DNA of 64,000 nt, from the NCBI GenBank assembly GCA_030390025.1, contig CM059432.1, positions 29,948,001-30,012,000 of the forward strand, read 5' to 3'. Below are positions 1 through 64,000 of the stretch, one piece after another; the stretch's first letter is position 1, and every line of letters starts with the position of its first letter. Both the position numbers and the translations under genes were made by a program. This DNA is from Squalus acanthias. Its lineage: Eukaryota. The notes below the pieces were generated by a model. The model ran no database searches, was not told the DNA's origin, and saw nothing but the letters and a program-made list of their open reading frames with translations.

Positions 1-1760
1 AAAAGTGTTATTGGATCGGAGCTATTCAAAAGCCAAGCTCTGACTGATAATACTCTGGCAAAAATACCTGATAATATTTTCAATAAACAAGTGCAACTTT
101 GTGATGGGGCAGGAATCATTCAACATCAACAGGATCAAGCAGTTCGTTCCAGAAAGAAGGACTTTGTAAATTAGTGACAATTCCTAGGGAGACTCTTAAC
201 CTCTCCCACCTGTCAAACTGGTTAATTATACACACAGCAAGGTCTTCTAATCAAACAACATGCTGGGTCATAAAAAGAGGGACCCCTTCAGTATCCACCC
301 CTTGCTATATTGGCACCGAGTCGTGTACTGCATTACTTGGAGAAGTTGCAGGGGAATCACCAGATTGAAGGCATGCCCCAAGACATAATTTAAAAATAAT
401 TGTAAAAATTATAAAAACAAAAAGGTCAAAAACTCAGCTGGAGCTGAATCATAGGTTTTGATGGCGAGAGTGAATTAGGAACGGACACAGGCTATGTTGC
501 AGAGGCAGAAGTAGCCGGTCTTGATGATAGATAGGATATGGGGTTTGAAGCTCAGCTCTGGGTCAAATAAGACAGAGGTTGCACACTGTCGGGTGCAATC
601 TACCTACAACCCATCAGGTCTAGAGGAGGCGATAGGTATTTCAACACAATTTTATTGGCCAAATACAAACGAGAGGGGAGCCGAAATCAGGAAAGTCTGG
701 TTTCTGATGCATCTACTGAATCTAATTAATTTCTGCAAATACGTGGATGCTCTGAGCCATGGATTCTTAGGGAAGAGTCAATATCAACATTACTCACATC
801 AAACTGGTTCAAGGACACAGGAATGTTGCAGTATAATCTCCTGTGCCTGAAGGAGTCCCTGAAGAACTTACTTTCTCATCTAAGACTTTGAGATACTTTT
901 CTTATACCTCAGGATCAATCCTAGCTAAAGAAATGTCCGTCAGTTCCACCACTGCAGCTATGTTGGACAACAAACACCACTGGCTTCCAGCACTGCCAAG
1001 ATTTGCCTTATGGGGGAGAGTTTGGGTCACAACTGGAAGAGGAGTTGAATCATCCACAGGGAGATGAGGAAAATCTAGGGGGTGGGAGCAACTAACCTTG
1101 GACCCAGTGTCACGCATCACCTCACAGTCAGCCAAAGACTGGAGTCAGTAGCAGCCACCAGATCATCTTGGGAATGTCAGTGGTGGATCAAAGAGGAAAA
1201 AAAAAATACAATAATTTATTATTTTTATTTTGTACGCTGCACCCTTGATGGGTGAGGGGGAGGGGGTAATTAAACAAAAATGGAATCACACAATTAGTAC
1301 TTTTCACTTGATTCAGAAAATTCCATTAATTCTCTGGGGCCTCTTGCAGGAGTTTAACACCATGTCAGTAACGACAGTCAGCACTTTTGGTGTTATTTAG
1401 AGAATATTATTTAACCTGTTGAATGCCCAAAGAGGCATTTAGGCTTCTTGGGAAAATATATACATGATCAGCGTTCCTGGATATATATTTATAGACTAGC
1501 TTCAATCCTCTGGGGGCCTATTTTTCAACTCCCTATTTTTACTGGGCAACTATAAAAATGACAGAGTCAGCATTTGTACTCCACAGTACATGACGGCAAT
1601 ACCTCAAGTACAGCGTCACAGATTCAGCTTTTTAAAAAAAAAACACAGGTTAAAAGTGAGCAATTTTGCCCCGCTTTCTCGGTGTAGAGGGATTCAAAGG
1701 AAAGAACTTTTCACGACCTCAGGACGTCCCAAAGCGCTTTACAGCCAATGAAGTACTTTT

Positions 1761-1918
1761 CCTTCTCCGTCATTCCTCTGTCGCTCTCTCACTCAATCCT
1801 TAAATCTCATTAGTTAAGGAGACAGAGTGTTGGTCCCGTCATTCACCAAGTTTCCAGATGCCCCGTTGCCCTTGCTGCACCGTTATCAGCTCACACATCA
1901 AGCAATTTACAGCGGAAA
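1761..1918 (-). mobile_element. Internal fragment of the same MITE family as 4534-7380
   Basis: Reverse-complement similarity to about 4612-4770. Confidence 0.7.
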
Positions 1919-2318
1919 CATAGAATAGTACAGCACAGAAGGAGGCCATTCGGCCCATCGAGTCTGCACCGACTCTTTCGAAGAGCAATCCAGTTAGTCC
2001 TACTCCCCCGCTCGTTCTCCATATCCCTGCAATTTTTATTCCTTCAAGTATTTATCCAATTCCCTTTTGAAGGCTACTACTGAATCTGTATTCACTATCC
2101 TATCAGGCAGTGCATTCCAAATCCTAACCACTCATTGCATAAATAAGTTTTTCCTCATGTCGCCCCTGGTTCTTTTTGCCAATCACCTTAAATCTGTGCC
2201 CTCTGGTTATCGACCCTTCAGCTATTGGAAACAGTTTTTCTGTTTACTCTATCTAAATCCTTCATGATTTTAAACCCCTCTATCAAATCTCTTCTTAGCC
2301 TTTTCTGCTCCATGGAAC
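1918..2318 (-). mobile_element. CR1 3' fragment
   Basis: EQKRLRRDLIE peptide and CR1 3'UTR. Confidence 0.8.
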
Positions 2319-2321
2319 CAT

Positions 2322-3919
2322 TTTGGAGCTGAAGGGAGAGAAAAAGTCGAACGGGGCACACCCGCACTGGATACAGCAAAGGCTGTGGGCCCCGACAACA
2401 TCCCGGCTGTCGTGCTGAAGACTTGTGCACCAGAACTAGCCGCGCCTCCAGCCAAGCTGTTCCAGTACAGCTATAACACTGGCATCCATCTGACAATGTG
2501 GAAAACTGCCCAGGTATGTCCTGTCCACAAAAAGCAGGACAAATCCAATCCGGCCAACTACTGCCCCATCAGTCTAATCTAAATCATCAGCAAGATGGAA
2601 GGCGTCATCGACAGCGCCATCAAGTAGCACTTACTCACCTGCTCACTGATGCCCAGTTTGGGTTCCGTCAGGACCACTCGGCTCCAGACCTCATTACAGC
2701 CTTGGTCCAAACATGGACAAAAGAGCTGAATTCCAGAGGTGAGGTGAGGCAAGAGTGACTGCCCTTGACATCAAGGCAACATTTGACAAGAGTGTGGCAT
2801 CAAGGAGCCCAAGTAAAACTGAATTCAATGGGAATCAGGGGGAAAACTCTCCACTGGCTGGAGTCATATCTAGCACAAAGGAAGATGGTTGTGGTGGTTG
2901 GAGGTCAATCATCACAGCCCCAGGACATCGCTGCAGGAGTTCCTCAGGGCAGTTTCCTAGGCACAACCACCTTCAGCTGCTTCATCAATGACCTTCCCTC
3001 CATCATAAGGTCAGAAGTGGGGATGTTTGCTGATGACTGCACAGTGTTCAGTGCCATTTGCAATTCCTCAGATAATGAAGCAGTCCATGCCTGCATGCAG
3101 CAAAACCTGAATGACATTCAGGCTTGGGCTGATAAGTGGCAGGTAACATTCACACCACACAAGTGCCAGGTAATGACCATCTCCAACAAGCAAGCTTCTA
3201 ACCACCGCCCCTTGACATTCAACGGCTTTCATCGCCGAATTCCCCCACCATCAATATCCTGGGGGGTCACCATTGACCAGAAACTTAACTGGACCAGCCA
3301 CAAATACTGTGGCTACAAGAGCAGGTCAGAGTCTGGGTGTTATACAGTAAGTGTCTCACCTCCTGACTCCCCAAAGCCTTTCCACCATCTACAAGGCACA
3401 AGCCAGAATGTGATGGAATACTCTCCACTTGCCTGGATGAGTGCAGCTCCAACAACACTCAAGAAGTTCGACACCATCCAAGACAAAGTAGCCCGCTTGA
3501 TCGACAACCCATCCACCACCTTAAACATTCACTCCCTCAACCACCGGCATACTGTGGCTGCAGTGTGTACCATCTACAAGATGCACTGCAGCAACTCACC
3601 AAGTCTTCTTCGGCAGCACCTCCCAAATCCGCGACCTCTACCACCTAGAAGGACAAGGGCAGCAGGCGCATGGGAACACCACCACCTCCAAGTTCCCCTG
3701 CAAGTCTCACATCATCCTGACTTGGAAATATATCGCCGTTCCTTCATCGTTGCTGGGTCAAAATCCTGGAACTCGCTCCCTAACAGCACTGTGGGAATAC
3801 CTTCACCACACAGACTGCAGTGGTTCAAGGCGGCTCACCGCCACCTTCTTGAGGGCACTTAGGGATGGGCAATAAATGCTGGCGTTGCCAACAACGCCCA
3901 CATCCCATGAACGAATAAT
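2322..3919 (+). mobile_element. 5'-truncated CR1-group LINE of a distinct (Zenon/L2-like) family, frameshifted RT
   Basis: GPDNIP...NYCPISL, QFGFR, GVPQGS, FADD; tail ggatgggcaataaatgctggc...cgcccacatccc. Confidence 0.85.
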
Positions 3920-3964
3920 AGATACCCCGCCTCAGCAAGTTCTGGGTCAATATGTTTGAGGACC

Positions 3965-4418
3965 AGTGCAGTCACTGTTGTAATGCAGGGAAATGCGGCA
4001 GCCAATTTGTACACATCAAAGTCCCACAAACAATATGATAATGACCAGATCATTTGTTTTTTAGTGTTCTGACGAAGGGAAACAGACCTGTTTCTCTCTC
4101 CACGGATGCTGCCTGACCTGCTGAGTGTTTCCAGCATTGTCTGTTGTTTTTTTTAGTGATGTTAGTTGAGGGATAAATATTGGCCAGGACACTAGGGATA
4201 ACTCCACTGCTCTTCTTCAAAATAGTACCATGCGTCTTTTATGTCCACTATACGTGGCCTCGGTTTAACACCCCATCCAAAAGACGGCACTTCCAACATA
4301 CTCCATCAATACTGCACTGGAGTGCCAGGCTAGATTATGTGCTCAAGAGTCTGGATTGGGACTTAAACCCACAACCTTCTGATTTTCCAAGGCGAGAGTG
4401 CTACTACTGAGCCACGGC
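3965..4418 (-). mobile_element. Deu-domain SINE, 3'-truncated
   Basis: Collinear with 16520-16880. Confidence 0.8.
4067..4147 (+). mobile_element. Penelope-type pLTR fragment inserted in a SINE
   Basis: ttCTGACGAaggg...gatgctgcctgacctgctgagt, flanked by a duplicated ttttttagtg. Confidence 0.7.
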
Positions 4419-5071
4419 TCAAAGGAGAACACACAAAATTAATAGGCACTTAAGACTTTCAAAAAAATCTTTTAAAGGGACAAGAGGATTACAAGCCATC
4501 AACGCAGCCTCTGCTGTGGTCCTCAAACACATTGGCCCAAATTTGCTGGAGTGGGGCATCTAGCGGTGTGCCCCGTTAGACTTTTTGTCCCACCCTCCAG
4601 CTCCAAATATCTTTGCGCTGCAAATTGCTTGATATGCGAGCTGATAACAGTGCGGCAAGGGTAACGGAGCATCTGGGACCTTGGTGAACGACGGGACCAA
4701 CACTCTATCTCCTTAACCAATGAGATATAAAGATTGAGAGTGACAGAGACAGAGAAAGGAATGAAGGAGAAGGAAAAAGGGTGAATTAGAATCAAATGAG
4801 GTACAGAAAGAGAAATAAAGAGGGAAAGATTTGATTGAGAGAGAGAGAAAAGAGAGACAAAGGAAAAATTAGAAAAAAAGGTAAAAATAAATTAAAAAAA
4901 AAATAAATCTCCAAGTAATTTACTATTGGTAGGACTGAGACTCCACAGTTTCAATTGTTAACCTCTCTGGCCCAGAGAGGTTAAGTGGCATTGCAGGAAT
5001 ATAAATCTCATCATTAAAAGAGTCCTTATGCTGTTAAGTACTAGCACTAACTTTCTGCCGTGGATTTACTT

Positions 5072-5868
5072 CATAGAAACATAGAAGATAGGAGCAGGAG
5101 TAGGCCATTCGGCCCCTCGAGCCTGTTCCGCCATTTAATGAGATCATGGCTGATCATCCAAATTCAGTACCCTGTCCCTGCTTTCTCCCCATATCCCTTG
5201 AGCCTTAAGAAATATATCTAACTCCTTCTTGAATATATTTAATGAATTGGCCTCAACTGCCTTGTGTGGTAGAGAATTCCACAGGTTCACCACTCTCTGG
5301 GTGAAGAAATTCCTCCTCATCTCAGTCCTAAATGGCTTACCCCTTATCCTTAGACTGTGATCCCTGGATCTGGACTCCCCCGCCATCGGGAACATCCTTC
5401 CTGCATCTAGTCTGTCTAGTCCTGTTAGAATTTTATAAGTTTCAATGAGATCCCCTCTCATTCTTCTAAACTCTAGCGAATATAAGCCTAATCGACCCAA
5501 TCTCTCTTCATACGTCATTTCTGCCATCCCAGGTATCAGTCTGGTGAATCTTCGCTGCACTCTCTCCATGGCAAGAACATCCTTCCTCAGATAAGGTGAC
5601 CAAAACTGCACAATACTCACGGTGTGGTCTCACCAAGGCCCTGTACAACTGCAGCAAGACATCCTTGCTCCTGTACTCGAATCCTCTCGCTATGAAGACC
5701 AACATACCATTTGCCTTCTTAACCACCTGCTGCACCTGCACGCTTACCTTCAGCGACTGGTGCACAAGGACACCCAGGTCTAGTTGCACTTCCCCTTTTC
5801 CCAATCTATTGCCGTTCAGGTAATAATGTCTTCCTGTTTTTGCCACCGAAGTGGATAACCTCGCATTT
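5072..5868 (-). mobile_element. CR1 3' fragment (copy A)
   Basis: RT C-terminus; ttctatgtttctatg tail. Confidence 0.9.
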
Positions 5869-7166
5869 TTTTTTAAAGATAGGAGCAGGAGTAGGCCATT
5901 CGGCCCCTCGAGCCTGCTCCGCCATTCGATGAGATCATGGCTGATCAGCCAAATTCAGTACCCTGTCCCTGCCTTCTCCCCATATCCCTTGACACCTTTA
6001 GCCTGAAGAAATATATCTAACTCCTTCTTGAATATATTTACTGACTTGGCCTCAACTGCCTTCTGTGGTAGAGAATTCCACAGGTTCACCACTCTCTGGG
6101 TGAAGAAATTCCTCCTCATCTCTGTCCTAAATGGCTTACCCCTTATCTTTAGACTGTGACCTCTTGTTCTGGACTCACCTGCCATCGGGAACATCCTTCC
6201 TGCATCCAGTCTGTCTAGCCCTGTTAGAATTTTATAAGTTTCAATGAGATCTCCTCTCATTCTTCTAAACTCCAGCGAGTATAAGCCCAATCGACCCAAT
6301 CTCTCCTTGTACGTCATTCCTGCCATCCCAGGTGTCAGTCTGGTGAATCTTCGCTGCACACCCTCCATGGCAAGAACATCCTTCCTCAGATAAGGCGACC
6401 AAAACTGCACACAATACTCAAGGTGTGGTCTCACCAAGGCCCTGTACAACTGCAGCAAAAAGACATACTTGTTCCTGTACTCAAACCCTCTTGCTACGAA
6501 GGCCAACATACCATTTGCCTTCTTAACCGCCTGCTGTACCTGCATGCTTACCTTCAGCGACTGGTGCACAAGGACACCCAAGTCTCGTTGCACTTCCCCT
6601 TTTCCCAATCTATTGCCGTTCAGATAATAATCTGCCTTTCTGTTTTTGCCACCAAAGTGGATAACCTCGCATTTATCCACATTATACTGCATCTGCCATG
6701 CTTCTGCCCAATCACCCAACCTGTCCAAATCATACTGGAGTTTCTCTGCATCCTCCTCACAACACACACGCCCACCCAGCTTTGTGTCGTCTGCAAACTT
6801 GGAGATATTACATCTAGTTCCCTCGTCTAGATCATTTATATATATTGTGAATAGCTGGGGTCCTAGCACCGATCCCTGCGGTACCCCACTAGTCACTGCC
6901 TGCCACTCGGAAAAAGACCCGTTTATTCCAACTCTTTGCTTCCTGTCTGCCAACCAGTTCTCTATCCAAGACAGTACCTTACCCCCAATCCCGTGTGCTT
7001 TAACTTTTCACGCTAATCTCTTATGCGGGACCTTATCGAAAGCCTTCTGAAAGTCCAAATACACCACATCCACTGGTTCTCCCTTATCTATTCTACCAGT
7101 TACATCCTCAAAAAATTCCAGTAGATCAGTCAAGCATGATTTACCAGTTGTAAATCCATGTTGACT
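5869..7166 (-). mobile_element. CR1 3' fragment (copy B), young
   Basis: 332-aa open RT frame at 5955-6953, highly similar to the intact ORF2. Confidence 0.92.
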
Positions 7167-7563
7167 TAATGCACAAAAAAATGCAGCAATTTCTAGTAGC
7201 TTACATGGAGGTTGACGGTGAGCTGCCATTTTCACAAGGCTAATGTCAAATCGTCCAGCAATTTGTGGGGATTCACACCTCACAGGTATCTCTTTATTGC
7301 CATAAATTGCTTGACGATACGCACACTAATAACAGTGTGCGCAATAAACTCTCAGTTGTTTTACCAGCAAATTCTGGGCCATTATACGAAAAAGAGAGTC
7401 ATAACGGCACAGAAGGAGGTCATTCGGCCCATCAAGTCTGTGATATATGAAAGGTAGAACAGAGATAACAAAAAAATCTCCCCAGGAACAAAACATCAGC
7501 AGCAGATAATTTTTTGATAAATTGACAGACTGAGAGATGGAGAGATTCAGGAGCCTGCAAGCA

Positions 7564-10500
7564 AGACATAAGAAATAGGAGCAGGGGTGGGCCATTTGGC
7601 CCCTCGAGCCTGCTCTGCCATTCAATAAGATCATGGCTGATCTGATCTTGGCCTCAACTCCACTTTCCTGCCCGCTGCCCATAACCCTCGACTCCCCTAT
7701 AGTTCAAAAATCTGTCTATCTCCACCGTAAATATATTCAATGACCCAGCCTCTACAGCTCTCTGGGGTAGAGAATTCCAAAGATTCACAACCCTCAGAAG
7801 AAATTCCTCCTCATCTCCGTTTTAAATGGGCGACCCCTTATTCTGAAACTATGCCCTCTAGTTCTAGATTTCCCCGACGAGGGAAAACATTCTCTCTGCA
7901 TCCACCCCGTCAAGCCCCCTCAAAATCTTATATGTTTCAATAAGATCACCTCTCATTCTTCTAAACTCCAATGAGTATCGACCCAACCTGCTCAACCTTT
8001 CTTCATAAGACAACCCCCTCATCTCAGGAATCAACCTAGTGAACCTTCTCTGAACTGCCTCCAATGCAAGTATATCCCTCCTTAAATAAGGAGAACAAAA
8101 CTGTACGTAGTACTCCAGGTGTGGTCTCACCAGCGCCCTGTACAGTTGTAGCAAGACTTCCCTACTTTTATACTCCATCTCCCTTGCAATAAAGGCCAAC
8201 ATTCCATTTGCCTTCCTAATTACTTGCTGTACCTGCTTGCTAACTTTTTGTGCTTTATGTACCCCCAGATCCCTCTGTACCGCAGTATTTTGTAGTCTCT
8301 CTCCATTTAAATAATAATTTGCTTTTTTATTCTTCCTACCAAAGTGGATAACCTCACATTTTCGCACATTATACTCCATTTGCCAAATGTTTGCCCACTC
8401 ACTTAACCTATCTATATCCCTGTGCAGATTCTGTGTCCTCCTCACAACTTGCTTTCCCACTTATCTTTGTATCATCAGCAAATTTCACTACATTACACTA
8501 GGTCCCTTCATCCAAGTCATTAATATAGATTGTAAACAGTTGAGGCCCCAGCACTGATACCACTAGTTACAGTTTGCCAACCTGAAAATTACCCATTGAT
8601 ATACTTGCATTGGAGGGAGTTCAACTCTTTGTTTTCTGTTAGTTAGCCAATCCTCTATCCATGCTAATATATTACCCCTAACCCCGTGAGCTCTTATCTT
8701 GTGCAGTAACCTTTTATATGGCACTTTATCGAATGCCTTCTGGAAATCCAAATACACATCTATCTACTGGTTCCCCTTTATCCACCCTGCTCGTTACATC
8801 CTCAGAGAACACTAGCAAATTTGTCAAACATGATTTCCCTTTCATAAAACCATGCTGACTCTGCTTGATTGTATTATGATTTTCTAAATGTCCTGCTACT
8901 ACTTCCTTAATAATGGACTCCAGCATTTTCCCAATGACAGATGTTAGGCTAACTGGCCTATAGTTTCCTGCTTTCTGTCTCCCTCCTTTCTTGAATAGGG
9001 GCGTTACATTTGCGGTTTTCCAATCCGCTGGGACCTCTCCAGAATCCAGGGAATTTTGGTAGATTACAACCAATTCATCCACTATCTCTGCAGCCATTTC
9101 TTTCAAGACCCTAGGATGCAGGCCATCAGGTCCAGGGGACTTGTCCACCTTTAGACCCATTAGTTTGCCTAGTACTTTTTCTCTAGTGATAGTCATTGTT
9201 TTAAGTTCCTCCCTCCCTATAGCCCCTTGATTATCTATTATTATTGGGATGCTTTTAGTGTCTTCTACCGTGAAGACCGATACAAAATATTTGTTCAAAG
9301 TCTCTGCCATTTCCCTGTTTCCCATTATTAATTCCCCAGTCTCATTATCTACAAGGGACATTTACTTTAGCTACTCTCTTCCTTTTTATATACCTGTAGA
9401 AGCTCTTACTGTCTGTTTTTATATTTCTTGCTAGTTTACTCTCATAATCTATCTTCTCCCTCTTTATTATTTTTTCAGTCATCCTTTGCTGGTTTCTAAA
9501 AATTTCCCCAATCCTCTGGCCTGCCACTAATCTTCGCAACATTGTATGCCTTTGTTTTCAATTTGATACCATCCTTAACTTCCTTAGTTAGCCATGGATG
9601 GCTCATCCTTCTCAAGAGTCTTTCTTTCTCACTGGAATATATCTTTGCTGAGAGTTATGAAATATCTCCTTAAATGTCTGCCACTGCTTATCTACCATTT
9701 TACCCTTTAATCTATTTTCCCAGTCAACTTTAGCCAACTCTGCCTTCATACTTTTGTAATTGCCTTTATTTAAGTTCAGGACATTGGTTTGAGACCCAAG
9801 TTTCTCACCCTCAAACTGAATTTGAAATTCTAACATGCTATGATCACTCTTCCCTAGAGGATCCTTTACTATGAGATCATTAATTAATCCTATCTCATTA
9901 CACAATACCAGATCTAAAATAGCCTGCTCCCTGGTTGGTTCTACAACGTATTGTTCTAAGAAAACATCCCGAATATACTCTATGAACTCGTCCTCAAGGC
10001 TACCTTTGCCAATTTGATTTGTCCAATCTATATGAAGATTAAAATCGCCCATGATTATTGCAGTACCTTTCTTACAAGCCTCCATTATTTCTTGATTTAT
10101 ACTCTGTCCTACAGTGTAGCTACTGTTAGGGGGCCTATAGACTACTCCCACCAGTGACTTCTTTCCCTTATTATTTTTTATCTCCACCCAAACTGATTCT
10201 ACATCTTGATCTTCTGAGCCAATATCATTTCTCACTACTGCACTGATCTCATCCTTTATTAACAGAGCTTCCTCACCTCCTTTTCCTTTCTGCCTATCCT
10301 TCCGAAATGTCAAATACCCCTGAATATTCAGCCTTGGTCACCTTGCAACCACATCTCTATAATGGCTCTCAGATCATATCCAGTTATTTCTATTTGTGCC
10401 GCCAACTCATCTATCTTGTTTCGAATGCTGCGTGCATTCAGATAAAGAGCTTTTAATTTTGTCTTTATACCATTTTTCCCTACTCTGACTCTACTTTCTG

Positions 10501-10690
10501 GTGCACTCTTATATTTATACGCTCTGTCCCTTCCTGTCACACTCTGGTTATCATTACCCCTATCGCTACCCTGCACTATTGCCTTCTCCTTTATCTTTGA
10601 CTTTTTAAATTTCCCCTCACCTGAACCCTCCCCCCAACTATTTAGTTTGAAGCTCTATCTACAGCCCTAGTCATTCGATTCGCCAGAACC
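7564..10690 (-). mobile_element. CR1 copy spanning all of ORF2 to the ORF1 end, disrupted
   Basis: ORF fragments [32 protein letters not shown] and RT C-terminus. Confidence 0.92.
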
Positions 10691-11646
10691 ACAAAGGTAA
10701 TAATCTCTGGATTACTACCTGAGCCACGAGCAAAGAGGGAGAAGAGTGGTAACTGAGTGGGATAAATAATTCAGCCTGTTACCGATAACTATATTACCAG
10801 AGCCACAGTTAAAGAACAGAAGCATGGGGAAAGAAAATGTCATCTGGTCATGAACAAGACCATCCACAATTTGCACTCTTGTGGACCTCCACCATCACCT
10901 GGATAAAATTATTTAACAACAGCTCTACAATGTTAGTCCAACATTATAAACAAGGTTATTCACCAGCACAACTTGTATTCCACGGAGGATGGAACAGAAC
11001 TGGAGCCATTGTGTTCCATAGCGTATTAAATCACCTGTCTATATTTGTCATTTCAAAAAGAGTGAAGGTTATAATGACTGCTTAAGCAACAGGGGTAGAT
11101 GAACAGTGCAGTGGGTTAGCATACGGTCCTGTCATCTTTAGTACCTAGATTTGAGTCCAGCATAGACTGATAGGGGCTCTCTTTCAGTCTGCTAGCTGGA
11201 AAGATTCTATGCAAAATGAGCTTCAACCCAATTCCTAATAGGTATATGCCCACACCATACCCGTGCCACTAATGTGACAACCTTACTCAGAGAGCACAGG
11301 ATAACTGTTGCAGGGAATGAAAAAATTAAATTCTGTACAGGGTTACAGTTCTTCTAAAATTGTGCCTGGTGCACAAAGCTGGGGAGTTTTACTGAGCATC
11401 TAATAATGTTGTGTGAGTGTTTGATGTTGACTGGGTGCCTAAAATGGGGCAGTGTTCCATTTACCAGCATTAACATCCCTAGTCCGATGAGCAAAAAATG
11501 TATCCCTCCCTACCACACATGCAAAAAAAAAACCAGAACAGTAACAGCAAATTTTGAAAAGGGATCCCCTTTAAAAGAAATAAACCAAACCTACTAGTAA
11601 CAAACAGTAAGTCAATAAACTTTTCCTCCTATTCACTTTAATGTAC

Positions 11647-11778
11647 CTTTGCTCCTAGTGGGCAGTATCCCTTCAGGAAATCTCGGCAAACTTCAGCCTT
11701 CCTAGACACATACACGTGGCTGTAAGGGCAGTTGTTGTTGCTGCAGATCCCTCGGAGGTAGTAAGAGCAAACTGGCAT
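11647..11778 (-). CDS. ZC3H3: ZC3H3 exon, CCCH fingers 3-4 (MPVCSYYLRGICSNNNCPYSHVYVSRKAEVCRDFLKGYCPLGAK)
   Basis: Translated by hand: 132 bp, 44 codons. ttgtag|ATG acceptor, AAAG|gtacat donor. The next expected exon (CKKKH...) was not seen in the window. Confidence 0.96.
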
Positions 11779-12424
11779 CTACAATGCAAGCAGAAAATAA
11801 CATTGAACTTTTATGAGACAGGCGTTCCAATTGCTGATCAATGAAAATAGAATAAAGGACAAACAGCAATCTGCAAACGGCCGACTGGTTCAATTTCAGG
11901 TTTTCTTTTTTTTTAAGTACCTGCTTGCGCTTTCAACAGTTTCTCAGTTCCCCTTAAGTGAACATTGTCCCTTAGGATCTGAAAGTTGTAATTTTTATTG
12001 AACATCTACATAGATGCATTATCCACCAACTAACAATTGCTTGTACTCGCCGTAATCTGTTTACTGGAATGCACGTAGTCTGGTGCTACGCCATCAATCA
12101 ATTCGGTGTTGCGGAATATCGAACAGAGCTTTTACAGACTTAAGTGCATATTGGTAATGCTGCTTCAAAAGTGTTCTGGGATCACTGCATTCTTTCTATC
12201 TGCTATAGGTAATCTACTGCCTTGCTTTGATACACAACTAGAGAGGACCAATTTCAAAGTGTAAAAAGTAAAAGATCCCACCTCCACAACTTACATGTCT
12301 CTATAAAGGATACACGTGGTTCAGTATAATACTTATTCACAATTTACAGAACACAACAAAATGATCAGAAATAGTAATCCTAGAACCATATAACGTTCAA
12401 TCAAATGCTCTTAGCAATTTTAAA

Positions 12425-12700
12425 AATAGAGCTAGGCCATTCAGGAGTGAATTCAGGAAGCACTTTTTCCACATAAAAGGTAGTGTAAATCTTGAATTCT
12501 CTCCCCCAAAAGGCTGTGGATGCTGGATCATTTGAAATTTTCAAGACAGAGATTGATAGATTTTTGTTAGGAAGGGTATCAAAGGATATAGATTTAAGGC
12601 AAGTAAATGGAGTTGAGGTACAGATCAGCCATGATCCAACTGAATAGCAGAACAGGCTCAGGGAGCTGAACAGCCTACTCCTGTTCCTATATTCCTATGT
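12425..12700 (+). mobile_element. CR1 3' fragment
   Basis: CR1 3'UTR gatcagccatgat...cctactcctgttcctat. Confidence 0.75.
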
Positions 12701-14169
12701 AATATGTACAAGGAAGTAATTACCTATTTGAATTTTCAGGAATCAAGATAAGCAGTCAATTGTGCTGCACAAAATTTCTTGAAATGTTTTTTTTTCTCCA
12801 TGATGAACAAGAACTGTAGAACTAGTGCACTTTCCTCTGATGTCCAAAATTACAAATAAGCTCAACAAAGTCCAAGTATTAAACAAATACCCATTAAAAC
12901 ACCGAAGAAAGGCATAACTGAGCTGATTAAGAAAACATTTCATCTGATGGTTTTCAAAGCAGTGAGTAATTTTTAAGTTCAATCAGAAACTGCGTTCATG
13001 TCTGTGGAAGACCTGCTGAGGTCAACTATAATGTCACTGTAACCAAGATGATGCATTCTGATCCAAGGGATTAAATTCTGGAACCTTCTGGTGTGTGTCA
13101 CTTTGGGCTGTACAATATGGTGCAATTAATCAGCAAGCCATCAGGAGAGCTTCTCAGACCATAAACCACTCAGTGGCTAAATGGTGTGGAGTAGGCCTTC
13201 GAAGATACTGATATGCAGTCCCTCCGAGTGAACTGCGTTATGTTAACCACCTCCATGGATGATCAGAAAATCTGCATGTGGAGCAGGGGGAAGAGAAGAA
13301 ACCACAAACAGGAAGTTTACAGGGGCACAAACCAATATCTTACCACTCCATGGAACATCCTACCAGAGCAGTGCATCACTCAAGAAAGATCAGGTGTACA
13401 ATAACATAACGTTCGGAATGAGAAAAGTCCATTTAGCCTATCAAGACTGTTTCATCTAGAGGCTTTACATAATGATTCTGTCATGGATATCCCCTTCCCT
13501 CCAGTACTACCGGTCGATCCTCTACCTTAAGGAACACTAAGCTCCTTCCCTACCTCTTCTGACAAAAAATCAAGCAGTGCTCTTAAATATCTCTATAGCC
13601 CTCAATCTGGCTTAATAACAGAAAAGCTAAACTTATGTAGAACATTTTTTAAATTGATAAGGGTGAACCATTTGGTTGGGGTTTATTTTTTTAAACCTTA
13701 CAAGGATTAAGAGGCTCAGTACATTCTGTAAAGCTAACAGCAACTCTTCAATTCCATTTTTGGTTTCTTATGTTGTAAATGTGAGGTTAGAAAATGTAAT
13801 GTTCCACAGATCACATTTGGATAGCACCATACATCATTGCCTAGCTTGGAGCAGCTGTTCTTTTCTAGTTATCACATTCATTGTGAGCTCAGCAAACAAC
13901 AGAATTACTTGAAAACGTTAGGAATTCCAGAACCTGTGTAATTAACCTTTCGCCCACACTGGGAAAGGTTTCTCATTCCTCCAACCAAAAAAAAACAAAA
14001 ATCAGGAAAGACTTTTGCTTTAATTTCAATTTCCTAAACGTTTGTATTGGTGAAGACTAAAAGTTAACAAGCAGCTCAACAGTGCATAGGGTCTGTGCGT
14101 CAACATGTCTCTCTCTCTTATCGCGAAATGGCATTTTGGCTCATTATTCCTCAGATTTTTCATTTTATT

Positions 14170-14452
14170 TTTTTATTTATTCTTGGGTTGTGGGCAACAC
14201 TACAAAGGCAGTATTTATTGCAAATTCCTAGTTCTCCTGAGGGCATTCAGATAAACCATGTAGTGTGGGACAGGAGTCACGTGTAAGCCAGACCAGGTAG
14301 GGATAGCAGATCTCTTCCCCGAGAACAATAGTGAATCAGTTGGGTTTGTACAACAATCTGGCAGCTTTCATGGTCATTCTTTCTGGTGCCAGCACAGAAA
14401 TTAACAGATTTTCATTTCACAATTAGCTTTAAACTCTGGATTCCTAGTCCTA
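14170..14452 (-). mobile_element. Degraded Nin-domain SINE
   Basis: Similar to 20657-20950. Confidence 0.65.
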
Positions 14453-14702
14453 AAATGAATGGATGGAAAATCATGGCTCCTGACTATCTGGGAGGCATTG
14501 ATAAGTGGTTGTGAAGAAGGGAGAATTCCGAGCAAAACAGAATGAGAGGAGAATAAAGGGGGGCAAATCACCAATTTTAGGACCCAAACAGGTGATCTAG
14601 GCTGAGTGTCCAGTGCAGTACTGAGCAACTGTTTAAGTTTTGTAGGACTTTCAGATGAGAGATAAAACCGAGGTCCTCCCTGCATGTCCAAGTGAACATG
14701 AT

Positions 14703-14861
14703 AAAAAAAAACAAAAGCAAAATACTGCGGATGCTGGAAATCTGAAATAAAAACAGAAAATGCTGGAAATACTCAGCAGGTCAGGCAGCATCTGTGGAGA
14801 GATAAACAGAGTTAATGTTTCAGGTTGATGACCCTTCGTCTTTCTCCACAGATGCTGCCTG
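14703..14861 (-). mobile_element. Short Penelope-type pLTR insertion (second family) with small inversion
   Basis: Homologous to 19395-19524. Flanked by acatgat at 14696-14702 and 14862-14868. Confidence 0.8.
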
Positions 14862-16430
14862 ACATGATTTAAAAAAAACCTGCAATGGGAAGATGGTAAT
14901 ATTTGCATTCTGGAGTGATGAAGTTGATGGAGTCAAAGGGCCTCCTTCATTCAATTCTATCTAATGGTAGGGGAATCACATCCAATGACTTCATTTTTAT
15001 TATTCCATGTTGGGCTAGCTTGCCATCTTGGGCTTGATGTTGTTTTGATCAGTGTTAACTGTGGAGTGTCCAAACTACAGCCAATAGCCCACAAGCCCTG
15101 GCTATCTGTCCCACAACACCCTGGTGAAACAGTTTCTATTTGTGCCCATATTTCTCACACTACTGAGTTTACCTGCTTGAAGTTCATGGGCCTGGTGCTT
15201 TGGAAAGGCCCATTCTCAGCCTCAATGGTGGAAAAAATGCTAAATTCATCTGACTGTTCGGACTGCTCTTACATGAAATTAATTACACAAAATTAGCTTT
15301 TAAACTTAGAAGTGGCGGTTAGTTTTCAACTTTATTGGTCTATATGTGGTCTATGGGGCTCCAGGATGCAATTAAATAACTCGAACACAAAAAGGTTAGA
15401 TACTCCAACTCTAATACAGAGGCAACATAAAAAAAAAGATTTAAGATTGTGCTGTTTAACAAAGAAAAAAGATCTCTAAAATCAGTTCTTTTACAGCTAA
15501 TTTAACAGTTTGGAGCATGCACACATTTCTTAGAATGAAGCTATAAACAAGAGAAACTTGCACTGTTATTTCAATTAACCTGCGTTATACCCTGGTGCAT
15601 TGAGATATCAAACGCGACGACACTGCATCCATTAACAAACGGTTCTGAAGCGTCCCCTCGCCATTATATAGCATTTATACACGGGAATCAGACATGGAAG
15701 CTAATGAAGCTGAACATAACAAGAGGTCCTAAACTGCACACAACTGAATTTTCAAGCTCTATTACAGGGGAAAGTGCTGATTCTCCATAAGCAGGGGAGA
15801 GAAAATACACAGCAGTGGGCAGTGGCTTGTGTCCTTGCCTCTACTAATCTACAGAACAAGCTTCTCCATCTGTATGTTACATATCCTGAATTCATCATCT
15901 GTGAATGGCTGATTTTTGAGCACTGATGGTGCAGAAACAGCACATATTTCTTTCAACAACGAGATTCTCTCTTTGTTGTTACCTGGAGTTAGCTAACTTT
16001 ACAGTCAGACTGGTCTGAAAGAGGGAAACTTGAAAGGCTTGGTGGGGGCTGTGAGGAAGGAGGCTTCTTAGAAAGGAAGTTTGTAAAGTTCAGAAGGTCC
16101 TCATTAAAGAGGAAATATTCAAACTTAGGGTGGGGGAGGAGCCCTCCTTTAAAAGGGGAGAGGAGCAGTTGGGGAGGTGGCGCCCCTTAAAGAGGGCACT
16201 TTCAATGCTGGAGCAAGTGGGCTCTACATAGAGAGAATATCCTCCTTTAAGTGCAGATAACCACTGAAGAAAATGCTCAATTAAGGGAATCTTGTCTCCT
16301 AATTAAACTGCTAAATTAGCTACAAACAGCATTTCCATCTGTACTTCCATCTTGTTCTTTTTTCTGTCTCAAGACAAAACATCATGGGGGAGGAGAATTA
16401 ATTTCACTATAAATTGATCCTTTAAAAGAA

Positions 16431-16880
16431 AGAAACAAAGATAATTTACATTTATATAGCGCCTTTCACAACCTCATGATATCCCAAAGTGCTTTACAGC
16501 CAATTAAGTACTGTTGAAGTGTAGTCACTGTTGTAATGTAGGAAACACGGCAGCCAATTTGCACACAAGGTCCCACAAACAATGAAATAAATGACCAGTT
16601 CACCTGTTTTTAGGTGTTGATTGAGGGGATAAATACTGGCCAGGTTACGAGCAGAACTCCCCTGTTCTTCTTCGAATAGTGCCATGGGATCTTTTACATC
16701 CACCTGAGAGGGAAGGCAGGACCTCAGTTTAAAGTCTCTTCTGAAAGACGGTATTTCCAACAGTGCAGCACACCCTCAGTACTGCACTTGAGTGTCAGCC
16801 TAGATTACATGCTTAACTCTGGAGTTGGACTTGAATACACAACCTCAGAGGCAAGAGTGCCACCACTGAGCCAAGGCTGA
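16431..16880 (-). mobile_element. Full-length tRNA-derived Deu-domain SINE (SacSINE1-like)
   Basis: A box TGGCTCAGTGG, B-box-like TTCAAGTCC, Deu-like core (ggatgtaaaagatcccatggcactattcgaagaag), L2-like tail gcgctatataaatg. Confidence 0.85.
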
Positions 16881-19039
16881 AGTACTACAGTATTTAGGTG
16901 ATCCCAAGCTTTGGTTGTGAAATCCCATAGACCAGGAGTCCAAGTTTTGTCTTCGTGGGCCACATAGGTATGGAGCTTCAGGGGCTATATATAAAATTTA
17001 AATCCATGTTCCCATTAATTTGCTTATATCTCAACCTTCTAATACAAACAGATGAGTGTTCTCATTGAACTTATCCACCAAAAATGTTCATTCTAAACCT
17101 CCAGGCCCACAAATTTCAAAGAAGAAATATCTGCAAAAAGATCGAGTTAACTGGGTTTTGAGAGCTGGATTATCTTGGTTTGGCTGTCACACGGAATTAC
17201 ATAAAGATTACAACACGTCCCAATGAGTCCTTGTTGATGTTTCTCCTCCATATGAGCAGTTGTCCTAATCCCATGTGCCTGTGGAGTTTCCATGTTCCTT
17301 CAGTCTTCTTTCCTTCAATTACCTATTCTTAAATGTTGACACGGTCTCTGCTTAAACCACTAACTCCAGTAGTGCATTCCATAGCCTCACAACCCTCTGT
17401 AAAAAAAAGTCCAACATCTCTTCTAATTAATCGTTGATCTATGTTCCCTTGTTCTAGACCCCTTAACTATGTGGTCCTAGGATCATAAACTGGACATCGC
17501 TGAGAAAGGGAAACCGAGGGAGGTAGGGAACCTTTGGTTCTGGGAAGGTATGAGTTAAAGTACGAGATGAGTCTTGGTTTCAATGCACTGAGGATATAGA
17601 TGTGGATGCAGGATGAGGCGTTTAGAGCTTAGGAGGAATGAATTGTCAATAAGAGAGGCAAGACAGAATGGTGATCTAGAACAGACAACGAGATGTTCTC
17701 CTACAAAGTGGGAGAGTTAAAAATAAACTTCTGTGGGAGACTCAAAATGGGAGGAGGTGGGAATAGTGGAGTACTTTGTAGCAAAAGTAATGTTTTTAAC
17801 CTAGAAATGTTTGTGAATGAAACAGATGAGGTTTAATAAAAGACAGGGCTAAATAAGCCATGCTAACTCAGCAGTTTTCTCCAGCTGAACACAAATGGAA
17901 AGCTTAACACAGTAAAGTGACAATTTGCTCAATCACTATAAAAAACAATAGGGAGAGAAGACTTGCCCAGTAACAATTTGCACTCTATTCTCAATTTACT
18001 GTAAACTGCTGAATAACCATTTACTCTGTAACACACATTTTATTTACCTAGATAGACAGAGTTTCCAGTAACTTTATCACAGCAGAGGAAACCAAAATAG
18101 TGACCTAAAACCTCCTCCGTCAATCACTTCAGGAGTGTCACCATCAGGCCTCTTTTTAAAAAAAAGTGGATGTCAAAGGTAGTCTTAAAGTTTTGTTTTC
18201 TGATGAAGGTGGTCCTTCAACTGCCCTTCTTGACAACCCGCTCCAGCTGCTGATCACACTCCGTTAATACTTTCCTGCATCTGCGCTAAACTTGTCCTTC
18301 ACAACTCTATAAACTTGTGCTCGCTTGTCCTGCTGCATCTGAAAATATTGCTTCAGGTTTACTTTCTCTATACCTTTGAGTAGGGAATTATGGATACACA
18401 TTTGAAGCAGAGCAATATACAGGGATATGGGAAGAAAGCAGGACACTGGGGCCGATACATACACGATGAGTCGAATGGCCCCCTTCTATGCTGTAAATAA
18501 ATGTCTATGGTTGTACCTTAATGTATCTCTATAATACATCCATTGAGATACCTCTGAGGCTGAAGTGCCCTTTTTTCTCATTTCTCAATGAGCTGTTTCT
18601 CATTTCTCCTGCCTCTGATATCGAGAAAGGCGAGAACATATGGAAGAACAAATGTCTGACTAAACTAATACAGTCCTGTAGAGAGACTGGAAACTTTGTC
18701 CAAAATATATTAATGAGCGATCTGATCTGAGCAGCAAAGAATCTCCATCTGGGGCAAAACAAGTTGGCATAGGTCTCAGACCTCATATGATGTGGGAATA
18801 GAAAATCATGTGCGGTATTACCTATCTGTAAAGACATTTCCATATTTCTGCGCCTGCACTCGCCATGGTTTCCACAAAACCCAACAAAGTAGGTTACACT
18901 ACTACATGTGGAATAATTAAGAATTTTTTTTGGGGTTCCTTCTCCGTTTTATTTTTTCTGCACCTCTTCATGGGTGCATTTATCACTCAGACTGGTAGCT
19001 GCAGTTTGGGTTCCAGTCAGGCAGAACCCTGTTTATATT

Positions 19040-19524
19040 AAATAAAAACAGAAAACGCTGGAAATACTCAGGAGGTCAGGCAGCATCTGTGGAGAGAGAA
19101 ACAGAGTTAATGTTTCAGGTCGATGACCCTTCATCATAACTGGAAAAAGTTGGAGATGGAACAGGTTTTTAAGCAAGTGCAGGGGCAGGGAAAGGGGGGA
19201 GGGGAAGAAAGAACAAAAGGGAAGATCTGTGATAGGATAGAAGGCAGGAGAGATTAAGAGACAAAAGGGATGATGGTACAAGTTAACAAAGATGATTCTA
19301 GATGAAGTGTAAATGGCAATGGCAGAATGATCGACAGCTGCCATATGAGAGAAAAAAAGAAGAAAAAAAAATAGGGGCAAAAAAGATTAGCTCTGACGAA
19401 GGGTCATCGACCTGAAACGTTAACTGTGTTTCTCTCTGCACAGATGTTGCCTGACCTGCTGAGTATTTCCAGCATTTTCTGTTTTTATTTCAGATTTCCA
19501 GCATCCACAGTATTTTGCTTTTGT
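19040..19524 (+). mobile_element. Non-coding Penelope-type pLTR insertion (second family) with inverted arms
   Basis: 15-bp TSD aaccctgtttatatt at 19025-19039 and 19525-19539. 19040-19140 is inverted relative to about 19391-19490. Hammerhead core in both arms. Confidence 0.85.
19391..19424 (+). ncRNA. Minimal hammerhead ribozyme motif (second PLE family)
   Basis: CTGACGA-ag-ggtc-atc-gacc-t-GAAA-cg-TT-aac with AACGTT palindrome. The 5' arm of stem I is altered at the junction. Confidence 0.7.
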
Positions 19525-20062
19525 AACCCTGTTTATATTGCTTGGCTCCTGCATGGCAGAACCTTTAAAGCTTTGCAATCCTGGCAAAAATTAGGTTGTG
19601 CTGACTCAATTTGCAGGATCAGCAAACAGATGCTGAGCATCCAGCACGAGGTGCTCCTCTGCTGTTGGGGGCCTTCTTAGTGGGGTCAGCGGCCATGGAT
19701 ACAGAGGATCGCCTTCTTCTCCAAAGAGCCATCCATCCAGTGTTTCTTCTCCTTCAAATAATGCAGGCAAGGTGCACAGCCAAGGCTGCTTCCTGGATAT
19801 TGGACTTTCATGTTATGATGATGCTCCTGTGGTCAGATACCACCTAAACACGGAATGCAAATTTTCTTTTTTCATAAAGTCATAGGATTCATATCAAGAA
19901 TGCCACGTGTGACTCCTTGCACTTGAGGGAACTGCCAACATAATGAAAGGTCTGCACCCAGTCCAAATGTTTCCTTACTTTACCCATGGAAGAAGTAAAG
20001 TGCTACCCCTTGCAAAAAATAGCAGTTGTTTCTTCTCGGACACGTGTACGCATAGCAGGTTT

Positions 20063-21551
20063 AAGAACATAAAAAATAAGAGCAGGAGTAGGCCATACGG
20101 CCCCTCGAGCCTGCTCCGCCATTCAATAAGATCATGGCTGATCATCGACCTCAACTCCACTTTCCTGCACTATCCCCATATCCCTTGATTCCCCTAGAGT
20201 CCAAAAATCTATCTATCTCAGCCTTGAATATACTCAAAGACTCAGCATCCACAGCCCTCTGGGGCAGAAAATTCCAAAGATTCACAACCCTCTGAGTGAA
20301 GAAATTCCTCCTCATCTCGGTCTTAAATGGCCTACCCCTTATCCTGAGACTAGACACGTCAGCCAGGGGAAACAACTGTCAATCCCCTTCAGAATCTTGT
20401 ATGTTTCAATGAGATCACCTCTCATTCTTCTAAACTCCATAGGCCCCCTCATTCCAGGAATCAATCTTGCACCGCCTCCAAGACATGGGGTTGGGGGGGT
20501 AATGGATTGGTTAACAGACAGAAAACAGAGAGGGTCTTTTTCAGGTTGGCAGGCCTGGTGGGGTGCCACGATAAGGAGACCAAAAGTGTGGCCCTGTACA
20601 ATTGTAGCAACTCTTGCAATAAAGGCCATTTGTCTTCCTTATTGCTTGCTTTTTTATTCATTCACGGGATGTGGGCGTCACTGGCAAGCATTTATTGTCC
20701 ATCCCTAATTTCAGAGGGTAGTTAAGTCAACCACATTGCTGTGGGTCTGGAGTCAGGTAAGGATGGCAGGTTTCCTTCCCTAAAGGACATTAGTGAGCCA
20801 GATGGGTTTTTACGACAATCCGGTAGTTTCATGGTGCTAGCTTTTTATTCCAGATTTATTTAATTAACTGAATTTAAATTCCCCAACTGCCGTGGTGGGA
20901 TTTGAACTCATGTCCCTGGATCATTAGTCCAGGCCTCTGGATTACTAGTCCAGCAACATAACCACTATGCTACCGTTCCCTCGCTGTACCTGCATGCTAA
21001 CTTTCTGTGTTTCTTGCACGAGGACACCCAAATCTCTCTGAACAGCAACATTTAAAAGTTTCTCAACATTTAAAAAATATTCTGTTTTTCTATTCTTCCT
21101 ACCAAAGTGAATAACCCACATTTCCCTACATTAAACTCCATCTGCCACCTTACTGTCCACTCACTTAGTCTATCTATATCCCTTTGCAGACTCTTTGTGT
21201 TCTCCTCATAGCTTACTGTCCCACCTAGCTTTGTATCATCAGCAAACTTGGATACATTACACTCGGTCCCTTCATCTAGGTCATTAATATAGATTGTAAA
21301 TAGTTGAGGCCCCAACACTGATCCTTGCGGCACCCCACCAGTTACAGCCTGCCAACCTGAAGACGACCCGTTTATCTCTACTCACTGTTTTCTGTCCGTT
21401 AACCAATCCTCTATCCATATATTACCCCCAACCCCATGAGCCCTTATCTTGTGTAATAACCTTTTATGTGGCACCTTATCGAATGCCTTTTGTAAATCCA
21501 AATATATTACATCCACTGGTTCCCCTTTATCTACCCTGCTAGTTACATCCT
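20063..21551 (-). mobile_element. CR1 3' part, rearranged and interrupted by a Nin-SINE
   Basis: RT fragments PQGSVLGP, FADD; 3'UTR at 20063-20160. Confidence 0.85.
20657..20980 (-). mobile_element. tRNA-derived Nin-domain SINE inserted in CR1
   Basis: B box GAGTTCAAATCC; Nin-like core gtcgtaaaaacccatctggctcactaatgtcctttagggaaggaaacctgcc; tail shared with the LINE at 2322-3919. Confidence 0.8.
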
Positions 21552-23514
21552 CTGGGGTAGTTTGGAAAAATCTGGTATCAAGAAAGTTTCATTCTGTAGT
21601 AACCTTCACTTCTAGTGCAAGAGCCATCCCTTTTCCAGATGTTTGTAGATCATTGGACAGCAGATGGCAGAGCTCTGTAGCAGCCTGTCTTGTATAGCAA
21701 AGGTGGCAATGATACGACTCCTTTGACATGTCCAGATTCATGTCCTGGGATAGTGGCCAGTCATTGCCTACAAATTGCTGGCCCCTCACAAATCCCTCTT
21801 CATAATCTCATTTATGCAGCATGTTAAAAGCCCCTAAAGGAATGCCTATCCTCACCTCTTTCTACACTATGACACAGCCGATAGTAACCAAAAATACCGG
21901 AGATTGGAGGGGAAACAAACCCCAAAACGTAAAAATGAAGGACACCCCAAAAAAAATCTAATGTGTAGAACAAAATACACTGGAAAATGCAAACATAATT
22001 AAGCAATACTTACCTTCTTTCTTTAAGAGGCGTGCTTCAGCTGGTGAGTTCCCTAGAAATCTGATATAACCTTTTATGGTGAAGGCTCGCTCTTATAATC
22101 GGATTTACATAGTTTAATGAGGCTGCACCCTATAGTGCAGCCTCGTTATTCGTTCCCAAATCGCCGGTCAGAAAATTGTTCACCCTGTGAGTGCCAGGGC
22201 GGCACTCGATTTTCTGACTCACGAATGTTGCATGAGCAACGCCAGGTGCTTGCAAAATTTACCCTGAACTCTCTTGACCAAGAGAGTGCTCTATGCATAT
22301 TCTGCATGAGCAGAATCGACACCTCACAGTAAGAAATATTAATGTTTAGAGAGAAGGAAGCAGGCAATCACTGCTCTCTATACATTTAAAATGAGGTAAG
22401 ATTGGTTAAAAATAACCCACAAGTACCTGGTTGGACTGGATTTACACTATATTGCGGTGTCAACTGAAGTGGTGAGAGTCTAGCGCCTCCAGAGAATGTC
22501 ACTCCGGAGTCAAGTCGGGCTCTGACTCCAGATTTATATTGTAAGATTAGCTCAGCACTGACATGAAAGTTGCAGTGTGCATGCACTCTACGTCTCCACC
22601 TTTTAGCTTTCCCCCCTTGAGATGCAATGTCTTTGATCTGAGACTTTGTTCTTAGGCTTCTGCCAGTGGTGCTTTATAATGCAACTGTGGTCAGCGACTC
22701 AACAGTGGTCCACTCTGAGGTTGGGAACGAGGAGGAAACAGAAGCAGCACATGGCTGACCAGTACATCGTTCAGCCGTGTATGTGTCGTGCTACTTGTCA
22801 TTGTGCAGTCTCTGCAACAATAATGTGCATAGGTTAAAGAACAGAAAAACCCTCCACGCAAAATGCAAAAAAGTATTTCTAACCATGTAGATTTACAAAC
22901 TTGCCAACTAACGGAGACGTAGAAAGATTTACTTTAATTACTTACACAAATTGCTCTAATCTTTGCCAATTTGATTTTTCAAGGTTTTTTATTGTTGTAT
23001 ATTTAGGAATTGTAAAAAACGAGCTTAGTCAAGGTATTGGCTTTTTGTTGCTTCTGCCTGAGAGCGTGATGAATGGCCCTAACTGCACCGCTCCTTGTAA
23101 TAATGCAGGTTAACGGGGAGCAGTGGAACAGGGAGCAAGGTTTCTGCTTCCTAGAGGCTTCCTGCTCCCATAAGTAATAAATCAAACATGCTGGTGATGT
23201 AGTTTGCAAATAACACAGGCCTTTTCTGATCTGGGGCTGGCTGCAGCCGTTTAAACAGACAGTGTTTCATGTCTTGAGGCAGCTGGTAAAGGGCTTGAAA
23301 GGTACACATTTGTATGCTGGTCTCAACTGCTGCACTCAAACTCTTCCCCCTCTCTCTTATGGTATTATATCACTGCAAGGGAAGGGGAGGAGGGCGTAAA
23401 AGTTGGGAAGGAAAAGTTAGATAGACCCAGTCCTGCCTACTGATGTCTCCTTTTTCCTTTTATATTTCCCTTAAGTTCTAAATATTCATCCAATTGACCA
23501 ACTATCTTCAGCAT

Positions 23515-24300
23515 CCTAGGCCTAACTATAACCAGCTGCTTCGTCAATGATCTTCCTTCCATGATAGGATTACAGAAGGGGAGCTGTACGTTGATGATTA
23601 CACAGTGTTCAACACCATTCGCAATTCCCCGGATAATGAAGCAGTCCCTGCCCGCATGCAGCAAGACCTGGACAACATTCAAGCTTGGGCTTATAAGTGG
23701 CAGGCAATGACCATCTCAGGCACTGACCAGAACTCAACTGGAATAACCAAATAAATACCACAGCTACTAGAGCCCGTTAGAGTATTCTGTGGCAAGTGTC
23801 TCACCTTCTGACTCCCAAAGCTTCTCCACCATTTACAAGGCACAAGCTAGGAGTGAGATGGAATACTCTCCACTTGCCTGAATGGGTGCAACTGCAATAA
23901 CACAAGAAGCTCGACACCATCAAGGATAAAGCAGACCAATTGATTAGCACCCCATCTGCGAGCTTAAATATCCACTCCCTCCACCACCGGCGCACCGTGG
24001 CTGCAGTGTGTACTATCTACAGGATGCACTACATCTTGCCAAGGTTTCTTCAGCAGCACCTTTCAATTTTGCGACCTCTACCACCCAGAAGGACAAGAGC
24101 AGCAGGTGCGTGGGAACACCACCACGCTTAAGTTCGCCTCCAAGTCACGTACCATCTTGACTTGGACATACATAATCGCCATTCGTCCATTGTCGCTGGG
24201 TTAAAATCCTGGAACTCCCTACCTAACAGCAATGTGGGAGTACCTTCACCACATGAACTGCAGTGGTTTAAGGCGGCGGCCAAACACCACTTTCTCAAAA
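23515..24300 (+). mobile_element. Older fragment of the same LINE family as 2322-3919
   Basis: Collinear with 2950-3850, with deletions. Confidence 0.8.
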
Positions 24301-25431
24301 TCACTTCGACTTCGCTGTGTGGAACATTCATTGCATTGTTTCCTACACAGTAAAGTCAAAGTGATTTAAAAAAAATCATTTTTCAGGATGTGGGCGTTGC
24401 TGGAAAAGCCAGCATTTATTGCCCATCCCTATAAAGATTCCCCCTCAACCACCAGTACCAAAAAACATATGTCTACATAGTAACAGTGACTATACTTAAA
24501 AGGTAATCATTGGTAGTAAAGCGCTTTGGGATATTCTGAGATAACAAAAGGCTCCATATCAATGCCAGTTCTTTCTTTAAAAGATTGAAGGAAACTTGCA
24601 ATGTGTTTGATATATTCAAGTAGACATTTTTTTATGCTATTTCACACACCCTATTATAGGGATCATTGTCAATTGATTCAGAAGTAAACACGACTACTGC
24701 TTCAGGAACGAGAAGAAAAAAAACCAAACCAAACCAAACAAGACGTGACGAGAGGCAGTATCCTCAAGAGTGGTTTTGTTAAGATCAGTCAAGATGCCGA
24801 TTAACTTGCTTCAGATTACACTAATATTTTACAGTTTATTTTATATGTAGTGTCTGTGTAATTTTTTGATTAAATATCAATGACTGTGTCATTGCAATTT
24901 GAGTTATGTTGTACACCTGTGAATCAAAATGTTCTGAAATTTATCACTTAGCTCCATTGCTTGGGGGATCTAATTAAGTAAGTTTCAATTCTGTAGAATG
25001 AAGACTAATATTACAAAGAATAACAAATGCACTGCAATTGGCCTCGTTACTCTGGGCTTGGGTGGGAAAAATCAGCTATATTTCCTCCTCCTCTAACCTA
25101 ATAGTCTTTTAGCAGTCTAAAAACAGAGGTCACAAATTTTTTGGTCTCAGTTTCTTTTCAGCAGAGCAGGAACCGGGAGGAGCGGGAAGTCGGCGTAGGA
25201 CCAAGGGGACACAAGACCGGGAAGTCAGCGAAAGACCAGGGAGGTAAGACTAACTGGTAAGTACTTTCCTCAAACCTTCCTAGAAAGTACAACTAAAACT
25301 AGTGCGATTTGGTTAGTTTAAAAAGGAATAAGAGGAGTACAGTATACATTGGTCTAAGTAAGCTTCGGGAAAACAAAAGTCAATAAATAAACTAAAACTA
25401 GAAAATTAATAAGTAATATAAGGGTTAAGTC

Positions 25432-26379
25432 ATGGCAGTAGAGCTCGGACCTGTGTCATGCTCCTCCTGTAACATGTGGGAAATCATGGACGCTTCCTGT
25501 GTCCCTGACAACCATGTGTGCGGGAAGTGTGTCCAGCTGCAGCTCATGTGGGACCGCATGACGGCCCTTGAGCTGCGGATGGACTCACTTTGGAGCATCC
25601 ACGATTCTGAGAGGGTTGTGAATAGCACATTTAGTGAGTTGGTCACACCGCAGGTTAAGGCCAGAGTAGATAGTACATGGGTGACCAAAAGGCAGAGCAA
25701 GGGCAGGAAGGTAGTGCAGGAATCCCCTGGGGTTGTCTCCCTCAGCAACAGGTTCACCGCCTTAGGTGCTGTTGTCGGGGGGGATGACTCATCGGGGGAA
25801 GGCACCAGCAGCCAGGCTCATGGCACCATGACTGGCTCTGTTGCAAAGAAGGGAGGGAAAAAGAGTGGCAGGGCTATAGTAATAGGGGATTCGATTGTAA
25901 GGGGAATAGATAGGAGTTTCTGTGGTCGCGACCGAGACTCCAGGATGGTAATTTGCCTCCCTGGTGCAAGGGTCAAGGATGTCTCGGCGCGGGTGCAGAA
26001 CATTCTGGAGGGGGAGGGGGAACAGCCAGTTGTCATGATACATGTTGGTACCAACGACGTAGCTAAAAAAAGGGAAGAGGTCCTACAAGTAGAATTTAGG
26101 GAGTTAGGAGCCAAGCTAAAAAGTAGGACCTCGAAGGTAGTAATCTCTGGATTACTACCAGTGCCACGTGCTAGTAAGAGTACAGAGAACAGGATAGTTA
26201 GGCTAAATACGTGGCTTGAGCAGTGGTGTAAGAGGGAGGGTTTTAAATTTTTGAGGCATTGGGACCAGTTTTGTGGTAGGTGTGACCTATACAAAAGGGA
26301 CGGTCTACACCTGTGCAAAGATGGAACTGATGTTCTCGGGGTAAATTTTGATAAAGCAGTTCGGGAGCATTTAAACTAG
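25432..26379 (+). CDS. CR1 ORF1p (N-terminal CxxC-CxxC zinc finger/zipper + SGNH esterase domain)
   Basis: CSSC...CGKC; esterase blocks GDSIVRG, LPGA, HVGTND, DGLHL. Confidence 0.95.
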   Translation: MAVELGPVSCSSCNMWEIMDASCVPDNHVCGKCVQLQLMWDRMTALELRMDSLWSIHDSERVVNSTFSELVTPQVKARVDSTWVTKRQSKGRKVVQESPGVVSLSNRFTALGAVVGGDDSSGEGTSSQAHGTMTGSVAKKGGKKSGRAIVIGDSIVRGIDRSFCGRDRDSRMVICLPGARVKDVSARVQNILEGEGEQPVVMIHVGTNDVAKKREEVLQVEFRELGAKLKSRTSKVVISGLLPVPRASKSTENRIVRLNTWLEQWCKREGFKFLRHWDQFCGRCDLYKRDGLHLCKDGTDVLGVNFDKAVREHLN

Positions 26380-29321
26380 TATGGCAGGGGGCTAGAAACC
26401 CATGTAGTGAAATAGAGGAAAGTGAAAGGCAGACAGAAATAAATGGTAAAAAGGAGAGGAACAAAAAACAAAGGGCCAAACTAATTCATAAAAAATGTGA
26501 GCATAAAAAAAGCCTGAGGGTTTTATACCTTAATGCGAGAAGCATCAGGAACAAGGTAGATGAATTAGCTGTGGAAATAGAGGTTAATAATTATGATCTA
26601 ATTGGGATTACGGAAACATGGTTGCAGGGTGAGCAGGGCTGGGAGCTTAACATACAGGGGTATTCAGTATTTAGGAAGGATCGACAAAAAAGAAAGGGAG
26701 GAGGGGTAGCATTGCTGGTAAAAGAGGGGATAAATGCAATTGAAAGGAAGGATATTAACTCAGTTAATACAGAATCTATATGGGTGGAGCTAAGAAATAG
26801 CGAGGGGCGAAAAACATTAATAGGAGTGGTATATAGGCCTCCAAATAGTAAAATAGAGGTTGGGGAGGGCATCACGAGGGAAATTAGAGAAGCGTGCAAT
26901 AAGAGCACAGCTGTCATCATAGGTGACTTTAACTTACATATAGATTGGACTAGCCTAATCAGTAAAAATAATGAGGAGGAGGAATTCCTTGAGTGTTTAA
27001 GGGATGGTTATCTGGATCAATATGTCGAGGAACCAACTCGGGAACAGGCTATATTGGACTGGGTACTGTGCAATGAGAAGGGACTAATTAGTAATCTTGT
27101 TGTACGGGGACCCTTGGGTCAGAGCGATCATAACATGATCGATTTCTCACTCGAAATGGAGAGCGAAGAAATTGACTCAGAGACTCAGGTCCTGAATTTA
27201 AACAAGGGGAATTATGATGCCATTAGACGGGAACTGAGTAGGTCTGATTGGACAACGTTCCTGGGAGGACTGGAGGTAGATAAACAATGGCAAGCATTTA
27301 AAGATAGAATGACAAAATTGCAAAAATTGTTTATACCAATCTGGCATAAAAGGAAATCTAAAAAGGTGACTCAACCGTGGATAACAGGGGAAATTAGAGA
27401 CAGCATAAAATCCAAAGATAGGGCGTATAAAATAGCCAAAAAACGCGCCAGAGCGGAAGATTGGGAACAGTTTAAGATAGAGCAAAGGAGGGCAAAGGGC
27501 TTAATCAAGAAGGGCAAAATAGCTTACGAAAGCAAGCTGGCGGAAAATATAAAAACTAACTCCAAAAGCTTTTATAAGTATATCAAGAGGAAAAGACTGG
27601 TGAAAACCAAAGTTGGTCCATTGCAGTCAGATACGGGGGAATATATAATGGGAAATAAGGAAATGGCAGACCAACTAAATGCATACTTTGGGTCAGTCTT
27701 TACGAAGGAAGACACAAAAAACCTCCCTGGGATATCGGGAAAAATAGGGACATTGGCAAAGGAGGAACTGACGCAAATCAATATCTCTAAGGATATGGTG
27801 TTAAGGAAGCTAAAGGGATTGAAGGCGGACAAATCCCCAGGGCCTGATAACATGCATCCTAGGGTACTGAAGGAGGTGGCCCTAGAGATAGCGGATGCAC
27901 TAAGCATGATTTTTCAGAATTCATTAGACTCGGGAACAGTGCCCATGGATTGGAGGGTAGCTAACGTTACCCCACTATTCAAAAAGGGGGGTAGGGAAAA
28001 AGCAGGTAATTACAGACCTGTAAGCCTTACATCAGTTGTGGGCAAAATGCTGGAGTCCATCATTAAGGATGAAATAGCCGAGCACTTAGCAAATGGGGAC
28101 AGGATAGGACAGAGTCAACATGGATTTACAAAGGGTAAATCGTGCTTGACTAATCTATTGGAATTTTTTGAGGGAGTAACTGGTAAAATAGATGGGGGAG
28201 AGCCAGTAGATGTGGTGTACCTGGACTTCCAAAAGGCCTTCGATAAGGTCCCACATAAAAGATTAGCATGGAAAATTGAAGCTCATGGGATAAAGGGGAA
28301 AGTATTGACGTGGATAGAGAACTGGCTGTCAGATAGAAAACAGAGAGTTGGAATAAACGGCTCATTTTCTGAATGGCAGGCAGTAACAAGTGGGGTACCA
28401 CAGGGATCTGTCCTGGGTCCCCAGCTGTTCACAATTTATATTAATGACCTGGATCAGGGAGTCGAATGCAGCATTTCCAAATTTGCAGACGACACTAAAC
28501 TAGGAGGGGGGGTGGGCTCAGAGGAGGAGACCAGGAAGCTCCAGAGCGATTTGGACAGACTGGGTGATTGGGCGGATAAATGGCAGATGCACTATAATGT
28601 GGACAAGTGCGAAGTTATCCACCTTGGGTGCAGGAACGGGAGGGCAAATTATTATTTAAATGGCAATAAATTGGGAGAGGGGGAAGTACAGAGAGACCTG
28701 GGTGTTCTTGTACACCAGTCACTGAAGGCGAGCATGCAGGTGCAACAGGCGGTCAAGAAGGCAAACGGTATGCTGGCCTTCATAGCAAAAGGGTTGGAAT
28801 ACAGGAACAGGGATACCTTGCTGCAGCTGTACAGGGCACTGGTGAGACCACACCTCGAGTACTGTGTACAGTTTTGGTCGCCTCATCTGAGGAAAGATGT
28901 TCTTGCCATGGAGGGGGTGCAGCGGCGATTCACCAGGCTGATACCAGGAATGGCGGGATTGACCTATGAGGAGAGACTATGTAGTTTAGGGATGTACACA
29001 CTGGAGTTTAGAAGATTGAGAGGGGACCTCATAGAAGTGTATAAAATTCTGACAGGTCTAGACAGATTAGATGCAGAAGGAATGTTTCCCTTGGCGGGTG
29101 AGAACAGAACTAGAGGACATAATTTAAGGATAAGGGCTAAACCATTTAGGACAGAAATGAGGGGGAATTTCTTCACTCAGAGAGTGGTGAACCTGTGGAA
29201 CTCATTGCCACAGAGGGCAGTGTACGCCAGCTCATTAAATATATTTAAGAGGGAATTAGATATATTTCTACAGGCAAAAGGGGTTAAGGGTTACGGAGAG
29301 AAGGCGGGGACGGGATACTGA
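26355..29321 (+). CDS. CR1 ORF2p (APE endonuclease + reverse transcriptase); stop-to-stop extent, no AUG at the start
   Basis: Frame open from just after TAA at 26352-26354. APE motifs YLNARS, ITETW, VYRPP, GDFN, SDH; RT motifs [32 protein letters not shown]. Confidence 0.95.
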   Translation, partial: SSSGAFKLVWQGARNPCSEIEESERQTEINGKKERNKKQRAKLIHKKCEHKKSLRVLYLNARSIRNKVDELAVEIEVNNYDLIGITETWLQGEQGWELNIQGYSVFRKDRQKRKGGGVALLVKEGINAIERKDINSVNTESIWVELRNSEGRKTLIGVVYRPPNSKIEVGEGITREIREACNKSTAVIIGDFNLHIDWTSLISKNNEEEEFLECLRDGYLDQYVEEPTREQAILDWVLCNEKGLISNLVVRGPLGQSDHNMIDFSLEMESEEIDSETQVLNLNKGNYDAIRRELSRSDWTTFLGGLEVDKQWQAFKDRMTKLQKLFIPIWHKRKSKKVTQPWITGEIRDSIKSKDRAYKIAKKRARAEDWEQFKIEQRRAKGLIKKGKIAYESKLAENIKTNSKSFYKYIKRKRLVKTKVGPLQSDTGEYIMGNKEMADQLNAYFGSVFTKEDTKNLPGISGKIGTLAKEELTQINISKDMVLRKLKGLKADKSPGPDNMHPRVLKEVALEIADALSMIFQNSLDSGTVPMDWRVANVTPLFKKGGREKAGNYRPVSLTSVVGKMLESIIKDEIAEHLANGDRIGQSQHGFTKGKSCLTNLLEFFEGVTGKIDGGEPVDVVYLDFQKAFDKVPHKRLAWKIEAHGIKGKVLTWIENWLSDRKQRVGINGSFSEWQAVTSGVPQGSVLGPQLFTIYINDLDQGVECSISKFADDTKLGGGVGSEEETRKLQSDLDRLGDWADKWQMHYNVDKCEVIHLGCRNGRANYYLNGNKLGEGEVQRDLGVLVHQSLKASMQVQQAVKKANGMLAFIAKGLEYRNRDTLLQLYRALVRPHLEYCVQFWSPHLRKDVLAMEGVQRRFTRLIPGMAGLTYEERLCSLGMYTLEFRRLRGDLIEVYKILTGLDRLDAEGMFPLAGENRTRGHNLRIRAKPFRTEMRGNFFTQRVVNLWNSLPQRAVYASSLNIFKRELDIFLQAKGVKGYGEKAGTGY

Positions 29322-29459
29322 ATTGAAGGATCAGCCATGATCTCATTAAATGGCGGAGCAGGCTCGAAGGGCCGGATGGCCTACTCCTGCTCCTATCTTC
29401 TATGTATCTATGTATCTATGATCAATATTCAGTAACTCTTGATGGACCATATCTGTAAT

Positions 29460-29705
29460 TGTGTGAGAGAAGGAATGAGTGGGAGAGCAAGTGTGTGAGA
29501 AAGTGGGAGTGAGACACTATGTGAGCGAGAGAGAGAGAGAGAGAGAATGGGAATGAGAGAGCAAGCGTAAGTGTGAGAAAATGTGAGAGTGCGAGATTAA
29601 TGCGATAGGGAATGCGAGAGAACATGTATGAGAGAAAAAATGCATGAGAGTACATTCGAGAGAATGTGAGAGAAAGGTTTTGTATGTGTAAGAGAAAGAA
29701 AATAT
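29460..29705. repeat. Degenerate (GA)/(GTGA)-rich low-complexity tract
   Basis: gagagagagagagagagaa and tgtgaga units. Confidence 0.75.
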
Positions 29706-29721
29706 GAATGACTGTGCTCAC

Positions 29722-32700
29722 ACATAGAATGGTTACAGCAGGGAAGGCCATTCGGCCCATCGAGCCCGTGCCGGCTCTCTGCAAGAGCACTTCAGTTAGT
29801 CCCACTCCCCCGCCCTGCAAATTTTTTTCCTTCAGGTACTTATCCAATTCCCTTTTGAAAGCCGTGATTTGAGTCTGCCTCCACCACCCTTTCAGGCATT
29901 GCATTCCAGATCCTAACCACTCGCTCAGTAAAAATGTTTTTTCTCATATTGCCTTTTGTTCTTCTGCCAATCACCTTAAGTCTGTGTCCCCCTGGTTCTC
30001 GACCCTTCTGCCAATGGGAACAGTTTCTCTCTATCTACTCTGTCCAGACCCCTCATGATTTTGAACACTTCTATCAAATCTCCTCTCAATCTTCTCTGCT
30101 CTAAGGAGAACAACCCCAGCTTCTCCAGTCTATCCACGTAACTGAAGTTCCTCATCCCTGGAATCATTCTCGTAAATCTTTTCTGCACCCTCTCTAAGGC
30201 CTTCACATCCTTCCTAAAGTGTGGTGCCCAGAATTGGACACAATACTCCAGTTGAGGCCGAACCAGCGTTTTATACAGGTTCATCATAATTTCCACGCTT
30301 TTGTACTCTACATCTCTATTCATGAAGCCCAGGATCCCGTAAGCTTTTTTAACTGCTTTCTCAACCAGCCCTGCCACCTTCAACGATTTGAGCACATATA
30401 CCCCCAGGTCTCTCCGTTCGTGCACCCACTTTAGGATTGTACCCTTTAGTTTATATTTCCTCTCTTCATTCTTTCTACCAAAATGTATCATTTTGCACTT
30501 TCCTGCGTTAAATTTCATCTGCCATGTGTCCACCCATTCCACCAGCCTATGTCCTCTTGGAGTCTATCAACTATCCTCCTCACTGTTCACTATACTTCCA
30601 AGTTTTGTGTCATCTGCAAATTTTGAAATTGTGCCCTGTACACCCACATCCAAGTCATTAATATACATCAAGAAAAGCAGTGATCCTAGAACCGACCCCG
30701 GGGAACACCACTGTATACCTTCCTCCAGTCCAAAAAACAACCGTTCACCACTACTCTGTTTCCTGCCACTTAGCCAATTTCGTATCCATGCTGCCACTGT
30801 CCCTTTTATGGGCTTCAACTTTGCAGGCAAGCCTATTATGTGGCACTTTGTCGAACGCCTTTTGGAAATCCACGTACACCATGTCAACCGCATTGCCCGC
30901 ATCAACCCTCTCTGTTACCTCATCAAACAACTCGATCAAGTTGGTTTAACAATTCTTTAATTAATCCACACTTGTCCAAATGACTGTTAATTTTGTCCTG
31001 GATTATGGTTTCTAAAAGCTTCCCCACTACCGAGGTTAAACTGACTGGCCTGTAGTTGCTGGGTTTATCTTTACACCCTTTTTTGAACAAGTGTGTAACA
31101 TTTGCAATTCTCCAGTCCTCTAGCACCATTCCCGTTTCTAAGGAGGATTGGAAGATTATGGCCAGTACCTCCACGATTTCTTCCTTCACTTCTCTCAGCG
31201 TCCTAGGATGCATCCCATCTGGTCCTGGTGACTTATCTACTTTAAGTACAGCCAGCCTTTCTAGTACCTCCTCTTTATCAATTTTTATCTCATCCAGTAT
31301 CTCCTCTACCTCCCCCTTCACTATGTCTATGGCAGCATCTTCTTCCTTGGTGAAGACAGATGCAAAGTACTCATTTAGCACCTCAGCCATACCCTCTGCC
31401 TCCATGCATAGGTCTTCTTTTTGGTCCCTAATCGGCCCCACCCCTTCTCTTACTACGCATTTGCTATTTATATGCCTATAGAAGACTTTTGGATTACCTT
31501 TTATGTCAGCTGCCATTCTAATCTCATACCCTCTCTTTGCCCCTCTTATTTTCTTTTTCACTTCTCCTCTGAACTTTCGATATTTAGCCTGATTCTCAGA
31601 TGTATCCTCGACCGGACATCTCTCATACGCGCTCTTTTTCTGCTTCATCTTACTCTCTATCTCTTTCATCATCCAGGGAGCTCTGACTTTAGTTGCCCTA
31701 CCTTTCCCCCTAGTGGGAATGTACTTTGACTGTACCCGAACTATTTCCTCTTTAAAGGCAGCTTATTGTTCCATTACTGTTTTGCTTGCCAATCTTTGAT
31801 TACAATTTACCCAGGCCAGATCTGTTCTCATCCCACTGAAATTTGCCTTCCTCCAATTAAGTATTTTTTACTTTAGATTGCTCCCAGTCCTTTTCCATAG
31901 CTAATCTAAACCTTATGATACTATGATCACTGTTCCCTAAATGTTCACCTCCTGACACTTGCTCCACTTGACCGACCTCATTCCCCATAACCAGATCCAG
32001 CAATGCCTCCTTCCTCGTTGGGCCGGAAACATACTGATTAAGAAAGTTCTCCTGAACACACTTCAGAAATTCTTCCCCCCTCTCTGCCCTTAACACCATT
32101 ACTATCCCAGTCTATATTAAGATAGTTGAAGTCCTCTCTATAGTTCTTGCATCCCTCTGTAATTTCTCTGCAAATTTGCTCCTCCATATTTTTCCCACTA
32201 GTTGGTGGCCTATAGAATCACCTAGTACTGTAATGGCACCTCTATTATTTCTTAACTCTAGCCATATAGATTCTGTCCTTGACCCCTTCAGGACATCCTC
32301 TCTCTCCAGCACGGTAACATTCTCCTTAACCAATACTGCCACACCACCTCCTATCTTTCCAGAACACCTTATATCCAGGAATATTTAATACCCCATCCTG
32401 CCCTTTTTTGAGCCAGGTCTCAGCTATTGCCACATCATCATATTCTCATGTGGCTATTTGCACCTGCAGCTCACCCACCTTGTTTACTATGCTTCGTGCG
32501 TTCACGTACATACTCTGTAAACCTATCTTAGACCATCCTGTGTTCTCTCTTAGTCTGACCCCACCTAATACCATACTATTTCTTACTTTAGTGTTATCCG
32601 TCCCTCCCAATCCTTTGTTTCTCATTTCTAATGCTACATCCTGGTGCCCATCTTCCTGCCAACTTAGTTTAAACCCTCTCCAACAGCACTATCAAACCTC

Positions 32701-33048
32701 CCCGCGAGGATACTGGTACCAGCTCTGTTGAGGTGCAACCCATCCGACCTGTACAGTTCCACCTCCACCAGAACTGGCCCCAATTGCCCAGGAATCTAAA
32801 GCCCTCCCTCCTGCACCATCTCTCCAGCCACGCATTCATCTGCTCAATCCTCCTATTTCTATACTCACTCGCATGTGGCACCGGGAGTAATCCAGAGATT
32901 ACTGCCTTAGAAGTCCTGCTTTTTAATCTCTTTCCTAGTTCCCTAAAATCTGCCTGGGGGACCTCATCCCTCTTTCTACCTGTCGTTGGTACCAATATGG
33001 ACCACGACCTCTGGCTGTTCACCCTCCCCCCTCAGAATGTTCTGCAAA
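29722..33048 (-). mobile_element. Long disrupted CR1 copy (ORF1 esterase C-terminus through 3'UTR)
   Basis: ORF1 ISGLLPVP at 32669-33022; APE and RT fragments. Confidence 0.92.
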
Positions 33049-33756
33049 CTTGAGAGAGAGCACTGGTTGACATTAGAATAAGGCTCAGCTGTGATCGTTC
33101 CACATGATAGCAGGAGTCAGCACCTCCAAGAAAGAAGGGAACATTGGAGAGGGGGGTAAACACAAACATACACAAACACTGATTTAGGAGTGTTTCTGAG
33201 CAGAGCAGCATTTGATGATACGGAAAATGTTGATTAAAAAGCTTCACTCACAGTTTACAATGTAACCTGTATTGTTTGATATACTGCTGTCATATAAAAT
33301 GTTTTCTATCTATTACACTACACATGGAAGTGGAATAAAACCTTATGAAATATTTTTACTTCATTCAATTCTTTTGACATCATAAACACCGCAGGGAGGA
33401 CAGCTATTACTGAATCTGATCTATCTGATGCTGACATAGCCCAAGGGAGCCGTTCCTTGATGCATTCCCAAAAAAGATCATATTTACCTGCCATGAAACT
33501 TGACCTGGACAAATCGAAAAGTAAAGTTGCTTCCAGTATCAGTAAGTTTATTATCCGAGTGCTGGATTACTCTGGGATTCAAGCTGATTAAGAAACCATT
33601 ACTTTCCTCCCCTTTGACAATTTTCTCTCCTCCCTTCCAGAAGATGCTGACTCGTATTTGCTACAGTGCCACGGGCATTGGCTGCCCTCATGTACCTTGC
33701 TCCAGTGGTCATTCTTCACGTATGATCTGTGCAGCGAATGTTAGAATCATAGAACA

Positions 33757-34372
33757 ATAAAGCCCATGGGATCCAAAGGAAAGTGACAAGTTGGAGCCAA
33801 AATTGGCTCAATGGCAGGAAGCAAAGGGTAATGGTCGACGGGTGATTTTGTGACTGGAAAGCCGTTTCCAGTGGGGTTCTGCAGGGCTCAGTATTAGGGC
33901 CCTTGCTTTTTGTGGTATACATCAATGATTTAGACTTCAATGTAGGAGGCATGATTAAGAAGTTTGCAGATGATACAAAAATTGGCTGTGCGGTTGATAG
34001 TGAGGAAGAAAGCTGTAGAGTGCAGGAAGATATCAATGGACTGGTCAGGTGGGCAGAAAAGTGGCAAATGGTATTCAATCTGGAGAAGTGTGAGGTAATC
34101 TATTTGGGGAGGGCTAACAAAGCAAGGGAGTACACAATAAATGGTAGGATACTGAGAAGTGTAGAGGAACTCACTGCCTGAAAGGGTAGTAGAGGCAGAA
34201 ACCCTCATCACATTTAAAAAGTACTTGGATATGCACTTGAAGTGCCATTAGCTACAAGGCTACGGACCAAGAGCTGGAAAGTGGGATGAGGCTGGATAGC
34301 TCTTTTTCGGCCGGCACAGACACGATGGGCCGAATGGCCTCCTTCTGTGCCGTCAATTTCTATGATTCTATG
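33757..34372 (+). mobile_element. CR1 fragment with internal deletion
   Basis: YINDLD...FADD; tail ttctatgattctatg. Confidence 0.85.
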
Positions 34373-35388
34373 AAAGCACAGAGGAGGACAATCTGCCCAT
34401 CATGCCTGTGCCAGGTATTTGAGCTATCCAATTAGTCCCACTTCCTGGCTCTGTCCTCCTGTAAATTTTTCCCCTTCAAGTATTTATTCAATTCCCTTTT
34501 GAAAGTTACTATTGAATCTGCTTTCACCACCCTTCCAGGCAGTGCGTTCCAGATCACAATAACTCACTGCGTAAAAAAAAAAATCCTCATGTCGCCTCTG
34601 GTTCTTTAGCCAATCACCTTAAATCTGTGTTCTCTGGTTACCAATCCTTCTGCTACGGGAAACAGTTTCTCCTTATTTACTCTATCAAAACCGTTTATGT
34701 TTTGAACACCTCTATCAAATCTCCTCTTAAGCATCTTCTCCACATAACTGAAGTCCCTCATCCCTGGTACCATTCTAGTAAATCTCTTCTGCACCCTCTC
34801 TAAGGTCTTGACATCCTTCCTAAAGTGTGATGCCCAGAATTAAACACAATACTCCAGCTGGGGCCGAACCAGTGTTTTGTAAAGGTTTAGCAGAACTTCC
34901 ATATGCTTCTTAATAAAGCCTTTATGCTTTTTTTAATGGTCTTCCCATCATCAAAGATTTGTGTACATATACTCCCTGGTCTCTCTGTTCCTGCACCCCC
35001 TTTAAAATTGTACCATTAAGTTTATATTGCTGCTTCTCATTCCATCAAAATGCACTTGTGTGTGTTAAATTTCATCTGCCATGTGTCTGCCCATTTCTCC
35101 AGTCTGTCCATGTCCTCCTGAAGTCTGTTACTATCCTCCTCATTGTTTACTACATTTCCAAGTTTTGTGTCATCTGCAAACTTTAAAATGATGCCGTATA
35201 CCGAAGTCTAGGTCATTAACATATATCAAAAAGAGCAGTGCTCCTAATACCGACTTCTGGAGAACACCACTGTATACTTCCTTCAGGTTTGAAAACAACT
35301 GTTCATCACTACTCTCTGCTTCCTGTTCCTTAGTGAATTTCATATCCACACTTCCACTGTCCCTTTAATCCCAAGGGCTGTTGGCAAG
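34373..35388 (-). mobile_element. Older CR1 fragment
   Basis: QKRFTRMVPG; collinear with 29722-30840. Confidence 0.8.
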
Positions 35389-35743
35389 TTAATATTCACA
35401 CGGATTGGGGGAGGGACATCACAGGCAGATTTGACCCTGTTCTCACCCATTGTCCACATTCCAGTAAGAATCACTGTGTAATGATCAGGAGGGGAAGCCC
35501 TGGCTGATTTTCTCCCTCCCTAGTTTAAGGATGCCGACGTCGATTGTAGCCAATGCTTACGACTGCCCCAGGGAAGATTAGCTAATTTAGCACAGACTAG
35601 GTTATTCTGGTGTGAACGGCTCAGTTCTAAAGTACACTTACCAACTGAACCATCGATGCAGCAGCAAGAAACCAGTCTCAATGAAAGTGACAACCCTTCA
35701 AGATTTTTTTCTTTTTACGCTATGATAAATATAAAACCCCTAC

Positions 35744-35813
35744 CTTATCTTTTGAAACTTTGTGCGAAAAAGGACATGTACCATCGGTTTTTTTGCACGT
35801 TCCACGTAGGAAT
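35744..35813 (-). CDS. ZC3H3: ZC3H3 exon, CCCH finger 2 (RFLRGTCKKTDGTCPFSHKVSKDK)
   Basis: Not in the ORF track in this frame; translated by hand. ttggcag|A acceptor, GATAAG|gtaggg donor. 70 bp, phase 2 to phase 0. Confidence 0.96.
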
Positions 35814-36331
35814 CTGCCAAAACAAAAGTGGAAATTAAAAACTGCCATGGGGCCCTGCAGCTTTCTATAGTCCTGAAGTGACTGTTTGCGACTGTTCCAT
35901 AGGAGTGCCGTTTTGACTGCACAGTAGTCACTTTACATAATGAGTATACACCACTAAAACAAAGAGAAATGAAACCAGTTGGCTGGTATAACTACGGGGG
36001 AAATGGAAGGTTTTTAGTACTGAGGTCTCCTATTGCAATGTCAGACACTTGATATATATGAACATGCAACACTGTTCCCAAATTAGGTTTGGCATGGGCA
36101 GAGTGCCATCCAGAACTCCCTCTGCATCATTCTGACATCAGATATGAACGTAGTTCTGCAAAAGAATGGGTTTCCACTTTGCACTCTCTCTGTTTGCGCT
36201 GCCCATCTCCATCTGTAAATGCCCAAGTTACTGTAATTTTTTTTTGAATTTTAAGGCATCTCATTTTGATGAGCATAATAAAAATTCACCCAACAAATAG
36301 TTAATAATCAAATTCACTGGTATAGACGCAC

Positions 36332-36490
36332 CTTGTACAGACTGCTACTTTTTCAGGGTCGTGTATGTAGGGACAACTGTCCCCTCGATTGCACTTTCCG
36401 AACCTGTTGTAGTACATGCAGTATTCCTTCTTCTTGGATTTCTTCTGCTTGGCCAGTCTGATTATAGCCAGGCTGCGCTGCACAGCACGG
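36332..36490 (-). CDS. ZC3H3: ZC3H3 exon, CCCH finger 1 (RAVQRSLAIIR...EYCMYYNRFGKCNRGDSCPYIHDPEKVAVCT)
   Basis: Close match to the ZC3H3 first CCCH finger. cccacag|C acceptor, ACAAG|gtgcgt donor. 159 bp, phase 2 at both ends. Confidence 0.97.
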
Positions 36491-37489
36491 CTGTGGGCAC
36501 ACAATATTTGGTTAGTTATAGGAAACTAGAGCCTAATCTTTCTATGTTAAGCCTTCTGAAATAAATGGATAACATCAATAGTAAAATCTAACTGAGGGCT
36601 ACAGTTAGGTCCCATATGCAGCACAGTGAAGAAAATGAAGAGGGACTTGAGGCATTAGTAAATCCTCTCATGACAAGCTCGTCATCTTGGGTGCACTGGC
36701 ATCACATGAGGGGCGGGGGGAGGGGAAGGAAGAAGAAAACAAAATCACATCAAACTGAAAGCAGACAGTTGTACACAGTGAGTGAGCACAACCCAGGATT
36801 ACTCTGGCTCTTCTAAAGGTGGTTGGCTTAGGCCTGGGAGAAGGCTGTTTGCCTGGATTCATGACTGGGGAAACAATGCACGAGGGCCTAAGAAGCTTGT
36901 GAGTAGGAAACATCTTTAATGACCTTAAAGCCACAAGAAACATCCCAAAGGTATGGTTGACCCTATAATCCCCACAAACACAAACTATGACCATTATTTC
37001 TGAATTTTTAAAAAGGTTCCTTGACCCACTGGTTAAACAAACTGAAGTCAACAGTCAAAATCCTCCACAACGGTAGCTATTATTCTGTTATAACTTGTAC
37101 TGTTTTTTAAAATTGTTTTTTGGGGGTAGGGAGAGAACATGAATGGAGTTCTTAATTATGGGGCTAGAACTGGGTCAGCCTGTACCTGGTTGGATAGTCA
37201 GTCTGCTCCTAGGCTTCTGCCAAGACCTATTGCTCTTGTAGGAAGTGCCTGGTCTCCAGATGACACCTCCTCCACAGCAGCATGGCCTAACTGTTAACTC
37301 ACTTGCCATGGTGAGAACTAAACCTGCATCCCAGCATTCCATGGCTCAGGTCTCTGGGATCCAGCACACCATCTGTAAGTGCAGACTTTACTAAAACAAT
37401 GCCAGGTGTCATGAATCCTGAACCGATATACTTGGCTTGCAAAACTTGACCCGTTGCTTTTCTAAAAGCCAATAGACAGGTACAAAAAA

Positions 37490-38108
37490 GCAATCAAAAA
37501 GGCTAATGGAATGTTGCCCTTTATCTCAAGGGGACTGGAATACAAAGGGGAGGAAGTTATCCTTTGGTCTGACCCTATATAGAATACTGCGTTCAATTCT
37601 GGGAACTGCACCTCAGGAAGGATATATTGACCTTCGAGAGGGCAGATTTACTAGAATGATACTGGAGCTAATAGGATTAAATTATGAGGACAGGTTGCAT
37701 AAACGTGGCTTGTATTCCCTTGAGTTTAGATGGTTAGAGGGTGATCCAATTGAGGTGTTAAAAATGATAAACAGATTCAATAGGGTAATGATCTATTTCC
37801 TCTGGTGATGTAATCCAGAACAAGATGGCATAATCTTAAAATTAGAGCCAGGACATTCAGGAATGAAATCAGAAAGCACATCTTCACACAAAGGGTAGGA
37901 GGAATCTGGAACTCTCTCCCCCCCAAATGGCTGTGGATGCTGGGTCTATTGAAACTTTCAAGACTGAGATCGATAGATTTCTGTTAGGTAAGGGTATCAA
38001 AGGATATAGAGCAAAGGCAGGTAAATGGGGTTGAGGTATAGATCAGCCATGATCTAATTGGATGGTGGACTGGGCTCAAGGGACTGAATGGCCTACTCCG
38101 GTTCTTAT
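37490..38108 (+). mobile_element. CR1 3' fragment
   Basis: RFTRMI...GLYSLEFR peptide and 3'UTR. Confidence 0.8.
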
Positions 38109-38335
38109 CTTCCAACGTTCCAAAAATAATGGGAAAAAATACTTCGGCTGCATTAAAATCAAAACTTCCACAGAAACCCATATCCAAAGTTCACCATCAT
38201 GGAATCTTGTGGGTATAAAGTGGCTTCTGTCGGCACCTCTTACAAAATCTGGGTTGTAAGTCACACCTGCACGCAGGTTTGTCATAGCATCTGAAGCTGT
38301 GATGTAAGAAGCTATGCCTACAAGGCCAGTCTCAC

Positions 38336-38455
38336 TTGTGTGAAGATGTGCTTTCTGATTTCATTCCTGAATGTCCTGGCTCTAATTTTAAGATTATGCC
38401 ATCTTGTTCTGGATTACATCACCAGAGGAAATAGATCATTACCCTATTGAATCTG
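38336..38455 (-). repeat. Perfect 120-bp inverted duplicate of 37772-37891
   Basis: Base-by-base reverse-complement identity, checked by eye. Confidence 0.92.
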
Positions 38456-38642
38456 CCTTCCGTGCTAGTGTGACTGAGGCACAGTGGATTAATGTACAAT
38501 TTACACTGACAGTACACATCTAGAGCAAAAGTCAACCTCCAAACAGTGCATTTTAGATTAACCCCTATGTCATGCAAATCTGGAAAATAAAATAAGACCA
38601 TCCTGTTATAAACCAGAACAATGAGGAGATGCATTAACTGAC

Positions 38643-38727
38643 CTTGCAATGTGTCGATGAGCAACCGCTTTGGTCAGGCTGCTGGGTAGATAGAGGTCAC
38701 TGCTGTCAAAATCAGCTTCCAACCTGA
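38643..38727 (-). CDS. ZC3H3: ZC3H3 internal coding exon (VRLEADFDSSDLYLPSSLTKAVAHRHIAS)
   Basis: Acceptor ttccctttcttcaaacag|TC, donor GCAAG|gtcagt. 85 bp; phase 1 in and phase 2 out exactly bridge the flanking exons. Ends ...IAS before RAVQRSL, as in ZC3H3. Confidence 0.8.
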
Positions 38728-39921
38728 CTGTTTGAAGAAAGGGAAGAACACCACAAAAAACATCAGACTCCTTCAGTCTACCTTTTCTCTTACAATCCAC
38801 AGTTCTTAAATATAAAGTTTGGCGCCACTGAACCATCAGCTCTTCATCTATCTCATCTTCTGTTCTACAACTTCCAACCTTGATATGTTATGCAACGTGA
38901 GCCCAGTTCACTTAAGCTTCCCCAAATAAAAAATGCTGTACATCTGAAATCAGCTGTACAAAGTCAGATGATATGAATTCCGCACATACTGATAACTTAA
39001 CACCAGACCTAAGCACGAGACCGGAGTGTGCAAACCCTATTCTGCACATCTGTTTCTTCCCTGGACAGAGAAATGGCTGCAGAGGACATAAAGAATTCAG
39101 TTTAACCTTCTGGAGGGTGGCGACAGATTACAGGGTATGTACGTGTGCTAATGCAGAGCATATTTTAACTGACTGGGTATTGTTACCAGGGGGACCAGCA
39201 TGGCTGGGATTAGTCACCACTGTGAAAATTGCACTTAATTGACTAGAAAGAAAAATATAGAATGAGAAAAAGCTAATTGGCACATTGAGCCCACTCCTAA
39301 CTTATTTTCAACTGCAGAAACAGAAAAATGCTGGAAACATGCAACTGGTCAGTCAACATCAGACTTCTCCTCTCGTGCCATCGTGGTCACCTCCTGTGTG
39401 TCCCAGGGCTCCATCCTTGCTCCCCTCCTGTTGTTTCCAAGGAAGGAGTAGCATGTAGATGAACAACATCCACAAGCACAGCTTCCACAAGTATTCTGAT
39501 GATGCCCAACCACTCTGCCCTTGTTGATGTCTTAGTGTGTATTGCCAGCATTTTCTGTTTTAGTGCAGATTGCTAGCATTAGTGGTCTTTCTTATTTTAT
39601 CTTATATATTAGACTGTTTCTTATTTGTTTAGAGATGAAAAACCACAGATAAAACTACCAAGGAGAACAAAATGAAAATCTGCTCACCCATATTGCCTGA
39701 AGGTGACTGCGTGAAAATGATGGAACCCTAGCCAGTTTTGAATCAGAGCCTGGTTTAGAGGGTGGCAGCAACTAGGTAATGTTGATCACTGAAAACCAAC
39801 TATCAAAAAAGTCAGTTGTTTGATTGCTGCCTTTGCCATGTGCCTGTGCAATCCAGCCCTGTTTCACAACTCTGTCTTCTGTCCTACCCTCTGAACTGGC
39901 CACATCAGCGCTATTGTAAAA

Positions 39922-40184
39922 GAAAAGACTTGCATTGTATAGTGCCTTGCACAACCTCAGGATGTTTCAAAGCGCTTTATTGCCAATGAAGTACTTTTGA
40001 TATGTAATCACTGTTGTAATGCAGGAAATGCGGCAGCCAATTTGCACCCAGCAAGCTCCCACAAACAGCAATGTGATAATGACTAGATAATCTGTTTTAG
40101 TGATGTTGGTTGAGGGATAAATATTGGCCAGGACACCAGGGTAACTCCGCTGTTCTTCTTCGAAATAGCGTCGTGTGATCCTAT
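39922..40184 (-). mobile_element. Deu-domain SINE 3' part (continues briefly after the MITE, about 41014-41047)
   Basis: Collinear with 16431-16695. Confidence 0.8.
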
Positions 40185-41010
40185 GGGCAGAATTTTCATT
40201 GACCCGTGGAGGCGGGTTTCGAGGCTGGTGGGGGGTTAAAATAGCAGATTCGGGGGTCCCAAACCCATCCCGCCCCCAACCCGCCTCCATGTCAGTTTCC
40301 CAGGAGGCGGGTACCCGACCTGTGCTGGGACCCGTCTCCCCGAGGCAGGAAGGGGATTAGTGACAATTAACTGCCTGTTAACAGGTAGTTAACAGGCAGT
40401 TTTTTGCCTAATCCCTATTTTTAGCCCTGAAGTGTGGGCTTCCCGACAGGTCCGAACCATGCCGATTTAGCGAGGCGGACCGTCGGTCTGGAGGGGTCGA
40501 GATGTCCGGTGTGCAGGTGAGTGATGGGTGCATGAGTGCAGAGGTAAGTGTGTTTGGTGTGTGTAAAGTGTTTTAAGAACTTGTACTTACCTTAACTTTG
40601 TCCTGCAGGCTTCCTTCCTTCAGGTCTCGGGAGTCCCTCAGCTCACCGGCACAGAAAGCAGAATGGCCGCAGAGCTGTCAGAAATCAATCCAGCAGAGAC
40701 TGCAGCTTTTAACAGAGTCTAAGTACAGGGACTCACGTTCAAAATCATATTGTCAGTGTTTGACAGCTTCACAGAGCTGTCAAACGCTGAAATTTCATCT
40801 GTCAAAAGCTCTTGACAGATGAAATTTCAATGGCTGACGTCACCTGTATCCAAGGGACCCTTGATTGGCCTGCTAAGCCCGCTGGACAGGCTTAACAAGG
40901 TCAATCAAGGGAAAATACAGTGGGTTGGCCACAAGTCGATGGAGGCGGGACTACAACCCAAAAAGTGGGAGTCCCGCCTCCATCACGTCCCCATTGACAA
41001 AATCCAGCCC
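40185..41010. mobile_element. Harbinger-like MITE inserted in a Deu-SINE
   Basis: TIRs gggcagaatttt / aaaatccagccc, subterminal ggaggcggg / cccgcctcc, TSD TAT. Confidence 0.78.
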
Positions 41011-41050
41011 TATATGTCCAACTGAGAGTTTAATGCCAGCCTAGATTTTG

Positions 41051-41721
41051 AAAGAAAGAAAGACTTGCATTTACATAGCGCCTTTCATGACCACCGGACG
41101 TCTCAAAGCGCTTTACAGCTAATTAAGTACTTTTGGAGTGTAGTCACTGTTGTAATGTGGGAAACGCGGCAGCCAATTTGCGCACAGCAAGCTCCCACAA
41201 ACAACAATGTGATAATGAGGAGAAGCATCCAGGAAGGCGCTGAACACCGAGTCTCTTCGTCGGGAGCAAGCGCAAGGAGCGCACGTCAACCCAAGCACCC
41301 CACCCACCCGTCCCTTCAACCACCGTCTGCCCCACCTATGACAGAGACTGTAGGTCCCGCATTGGACTCATCAGTCACCTGAGAACTCATTTTTAATGTG
41401 GAAGCAAGTCATCCTCGGTTCCGAGGGACTGCCTAAGAAGAAGATAATGACCAGATAATCTGTTTTTGTTATGTTGGTTGAGGGATCAATATTGGCCAGG
41501 ACACCAGGGATAAATCCCCTGCTCTTCTTTCAAATAGTGCTATGGGATCTTTTACATCCACCTGAGAGAGCAGACGCGGCCTCGGTTTAACGTCTCATCT
41601 GAAAGACAGCATCTCCGACAGTACAGCACTCCCTCAGCACTGTACTGGAGTGTCAGCCTAGCTTCAAGTACTCAAGTGTCTGGTGTGGGGCTTGAACCCA
41701 CAACTTTCTGACAAAAGGAAA
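41051..41721 (-). mobile_element. Full-length Deu-domain SINE (SacSINE1-like) interrupted by an RTE fragment
   Basis: Collinear with 16431-16880; B box GGTTCAAGCCC. Confidence 0.85.
41219..41442 (+). mobile_element. RTE-clade LINE 3' end
   Basis: Encodes ...DRDCRSRIGLISHLRTHF* (RTE C-terminal Zn-finger-like). aagaagaa tail; 8-bp TSD gataatga at 41211-41218 and 41443-41450. Confidence 0.8.
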
Positions 41722-42924
41722 GCATGCTCCACTGAGCCACAGTTCATTTTTATTTTCCTGTTCTTACAATGTTTCCTATTCCAAAGCTGCTGATTCCTTG
41801 TTGGGTGTTGTTCCACAGACAGCAATGTCTCTGCGCTATCTCACCCATTATTCCTCACCTGCCCTTTATTCATAGGTAAGCTTTGACAGTGAGTATTGGC
41901 AGACTATTCAGCTGGGCAGGAAATCACAGATATGCCTGAGCCCATGTTCACCCAGTGTCCACATACATGCACTTCTAAAAAGGGGGAGGAGGCAATGACT
42001 GGTGATCATGAGAGGGAGTAAGGTATAGCCTTGCCCGACCTCTGTCAAAGGAGACAAAAAGGTGGGTGGGGGAAAAATCGGTCACAGTTCCTTCTCCTGG
42101 AAAGTGCATGCGTTTGAATGTTGAGGATGGGTATTTAGGCTTTTTAGGATTGGTGCCGAGGCATATTCTGGAGCAGAGTAGAGGGGGTGCTTTATTCTAC
42201 ATCTGGCAGTGTGATAAATGACTTGGGTATGCTCGAATCTGATACTAGGTGCCTCAAGTGGCAAGCATTCCATTCCTCTGCATTGACTATCTTTCACCTT
42301 GATGAGCACAAAAAAAATCCCTATTTAAATAAGACAAATATGCAGGACCTAAAGTTAAATTCAACTTGGGTGAACGGTCAATAATTAGGAACAAAAGTGC
42401 CCATCTCCCATGATTACTTCTCGTGTGTGCGCACGCATGAATGTCCATTCCTTTTTTTCCCCTCTCAAACAGGGTTCATTCCAACTGCACTGCTAACATA
42501 TCTTGTTTTTTTACACAAATCACAGGGCAGAAGCAGGACTCTGCGAGCAACAGAAAACGACTTCACATCACAGACTGAAGGAGTACAATTTAATTGCAGA
42601 AGACCCAGTGCTTGGTTGACTGGAGTCATCAATGACATAGGTGTTGTCAACCTGCCTCCCCAGCTGTTCGATTGCGAGTAAGTGCTTATGTCAACTAATT
42701 CGGGCATGTTTTACACGCTCAGGCATTAAAAAACTGTCACAAAAGGGAATGGAAGCACCATGCACAGAATAAACAAGATCAGGAAATTAAATAGGATACT
42801 TGGAGGTGGGGTCAGCACAATGAAGTTAACCAGTGTACCCGGAACACGTGTAAACATCCTGAATTCACTTAGAGGGATCCTCCTTTCTCTCAACATACAC
42901 GCTACCTGAACACCTCAAACACGA

Positions 42925-44978
42925 GAACATTAAGAACATAAGAATTAGTAGCAGGAGTAGGCCAATACGGCCCCTCGAGCCTGCTCCACCACTCAATAAG
43001 ATCATGGCTGATCTACAACCTCAACTCCACTTTCCCGCCCGATCTCCATATCTCTTGATGTCCCCAGAGTCCAAAAATGTATCTATCTCAGCCTTGAATA
43101 TACTCAACGATCAGCATCCACAGTCCTTTGGGGTAGAGAACTGAAAAGATTCACAACCCTGAGTGAAAAAATTCCTTCTCCTCTCATTCTTAAATGGCCG
43201 ACCCTTTACCCTGAGACTATGCCCCCTAGTTCTAGACTCTCCAGCCAGGGGAAACAACCTCTCAGCATCTGCCCTGTCAATCCCCCTCAGAATCTTATGT
43301 TTCAATGAGATCACCTCTCATTCTTCTAAACTCGAGATTATAGGCCCAAGCTACTCAATTTTTCCTCATAGGACAACCTTCTCATCCCAGGAATCAATCT
43401 AGTGAACCTTTGTTGCACTGCCTCTAAGGCAAGTATATCCTTCCTCAGATAAGGAGACCAAAACTGTGCACAGTACTCCAGGTGTGGTCTCATCAAAGCC
43501 CTGTACAATTGTAGCAAGACTTCCTTACTCCTGTACTCCAACCGCCTTGCAATAAAGGCCAATATGCCATGTGCCTTCCTAATTGCTTGCTGTACCTGCA
43601 TGCTAACTGTTTCCTGTATGAGGACACCTAAATCTCTCTAAACCCCAATATTTAATAGTTTCTCACCATTTAAAAAATATTGTTTTTCTATTCTTCCTAC
43701 CAAAGTGAATAACCTCTGAATAACCCCACATTATACTCCATCTGCCACCTTACTGCCCACTCACTTGACCTGTCTATATCCCTTTGCAGGCTCTTTCCCA
43801 TTTAGTTTTGTATTGTCAGCAAACTTGGATACATTACACTCGGTCCCTTCATCGAAGTCATTAATATAGATTGTAAATAGCTGAGGCCCAAGCACTGATC
43901 CTTGTAGCACCCCACTAGTTACAGCCTGCCAACTGGAAAATGATCAATCCATCCCTACTCTGTTTTCTGTCCGTTAACCAATCCTCTATCCATGCTAATA
44001 TATTACCCCCAAACCCATAAGCCCTTATCTTGCATAACAATCTTTTATGTGGCACCTTATCGAATGCCTTTTGGAAATCCAATATACTACATCCACTGGT
44101 TCCCCTTTATCTACCCTGTTAGTTACATCCTCAAAAAACTCTAATAAATTTGTTAAACACGATTTCCCTTTAAGAAAACCATGTCGACTCTGCCTAATCA
44201 TATTCTGATTTTCTAAATGCCCTGTTGTCACTTCCTTAATAACGGATTCCAGCATTTTCCTGACAACTGATATCAGGCTAGCTTGCCTGTAGTTCCCTAT
44301 TTTCTCTCTTCCTCCTTTCTTGAATAGTGGGGTTACATTTGCTACCTTAAAATCCGCTGGGACAGTTCTAGAATCTAGGTAATTTTGGAAGATCACGACC
44401 AATGCATCCGCTATCTCTGTAGCCACCTTTTTTAGAACCCTAGGATGCAGGTCATCACGTCCAGGGGTTTGTCAGCTTTTAGTCCCATTAGTTTCTCAAG
44501 TACTTTTTCTCTACTGATCTTAATTACTTTAAGTTCCTCACTCTCAAAAGCCCCTTAGTTCCCCACTATTTTTGGTATGCTTTTTATGTATTCCACTGTG
44601 AAGACAGATACAAAATATCTGTTTAAAGTCTCTGCCATTTCCTATTCTAATTTCTCCAGTCTCAGCCTCTAGAGGACCAACGCTTACTTTTGCTACTCTC
44701 TTCCGTTTTACATACTTGTAACAATCTCTTTTTATATTTCATGCTAGTTTACTCATTCTATTTTCTCCCTTTTAATCAATTTTTTGGTCATCCTTTGCTG
44801 GTTTCTAAAGCTCTCCCAATCCTCAGGCTTACTACTATTCTTCGCAACATTATAAGCCTCTTCTTTTAATCTAATGCTGTCCTTAACTTCTTTAGTTAGC
44901 CACGGGTGGATCACTTTTCCCGTGGAGTTTTTATTTCTCAATGGAACGTATATTCGTTGAGAATTTTGGAATATTTCT
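42925..44978 (-). mobile_element. CR1 copy, 5'-truncated, disrupted
   Basis: RT fragments in ORFs between 43111 and 44992; 3'UTR and tail. Confidence 0.9.
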
Positions 44979-45084
44979 GGACTAATGACCATTAATTCAC
45001 TGAGAGCAAGCTATCCCATTGTCTTTGTACACACAATATGCAAGCCCTTTGACAGGATTACTGCTAAATAATTTATTGAGCTAC

Positions 45085-46925
45085 AGAGAAATACATACAA
45101 GCTACAACATGAAAACAGGCCATTCAAACCAACCAATGTGTGTTGGCGGTTACCCTCTATGTAAGCAAACAGTCATAATCATGATTACCCACCCTGTTCT
45201 CATATCCCTTCATCCATCTTTCCAATCCGATCTTGAATGTCAACACAGTTTCTACCTAAACTCACAATTCAAAGTGAATTCCACAGCCTCACAACTGTGT
45301 GTGTAAAGGATTTCTCCTACCCTCTGTTCTAAATCTCTTACATTTAACCTTGTATCTCCCTTGTTCCAAAGACCCCATAACTATTAAAAACAGTCTGTTT
45401 CTATCTACCCTGTCCTACACTTTCATTATTTTAAACACTGCTACCATATCACCTCCTAATCTGTACTGTTCTAACAAAAATGCCCCAATTTTTCAAGTCT
45501 TTCTTCATATTTGTATTTCCTTATACTAGGCATCCTAGTGAATCTGCATTGTACCATTTCTAAAGTCTCAATATCCTTCCTATAGTGTGAAGCCTAGTAC
45601 TGTACAAGTACTGTGAGGTATTAAGGTTTTAAATAGGATCATTACCTCTTGACGTTTTATTGTATACCTCTTGTGATAAAACCTAGAATTCAATTAGCTT
45701 TTTTTTACTGCCTTATCAACCAGAGGTGATGCACCTAATGTCCTGTGAACCAGTGCCCCCAAATCATTCTGCTCTTCCACAGCACTGAGCCTACTTCCAT
45801 TCAAAATATGATTACGGCTGGGTTTTTCTACTAAAATGCATCACCTCACATCTACTGGCATCAAATTGCATCTTTCACTTTTTAAACCCAGTCCCCCATC
45901 TTATCAATATCCTTTTGTAAGTTTCTTTGATCTTCTAAAATAAATGATACCGCCTATTTTGATATCATCTGCAAATTTGAACATCACTCCCTCTTTGTAT
46001 CCAAACTATTGAACAGTACAGTGAACAGAAGTGGCCCCAGAACTGAACCCACTACCCACTCCCAACCAATCTGAAAAACTGCCTTATTCCTATTAACAGT
46101 TTTTCCCCTTCTAGCCAATTTTTAATCCAGTGCTATTCTCCTGCTAATTCCGTACCTCTTTAATTATCTGTAGCAATCTCCTGTGTGGAATCTCATCAAA
46201 AACTTATCAAAAGTCCATGTACTCTACAATTCTCCCATCTACCATCTCTGTCTCCTCAGAATTCTGAGGTTTGTCAAGCATGATTGTCACTTTTGAAATC
46301 CTTGCTAGCTACTTCTAACTATTTTCTCTATCTAGATATGTGGTAATTTCATCCTTAATTAAAAGCTCTGAATATTTTCCCTGCCACAAATGTTAAGCTA
46401 ACTGGCCTGTAATTAGCCAGACTAGCTGTCTCCCTTTTTAAAAATTGATACTACATTTGCCAGTCTCCAGTTCCCTGTCACTCAACAAGAGTATCAAAAT
46501 ATAATTTCCTCCCTCATGATCCTAGGATATATCCAGTAGGTCTCCTGTAGCCTAACTAACTTTCCTTTTGTTCTGAACCACTTCAGGATTCACCTGCTCT
46601 CCGATATCTTTCTCTTTAGTAAAGACTGATGCAAAGTACTTATTAAATATCCATTTTTGATCATCATCTACAAATTGACAATCCTCTCCTCTCAGAGGTC
46701 TTACCTCACTTTTAACAATTCTCTTTTGAATGATATATTGTAAAATACTGTTCCTTTTGATGGGTTTTTTGAAGTTTTTTCCTCTTAGCTTTCCTTATCC
46801 TGCTTTTAACGCCGCTTCTTATTTTCTCATTAGTCCTTTAGATTTTATCATAATTATACTTGCTGGTCCTCATAAGCCCCCTTCTTCAATGTTAATTTGT
46901 TTCTAACCTTTATTTATCCATGACA
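45085..46925 (-). mobile_element. Ancient, heavily degraded CR1
   Basis: Residual motifs tcatctgcaaa (FADD), ttgtcaagcatgat, gttaagctaactggcctgtaatt (NYRPVSLT). Confidence 0.7.
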
Positions 46926-46931
46926 TCTGAA

Positions 46932-47640
46932 AACAACTTGAATTTATATAGCGCTAATATAAAAAAACACCCTAAGGCACTTCACAGAGGCATAAAGAGA
47001 GAAAGAAAAATACTTACATTTATACAATGCCTTTTATTGACCTCACGATGCCCCAAAGTGCTTTATAGCTAAAGAAGTACTTTTGAAGATGACCAAATAA
47101 TCTGTTTTAGTGATGTTGATTGAGGGATAAATATTGGCCAAGATACTGGGGAGAACTCCCATGCTCTTCTTTGGTGCAATCAGACAAAAAAAATGGACGG
47201 CAAACCAAAAGAGGCGATATTAGCTTGGTCAAAGTGGTGCTTTTTAAGAACGGCCTTAAAAGGGCAGAAGTATTGGTGGAGGAGTTTAGGGAAAGAATTC
47301 CGTTGAGGCCTGAACAGCTGAAGGCACGGCTGCCAACACTGGGGCGCAAGGAGAGGGGAATACACAAGAGGCCAGAGTCATAGGAATGGAGAGTTCTGGA
47401 GGGGATTGTAGGTTTGGAGGAGGTTACAGAGATGGGAAGGGGAGAATTGTAAATTGGAGGTGTTGGGTGACCGGGATGCAACGTAGAGTGATGGGTGAGT
47501 GGGACTTGGTGTAGGGTAGGATATGAGCAGCAGAGTTTGGATGAGCTGAAGTTTACAGAGCATGGAGGATGGGAGGCCAACCAGGGCAGCATGCAATAGT
47601 CCAGTCTGGAGGTGACAAAGGCATGGATCAGAGGGGGCAA
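46932..47640 (-). mobile_element. L2-clade LINE 3' end with an inserted Deu-SINE fragment (about 46997-47172)
   Basis: LIHAFVTSRLDYC L2 motif; tail gcgctatataaat. Confidence 0.75.
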
Positions 47641-48659
47641 AATGAATATATGCAAATGACATTGTCAAGACTCCCAATGTGAAGAAATGACTTGGTGGTA
47701 ACATACTACTCATAAGATCATAAAGACAGCTGATTAAGCAAAACTTTTAAAGGTTTAAAAAACACTCCTACTTTGAGGTGGCATCTGACCTTTTGGGGAG
47801 TTGCGTCTGGACTTGTGAAACAACGGGACCAGATAGATGGAACTGAATGGCCACAAATAGAAGGAAATAACAAATGAAAACAAATGCTGTATAATAGGAA
47901 CGGCTATTCAATAAGGACCAAAAACTGCGCCCTAGCCAACGAAAGAGGGAAGAAGAGTGAAGGCAGACAACAGGCCTGCTATTATAACGAGATGATTCAA
48001 CATTGACTAACTTATGATCGTACGTGTGCAAATATATTCAATATTACAAATTGTGTTAGGAATCCCTAGCACAGAGGAAACGATCTTTAGGCTTAATGGA
48101 GTAGCAGGTCTCTCCAGGCTAATTACGGAATTTTCTTAACGTGTGAGAGTTAAGTAGAAAGAGAAAAGGAAGGAATGATGCTGTAACACTTCTGCTACTT
48201 ATGACCTCTAGAGCTGTGTGCCCTCTCTCTGCCAATAATTTTGAGTGGCCTCTTCCAATGGTGTTAGGATCTCCTCCTGTTCTCCTTTCTGTTATGTACC
48301 AACTTCTCTTGCAAGAAGAGTAGAAGTGGGTTAGTAGGTGCCCTGTTGAAAGGTTTTCAAGATGAGAGTATGCTTCGTAGTGTGCGTGATGATGGGAAGA
48401 AGCAGCAAGTGTGGCCAAGAGGGGGCAGTGTTGTGACGATTGGTAAACAAAATCATACATTTTAAATTATTTAAAAAAATCTAAACCTGATGTTCTTGTC
48501 CATAATTACATTAAGGGTGTGGGAGGGGTCAGAAGAGAATTGTTGGCCTATACATGACCAAGGAAAATTTCTGTCCAGACCTACATGGCTTCCTTGGAAG
48601 CACCCCACCTCTCCCATCCAACCTACGCAGTTCCACTGTAAATCCTATTAAGCATATGC

Positions 48660-48926
48660 AAGCTTGGCTCAGTTGGTACAACTTGTTTCTGTTTCAGAAG
48701 TTGGTGAGATCGAGCCCAGTATCAGGCCTTCACCTCAAAATCCAAGCTGATGCTCCAGTGCATAATAAAGAAGTACTGCACTGTCAGAGGTGCTTTTCTT
48801 TACATGAGACTTTAAAACTGGGGATGCATCTGCTTGATGTTAGAGAAGCCATGGTAGAGCAGGGAGTCATCAGATGTCCTGGCCAACAATCTTCCCTCAA
48901 CCAACATAATCACAAAAAAAAGACTG
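48660..48926 (+). mobile_element. Old Deu-domain SINE 5' half (3' half at about 54574-54717)
   Basis: ttggctcagttgg A box and Deu-like core; the tail resumes right after the Harbinger TIR. Confidence 0.7.
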
Positions 48927-49268
48927 AGGCCTAGAAATTCGACATGGCAAGATTTGCTCTCGCCCGTTTAGAAAGCGCTGCCTGCTGATTTGAATGATTT
49001 CAGCGCACAGCCCAGCGACGAACACGCTGCTTCAGGCTGTGCGCTCAGCAGGAGGCCTAATGTTGCGACGCTGCAGCGTCCCTGAAGCGAGGCTACATTC
49101 TCTTAAAGCAAGGCTGTCATTTTTGAAAGCAGCCTTAAGCCCTTAAAGCTCAACTGCCTTCTGAAAAAAAAACATAAAAGTCATTCCAAACTAGGCAGTC
49201 TTCATCTCTTAAAGCTGAATTGCCTTCTGCATGTAAAAAATGGTAAAAGTAATTCAGCGCTAATACAA

Positions 49269-49496
49269 TTGGTTCAACAGGCCAGGGAAAGGGCACCCAG
49301 GGTCTCGCACGCAGCACTCGAGATTTGTGCAGGGGGTCAAGACTGGAAGAGAGGTTCTCTACCCACAGGCGGTCAAGGAGACCCTTCAGAAAGAAGGATG
49401 TGGGACCACATCGCCGAGGCGGTCACTGCCAATAGTGTCGGCCCTAGGACTTGGCTCCAGTGTCCAAAGAAGTTTCACGACAGACGAGTGGTCAAG
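49269..49496 (+). pseudogene. Frameshifted Myb/SANT-like (NAIF1/MSANTD-type) DNA-binding gene of Harbinger, exon 1
   Basis: RERAPRVSHAALE...WDHIAEAVTANSVGPRTWLQCPKKFHD trihelix-like pattern, followed by donor AAG|gtcagt. Confidence 0.75.
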
Positions 49497-50135
49497 GTCA
49501 GTCAATGCATCTTCAAAAGCCGTCTATCATCAACTGCACCACTAGCCTCACACACTGCTCAATGCACGACACCCTATGCCCCATCACTCGCCTACCAACA
49601 ATCTTGACCAAACAGGAGGCACACCTCGCATTCCTAGCTTCACCTCACCCCCTTGGAGGAGACGGTGCTGGCCATTCTTGGCAGGGGCATGGCTGAGCCT
49701 TTGGCCAGCGGAGGGGCTGAATATAAGATACCGGTATCCTCATACGTTATCCTCCTTCTCACATCCCACATCCCCCAATATCTTCTGATGTACAAGCTGC
49801 ACATGGTGTAAGCATGCACCTCTTGCTTTTCTGCCCTCCCCTCACCCTTGTGCCTTCCTCATTTCAGACACCCAAGAAATGCAGCCTGCCCAGCCAGTCG
49901 GTGACCAAGAAGAGGGAGAGGAGAGTGAAGAAGAACAAGAAACACTGTCACTCAATTTCACACTCCCAACCACAAGCTCCTTGAGGTTGTCCTGCAAGGC
50001 CATCTGCAGTGTCCCCCACTGAAAGTCAGCAGCCTTCCAGCAGACATGCTGCAGCCACTGGGGTAGCACTGCGTGACATCACTAGATTGAGAGGTCGCAC
50101 AACACCAGGTTATAGTCCAACAGTTTTATTTGAAA

Positions 50136-50177
50136 TCACAAGCTTTCGGAGCTATCGATTGCTCCTTCCTCAGGTGA
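50136..50177 (-). ncRNA. Hammerhead ribozyme motif, inverted pLTR copy
   Basis: Exact reverse complement of 53603-53644. Confidence 0.85.
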
Positions 50178-50591
50178 AGTAAATTAGATACAGAATCGCC
50201 AAAGCATATATAGATAGAAAACAAAGCATGTGTACTTTACAACTGCAGACCAATAAATTAAATCATCCTGACTATCTGCCGAGGTGTGATAAAGTTAATT
50301 AAGTCAGCCAGGAAGGTACCACATCAAAGACATAGCAAGATACAACTGAGACAATGAGGTGTAGTTGCAGGGGTTCTAACGTGTCAAAAGCTGCCGTCTG
50401 TATGTAAAACGAAAAGCTTTAAAATTTTTTTACTTTTTTACTGGGAAAATTTTTACTTTTTTACTGGGAATCACATCTGTGAACAAGCTAACGACGACTC
50501 GTGATTTCAAATAAAACTGTTGGACTATAACCTGGTGTTGTGCGACCTCTCAATTTTGTCCACCCCAGTCCAACACCGGCATCTCCGCATC

Positions 50592-53270
50592 ATGACCACT
50601 ATCGACACCACAAACTGCCGGCTCAAAGTGGAGAGAATCGCCAAGAAGATCGCGCATATCGACACCGACATCAAGTATCTACAGAGATGCAAGAAAGCAG
50701 ACAAGATCCCGAAAGGACTACAGATCACGAACCCACTCAAGTCGACATACAACACAGACTACGCTGAGAGACTCTGCCGTCGTACCTCTCGCACACTCCT
50801 CAACCATCTCGTACACCAGCTCTACAGCAAACGCCACAACCTCGAAACCAAGATAGAGTCCATGCTCTCAGCCTGTGCTCAGGACACAGCAGACCAGTTA
50901 CGAGACACCACCAAACAGACGAGGCAACGGAACTACGCTGCCTACATGCGCATCAAGAACAGGAAGCTTGAGAAACTCGGCATCACCACCAGCAGCAACC
51001 AAGCCTCCCCCGGTACCACGGCTGCAACCACAGGGAAGTCCATCGTCAACTTGTCCGACCATACCCTTCAACCAGACGAAATCGAAGTTCTCGCCCTAGG
51101 GCTCAAGTTCTGCCCAACCACCAAAATGGACCCCATCGGTCTCGCGGCAGACACGGAGGAATTCATCAGGAGAATGAGGCTCCGGGAATACTTCCACAAA
51201 TCCCAAGATGTCAGCAACAAACCCAATGAGACAATCAATGATCCAGAACAGCAGACAGAGGGACTCGCAGTGCAGCAACCGAAGAAAAAAGAGTCAAACT
51301 GGACCCCTCCGGAGGGTCGCTGCCCCAAGCTTGACATGTATGCTCAAGCTGTCAGGAGATGCATCAACGCCAGATTCATCAGCCGCACTCACAAGACAGT
51401 CCAGAATGTCACCCGAGCACAACGCAACGCCATCCACGCTCTCAAGACCAACCGCAACATTGTCATCAAACCAGCGGACAAAGGAGGAGCCATCGTCATA
51501 CAGAACAGAACGGACTATTGTAAAGAAGCATACCGACAACTGGACAACCAGGAACACTACAGACAGCTACCCGCAGATCCGACCAAAGAACACACCCGCC
51601 AACTCAATAGACTGATCAAGACCTTCGATCCAGACCTTCAAAACATCCTACGCGCTCTCATCCCACGTACTCCCCGCGTGGGAGACTTCTACTGCCTCCC
51701 AAAGATACACAAAGCCAACACACCCGGACGTCCTATCGTATCAGGCAATGGAACCCTGTGTGAGAACCTCTCTGGATACGTCGAGGGCATTCTGAAACCC
51801 ATCGTACAGGGAACCCCCAGCTTCTGTCGCGACACTACAGACTTCTTACAGAAACTCAGCACCCACGGACCAGTTGAACCAGGAACACTCCTTGCCACGA
51901 TGGACGTATCGGCACTCTACACCAGTATCCCCCACGATGACGGCATCGCTGCAACAGCCTCAGTACTCAACATCAACAACAGCCAATCTCCAGACGCCAT
52001 CCGACAACTCATCCGCTTCATCCTTGACCACAATGTCTTCACCTTCGACAACCATTTTTTTACCCAAACACACGGAACAGCCATGGGGACCAAATTCGCA
52101 CCCCAATACGCCAACATCTTCATGCACAAGTTCGAGCAAGACTTCTTCGCTGCACAGGACCTCCAGCCAACGCTGTACACCAGATACATCGACGACATTT
52201 TCTTCCTTTGGACCCATGGCGAAGGATCACTGAAAAGACTACACGATAACATAAACAAGTTCCATCCCACCATCAAACTCACCATGGACTACTCCTCAGA
52301 ATCGGTCTCATTCCTGGACACACGAATCTCCATCAAAGACGGACACCTCAGCACTTCACTCTACCGCAAGCCCACGGACAACCTCACGATGCTCCACTTC
52401 TCCAGCTTCCACCCTAACCATGTTAAAGAAGCCATCCCCTATGGACAAGCCCTGCGAATACACAGGATCTGCTCAGACGAGGAGGAACGCGATGGACACC
52501 TACGGACGCTGAAAAACGCCCTCGTAAGAACGGGATATGACGCTCGACTCATCGATCGACAGTTCCGACGGGCCACAGCGAAAAATCGCATAGACCTCCT
52601 CAGAAGGCAAACACGGGACACAACCAACAGGGTACCCTACGTCGTCCAGTACTTCCCCGGAGCGGAGAAACTACGCCATGTTCTTCGCAGCCTTCAACAT
52701 GTCATCGATGACGACAAACACCTCGCTAAGGCCATCCCCACGCCTCCACTACTTGCCTTCAAACAGCCGCCTAACCTCAGAAGTACCATCGTTCGCAGCA
52801 AATTACCCAGCTTTCAGGATAACAGCGACCACGACACCACACAACCCTGCCATGGCAAACTCTGCAAGACATGCCAGATCATCAACACAGATACCACCAT
52901 CACACGTGAGGACACTACCCACCAGGTACATGGTACATACTCATGTGACTCGGCCAACGTTGTCTACCTCATACGTTGCAGGAAAGAATGCACCGCGGCA
53001 TGGTACATCGGCGAGACCATGCAGACACTGAGACAACGTATGAACGAGCACCGCGCAACAATCGCCAGGCAGGATTGTTACCTCCCAGTCGGGGAACACT
53101 TCAGCAGTCAAGGAAATTCAGCCTCGGATCTGCGGGTAAGCGTTCTCCAAGGCAACCTTAGAAACACACGACAACGCAAAATCATCGAGCAGAAACTGAT
53201 AGCCAAGTTCCGCACTCATGAAGACGGTCTCAATCGGGATCTTGGGTTTATGTCACGATACATGACGTGA
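50592..53270 (+). CDS. Penelope-like RT + GIY-YIG endonuclease polyprotein (892 aa from first ATG)
   Basis: RT: LPKIHK, GRPIVS, MDVSALYTSI, GTAMG, RYIDD. Cys-rich linker CHGKLCKTC (Neptune-like). GIY-YIG: NVVYLIRC...WYIGET...RMNEH. Confidence 0.96.
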   Translation: MTTIDTTNCRLKVERIAKKIAHIDTDIKYLQRCKKADKIPKGLQITNPLKSTYNTDYAERLCRRTSRTLLNHLVHQLYSKRHNLETKIESMLSACAQDTADQLRDTTKQTRQRNYAAYMRIKNRKLEKLGITTSSNQASPGTTAATTGKSIVNLSDHTLQPDEIEVLALGLKFCPTTKMDPIGLAADTEEFIRRMRLREYFHKSQDVSNKPNETINDPEQQTEGLAVQQPKKKESNWTPPEGRCPKLDMYAQAVRRCINARFISRTHKTVQNVTRAQRNAIHALKTNRNIVIKPADKGGAIVIQNRTDYCKEAYRQLDNQEHYRQLPADPTKEHTRQLNRLIKTFDPDLQNILRALIPRTPRVGDFYCLPKIHKANTPGRPIVSGNGTLCENLSGYVEGILKPIVQGTPSFCRDTTDFLQKLSTHGPVEPGTLLATMDVSALYTSIPHDDGIAATASVLNINNSQSPDAIRQLIRFILDHNVFTFDNHFFTQTHGTAMGTKFAPQYANIFMHKFEQDFFAAQDLQPTLYTRYIDDIFFLWTHGEGSLKRLHDNINKFHPTIKLTMDYSSESVSFLDTRISIKDGHLSTSLYRKPTDNLTMLHFSSFHPNHVKEAIPYGQALRIHRICSDEEERDGHLRTLKNALVRTGYDARLIDRQFRRATAKNRIDLLRRQTRDTTNRVPYVVQYFPGAEKLRHVLRSLQHVIDDDKHLAKAIPTPPLLAFKQPPNLRSTIVRSKLPSFQDNSDHDTTQPCHGKLCKTCQIINTDTTITREDTTHQVHGTYSCDSANVVYLIRCRKECTAAWYIGETMQTLRQRMNEHRATIARQDCYLPVGEHFSSQGNSASDLRVSVLQGNLRNTRQRKIIEQKLIAKFRTHEDGLNRDLGFMSRYMT

Positions 53271-53602
53271 TCCGGACTCGAGTCGTCGTTAGCTTGTTCA
53301 CAGATGTGATTCCCAGTAAAAAAGTAAAAATTTTCCCAGTAAAAAAGTAAAAAAATTTTAAAGCTTTTCGTTTTACATACAGACGGCAGCTTTTGACACG
53401 TTAGAACCCCTGCGACTACACCTCATTGTCTCAGTTGTATCTTGCTATGTCTTTGATGTGGTACCTTCCTGGCTGACTTAATTAACTTTATCACACCTCG
53501 GCAGATAGTCAGGATGATTTAATTTATTGGTCTGCAATTGTAAAGTACACATGCTTTGTTTTCTATCTATATATGCTTTGGCGATTCTGTATCTAATTTA
53601 CT

Positions 53603-53644
53603 TCACCTGAGGAAGGAGCAATCGATAGCTCCGAAAGCTTGTGA
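53603..53644 (+). ncRNA. Minimal type-I hammerhead ribozyme motif in Penelope pLTR
   Basis: tcac-CTGAGGA-a-ggagc-aatcgata-gctcc-GAAA-gc-TT-gtga. Stem I tcac/gtga, stem II ggagc/gctcc, palindromic AAGCTT in place of stem III, as known for PLE hammerheads. Confidence 0.85.
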
Positions 53645-56600
53645 TTTCAAATAAAACTGTTGGACTATAACCTGGTGTTGTGCGACCTCTCAATTTTGTC
53701 CACCCCAGTCCAACACCGGCATCTCCGCATCATGACATCACTAGGACAGACAAAGGCACACACAAGACAATCACTAAGGGAATGCACAAGGGGGATTAGT
53801 TGATTTTTTGAAGCAATATTGCATGCATATATGAATAAAGAGAGATTGGAAAGTTTACTTTGTGGTGGCTTTTATTTCAGCATTGTGGCCAAGAGGACGC
53901 TGTGATGATCAGTAACAAAGGGAAGGTAAGGTGTGGGACAAATCTTGAAAGGGGAATTGGGGTTGCCGTCACTAGTACCGCGGGCAGATGATTTGATCCC
54001 GGATATCCTGGTCAGAACGGGGCTGTCTGGGTTGTCTGCTTCCTCCTCTTCTCTCTGCATGCAGCTTGTCCCCTTTGCTGCCTGATTCATCTCCATGTGA
54101 TGTTGCAGCCCAAGGGGAACTTCAACTTCAGCCCCCAGAGAGCAAGTGATGCTCTCAGAGGCCTTCCTTTAACATCCAAAGCCTTGCAAGTGTCCAGCAG
54201 CACTCCCGGCACACTTTAACAACTTTTTAAATGTACTGCACCAGGCTACTACTCCAATAAAATATAAAAAATCCACTCCAAAAGCTGAAATCGAAACTTA
54301 CCTGAAAGATGTTTAAGAAGCGCTGACAGCATCTCTGTACAACTACTGCATGCACGTTCTTCTGTGCATGGTTAGGAGAGGGCGGTATGGAGTGCGGCGA
54401 TGTCTAAATCGCAGTCGTGCATCAATTCAGTCGTTGCATGCCGATTGACGTCACAATCATTGGAGGCGAGCGTGGGCAACGGCAGCGCTGCCAACCTCTC
54501 CAAAATGGCTGCCATTTTTTTTCAAGAAAACCAGCCATAACGGCCGGCGCTACAAAATCAAATTTCGCGGCCCATGTGGTTATTTTTGCAGTTTGTGGGG
54601 ATGCAGAATAGCTGCTGTATTTGCTTACATAACAAGTCTCTGTAAAAGTAACTCATTGTGTGAACCTTTCTCCGAGACATTTTCAGCTACATAAGATGCT
54701 CCATAAATGAAAGTTTTGTTATACAAGCCCTATCTAAGGCCTGCCATAAATCTCGAGTGACGTTAATTCAGCTCCCTTGTGCATTTGGGCTCAGCAATTT
54801 CTTGGAGTCAGCTCCCCCACTTGGTCACTGTTTAAAGAAAAATATAGGTAACTGCCCCCAAAATAAAATTATTCAGAAATAGGCAAGGGGAAAAAAAAAA
54901 ACGTTAATCACTGTTTTCTGTAACCGTTTTATTTTTAAAAAGTGCTAATTGTGATAGTCCCTTTTAATCAAATGACATGAATGCCAATTAGGGGATCTTC
55001 TCGGTTATACCACTGTATGAGCAGTGGGGCTGAGCTTGGAGAGGCAAGTATGACACCAGCGATCAGTACAAGTTATCTTGACTGCTCCATAAATTATGGT
55101 TTACAAGCTGCTAACTTGATTATTAGACAGGCTTTATCACCCTACAGTTTCAGGCAGTTATTATTGCAACAAAGAATCAGCCAGAACATCACTGTACAGT
55201 GGCTAGGGGAACAATTATATTTGTGCAGCATTCCAAGAATGGAAGCCATGTCTTCTCAAATGAGTCTTCCCCTCAGCTGCAGAGAGCACCTCAGCTTTTC
55301 TACATTCATGAACATTTTAAGCTCTTTAACCAAGGTAGGATACAATATGGCTTTGTCCCAAGGTCAGTTTCGCTGCTTTTACATTGATCTAATGCCACAT
55401 CTTCCTGATGCCCAGCTCTCGCACAGCGGAGAGCAGGACCAAAGATAAAGTTGCCGTGTTTGGGAAGGCCTGGTTTTTAAAACCAGGTTTTCCCAGCTGC
55501 CGGCCTTAATAAATCTGGCAAGTTTATCTTTGATGCTGCTGCTGGCTGCACAAGTCCTGCACATTGCCAGCTGGGCGAAGCGATGATCGAGAAGAAAGTA
55601 CAACGATTTCGATCAAAAAGCTTCAATTCACTTTTACTGTCTCCTGCTAAACCATTTTAAACTTAGAGCAGGACACTAAAGAATATGCAGCTCTCCTCCC
55701 TCACACAAACTTTATAACAGACCCAAGGATGATTCTTGAACTTGGTGTTGTGCACCCGCAAGATAGTTTACTGGGGAAATGCACCATACAGACAAGGAAC
55801 TCTCAGATTTAATTCCCTGTCCGTGCTGTTGTTTAATCCCAGTTGGGTGCCATTTTGGAATGCTACAATTGGCCTCAGTACCTGGGTGAGGGTGAGAGAA
55901 TTCAGCTCGTTCCTTACTTCTGATCACAATCCAGTAATTCATACACCGACAAGTGTGTGAAACACCACCTTGTGCTCAGTACCACTGTTCAGATACAATC
56001 AGGGTATTCCCCACAGAGGAGGAAAATTGAAAGGAATTGTCCAGAGACTTAAAGTGTGCACCATAGCAACCAGGTCAGCATAGCGGCCGTTTGAGGCTGT
56101 TGGTATAAGGCCCAGGCAGACAGGGTAATGAGTAGGAAAAATAAAGAGAAAACTTGAGAGATTATCACCTCAGATCCCATAACAGCATTCTTATCCGAAA
56201 ATGAAAGAAGTAAAGAAATGTAGAGACAAAAAACTGCAGAGGCTGCAACATTAATTGCAGACAATACTTAACAGGAAAACATTCAAAATAAAAAATGCCA
56301 CAGCAACCCAGGGGACTTAACTGGAGAAAACTGCGCTGAACTGAACTATGAGGAATAGTGAGAACAAACATTTACTGAAGAAAACAGCCTGTGATGAAAG
56401 GAGTGACTAGCAGTGGGGCTTAAATTCTTTTCAACAAATAATTGATACTGCTACATGGCAGATATGAACTTTCTAGTGGATGGTGGTATGGGATACTATT
56501 TATTCAAAGATTTTATTAAAAGAGAGTAGTACTAACCTTCTACCCCCACGTACCCCATGTATTTCCAAAGCCTGCTTCAGATGCTACTTTGCTGGAAGCC

Positions 56601-57074
56601 TACTCCACAGTGTCTGTGAGGCTGACAATATATTTAACCAGATGCAAAACACTTGCATAGGGTAGGGGCATCTACCAATCAATTTGCTAGCTAGCGCAGA
56701 TGGACAGGTGAATGCACTGGGAGTCAATTTCCTCTGCCCCCTCACTCTCCTGATGGTGAGCTTGTGGGGGTACGAGTTCCATAGGCACTAGTTTCTCTCG
56801 GCCATCTTTCACAGGGGCATTTCAACTGTGCCTAATCCGATCATTACCCAACTTCAACATGTGCTCTTTCTAGCTGAGTCACTGCGTATTTGTTTGGAGA
56901 CAGAATCCTGGCTGATTGTTCCTCTTCCTGTGCCAAGAAAGTAGGTCAATTGTAGCATCTTTATTACTGCTAGTCAAGATCAGCTAATTCAAAGCAAACT
57001 AGGGATGGAACACGGGTTTTTTCGTTGTGTTGTTCAGTAGCAGTAAGTGCATTTTCTCACGAACTAAAGTAACA

Positions 57075-58200
57075 CATTTATATAGCACCTTTGATGCAGG
57101 AAATATCTGAATGTATTTTACATGATGGGAGAGGGAAAAAGAAGAAAAAAATAAATGCAAGGAATAAAGGAGCCGATGCAAAGCCATTTAAGAAAAAACT
57201 GCAGAATGATGGAAGCATTGGGGGCAGGGTGAGTGGGAAAATGGGGGAGGTCGGGAACAGTGGGGGAGAAGCAGCAAGAGAAAGTCTCAATCTTAGAGAC
57301 AAATTCATGAATTCTTCATACCTGTTTTGGAGATTGGGGGGGGGGGGGGGTGGGAGATGTGGCAAAGAAGTTTGAGGAGGAGCATTTTACTGAGGAGAGG
57401 GCGACAGGGTAGTGCTCAGCACGGTCGGATCAGATCTGAGCCACCAGAGGAGCTGCCCTCTCTTTTTGTTTTTAAAATCCACTGGACAAAATTCCAAGAG
57501 GAGCAGGTCCTGGTCAATCTTTAGAAAGGTGAACGACACGCCAAATTGATTCCAGCAAGCAAGCATGGTCTGCAGCCAAACCCCCACCAGACATTGGTAA
57601 GGTGCTTTCACTTAGGTTGCAGTTAGATGTAAAGCCCATGTTTATGGAGAAGCTCCTTTAAATGATTTTTCTGGAATAATTGAATACTGCAGGATCCACA
57701 AAGGAAGTTTGTACTCTTCTTTCCTCTTGCCAGGCGCATACACACAAATCATCGACAGGCTTGCCTAATAACTTTATAACTTGCAGAATCCTTATCTCCA
57801 TGGCTTAAAGAAGGCATATACTGTAGAGGAATGGGTTCTCCCTTTTAATTCAGAATAGTTATTGTTGTTTCTTCATTACTCCTTGCTGCTGCATTTTATG
57901 CTTTAAAACTGCTGGTTAGAGATAACATTTAGAATTTTTTTTTTTGCTGTGGATTTCCTTCTGATGTGAGAATATGAAATTCTGCTCCAGTATCATAAAA
58001 AGGAATTTAGAGGGTTGGAGGAGGCAAGACAGCAAAGGTTCTGTTCATTTTACTGGAGAGGAACTTCATGATGTCATATTACTGGAGCAATTGGTGGCAG
58101 GGAGAGTGGGAAATTGGGGGCAGCTCAGGATTAGTTCGGGAGAGGAAGGGGAGATAGCGACAGGTCTCAATCTTAGAAGCAAATTCATGTAGAACATGAG
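57075..58200 (-). mobile_element. Two degraded L2-like fragments
   Basis: The segment gtctcaatcttag...aaattcatg occurs twice (about 57284 and 58163); SKIET-type peptide. Confidence 0.45.
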
Positions 58201-58884
58201 GTTGATTTGAGGAGCCCTGATGCATCCATGGGTGCCAACTGTGACCCCTTTCACTCAAGGGAAACATGCCAGCTGGTGAAAGCTGTGCTCCCTGATGCCT
58301 CGCTCCATAGGAAAAATGATGAAAGTGTTGCTCCTTGCAAACCTAGTGTTGTCATTTGCTTCATACATGTGTGCACTGTAGACAGCCTGATGTGGCAAAT
58401 GTCCTCTGGGGTGGCTTGGAAGGATGTAGAAAGCATGAAAGCGACATGCTTGGTTAACCTTTCTGCAGCAGATGGTACAACTTAATGACAGCCTGTCTTT
58501 GGAAGCAAAGGTGGCAAACAGGTCTTTTCTGAATATCAAGCTATGTGTGGTGAGGTGGGGTAGCGAGGGGTTTGCCCAAAAATCCTTCATGTGTTATTTC
58601 ACCTGCGTTTGTTACCCCACACCTCCCTCATGAACATGTCTTTCTCATTTAAAACATACAATCAAAATTTCTACAGAAATACTGATCTTCACCACCAGTG
58701 AGAGGTAGCTTCCATGGCATCCTCACTTAGCAATCCCCGACACAGAGCTGAGGGAGGGTCAGAGATATTTGGCTTCTCATACTAAAAAGATTAAAATAGT
58801 CTGCAGAAGTAGGGACTGGAAGCAGAGATAGAGGAAGATAACTCCTTTCCTAAGGTTTGGCCTGATTAGTTTAAGGGATATAAA

Positions 58885-59145
58885 AAAATCATTCTCGGGA
58901 TGTGGGCGTTGCTGGCAAGGCCTGGATTTATTGCCCATCCCAAGTTGCCCTGTACAACTGAGTGACTTGCTAAGTCAACTGCTTTTGTGTGGACCTGGAG
59001 TCACATAGGCCTGAAAGTTGGCAGGTTTGCTTCCCTAATGGGTATTAGTGACAAATTAGATTTTTAATGACAAAACAGCAGCTTCATGGTCACTTTTACT
59101 AATATCAGTTTTTTTTATTTTGAGATTTTTAAACTGAATTGAATA
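58885..59145 (-). mobile_element. Degraded Nin-domain SINE
   Basis: Similar to 20657-20880. Confidence 0.7.
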
Positions 59146-59656
59146 AGATTGAACTTCACTGAAAACTATATTCTATTTGATCATATTTTACATGTAAAAT
59201 AAAAACCAACATGCAGGTTTACAATTGGCCTCATTTCACAAGAGTGTTTATCAGTCCACCTTCCGCAAGATAGGAGAAATACCCATGGACGCACATACAC
59301 GGTTCCAGTATCCAATACACACAATGAGGGGTTTTACTGTTACGGCCCGTGGGTTACACTAGATAATGGGTAGTAAAGGTAAACTCCTGATCGTAGGGGA
59401 TGTGGGGTCCGTTTATGGGACCGTCTCATGAAACTGAACGCAAGAGAATATCTTAGGCAGCCCCAAAATTTGTAACAGACGGAAAGCAGCCAGTATGATG
59501 ACCTGCCTGTAATAGGTCACTCCAGATAGGTTCCTAGACCAGTTTAAAGTCATGGTGCCCATTTTGCTCAATTGAAGCACTCAAGGATGACCTCCTCGTT
59601 AGTGACTTCATGAAGCAGTCAGCAGTAAGGAAACAGAACATGGCAGGTCACTGCAT

Positions 59657-60236
59657 CATAGAAATTTACAGCACAGAAGGAGGCCATTCGGCCCATCTTG
59701 TCCGTGCCGGCCAACAAAGAGCTATCCACCCTAATCCCACTTTCCAGCACTTGGTCCGTAGCCTTGTAGGTTACGATACTTCAAGTGCATATCCAAGTGC
59801 TTTTTAAATGATGAGGTTCTCTGCCTCTACCACCCTTTCAGGCAGTGAGTTCCAGACCCCCACCATCCTCTGAGTGAAAACATTTCTCCTCAAATCCCCT
59901 CTAAACCTCCGACCAATTACTTTAAATCTATGCTCCCTGGTTATTGACCCTTCTGCTAAGGGAAATAGGTCCTTCCTATCCACTCTATCTAGGCCCCTCA
60001 TAATTTTATGCATCTCAATTAGGTCTCCACTCAGCCTCCTCTGTTCCAAAGAAAACATGATGCGGAGATGCCGGTGTTGGACTGGGGCGGACAAAAATGA
60101 GAAGTCGCACAACACCAGGTTATAGTCCAACAGTTTTATTTGAAATCACGAAAGCTCGTGATTTCAAGTAAAACTGTTGGACTATAACCTGGTGTTGTGC
60201 GACTTCTCATTTTTGTCCAAAGAAAACAGCCCCAGC
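59657..60236 (-). mobile_element. CR1 3' fragment interrupted by the Penelope hairpin
   Basis: FSLEQRRLSGDLIE...VWNSLPERVVEA. Confidence 0.85.
60058..60215 (-). mobile_element. Fold-back Penelope pLTR mini-insertion (family of the intact element) inside a CR1 fragment
   Basis: Matches 53633-53734. Inverted arms 60089-60151 / 60156-60218. TSD tccaaagaaaaca at 60045-60057 and 60216-60228. Confidence 0.92.
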
Positions 60237-61833
60237 AAAAACAAATTCTAATTTTTTTAAAGTATCAGTGAAAATTTTTATGTACATATCCCCAAAAGAC
60301 ATTAAGAGCAAAAAATCCTCTAGTACTTTCCTTCACCTTAACACAAAATCACAGGCTTGGAACAGGGAAAGGCCATTCTATCCAATGGACTGTGCACAAT
60401 TTCTATTAGCAAACTCTTTTCTCCAATTTATTTAGTTTTCTGAGGGAAATAACCACAGTTTTACTTGCAGCTCTTCCATCTCCCTCAGGAGACTGAACAA
60501 GCAGAGAGATGGAGGATACAACACAAGGACCCATGAGAAATGATTTAATCTCGAGTGAGCTGAGCTGATAATTCATGAGCAACAAAGTAGAATGTAAACC
60601 ACGGTGCACGAGTCTGCACAACATACCATATGTTAAATTAAGTGGGTGAAGAACTAAATGTAACGTTAATTAGTTAATGAGGGAAAAGAAAAGAGATTAA
60701 TTTAATAGTGCATAGTATTCCTCTGTGAGTCTAGTTCAGCTCGAGGCAATGCAAATTCTAAAGACTCTTAAGAGGTGGGGGTTCAGATCGATGCTTGTTC
60801 AGGGGCATAATCCCAACCCGTGTCTTGCTCAAGGGGCTGTTTTCAGTGATGCTGCAACCTACTGCATCACAGATGGGTGCGTGCCTGCGATTCTTCACGA
60901 ATTTCAAACATCACTGTAGGGGCAGTGAAGAGAAAAAGCAAGCATGGGACCAATAGCTCTATTTTATAAAGGGCCTTCTCACTTGCTCTGTGGAAGCTTG
61001 GATAATCAGCCACACATCCTAACAGCATTTCCTAGCCGCCTTCTGCTGGAGGGCAGAAAATAAAATGGGAATAGTTTGATCTATGGCCCAGAGTGTTATT
61101 ATAAAGGAAAAAACGTTTGAGGAGGCGAAGGTAGGTTGCAAATGGCCTGTTCCATACCTGTGATTTTATGATGAAGGGAAGGGAAGGAAAGACGAGGGAG
61201 AGTACCCAAGAACTACATAAATGTTTCTTCAGACAGATTTTCAAAGGAAACATAGCTCTAATTACAATGTGATGAGGTCACCTGCTTCACATACATTTAC
61301 TTTAACGTTTAACATGTTAGAAGCCTGCTGCATAACGTGTGTACCACTTTAAATCTGGCCATGGAACAAAAAAAAATCCGTTATCGCTTTTCTGGTTGTT
61401 TCCAATTTCTCAGCAGTTAAAAAGCAAACCCTTCAATACCATCCATTTACTTCACAGTCTCCCACCATGTAGATTGATACAGCAAAGAAGGTGGCCATTC
61501 AGCCCATTGTGACTGTGCCAGCTCATGAACTTGTGCCATTTCCTAAACTCACCGTAAACAATACCACAGGAGATCAGCAGCTTATATAAACAATACCTTT
61601 AGTGGAAATTGCACAATTACAGGCATGGAACAGTGCGTATTCAGCTCACTCTCATGGTCAGATCCCCTTACTACCTCAAGATTCCCTGATCAAAGTATTG
61701 AAGTTCACGATTTTAAAATCAGTAGATTAAATCAGTATAGGGATTTTTAATTATTTGTAATTCTATCAGGGTTTGGGATTGCAGTTGAGGTGCGCTCTTT
61801 TCTTGATCATTTCAGGATAGTTGGTTGCTTTAC

Positions 61834-62018
61834 CTGATTTCATGGCGCTCCTTGCACTTGTGACTCCACTTTTGATGGGAATGGCACAGCTTTTAGAAAG
61901 CTTGTTGGCAGATACACGGTACAGCACTCCCCCGATGCAGCGCATGCCTTTCATTTTCCATCTCTGCTGAAAGAACCTATAATTGCTGCTCAGTCTCGCT
62001 CGACTCAGGAGCAGTGAC
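61834..62018 (-). CDS. ZC3H3: ZC3H3 internal coding exon (SLLLSRARL...MRCIGGVLYRVSANKLSK...MKS)
   Basis: Peptide resembles the ZC3H3 motif RCIGGVLYKVSANKLSK as recalled. Acceptor ttctttcctcacag|G, donor TCAG|gtaaag. 185 bp, phase 2 in and phase 1 out. Confidence 0.9.
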
Positions 62019-62859
62019 CTGTGAGGAAAGAAAGGAGAAAACCTCAACAAAACAAGAATGGGATGGGATGCTGGTGAAAAGCCAGTTCCAGTTAAAATTA
62101 CCTCTATCAGTCTCAAATTTGTGCTCCATTGATCTGTGCCTCTAGCAGAGTTTCTTTTTATCTATTTAATCCAAAAACCAGCTCAAGGTTTTATCGCTAT
62201 TGCAGGACGTGGAAAAGAAAATGACAGTGTATAGTAAGAAGCGAATCACCACCTGCCTTCATACAGCTGCAAAGTATCTTTAGGAAAAATGCACAGTAAG
62301 TGGAGGATGAAACAGGAAACACCTGATTCACACTACAGACTCATACCATCTCAGTCACCACAACTGCTGTATGCTGATACCATTTATAAAGATGCATCCC
62401 CACCCCAACACCAAGTAAGACCCCCATTCTATTGATCCCCTCTCCATTTCTCCTAGTCTCCCCACAACCAGCACCATTTCTGGCTGACAAGGTGAAGAGG
62501 TAACAACCTGCCTCCATTTGCTCCAAGACCAGATACTGGGAGGCCCACTGAGTACCGTCCAGGGCTCAACTTCCCTCCGATTCCCCTTTCACCTGTAGTC
62601 AGATGGGCTCTCTTCACCACATCCCCATAGCGGTATGGCCGAGATCAAACTTTCAATGCGTAAGGAAGAAACTTCAAAAATTACAAGCAGCCTTTTAAAA
62701 TGTTCTTATATTGGTGATATCAGGGAATCAGTGTGGGGAAGCTGGATTGACATCAGTAGAGCACAGCAGTGGACAGTACCTTCTCTCGCATCAGGTATTG
62801 GCTGACAGGTGTGACTGACCCCAAGTGTGTGAAGGAGCTGGATTATCAGCAGAGACATT

Positions 62860-63596
62860 GGCCCAAAAATTAGTCCCGCTACGTGAGAGTACGCACTGCG
62901 TACTCTCGCGTATTCTGTCTCCAATTGCCGGTTTTCTGCATGCACTGTGCATGCGCTGAAAACCGCCACTTGGTGAATGGAAAAGGGAGCGGGTCCTAGG
63001 TGCACCGCGTGCGCGCTACAGGCTGCGCGCACGCTGTGCACTTACTGGTTTCAACGCGCAGGTAAGTACGGAAGATTCTACACATAAAAAGAGTAAGACC
63101 CACTTTTAACAAGGTAAGTAGTGAATTAAGTATTATTTTGAATTTTTTTTAACAGGTATATCTTTTTTAGAGACTTTAAAGACAGGTAAGTTTATTTTTA
63201 TAACTTTTTAAAAGATTTTAAATTTTTTCAAAAATTTAATTTTTTATTTAAAATGGTTAATTTATTTAACTATACTTATTTTATTAATGTGATGGTTTTT
63301 AAAAAAAATTAATTGAGGTTTAGCGGTTCTTTTGGGGGGCTATAGTATTCATAACTTTCACAGCACTTATGTGAAAGTTATGAATGGAAGATGGTGTGCT
63401 GCCATTGGCTCTAACTGAGTCACGTGATCCCACAGCTCGCACGAATTAACTACGCCAGTGGGATACGCAAGCCCAGCACAGCAGCTGTCCAGAACATCAA
63501 GTTCGTGCGAGCTGGAACTGAAAAAGCCAACGCGCAGTGAGAGATCGCGGGGAGGCCTTACCCTCGCACGAAGGCTTCCTCACGAATTTTTGGGCC
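62860..63596. mobile_element. Harbinger-like MITE
   Basis: Perfect 12-bp TIR ggcccaaaaatt / aatttttgggcc; TSD ATT at 62857-62859 and 63597-63599. Confidence 0.85.
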
Positions 63597-63635
63597 ATTG
63601 TTGTTTACACTGGGTGCTGCTTGGGAGGAGTTGGA

Positions 63636-63862
63636 AAGAACTTTAATTTACATAGTACCTTTCACCTTCTCAGAAGGTCCCTAAACACTTCACAGTCAAT
63701 TAATCAATTTTGAAATGCAATCCTTATTGTTTAGTAGTCAAACATGGCAGCCAATATGTGCACAGCAAGGTCCCACAAACAGCAATGCAATGAATGACCA
63801 GCTAATCTGGTATGGTGCTATTGGTTGAGGGATGAATGTTCGCCAGGATAACGGAAGAACTC
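63636..63862 (-). mobile_element. Deu-domain SINE 3' fragment
   Basis: Similar to 16435-16660. Confidence 0.7.
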
Positions 63863-64000
63863 TAGCGAAAGGAGCTGGATAACCACAGCAACAGTCAGTA
63901 ACAGAGTGCTGCGTGAAGAACCTAGTAAATTGACAATTCAAGGGAATGCATTAATATTAATAAATATAGTCACCAACACGGTATCAGCTGGGAGAATTTG

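What the first reader, a model, noticed from the sequence alone, without database searches (positions are those of the whole stretch)
26355..26420. CR1 ORF2 lacks a start codon and is reached in the -1 frame at a U_UUA_AAC slippery site: candidate programmed ribosomal frameshift
Seen: ORF1 ends CAT TTA AAC TAG (stop ends at 26379). The heptamer T_TTA_AAC (26370-26376) is in the X_XXY_YYZ phase. The -1 frame is open from 26355 through the APE motif YLNARS and on to 29321, and its first in-frame ATG comes only after the APE SDH motif. A G-rich segment with pairing potential (atggcagggggctagaaacccat) follows about 4 nt downstream. Known: UUUAAAC is the coronavirus -1 frameshift heptamer, whereas L1 ORF2 uses termination-reinitiation. 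Inference: this CR1 makes an esterase-ORF1/APE-RT fusion in Gag-Pol fashion. Overlapping CR1 ORFs may have been discussed before; I cannot check how novel this is.
Basis: partly seen in the sequence, partly recalled or inferred. Interest (0 to 1): 0.8.

Follow-up and report, generated by a model that had tools for sequence, protein, structure and literature searches.

The report
Conserved slippery site in CR1 LINEs
In this abundant vertebrate jumping gene the second gene has no usable start codon, and a seven-letter slippery sequence that distant relatives also keep sits against the first gene's stop, so the copying enzyme is likely made when some ribosomes slip back one base, as retroviruses do for Gag-Pol.

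Summary
Observation confirmed. The window holds an intact copy of a very young CR1 LINE (25084-29420). ORF1 (esterase) ends T_TTA_AAC_TAG; the -1 frame runs to 29321, and its first AUG lies 255 codons on, past the endonuclease motifs. This is the family state (10 of 12 full copies). The heptamer-plus-stop recurs at the ORF1 end in other lineages of this genome, in bird-like loci, and as a terminal Leu-Asn in shark, coelacanth, frog, turtle, lizard and bird ORF1 proteins. A distant clade has G_GGA_AAC instead (2 DNA loci), with the preceding residue switching to match. Linkers of 111-264 nt keep the -1 frame. Best reading: -1 programmed frameshifting giving a 1296-aa fusion (about 0.8; untested). 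A G-tract 8-13 nt downstream is conserved, but no pseudoknot or long-range pairing was found, so the stimulator is open. Some lineages carry an in-frame AUG, which keeps reinitiation alive. I found no CR1 frameshift report in ten searches, but could not read the original CR1 papers; a review asserts -1 frameshifting for Dictyostelium TRE LINEs. This scan noted the same site before on other DNA.

The parts
25084..29420 (+). Full-length young CR1 LINE copy (4337 nt)
   Evidence: Ends shared with other genomic copies at 99.7-99.95% identity
25084..25431 (+). 5' UTR without any AUG
   Evidence: Sequence read directly; boundary
25432..26379 (+). ORF1, 315 aa, N-terminal Cys motifs and SGNH/GDSL esterase, ends His-Leu-Asn-stop
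26370..26376 (+). Slippery heptamer U_UUA_AAC, candidate -1 shift site
   Evidence: conservation
26377..26379 (+). ORF1 stop directly after the heptamer; read as CTA (Leu) in the -1 frame
   Evidence: TAG, TAA and TGA all occur in relatives
26387..26391 (+). Conserved G-tract, 10-nt spacer from the heptamer; candidate 3' stimulator of unknown kind
   Evidence: G in 16-18 of 19 representatives at each of these five positions
26376..26525 (+). Linker from shift site to the APE motif, open only in the -1 frame
   Evidence: 0 stops in -1 frame, 5 and 9 in the other two
26376..29321 (+). ORF2 part of the predicted fusion (981 aa, APE + RT)
27135..27137 (+). First AUG in the ORF2 frame, after the APE SDH motif
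29355..29393 (+). Predicted 3' UTR stem-loop
   Evidence: Fold
29400..29420 (+). 3' terminal short tandem repeat, 8-nt unit, no poly(A)

Best explanation
This CR1 LINE has an AUG-less ORF2 that overlaps the ORF1 end in the -1 frame at a conserved slippery heptamer, and it likely makes its endonuclease-reverse transcriptase by -1 programmed ribosomal frameshifting there. Shown: the layout, its conservation and the covariation. Inferred steps: ribosomes start at the ORF1 AUG (the first AUG of the element); most end at the stop and release the 35-kDa esterase ORF1p; a minority, with tRNA-Leu on UUA and tRNA-Asn on AAC, slip back one base, read CUA instead of the stop and make a 1296-aa (147-kDa) ORF1p-APE-RT fusion. 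The pause is probably supplied by the adjacent stop together with the G-tract 10 nt downstream, acting as a linear protein-bound or G-quadruplex-like signal rather than a pseudoknot (the weakest step, about 0.4).
For: (1) Two young families with intact copies lack any AUG before the APE domain: this one (first Met at codon 255) and L159 (981 codons open, first Met at 166, APE motif at 45). (2) Own-genome loci found with ORF1 queries that omitted the last residues: heptamer exact and in place in 15 of 22 and 11 of 16, intact but displaced by an indel in 4 and 2 more (L116 seen), altered in 3 and 3. (3) Metagenome loci found by ORF1 mid-domain peptides: 13 of 29 show the junction; 9 have T_TTA_AAC (8 with TAG next), 2 G_GGA_AAC+TAG, 1 G_TTA_AAC+TAG, 1 decayed. 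(4) PMC5009743 lists U_UUA_AAC and G_GGA_AAC among the most shifty heptamers on mammalian ribosomes and G_UU(A) for equine arteritis virus. (5) Of 98 de-replicated ORF1 proteins with a natural end, 39 end in LN and 9 in GN; the residue before LN is one whose codon cannot end in T in 0 of 39 (48 of 273 at positions -4 to -10, Fisher p 0.0015), while before GN it is Gln in 8 of 9. One row nested among the GN rows reads FLN. (6) Only TTA and AAC are used, though TTA is 21 of 120 Leu codons and AAC 27 of 61 Asn codons in this element. (7) In 14 of 14 representatives with the APE motif in range the linker (111-264 nt, 9 lengths) has 0 stops in the -1 frame and 2-17 in the others. (8) In contigs of three runs, 26369-26390 carries one listed variant (TAG to TAA), against 14 variant sites in the 49 nt before and 19 in the 43 nt after. 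(9) The Leu codon before the APE motif varies among six codons, so it is no conserved CUG start.
Against: No experimental evidence. No conserved stem-loop or pseudoknot: downstream fold z-scores were -1.4 to +2.1 in 19 representatives, and a G-quadruplex was predicted in only 5 of 19, not in this family. Nine of the 14 linkers hold an in-frame AUG, some 2 nt after the stop (bird-like L133, L134, L136, L137) or at codon 7 (L094 family), so AUG reinitiation could serve those lineages. The representatives were picked by me as the best-preserved copies; among older own-genome copies only 8 of 19 keep the frame, and L142 has lost both heptamer and frame. Lineages are related, so p-values overstate independence; G_GGA_AAC rests on 2 DNA loci of one clade. 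44 of 98 esterase ORF1 proteins do not end in Asn; they include the teleost clade, so the signal is not universal.
Confidence: 0.8

Rival explanations
1. Termination-reinitiation as in L1 or SART1: ribosomes finish ORF1, then restart next to the stop at an AUG where one exists or without AUG, giving a separate ORF2p. The conserved block would be a reinitiation signal.
For: ORF2 translation depends on ORF1 translation in L1 and SART1 (PMC2881922 passage); AUG-independent initiation is favoured for L1 (PMC5009743). In-frame AUG 2 nt after the stop in 4 bird-like loci and at codon 7 in one shark family. The stop is as conserved as the heptamer.
Against: Does not explain the switch between U_UUA_AAC and G_GGA_AAC with the XXX triplet kept. 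The AUG-proximal codon varies freely (ATG, GTG, TCG, TGG, TGT). Two intact families have no AUG before the APE.
Confidence: 0.12
2. The terminal Leu-Asn is needed by the ORF1 protein, and ORF2 comes from a near-cognate start (such as CTG at 26514) by leaky scanning, an IRES or an internal promoter.
For: LN is invariant in the close-homologue alignment; near-cognate codons exist in the linker; an IRES-type route is discussed for LINEs in PMC3894237.
Against: Protein need cannot fix the codons TTA and AAC or the third base of the codon before; the terminal Asn stays while its distance from the DGLHL motif varies from 23 to 39 aa; related esterases lack it; no near-cognate codon is conserved.
Confidence: 0.05
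3. A spliced RNA brings ORF2 in frame, with CTAA/CTAG as a branch-point-like motif and the AG before the G-tract as acceptor.
For: CAG precedes the G-tract in this and two other families; donor-like motifs lie in the 5' UTR.
Against: No pyrimidine tract; the AG is missing in other lineages (L094, L122, L130); the 5' UTR has no AUG to donate. No joint at the junction, and X1 record 6 spans 26264-26682 without a gap; these are contigs whose RNA status is a guess, so this is weak.
Confidence: 0.03

Closest known systems
Viral -1 programmed frameshift sites with U_UUA_AAC, G_GGA_AAC or G_UUA_AAC (coronavirus, retrovirus, arterivirus type; PMC5009743, passages)
   Same: Same heptamers, same phase, upstream structural ORF and downstream polymerase ORF without a start codon.
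   Different: No stem-loop or pseudoknot at 5-9 nt was found; the host element is a non-LTR retrotransposon with an esterase ORF1, and no protease domain was detected in ORF2.
Dictyostelium TRE5-A and TRE3-A non-LTR elements (PMC5911963, figure-legend passage)
   Same: APE-RT LINEs stated to require a -1 frameshift for ORF2.
   Different: Another lineage with poly(A) tails and a non-esterase ORF1; I did not see the primary evidence or their shift site.
PRRSV nsp2 -2/-1 frameshift stimulated by nsp1-beta and PCBP on a linear C-rich motif 11 nt downstream (PMC5009743)
   Same: A short unstructured low-complexity motif at about the same distance from the shift site.
   Different: Here the motif is G-rich and no binding protein is known; the likeness is a lead only.
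L1 and SART1 ORF2 translation by termination-reinitiation (PMC2881922, PMC3894237, PMC10275272; passages)
   Same: Bicistronic LINE RNA, ORF2 presumably dependent on ORF1 translation and made at a lower level.
   Different: No conserved stop-start pentamer or AUG; a conserved, covarying slippery heptamer instead; a fusion rather than a free ORF2p is predicted.
Vertebrate canonical CR1 with esterase ORF1 (PMC13343379, passages and supplement hits)
   Same: Same architecture; consensus entries named CR1 in its supplement show the same junction motif.
   Different: The paper's main text has no occurrence of frameshift, overlap, start codon or translation.

Membership tests
CR1 LINE | ORF2 with APE and RT domains | tested here: met
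   Pfam Exo_endo_phos and RVT_1
CR1 LINE | Esterase-type ORF1 | tested here: met
   Lipase_GDSL_2, E 5e-11; nearest named homologues are from sharks and rays
CR1 LINE | 3' end with stem-loop and short tandem repeat, no poly(A) (feature recalled) | tested here: met
CR1 LINE | Placement in the canonical CR1 clade by RT phylogeny | not tested
   No reference RT set; only an ORF1 tree was built
-1 programmed ribosomal frameshift | X_XXY_YYZ heptamer in phase at the overlap | tested here: met
-1 programmed ribosomal frameshift | Heptamer conserved beyond coding need, changing only between slippery forms | tested here: met
-1 programmed ribosomal frameshift | Downstream ORF open in the -1 frame from the heptamer | tested here: met
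   decayed exceptions
-1 programmed ribosomal frameshift, classical type | Stable stem-loop or pseudoknot 5-9 nt downstream | tested here: not met
   no dedicated pseudoknot program was run, but C-rich partners for the G-tract are lacking in most lineages
-1 programmed ribosomal frameshift, long-distance (BYDV) type | Pairing of the post-slip sequence with the 3' end | tested here: inconclusive
   This family z -1.8 (10 of 200 shuffles), but the partner is inside the 3' stem-loop; five other copies z -1.0 to +1.6, no cognate preference
-1 programmed ribosomal frameshift | Trans-frame product or measured efficiency | not testable with these tools
   Needs reporter, ribosome profiling or mass spectrometry
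SART1-type stop-start coupling | Conserved AUG overlapping or abutting the stop in the ORF2 frame | tested here: not met
   The ATG at 26381 is out of frame and opens 4 codons; in-frame AUG only in some lineages

The most novel reading that the evidence does not exclude
Esterase-ORF1 CR1 LINEs, the dominant retrotransposons of most vertebrates, and related non-vertebrate-type lineages all make reverse transcriptase as a Gag-Pol-like ORF1p fusion through an ancient -1 frameshift, driven by an adjacent stop and a G-tract that acts without Watson-Crick structure (protein-bound or G-quadruplex), a stimulator type not yet shown in a natural frameshift site.
Probability: 0.35. Interest if true: 0.88.

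Novelty: new variant of a known kind. Interest (0 to 1): 0.72.

Why it matters
How LINE ORF2 is translated is called an open question in reviews (PMC3894237, PMC5009743). CR1-group elements cover 22-34% of shark and ray genomes (PMC13343379). A frameshift would mean that the true RT protein is an esterase-APE-RT fusion, that ORF2 annotations starting at the first Met lose the endonuclease, that CR1 retrotransposition constructs must keep the junction, and that ORF1p:RT stoichiometry is set as in retroviruses. It gives a 22-nt target that can be tested at once.

Tried and rejected
Conserved local structure: none in 19 representatives. Long-range partner for the G-tract anywhere in the element: best duplex no better than block-shuffled controls in 5 of 6 elements; in L161 it was better (-21.7 against -18.2 to -19.1) but at a site not shared with the others. 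Pairing with the 3' end: not consistent across families; L159 keeps the G-tract with a different tail that pairs worse than shuffles. Scans of viral contigs and prokaryote genomes found no relatives; one own-genome query found nothing. Run X10 laid nothing and X12 one contig. Supplement of PMC4316615: one of two files searched, no junction hit, one file not searchable. Not held, so unread: Kajikawa 1997 on turtle CR1, Kojima 2005, Alisch 2006, and one PMC id recalled for a chicken repeat paper; Haas 1997 and 2001 were not tried. No structure or complex prediction was run, since it would not bear on the question.
Full report
What is there. The window lies in a 3.7-Gb genome; the nearest named ORF1 homologues are from sharks and rays, so the host is inferred to be a cartilaginous fish. 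Bases 25084-29420 are a full copy of a very young LINE: 12 other copies align at 99.7-99.95%. It has an AUG-free 5' UTR, a 315-aa GDSL-esterase ORF1, an APE-RT ORF2, a predicted 3' stem-loop and an 8-nt terminal repeat. This is CR1 architecture; I did not build an RT tree.

The observation. ORF1 ends CAT TTA AAC TAG, with TTTAAAC at 26370-26376 in slippery phase. The -1 frame is open from 26355 to 29321. Its first ATG is at 27135, after the APE SDH motif. The ATG at 26381 is out of frame and opens four codons. All 40 copies scored are identical over the junction, and 10 of 12 full copies share the 983-codon frame and the late Met. The missing AUG is therefore the state of the active family.

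Conservation in this genome. Queries from diverged ORF1 ends pulled other lineages. L061-L090 (query included the terminal LN) all read GGT TTA AAC TAA; one full copy, L159, has 981 open codons with first Met at 166, behind the APE motif at 45. With queries that omitted the last residues the heptamer was exact and in place in 15 of 22 and 11 of 16 loci, displaced by an indel in 4 and 2, altered in 3 and 3. Two older CR1 copies in the window show the same junction, one with a single change.

Conservation elsewhere. ORF1 proteins end in xLN in sharks and rays, in coelacanth and frogs, and in turtles, a swallow and a monitor lizard. A metagenome scan with mid-domain peptides gave 29 loci; 13 show the junction: 9 T_TTA_AAC, 2 G_GGA_AAC, 1 G_TTA_AAC and 1 decayed. 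In the supplement of PMC13343379 a motif search showed the junction, judged by eye, in entries prefixed AllMis, CroPor, AmiCal, AquCat, CalMil, LatCha, PogVit, HypSab, PriPec, ScyCan and SquAca. That search was by the motif and also hit unrelated places, so it shows presence only; I saw 11 of 14, 11 of 11 and 4 of 6 places for the three stop variants.

Why this is a nucleotide signal. Codons are fixed at TTA and AAC, though these are 21 of 120 and 27 of 61 in the element. Among 98 de-replicated proteins with a natural end, 39 end in LN and 9 in GN. Before LN, residues whose codons cannot end in T occur in 0 of 39 (48 of 273 further upstream); before GN, Gln occurs in 8 of 9. DNA confirms CAG GGA AAC TAG and GCG GGA AAC TAG. 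On a tree of 62 hand-picked rows built without the C-terminal residues, the GN rows sit in one supported branch of 19 rows that also holds an FLN row and rows without Asn; seven rows without Asn, including teleost proteins, form their own branch. Kin share labels, so the switch counts as one or two events. U_UUA_AAC and G_GGA_AAC are listed among the most shifty heptamers (PMC5009743). In contigs of three runs the 22 nt from 26369 to 26390 show only a stop-to-stop change.

Frame. In 14 of 14 representatives with the APE motif in range (5 of 19 had none in range), linkers of nine different lengths are free of stops only in the -1 frame. I chose well-preserved copies; among older copies 8 of 19 keep the frame. 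Nine of the 14 linkers hold an in-frame AUG, the main support for the reinitiation rival; five do not.

Stimulator. No lineage folds much better than shuffles. A run of G starts 8-13 nt after the heptamer in 18 of 19 representatives. It could be coded (Gly-Glu/Asp-Gly in the -1 frame), but third codon positions are G too (17 of 19 at the first Gly, against GGG in 42 of 111 Gly codons). A G-quadruplex is predicted in 5 of 19. Earlier notes of this scan proposed pairing with the 3' end in other LINEs; here it is marginal for this family and absent in others. The spacing resembles the PRRSV protein-bound motif, and a nearby stop is important at the pea enation mosaic virus site (PMC5009743); both are leads.

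Mechanism. Most likely -1 frameshifting by tandem slippage, giving ...REHLN-LVWQGARN... and a 1296-aa, 146.8-kDa fusion beside the 34.9-kDa ORF1p. Confidence 0.8; reinitiation 0.12; others 0.08.

Literature. Ten full-text searches gave no report of frameshifting in CR1. Seen as passages: PMC11835228, PMC5009743 (first 300,000 characters held; no 'CR1' in them), PMC2881922, PMC10275272, PMC13343379, PMC3905857, PMC5911963, PMC5006619; one section and passages of PMC3894237; supplement hits only for PMC4316615. PMC5911963 states that Dictyostelium TRE5-A and TRE3-A require a -1 frameshift, so the idea is not new for LINEs as a class. The original chicken and turtle CR1 papers were not seen and may have proposed it. 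This scan noted the same site in another window of this genome and in other genomes; those are AI notes and no support.

Verdict. A real, conserved feature; a new variant of a known mechanism; interest 0.72.

Noticed in passing
window 32664-32673, minus strand: A second, older CR1 with the same heptamer and TAA at its ORF1 end.
   Followed up: yes
window 10642-10651, minus strand: A third, 5'-truncated CR1 that begins just upstream of its junction; heptamer with one change, -1 frame still open into the APE over 207 nt.
   Followed up: partly
window 25243-25262 and 25140-25161: The CR1 5' UTR holds two splice-donor-like motifs and, upstream, a pyrimidine tract ending in CAG; it may donate or trap splicing of host transcripts.
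   Followed up: no
proteins P0217, P0235, P0189, P0228, P0242: ORF1 ends FFR, FFH, SKN and FFN would fit other slippery heptamers (U_UUU_UUY, A_AAA_AAC); no DNA was available.
   Followed up: no
L159 versus window 29322-29420: Two shark CR1 families with similar junctions have different 3' tails that share only a GGGCC hairpin core.
   Followed up: partly
L114-L128 and L106, just after the ORF1 stop: In older families the G-tract expands into long poly-G runs and is the usual site of frame-breaking indels.
   Followed up: no
protein P0012: A shark-type CR1 ORF1 (56% identical) is filed under Pseudomonas aeruginosa on a 4-kb contig, probably contamination.
   Followed up: no
proteins P0105, P0032: Stingray gene models fuse ORF1 to ORF2-frame sequence; P0105 reads FKL at the junction, the -1 reading of the heptamer.
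   Followed up: partly
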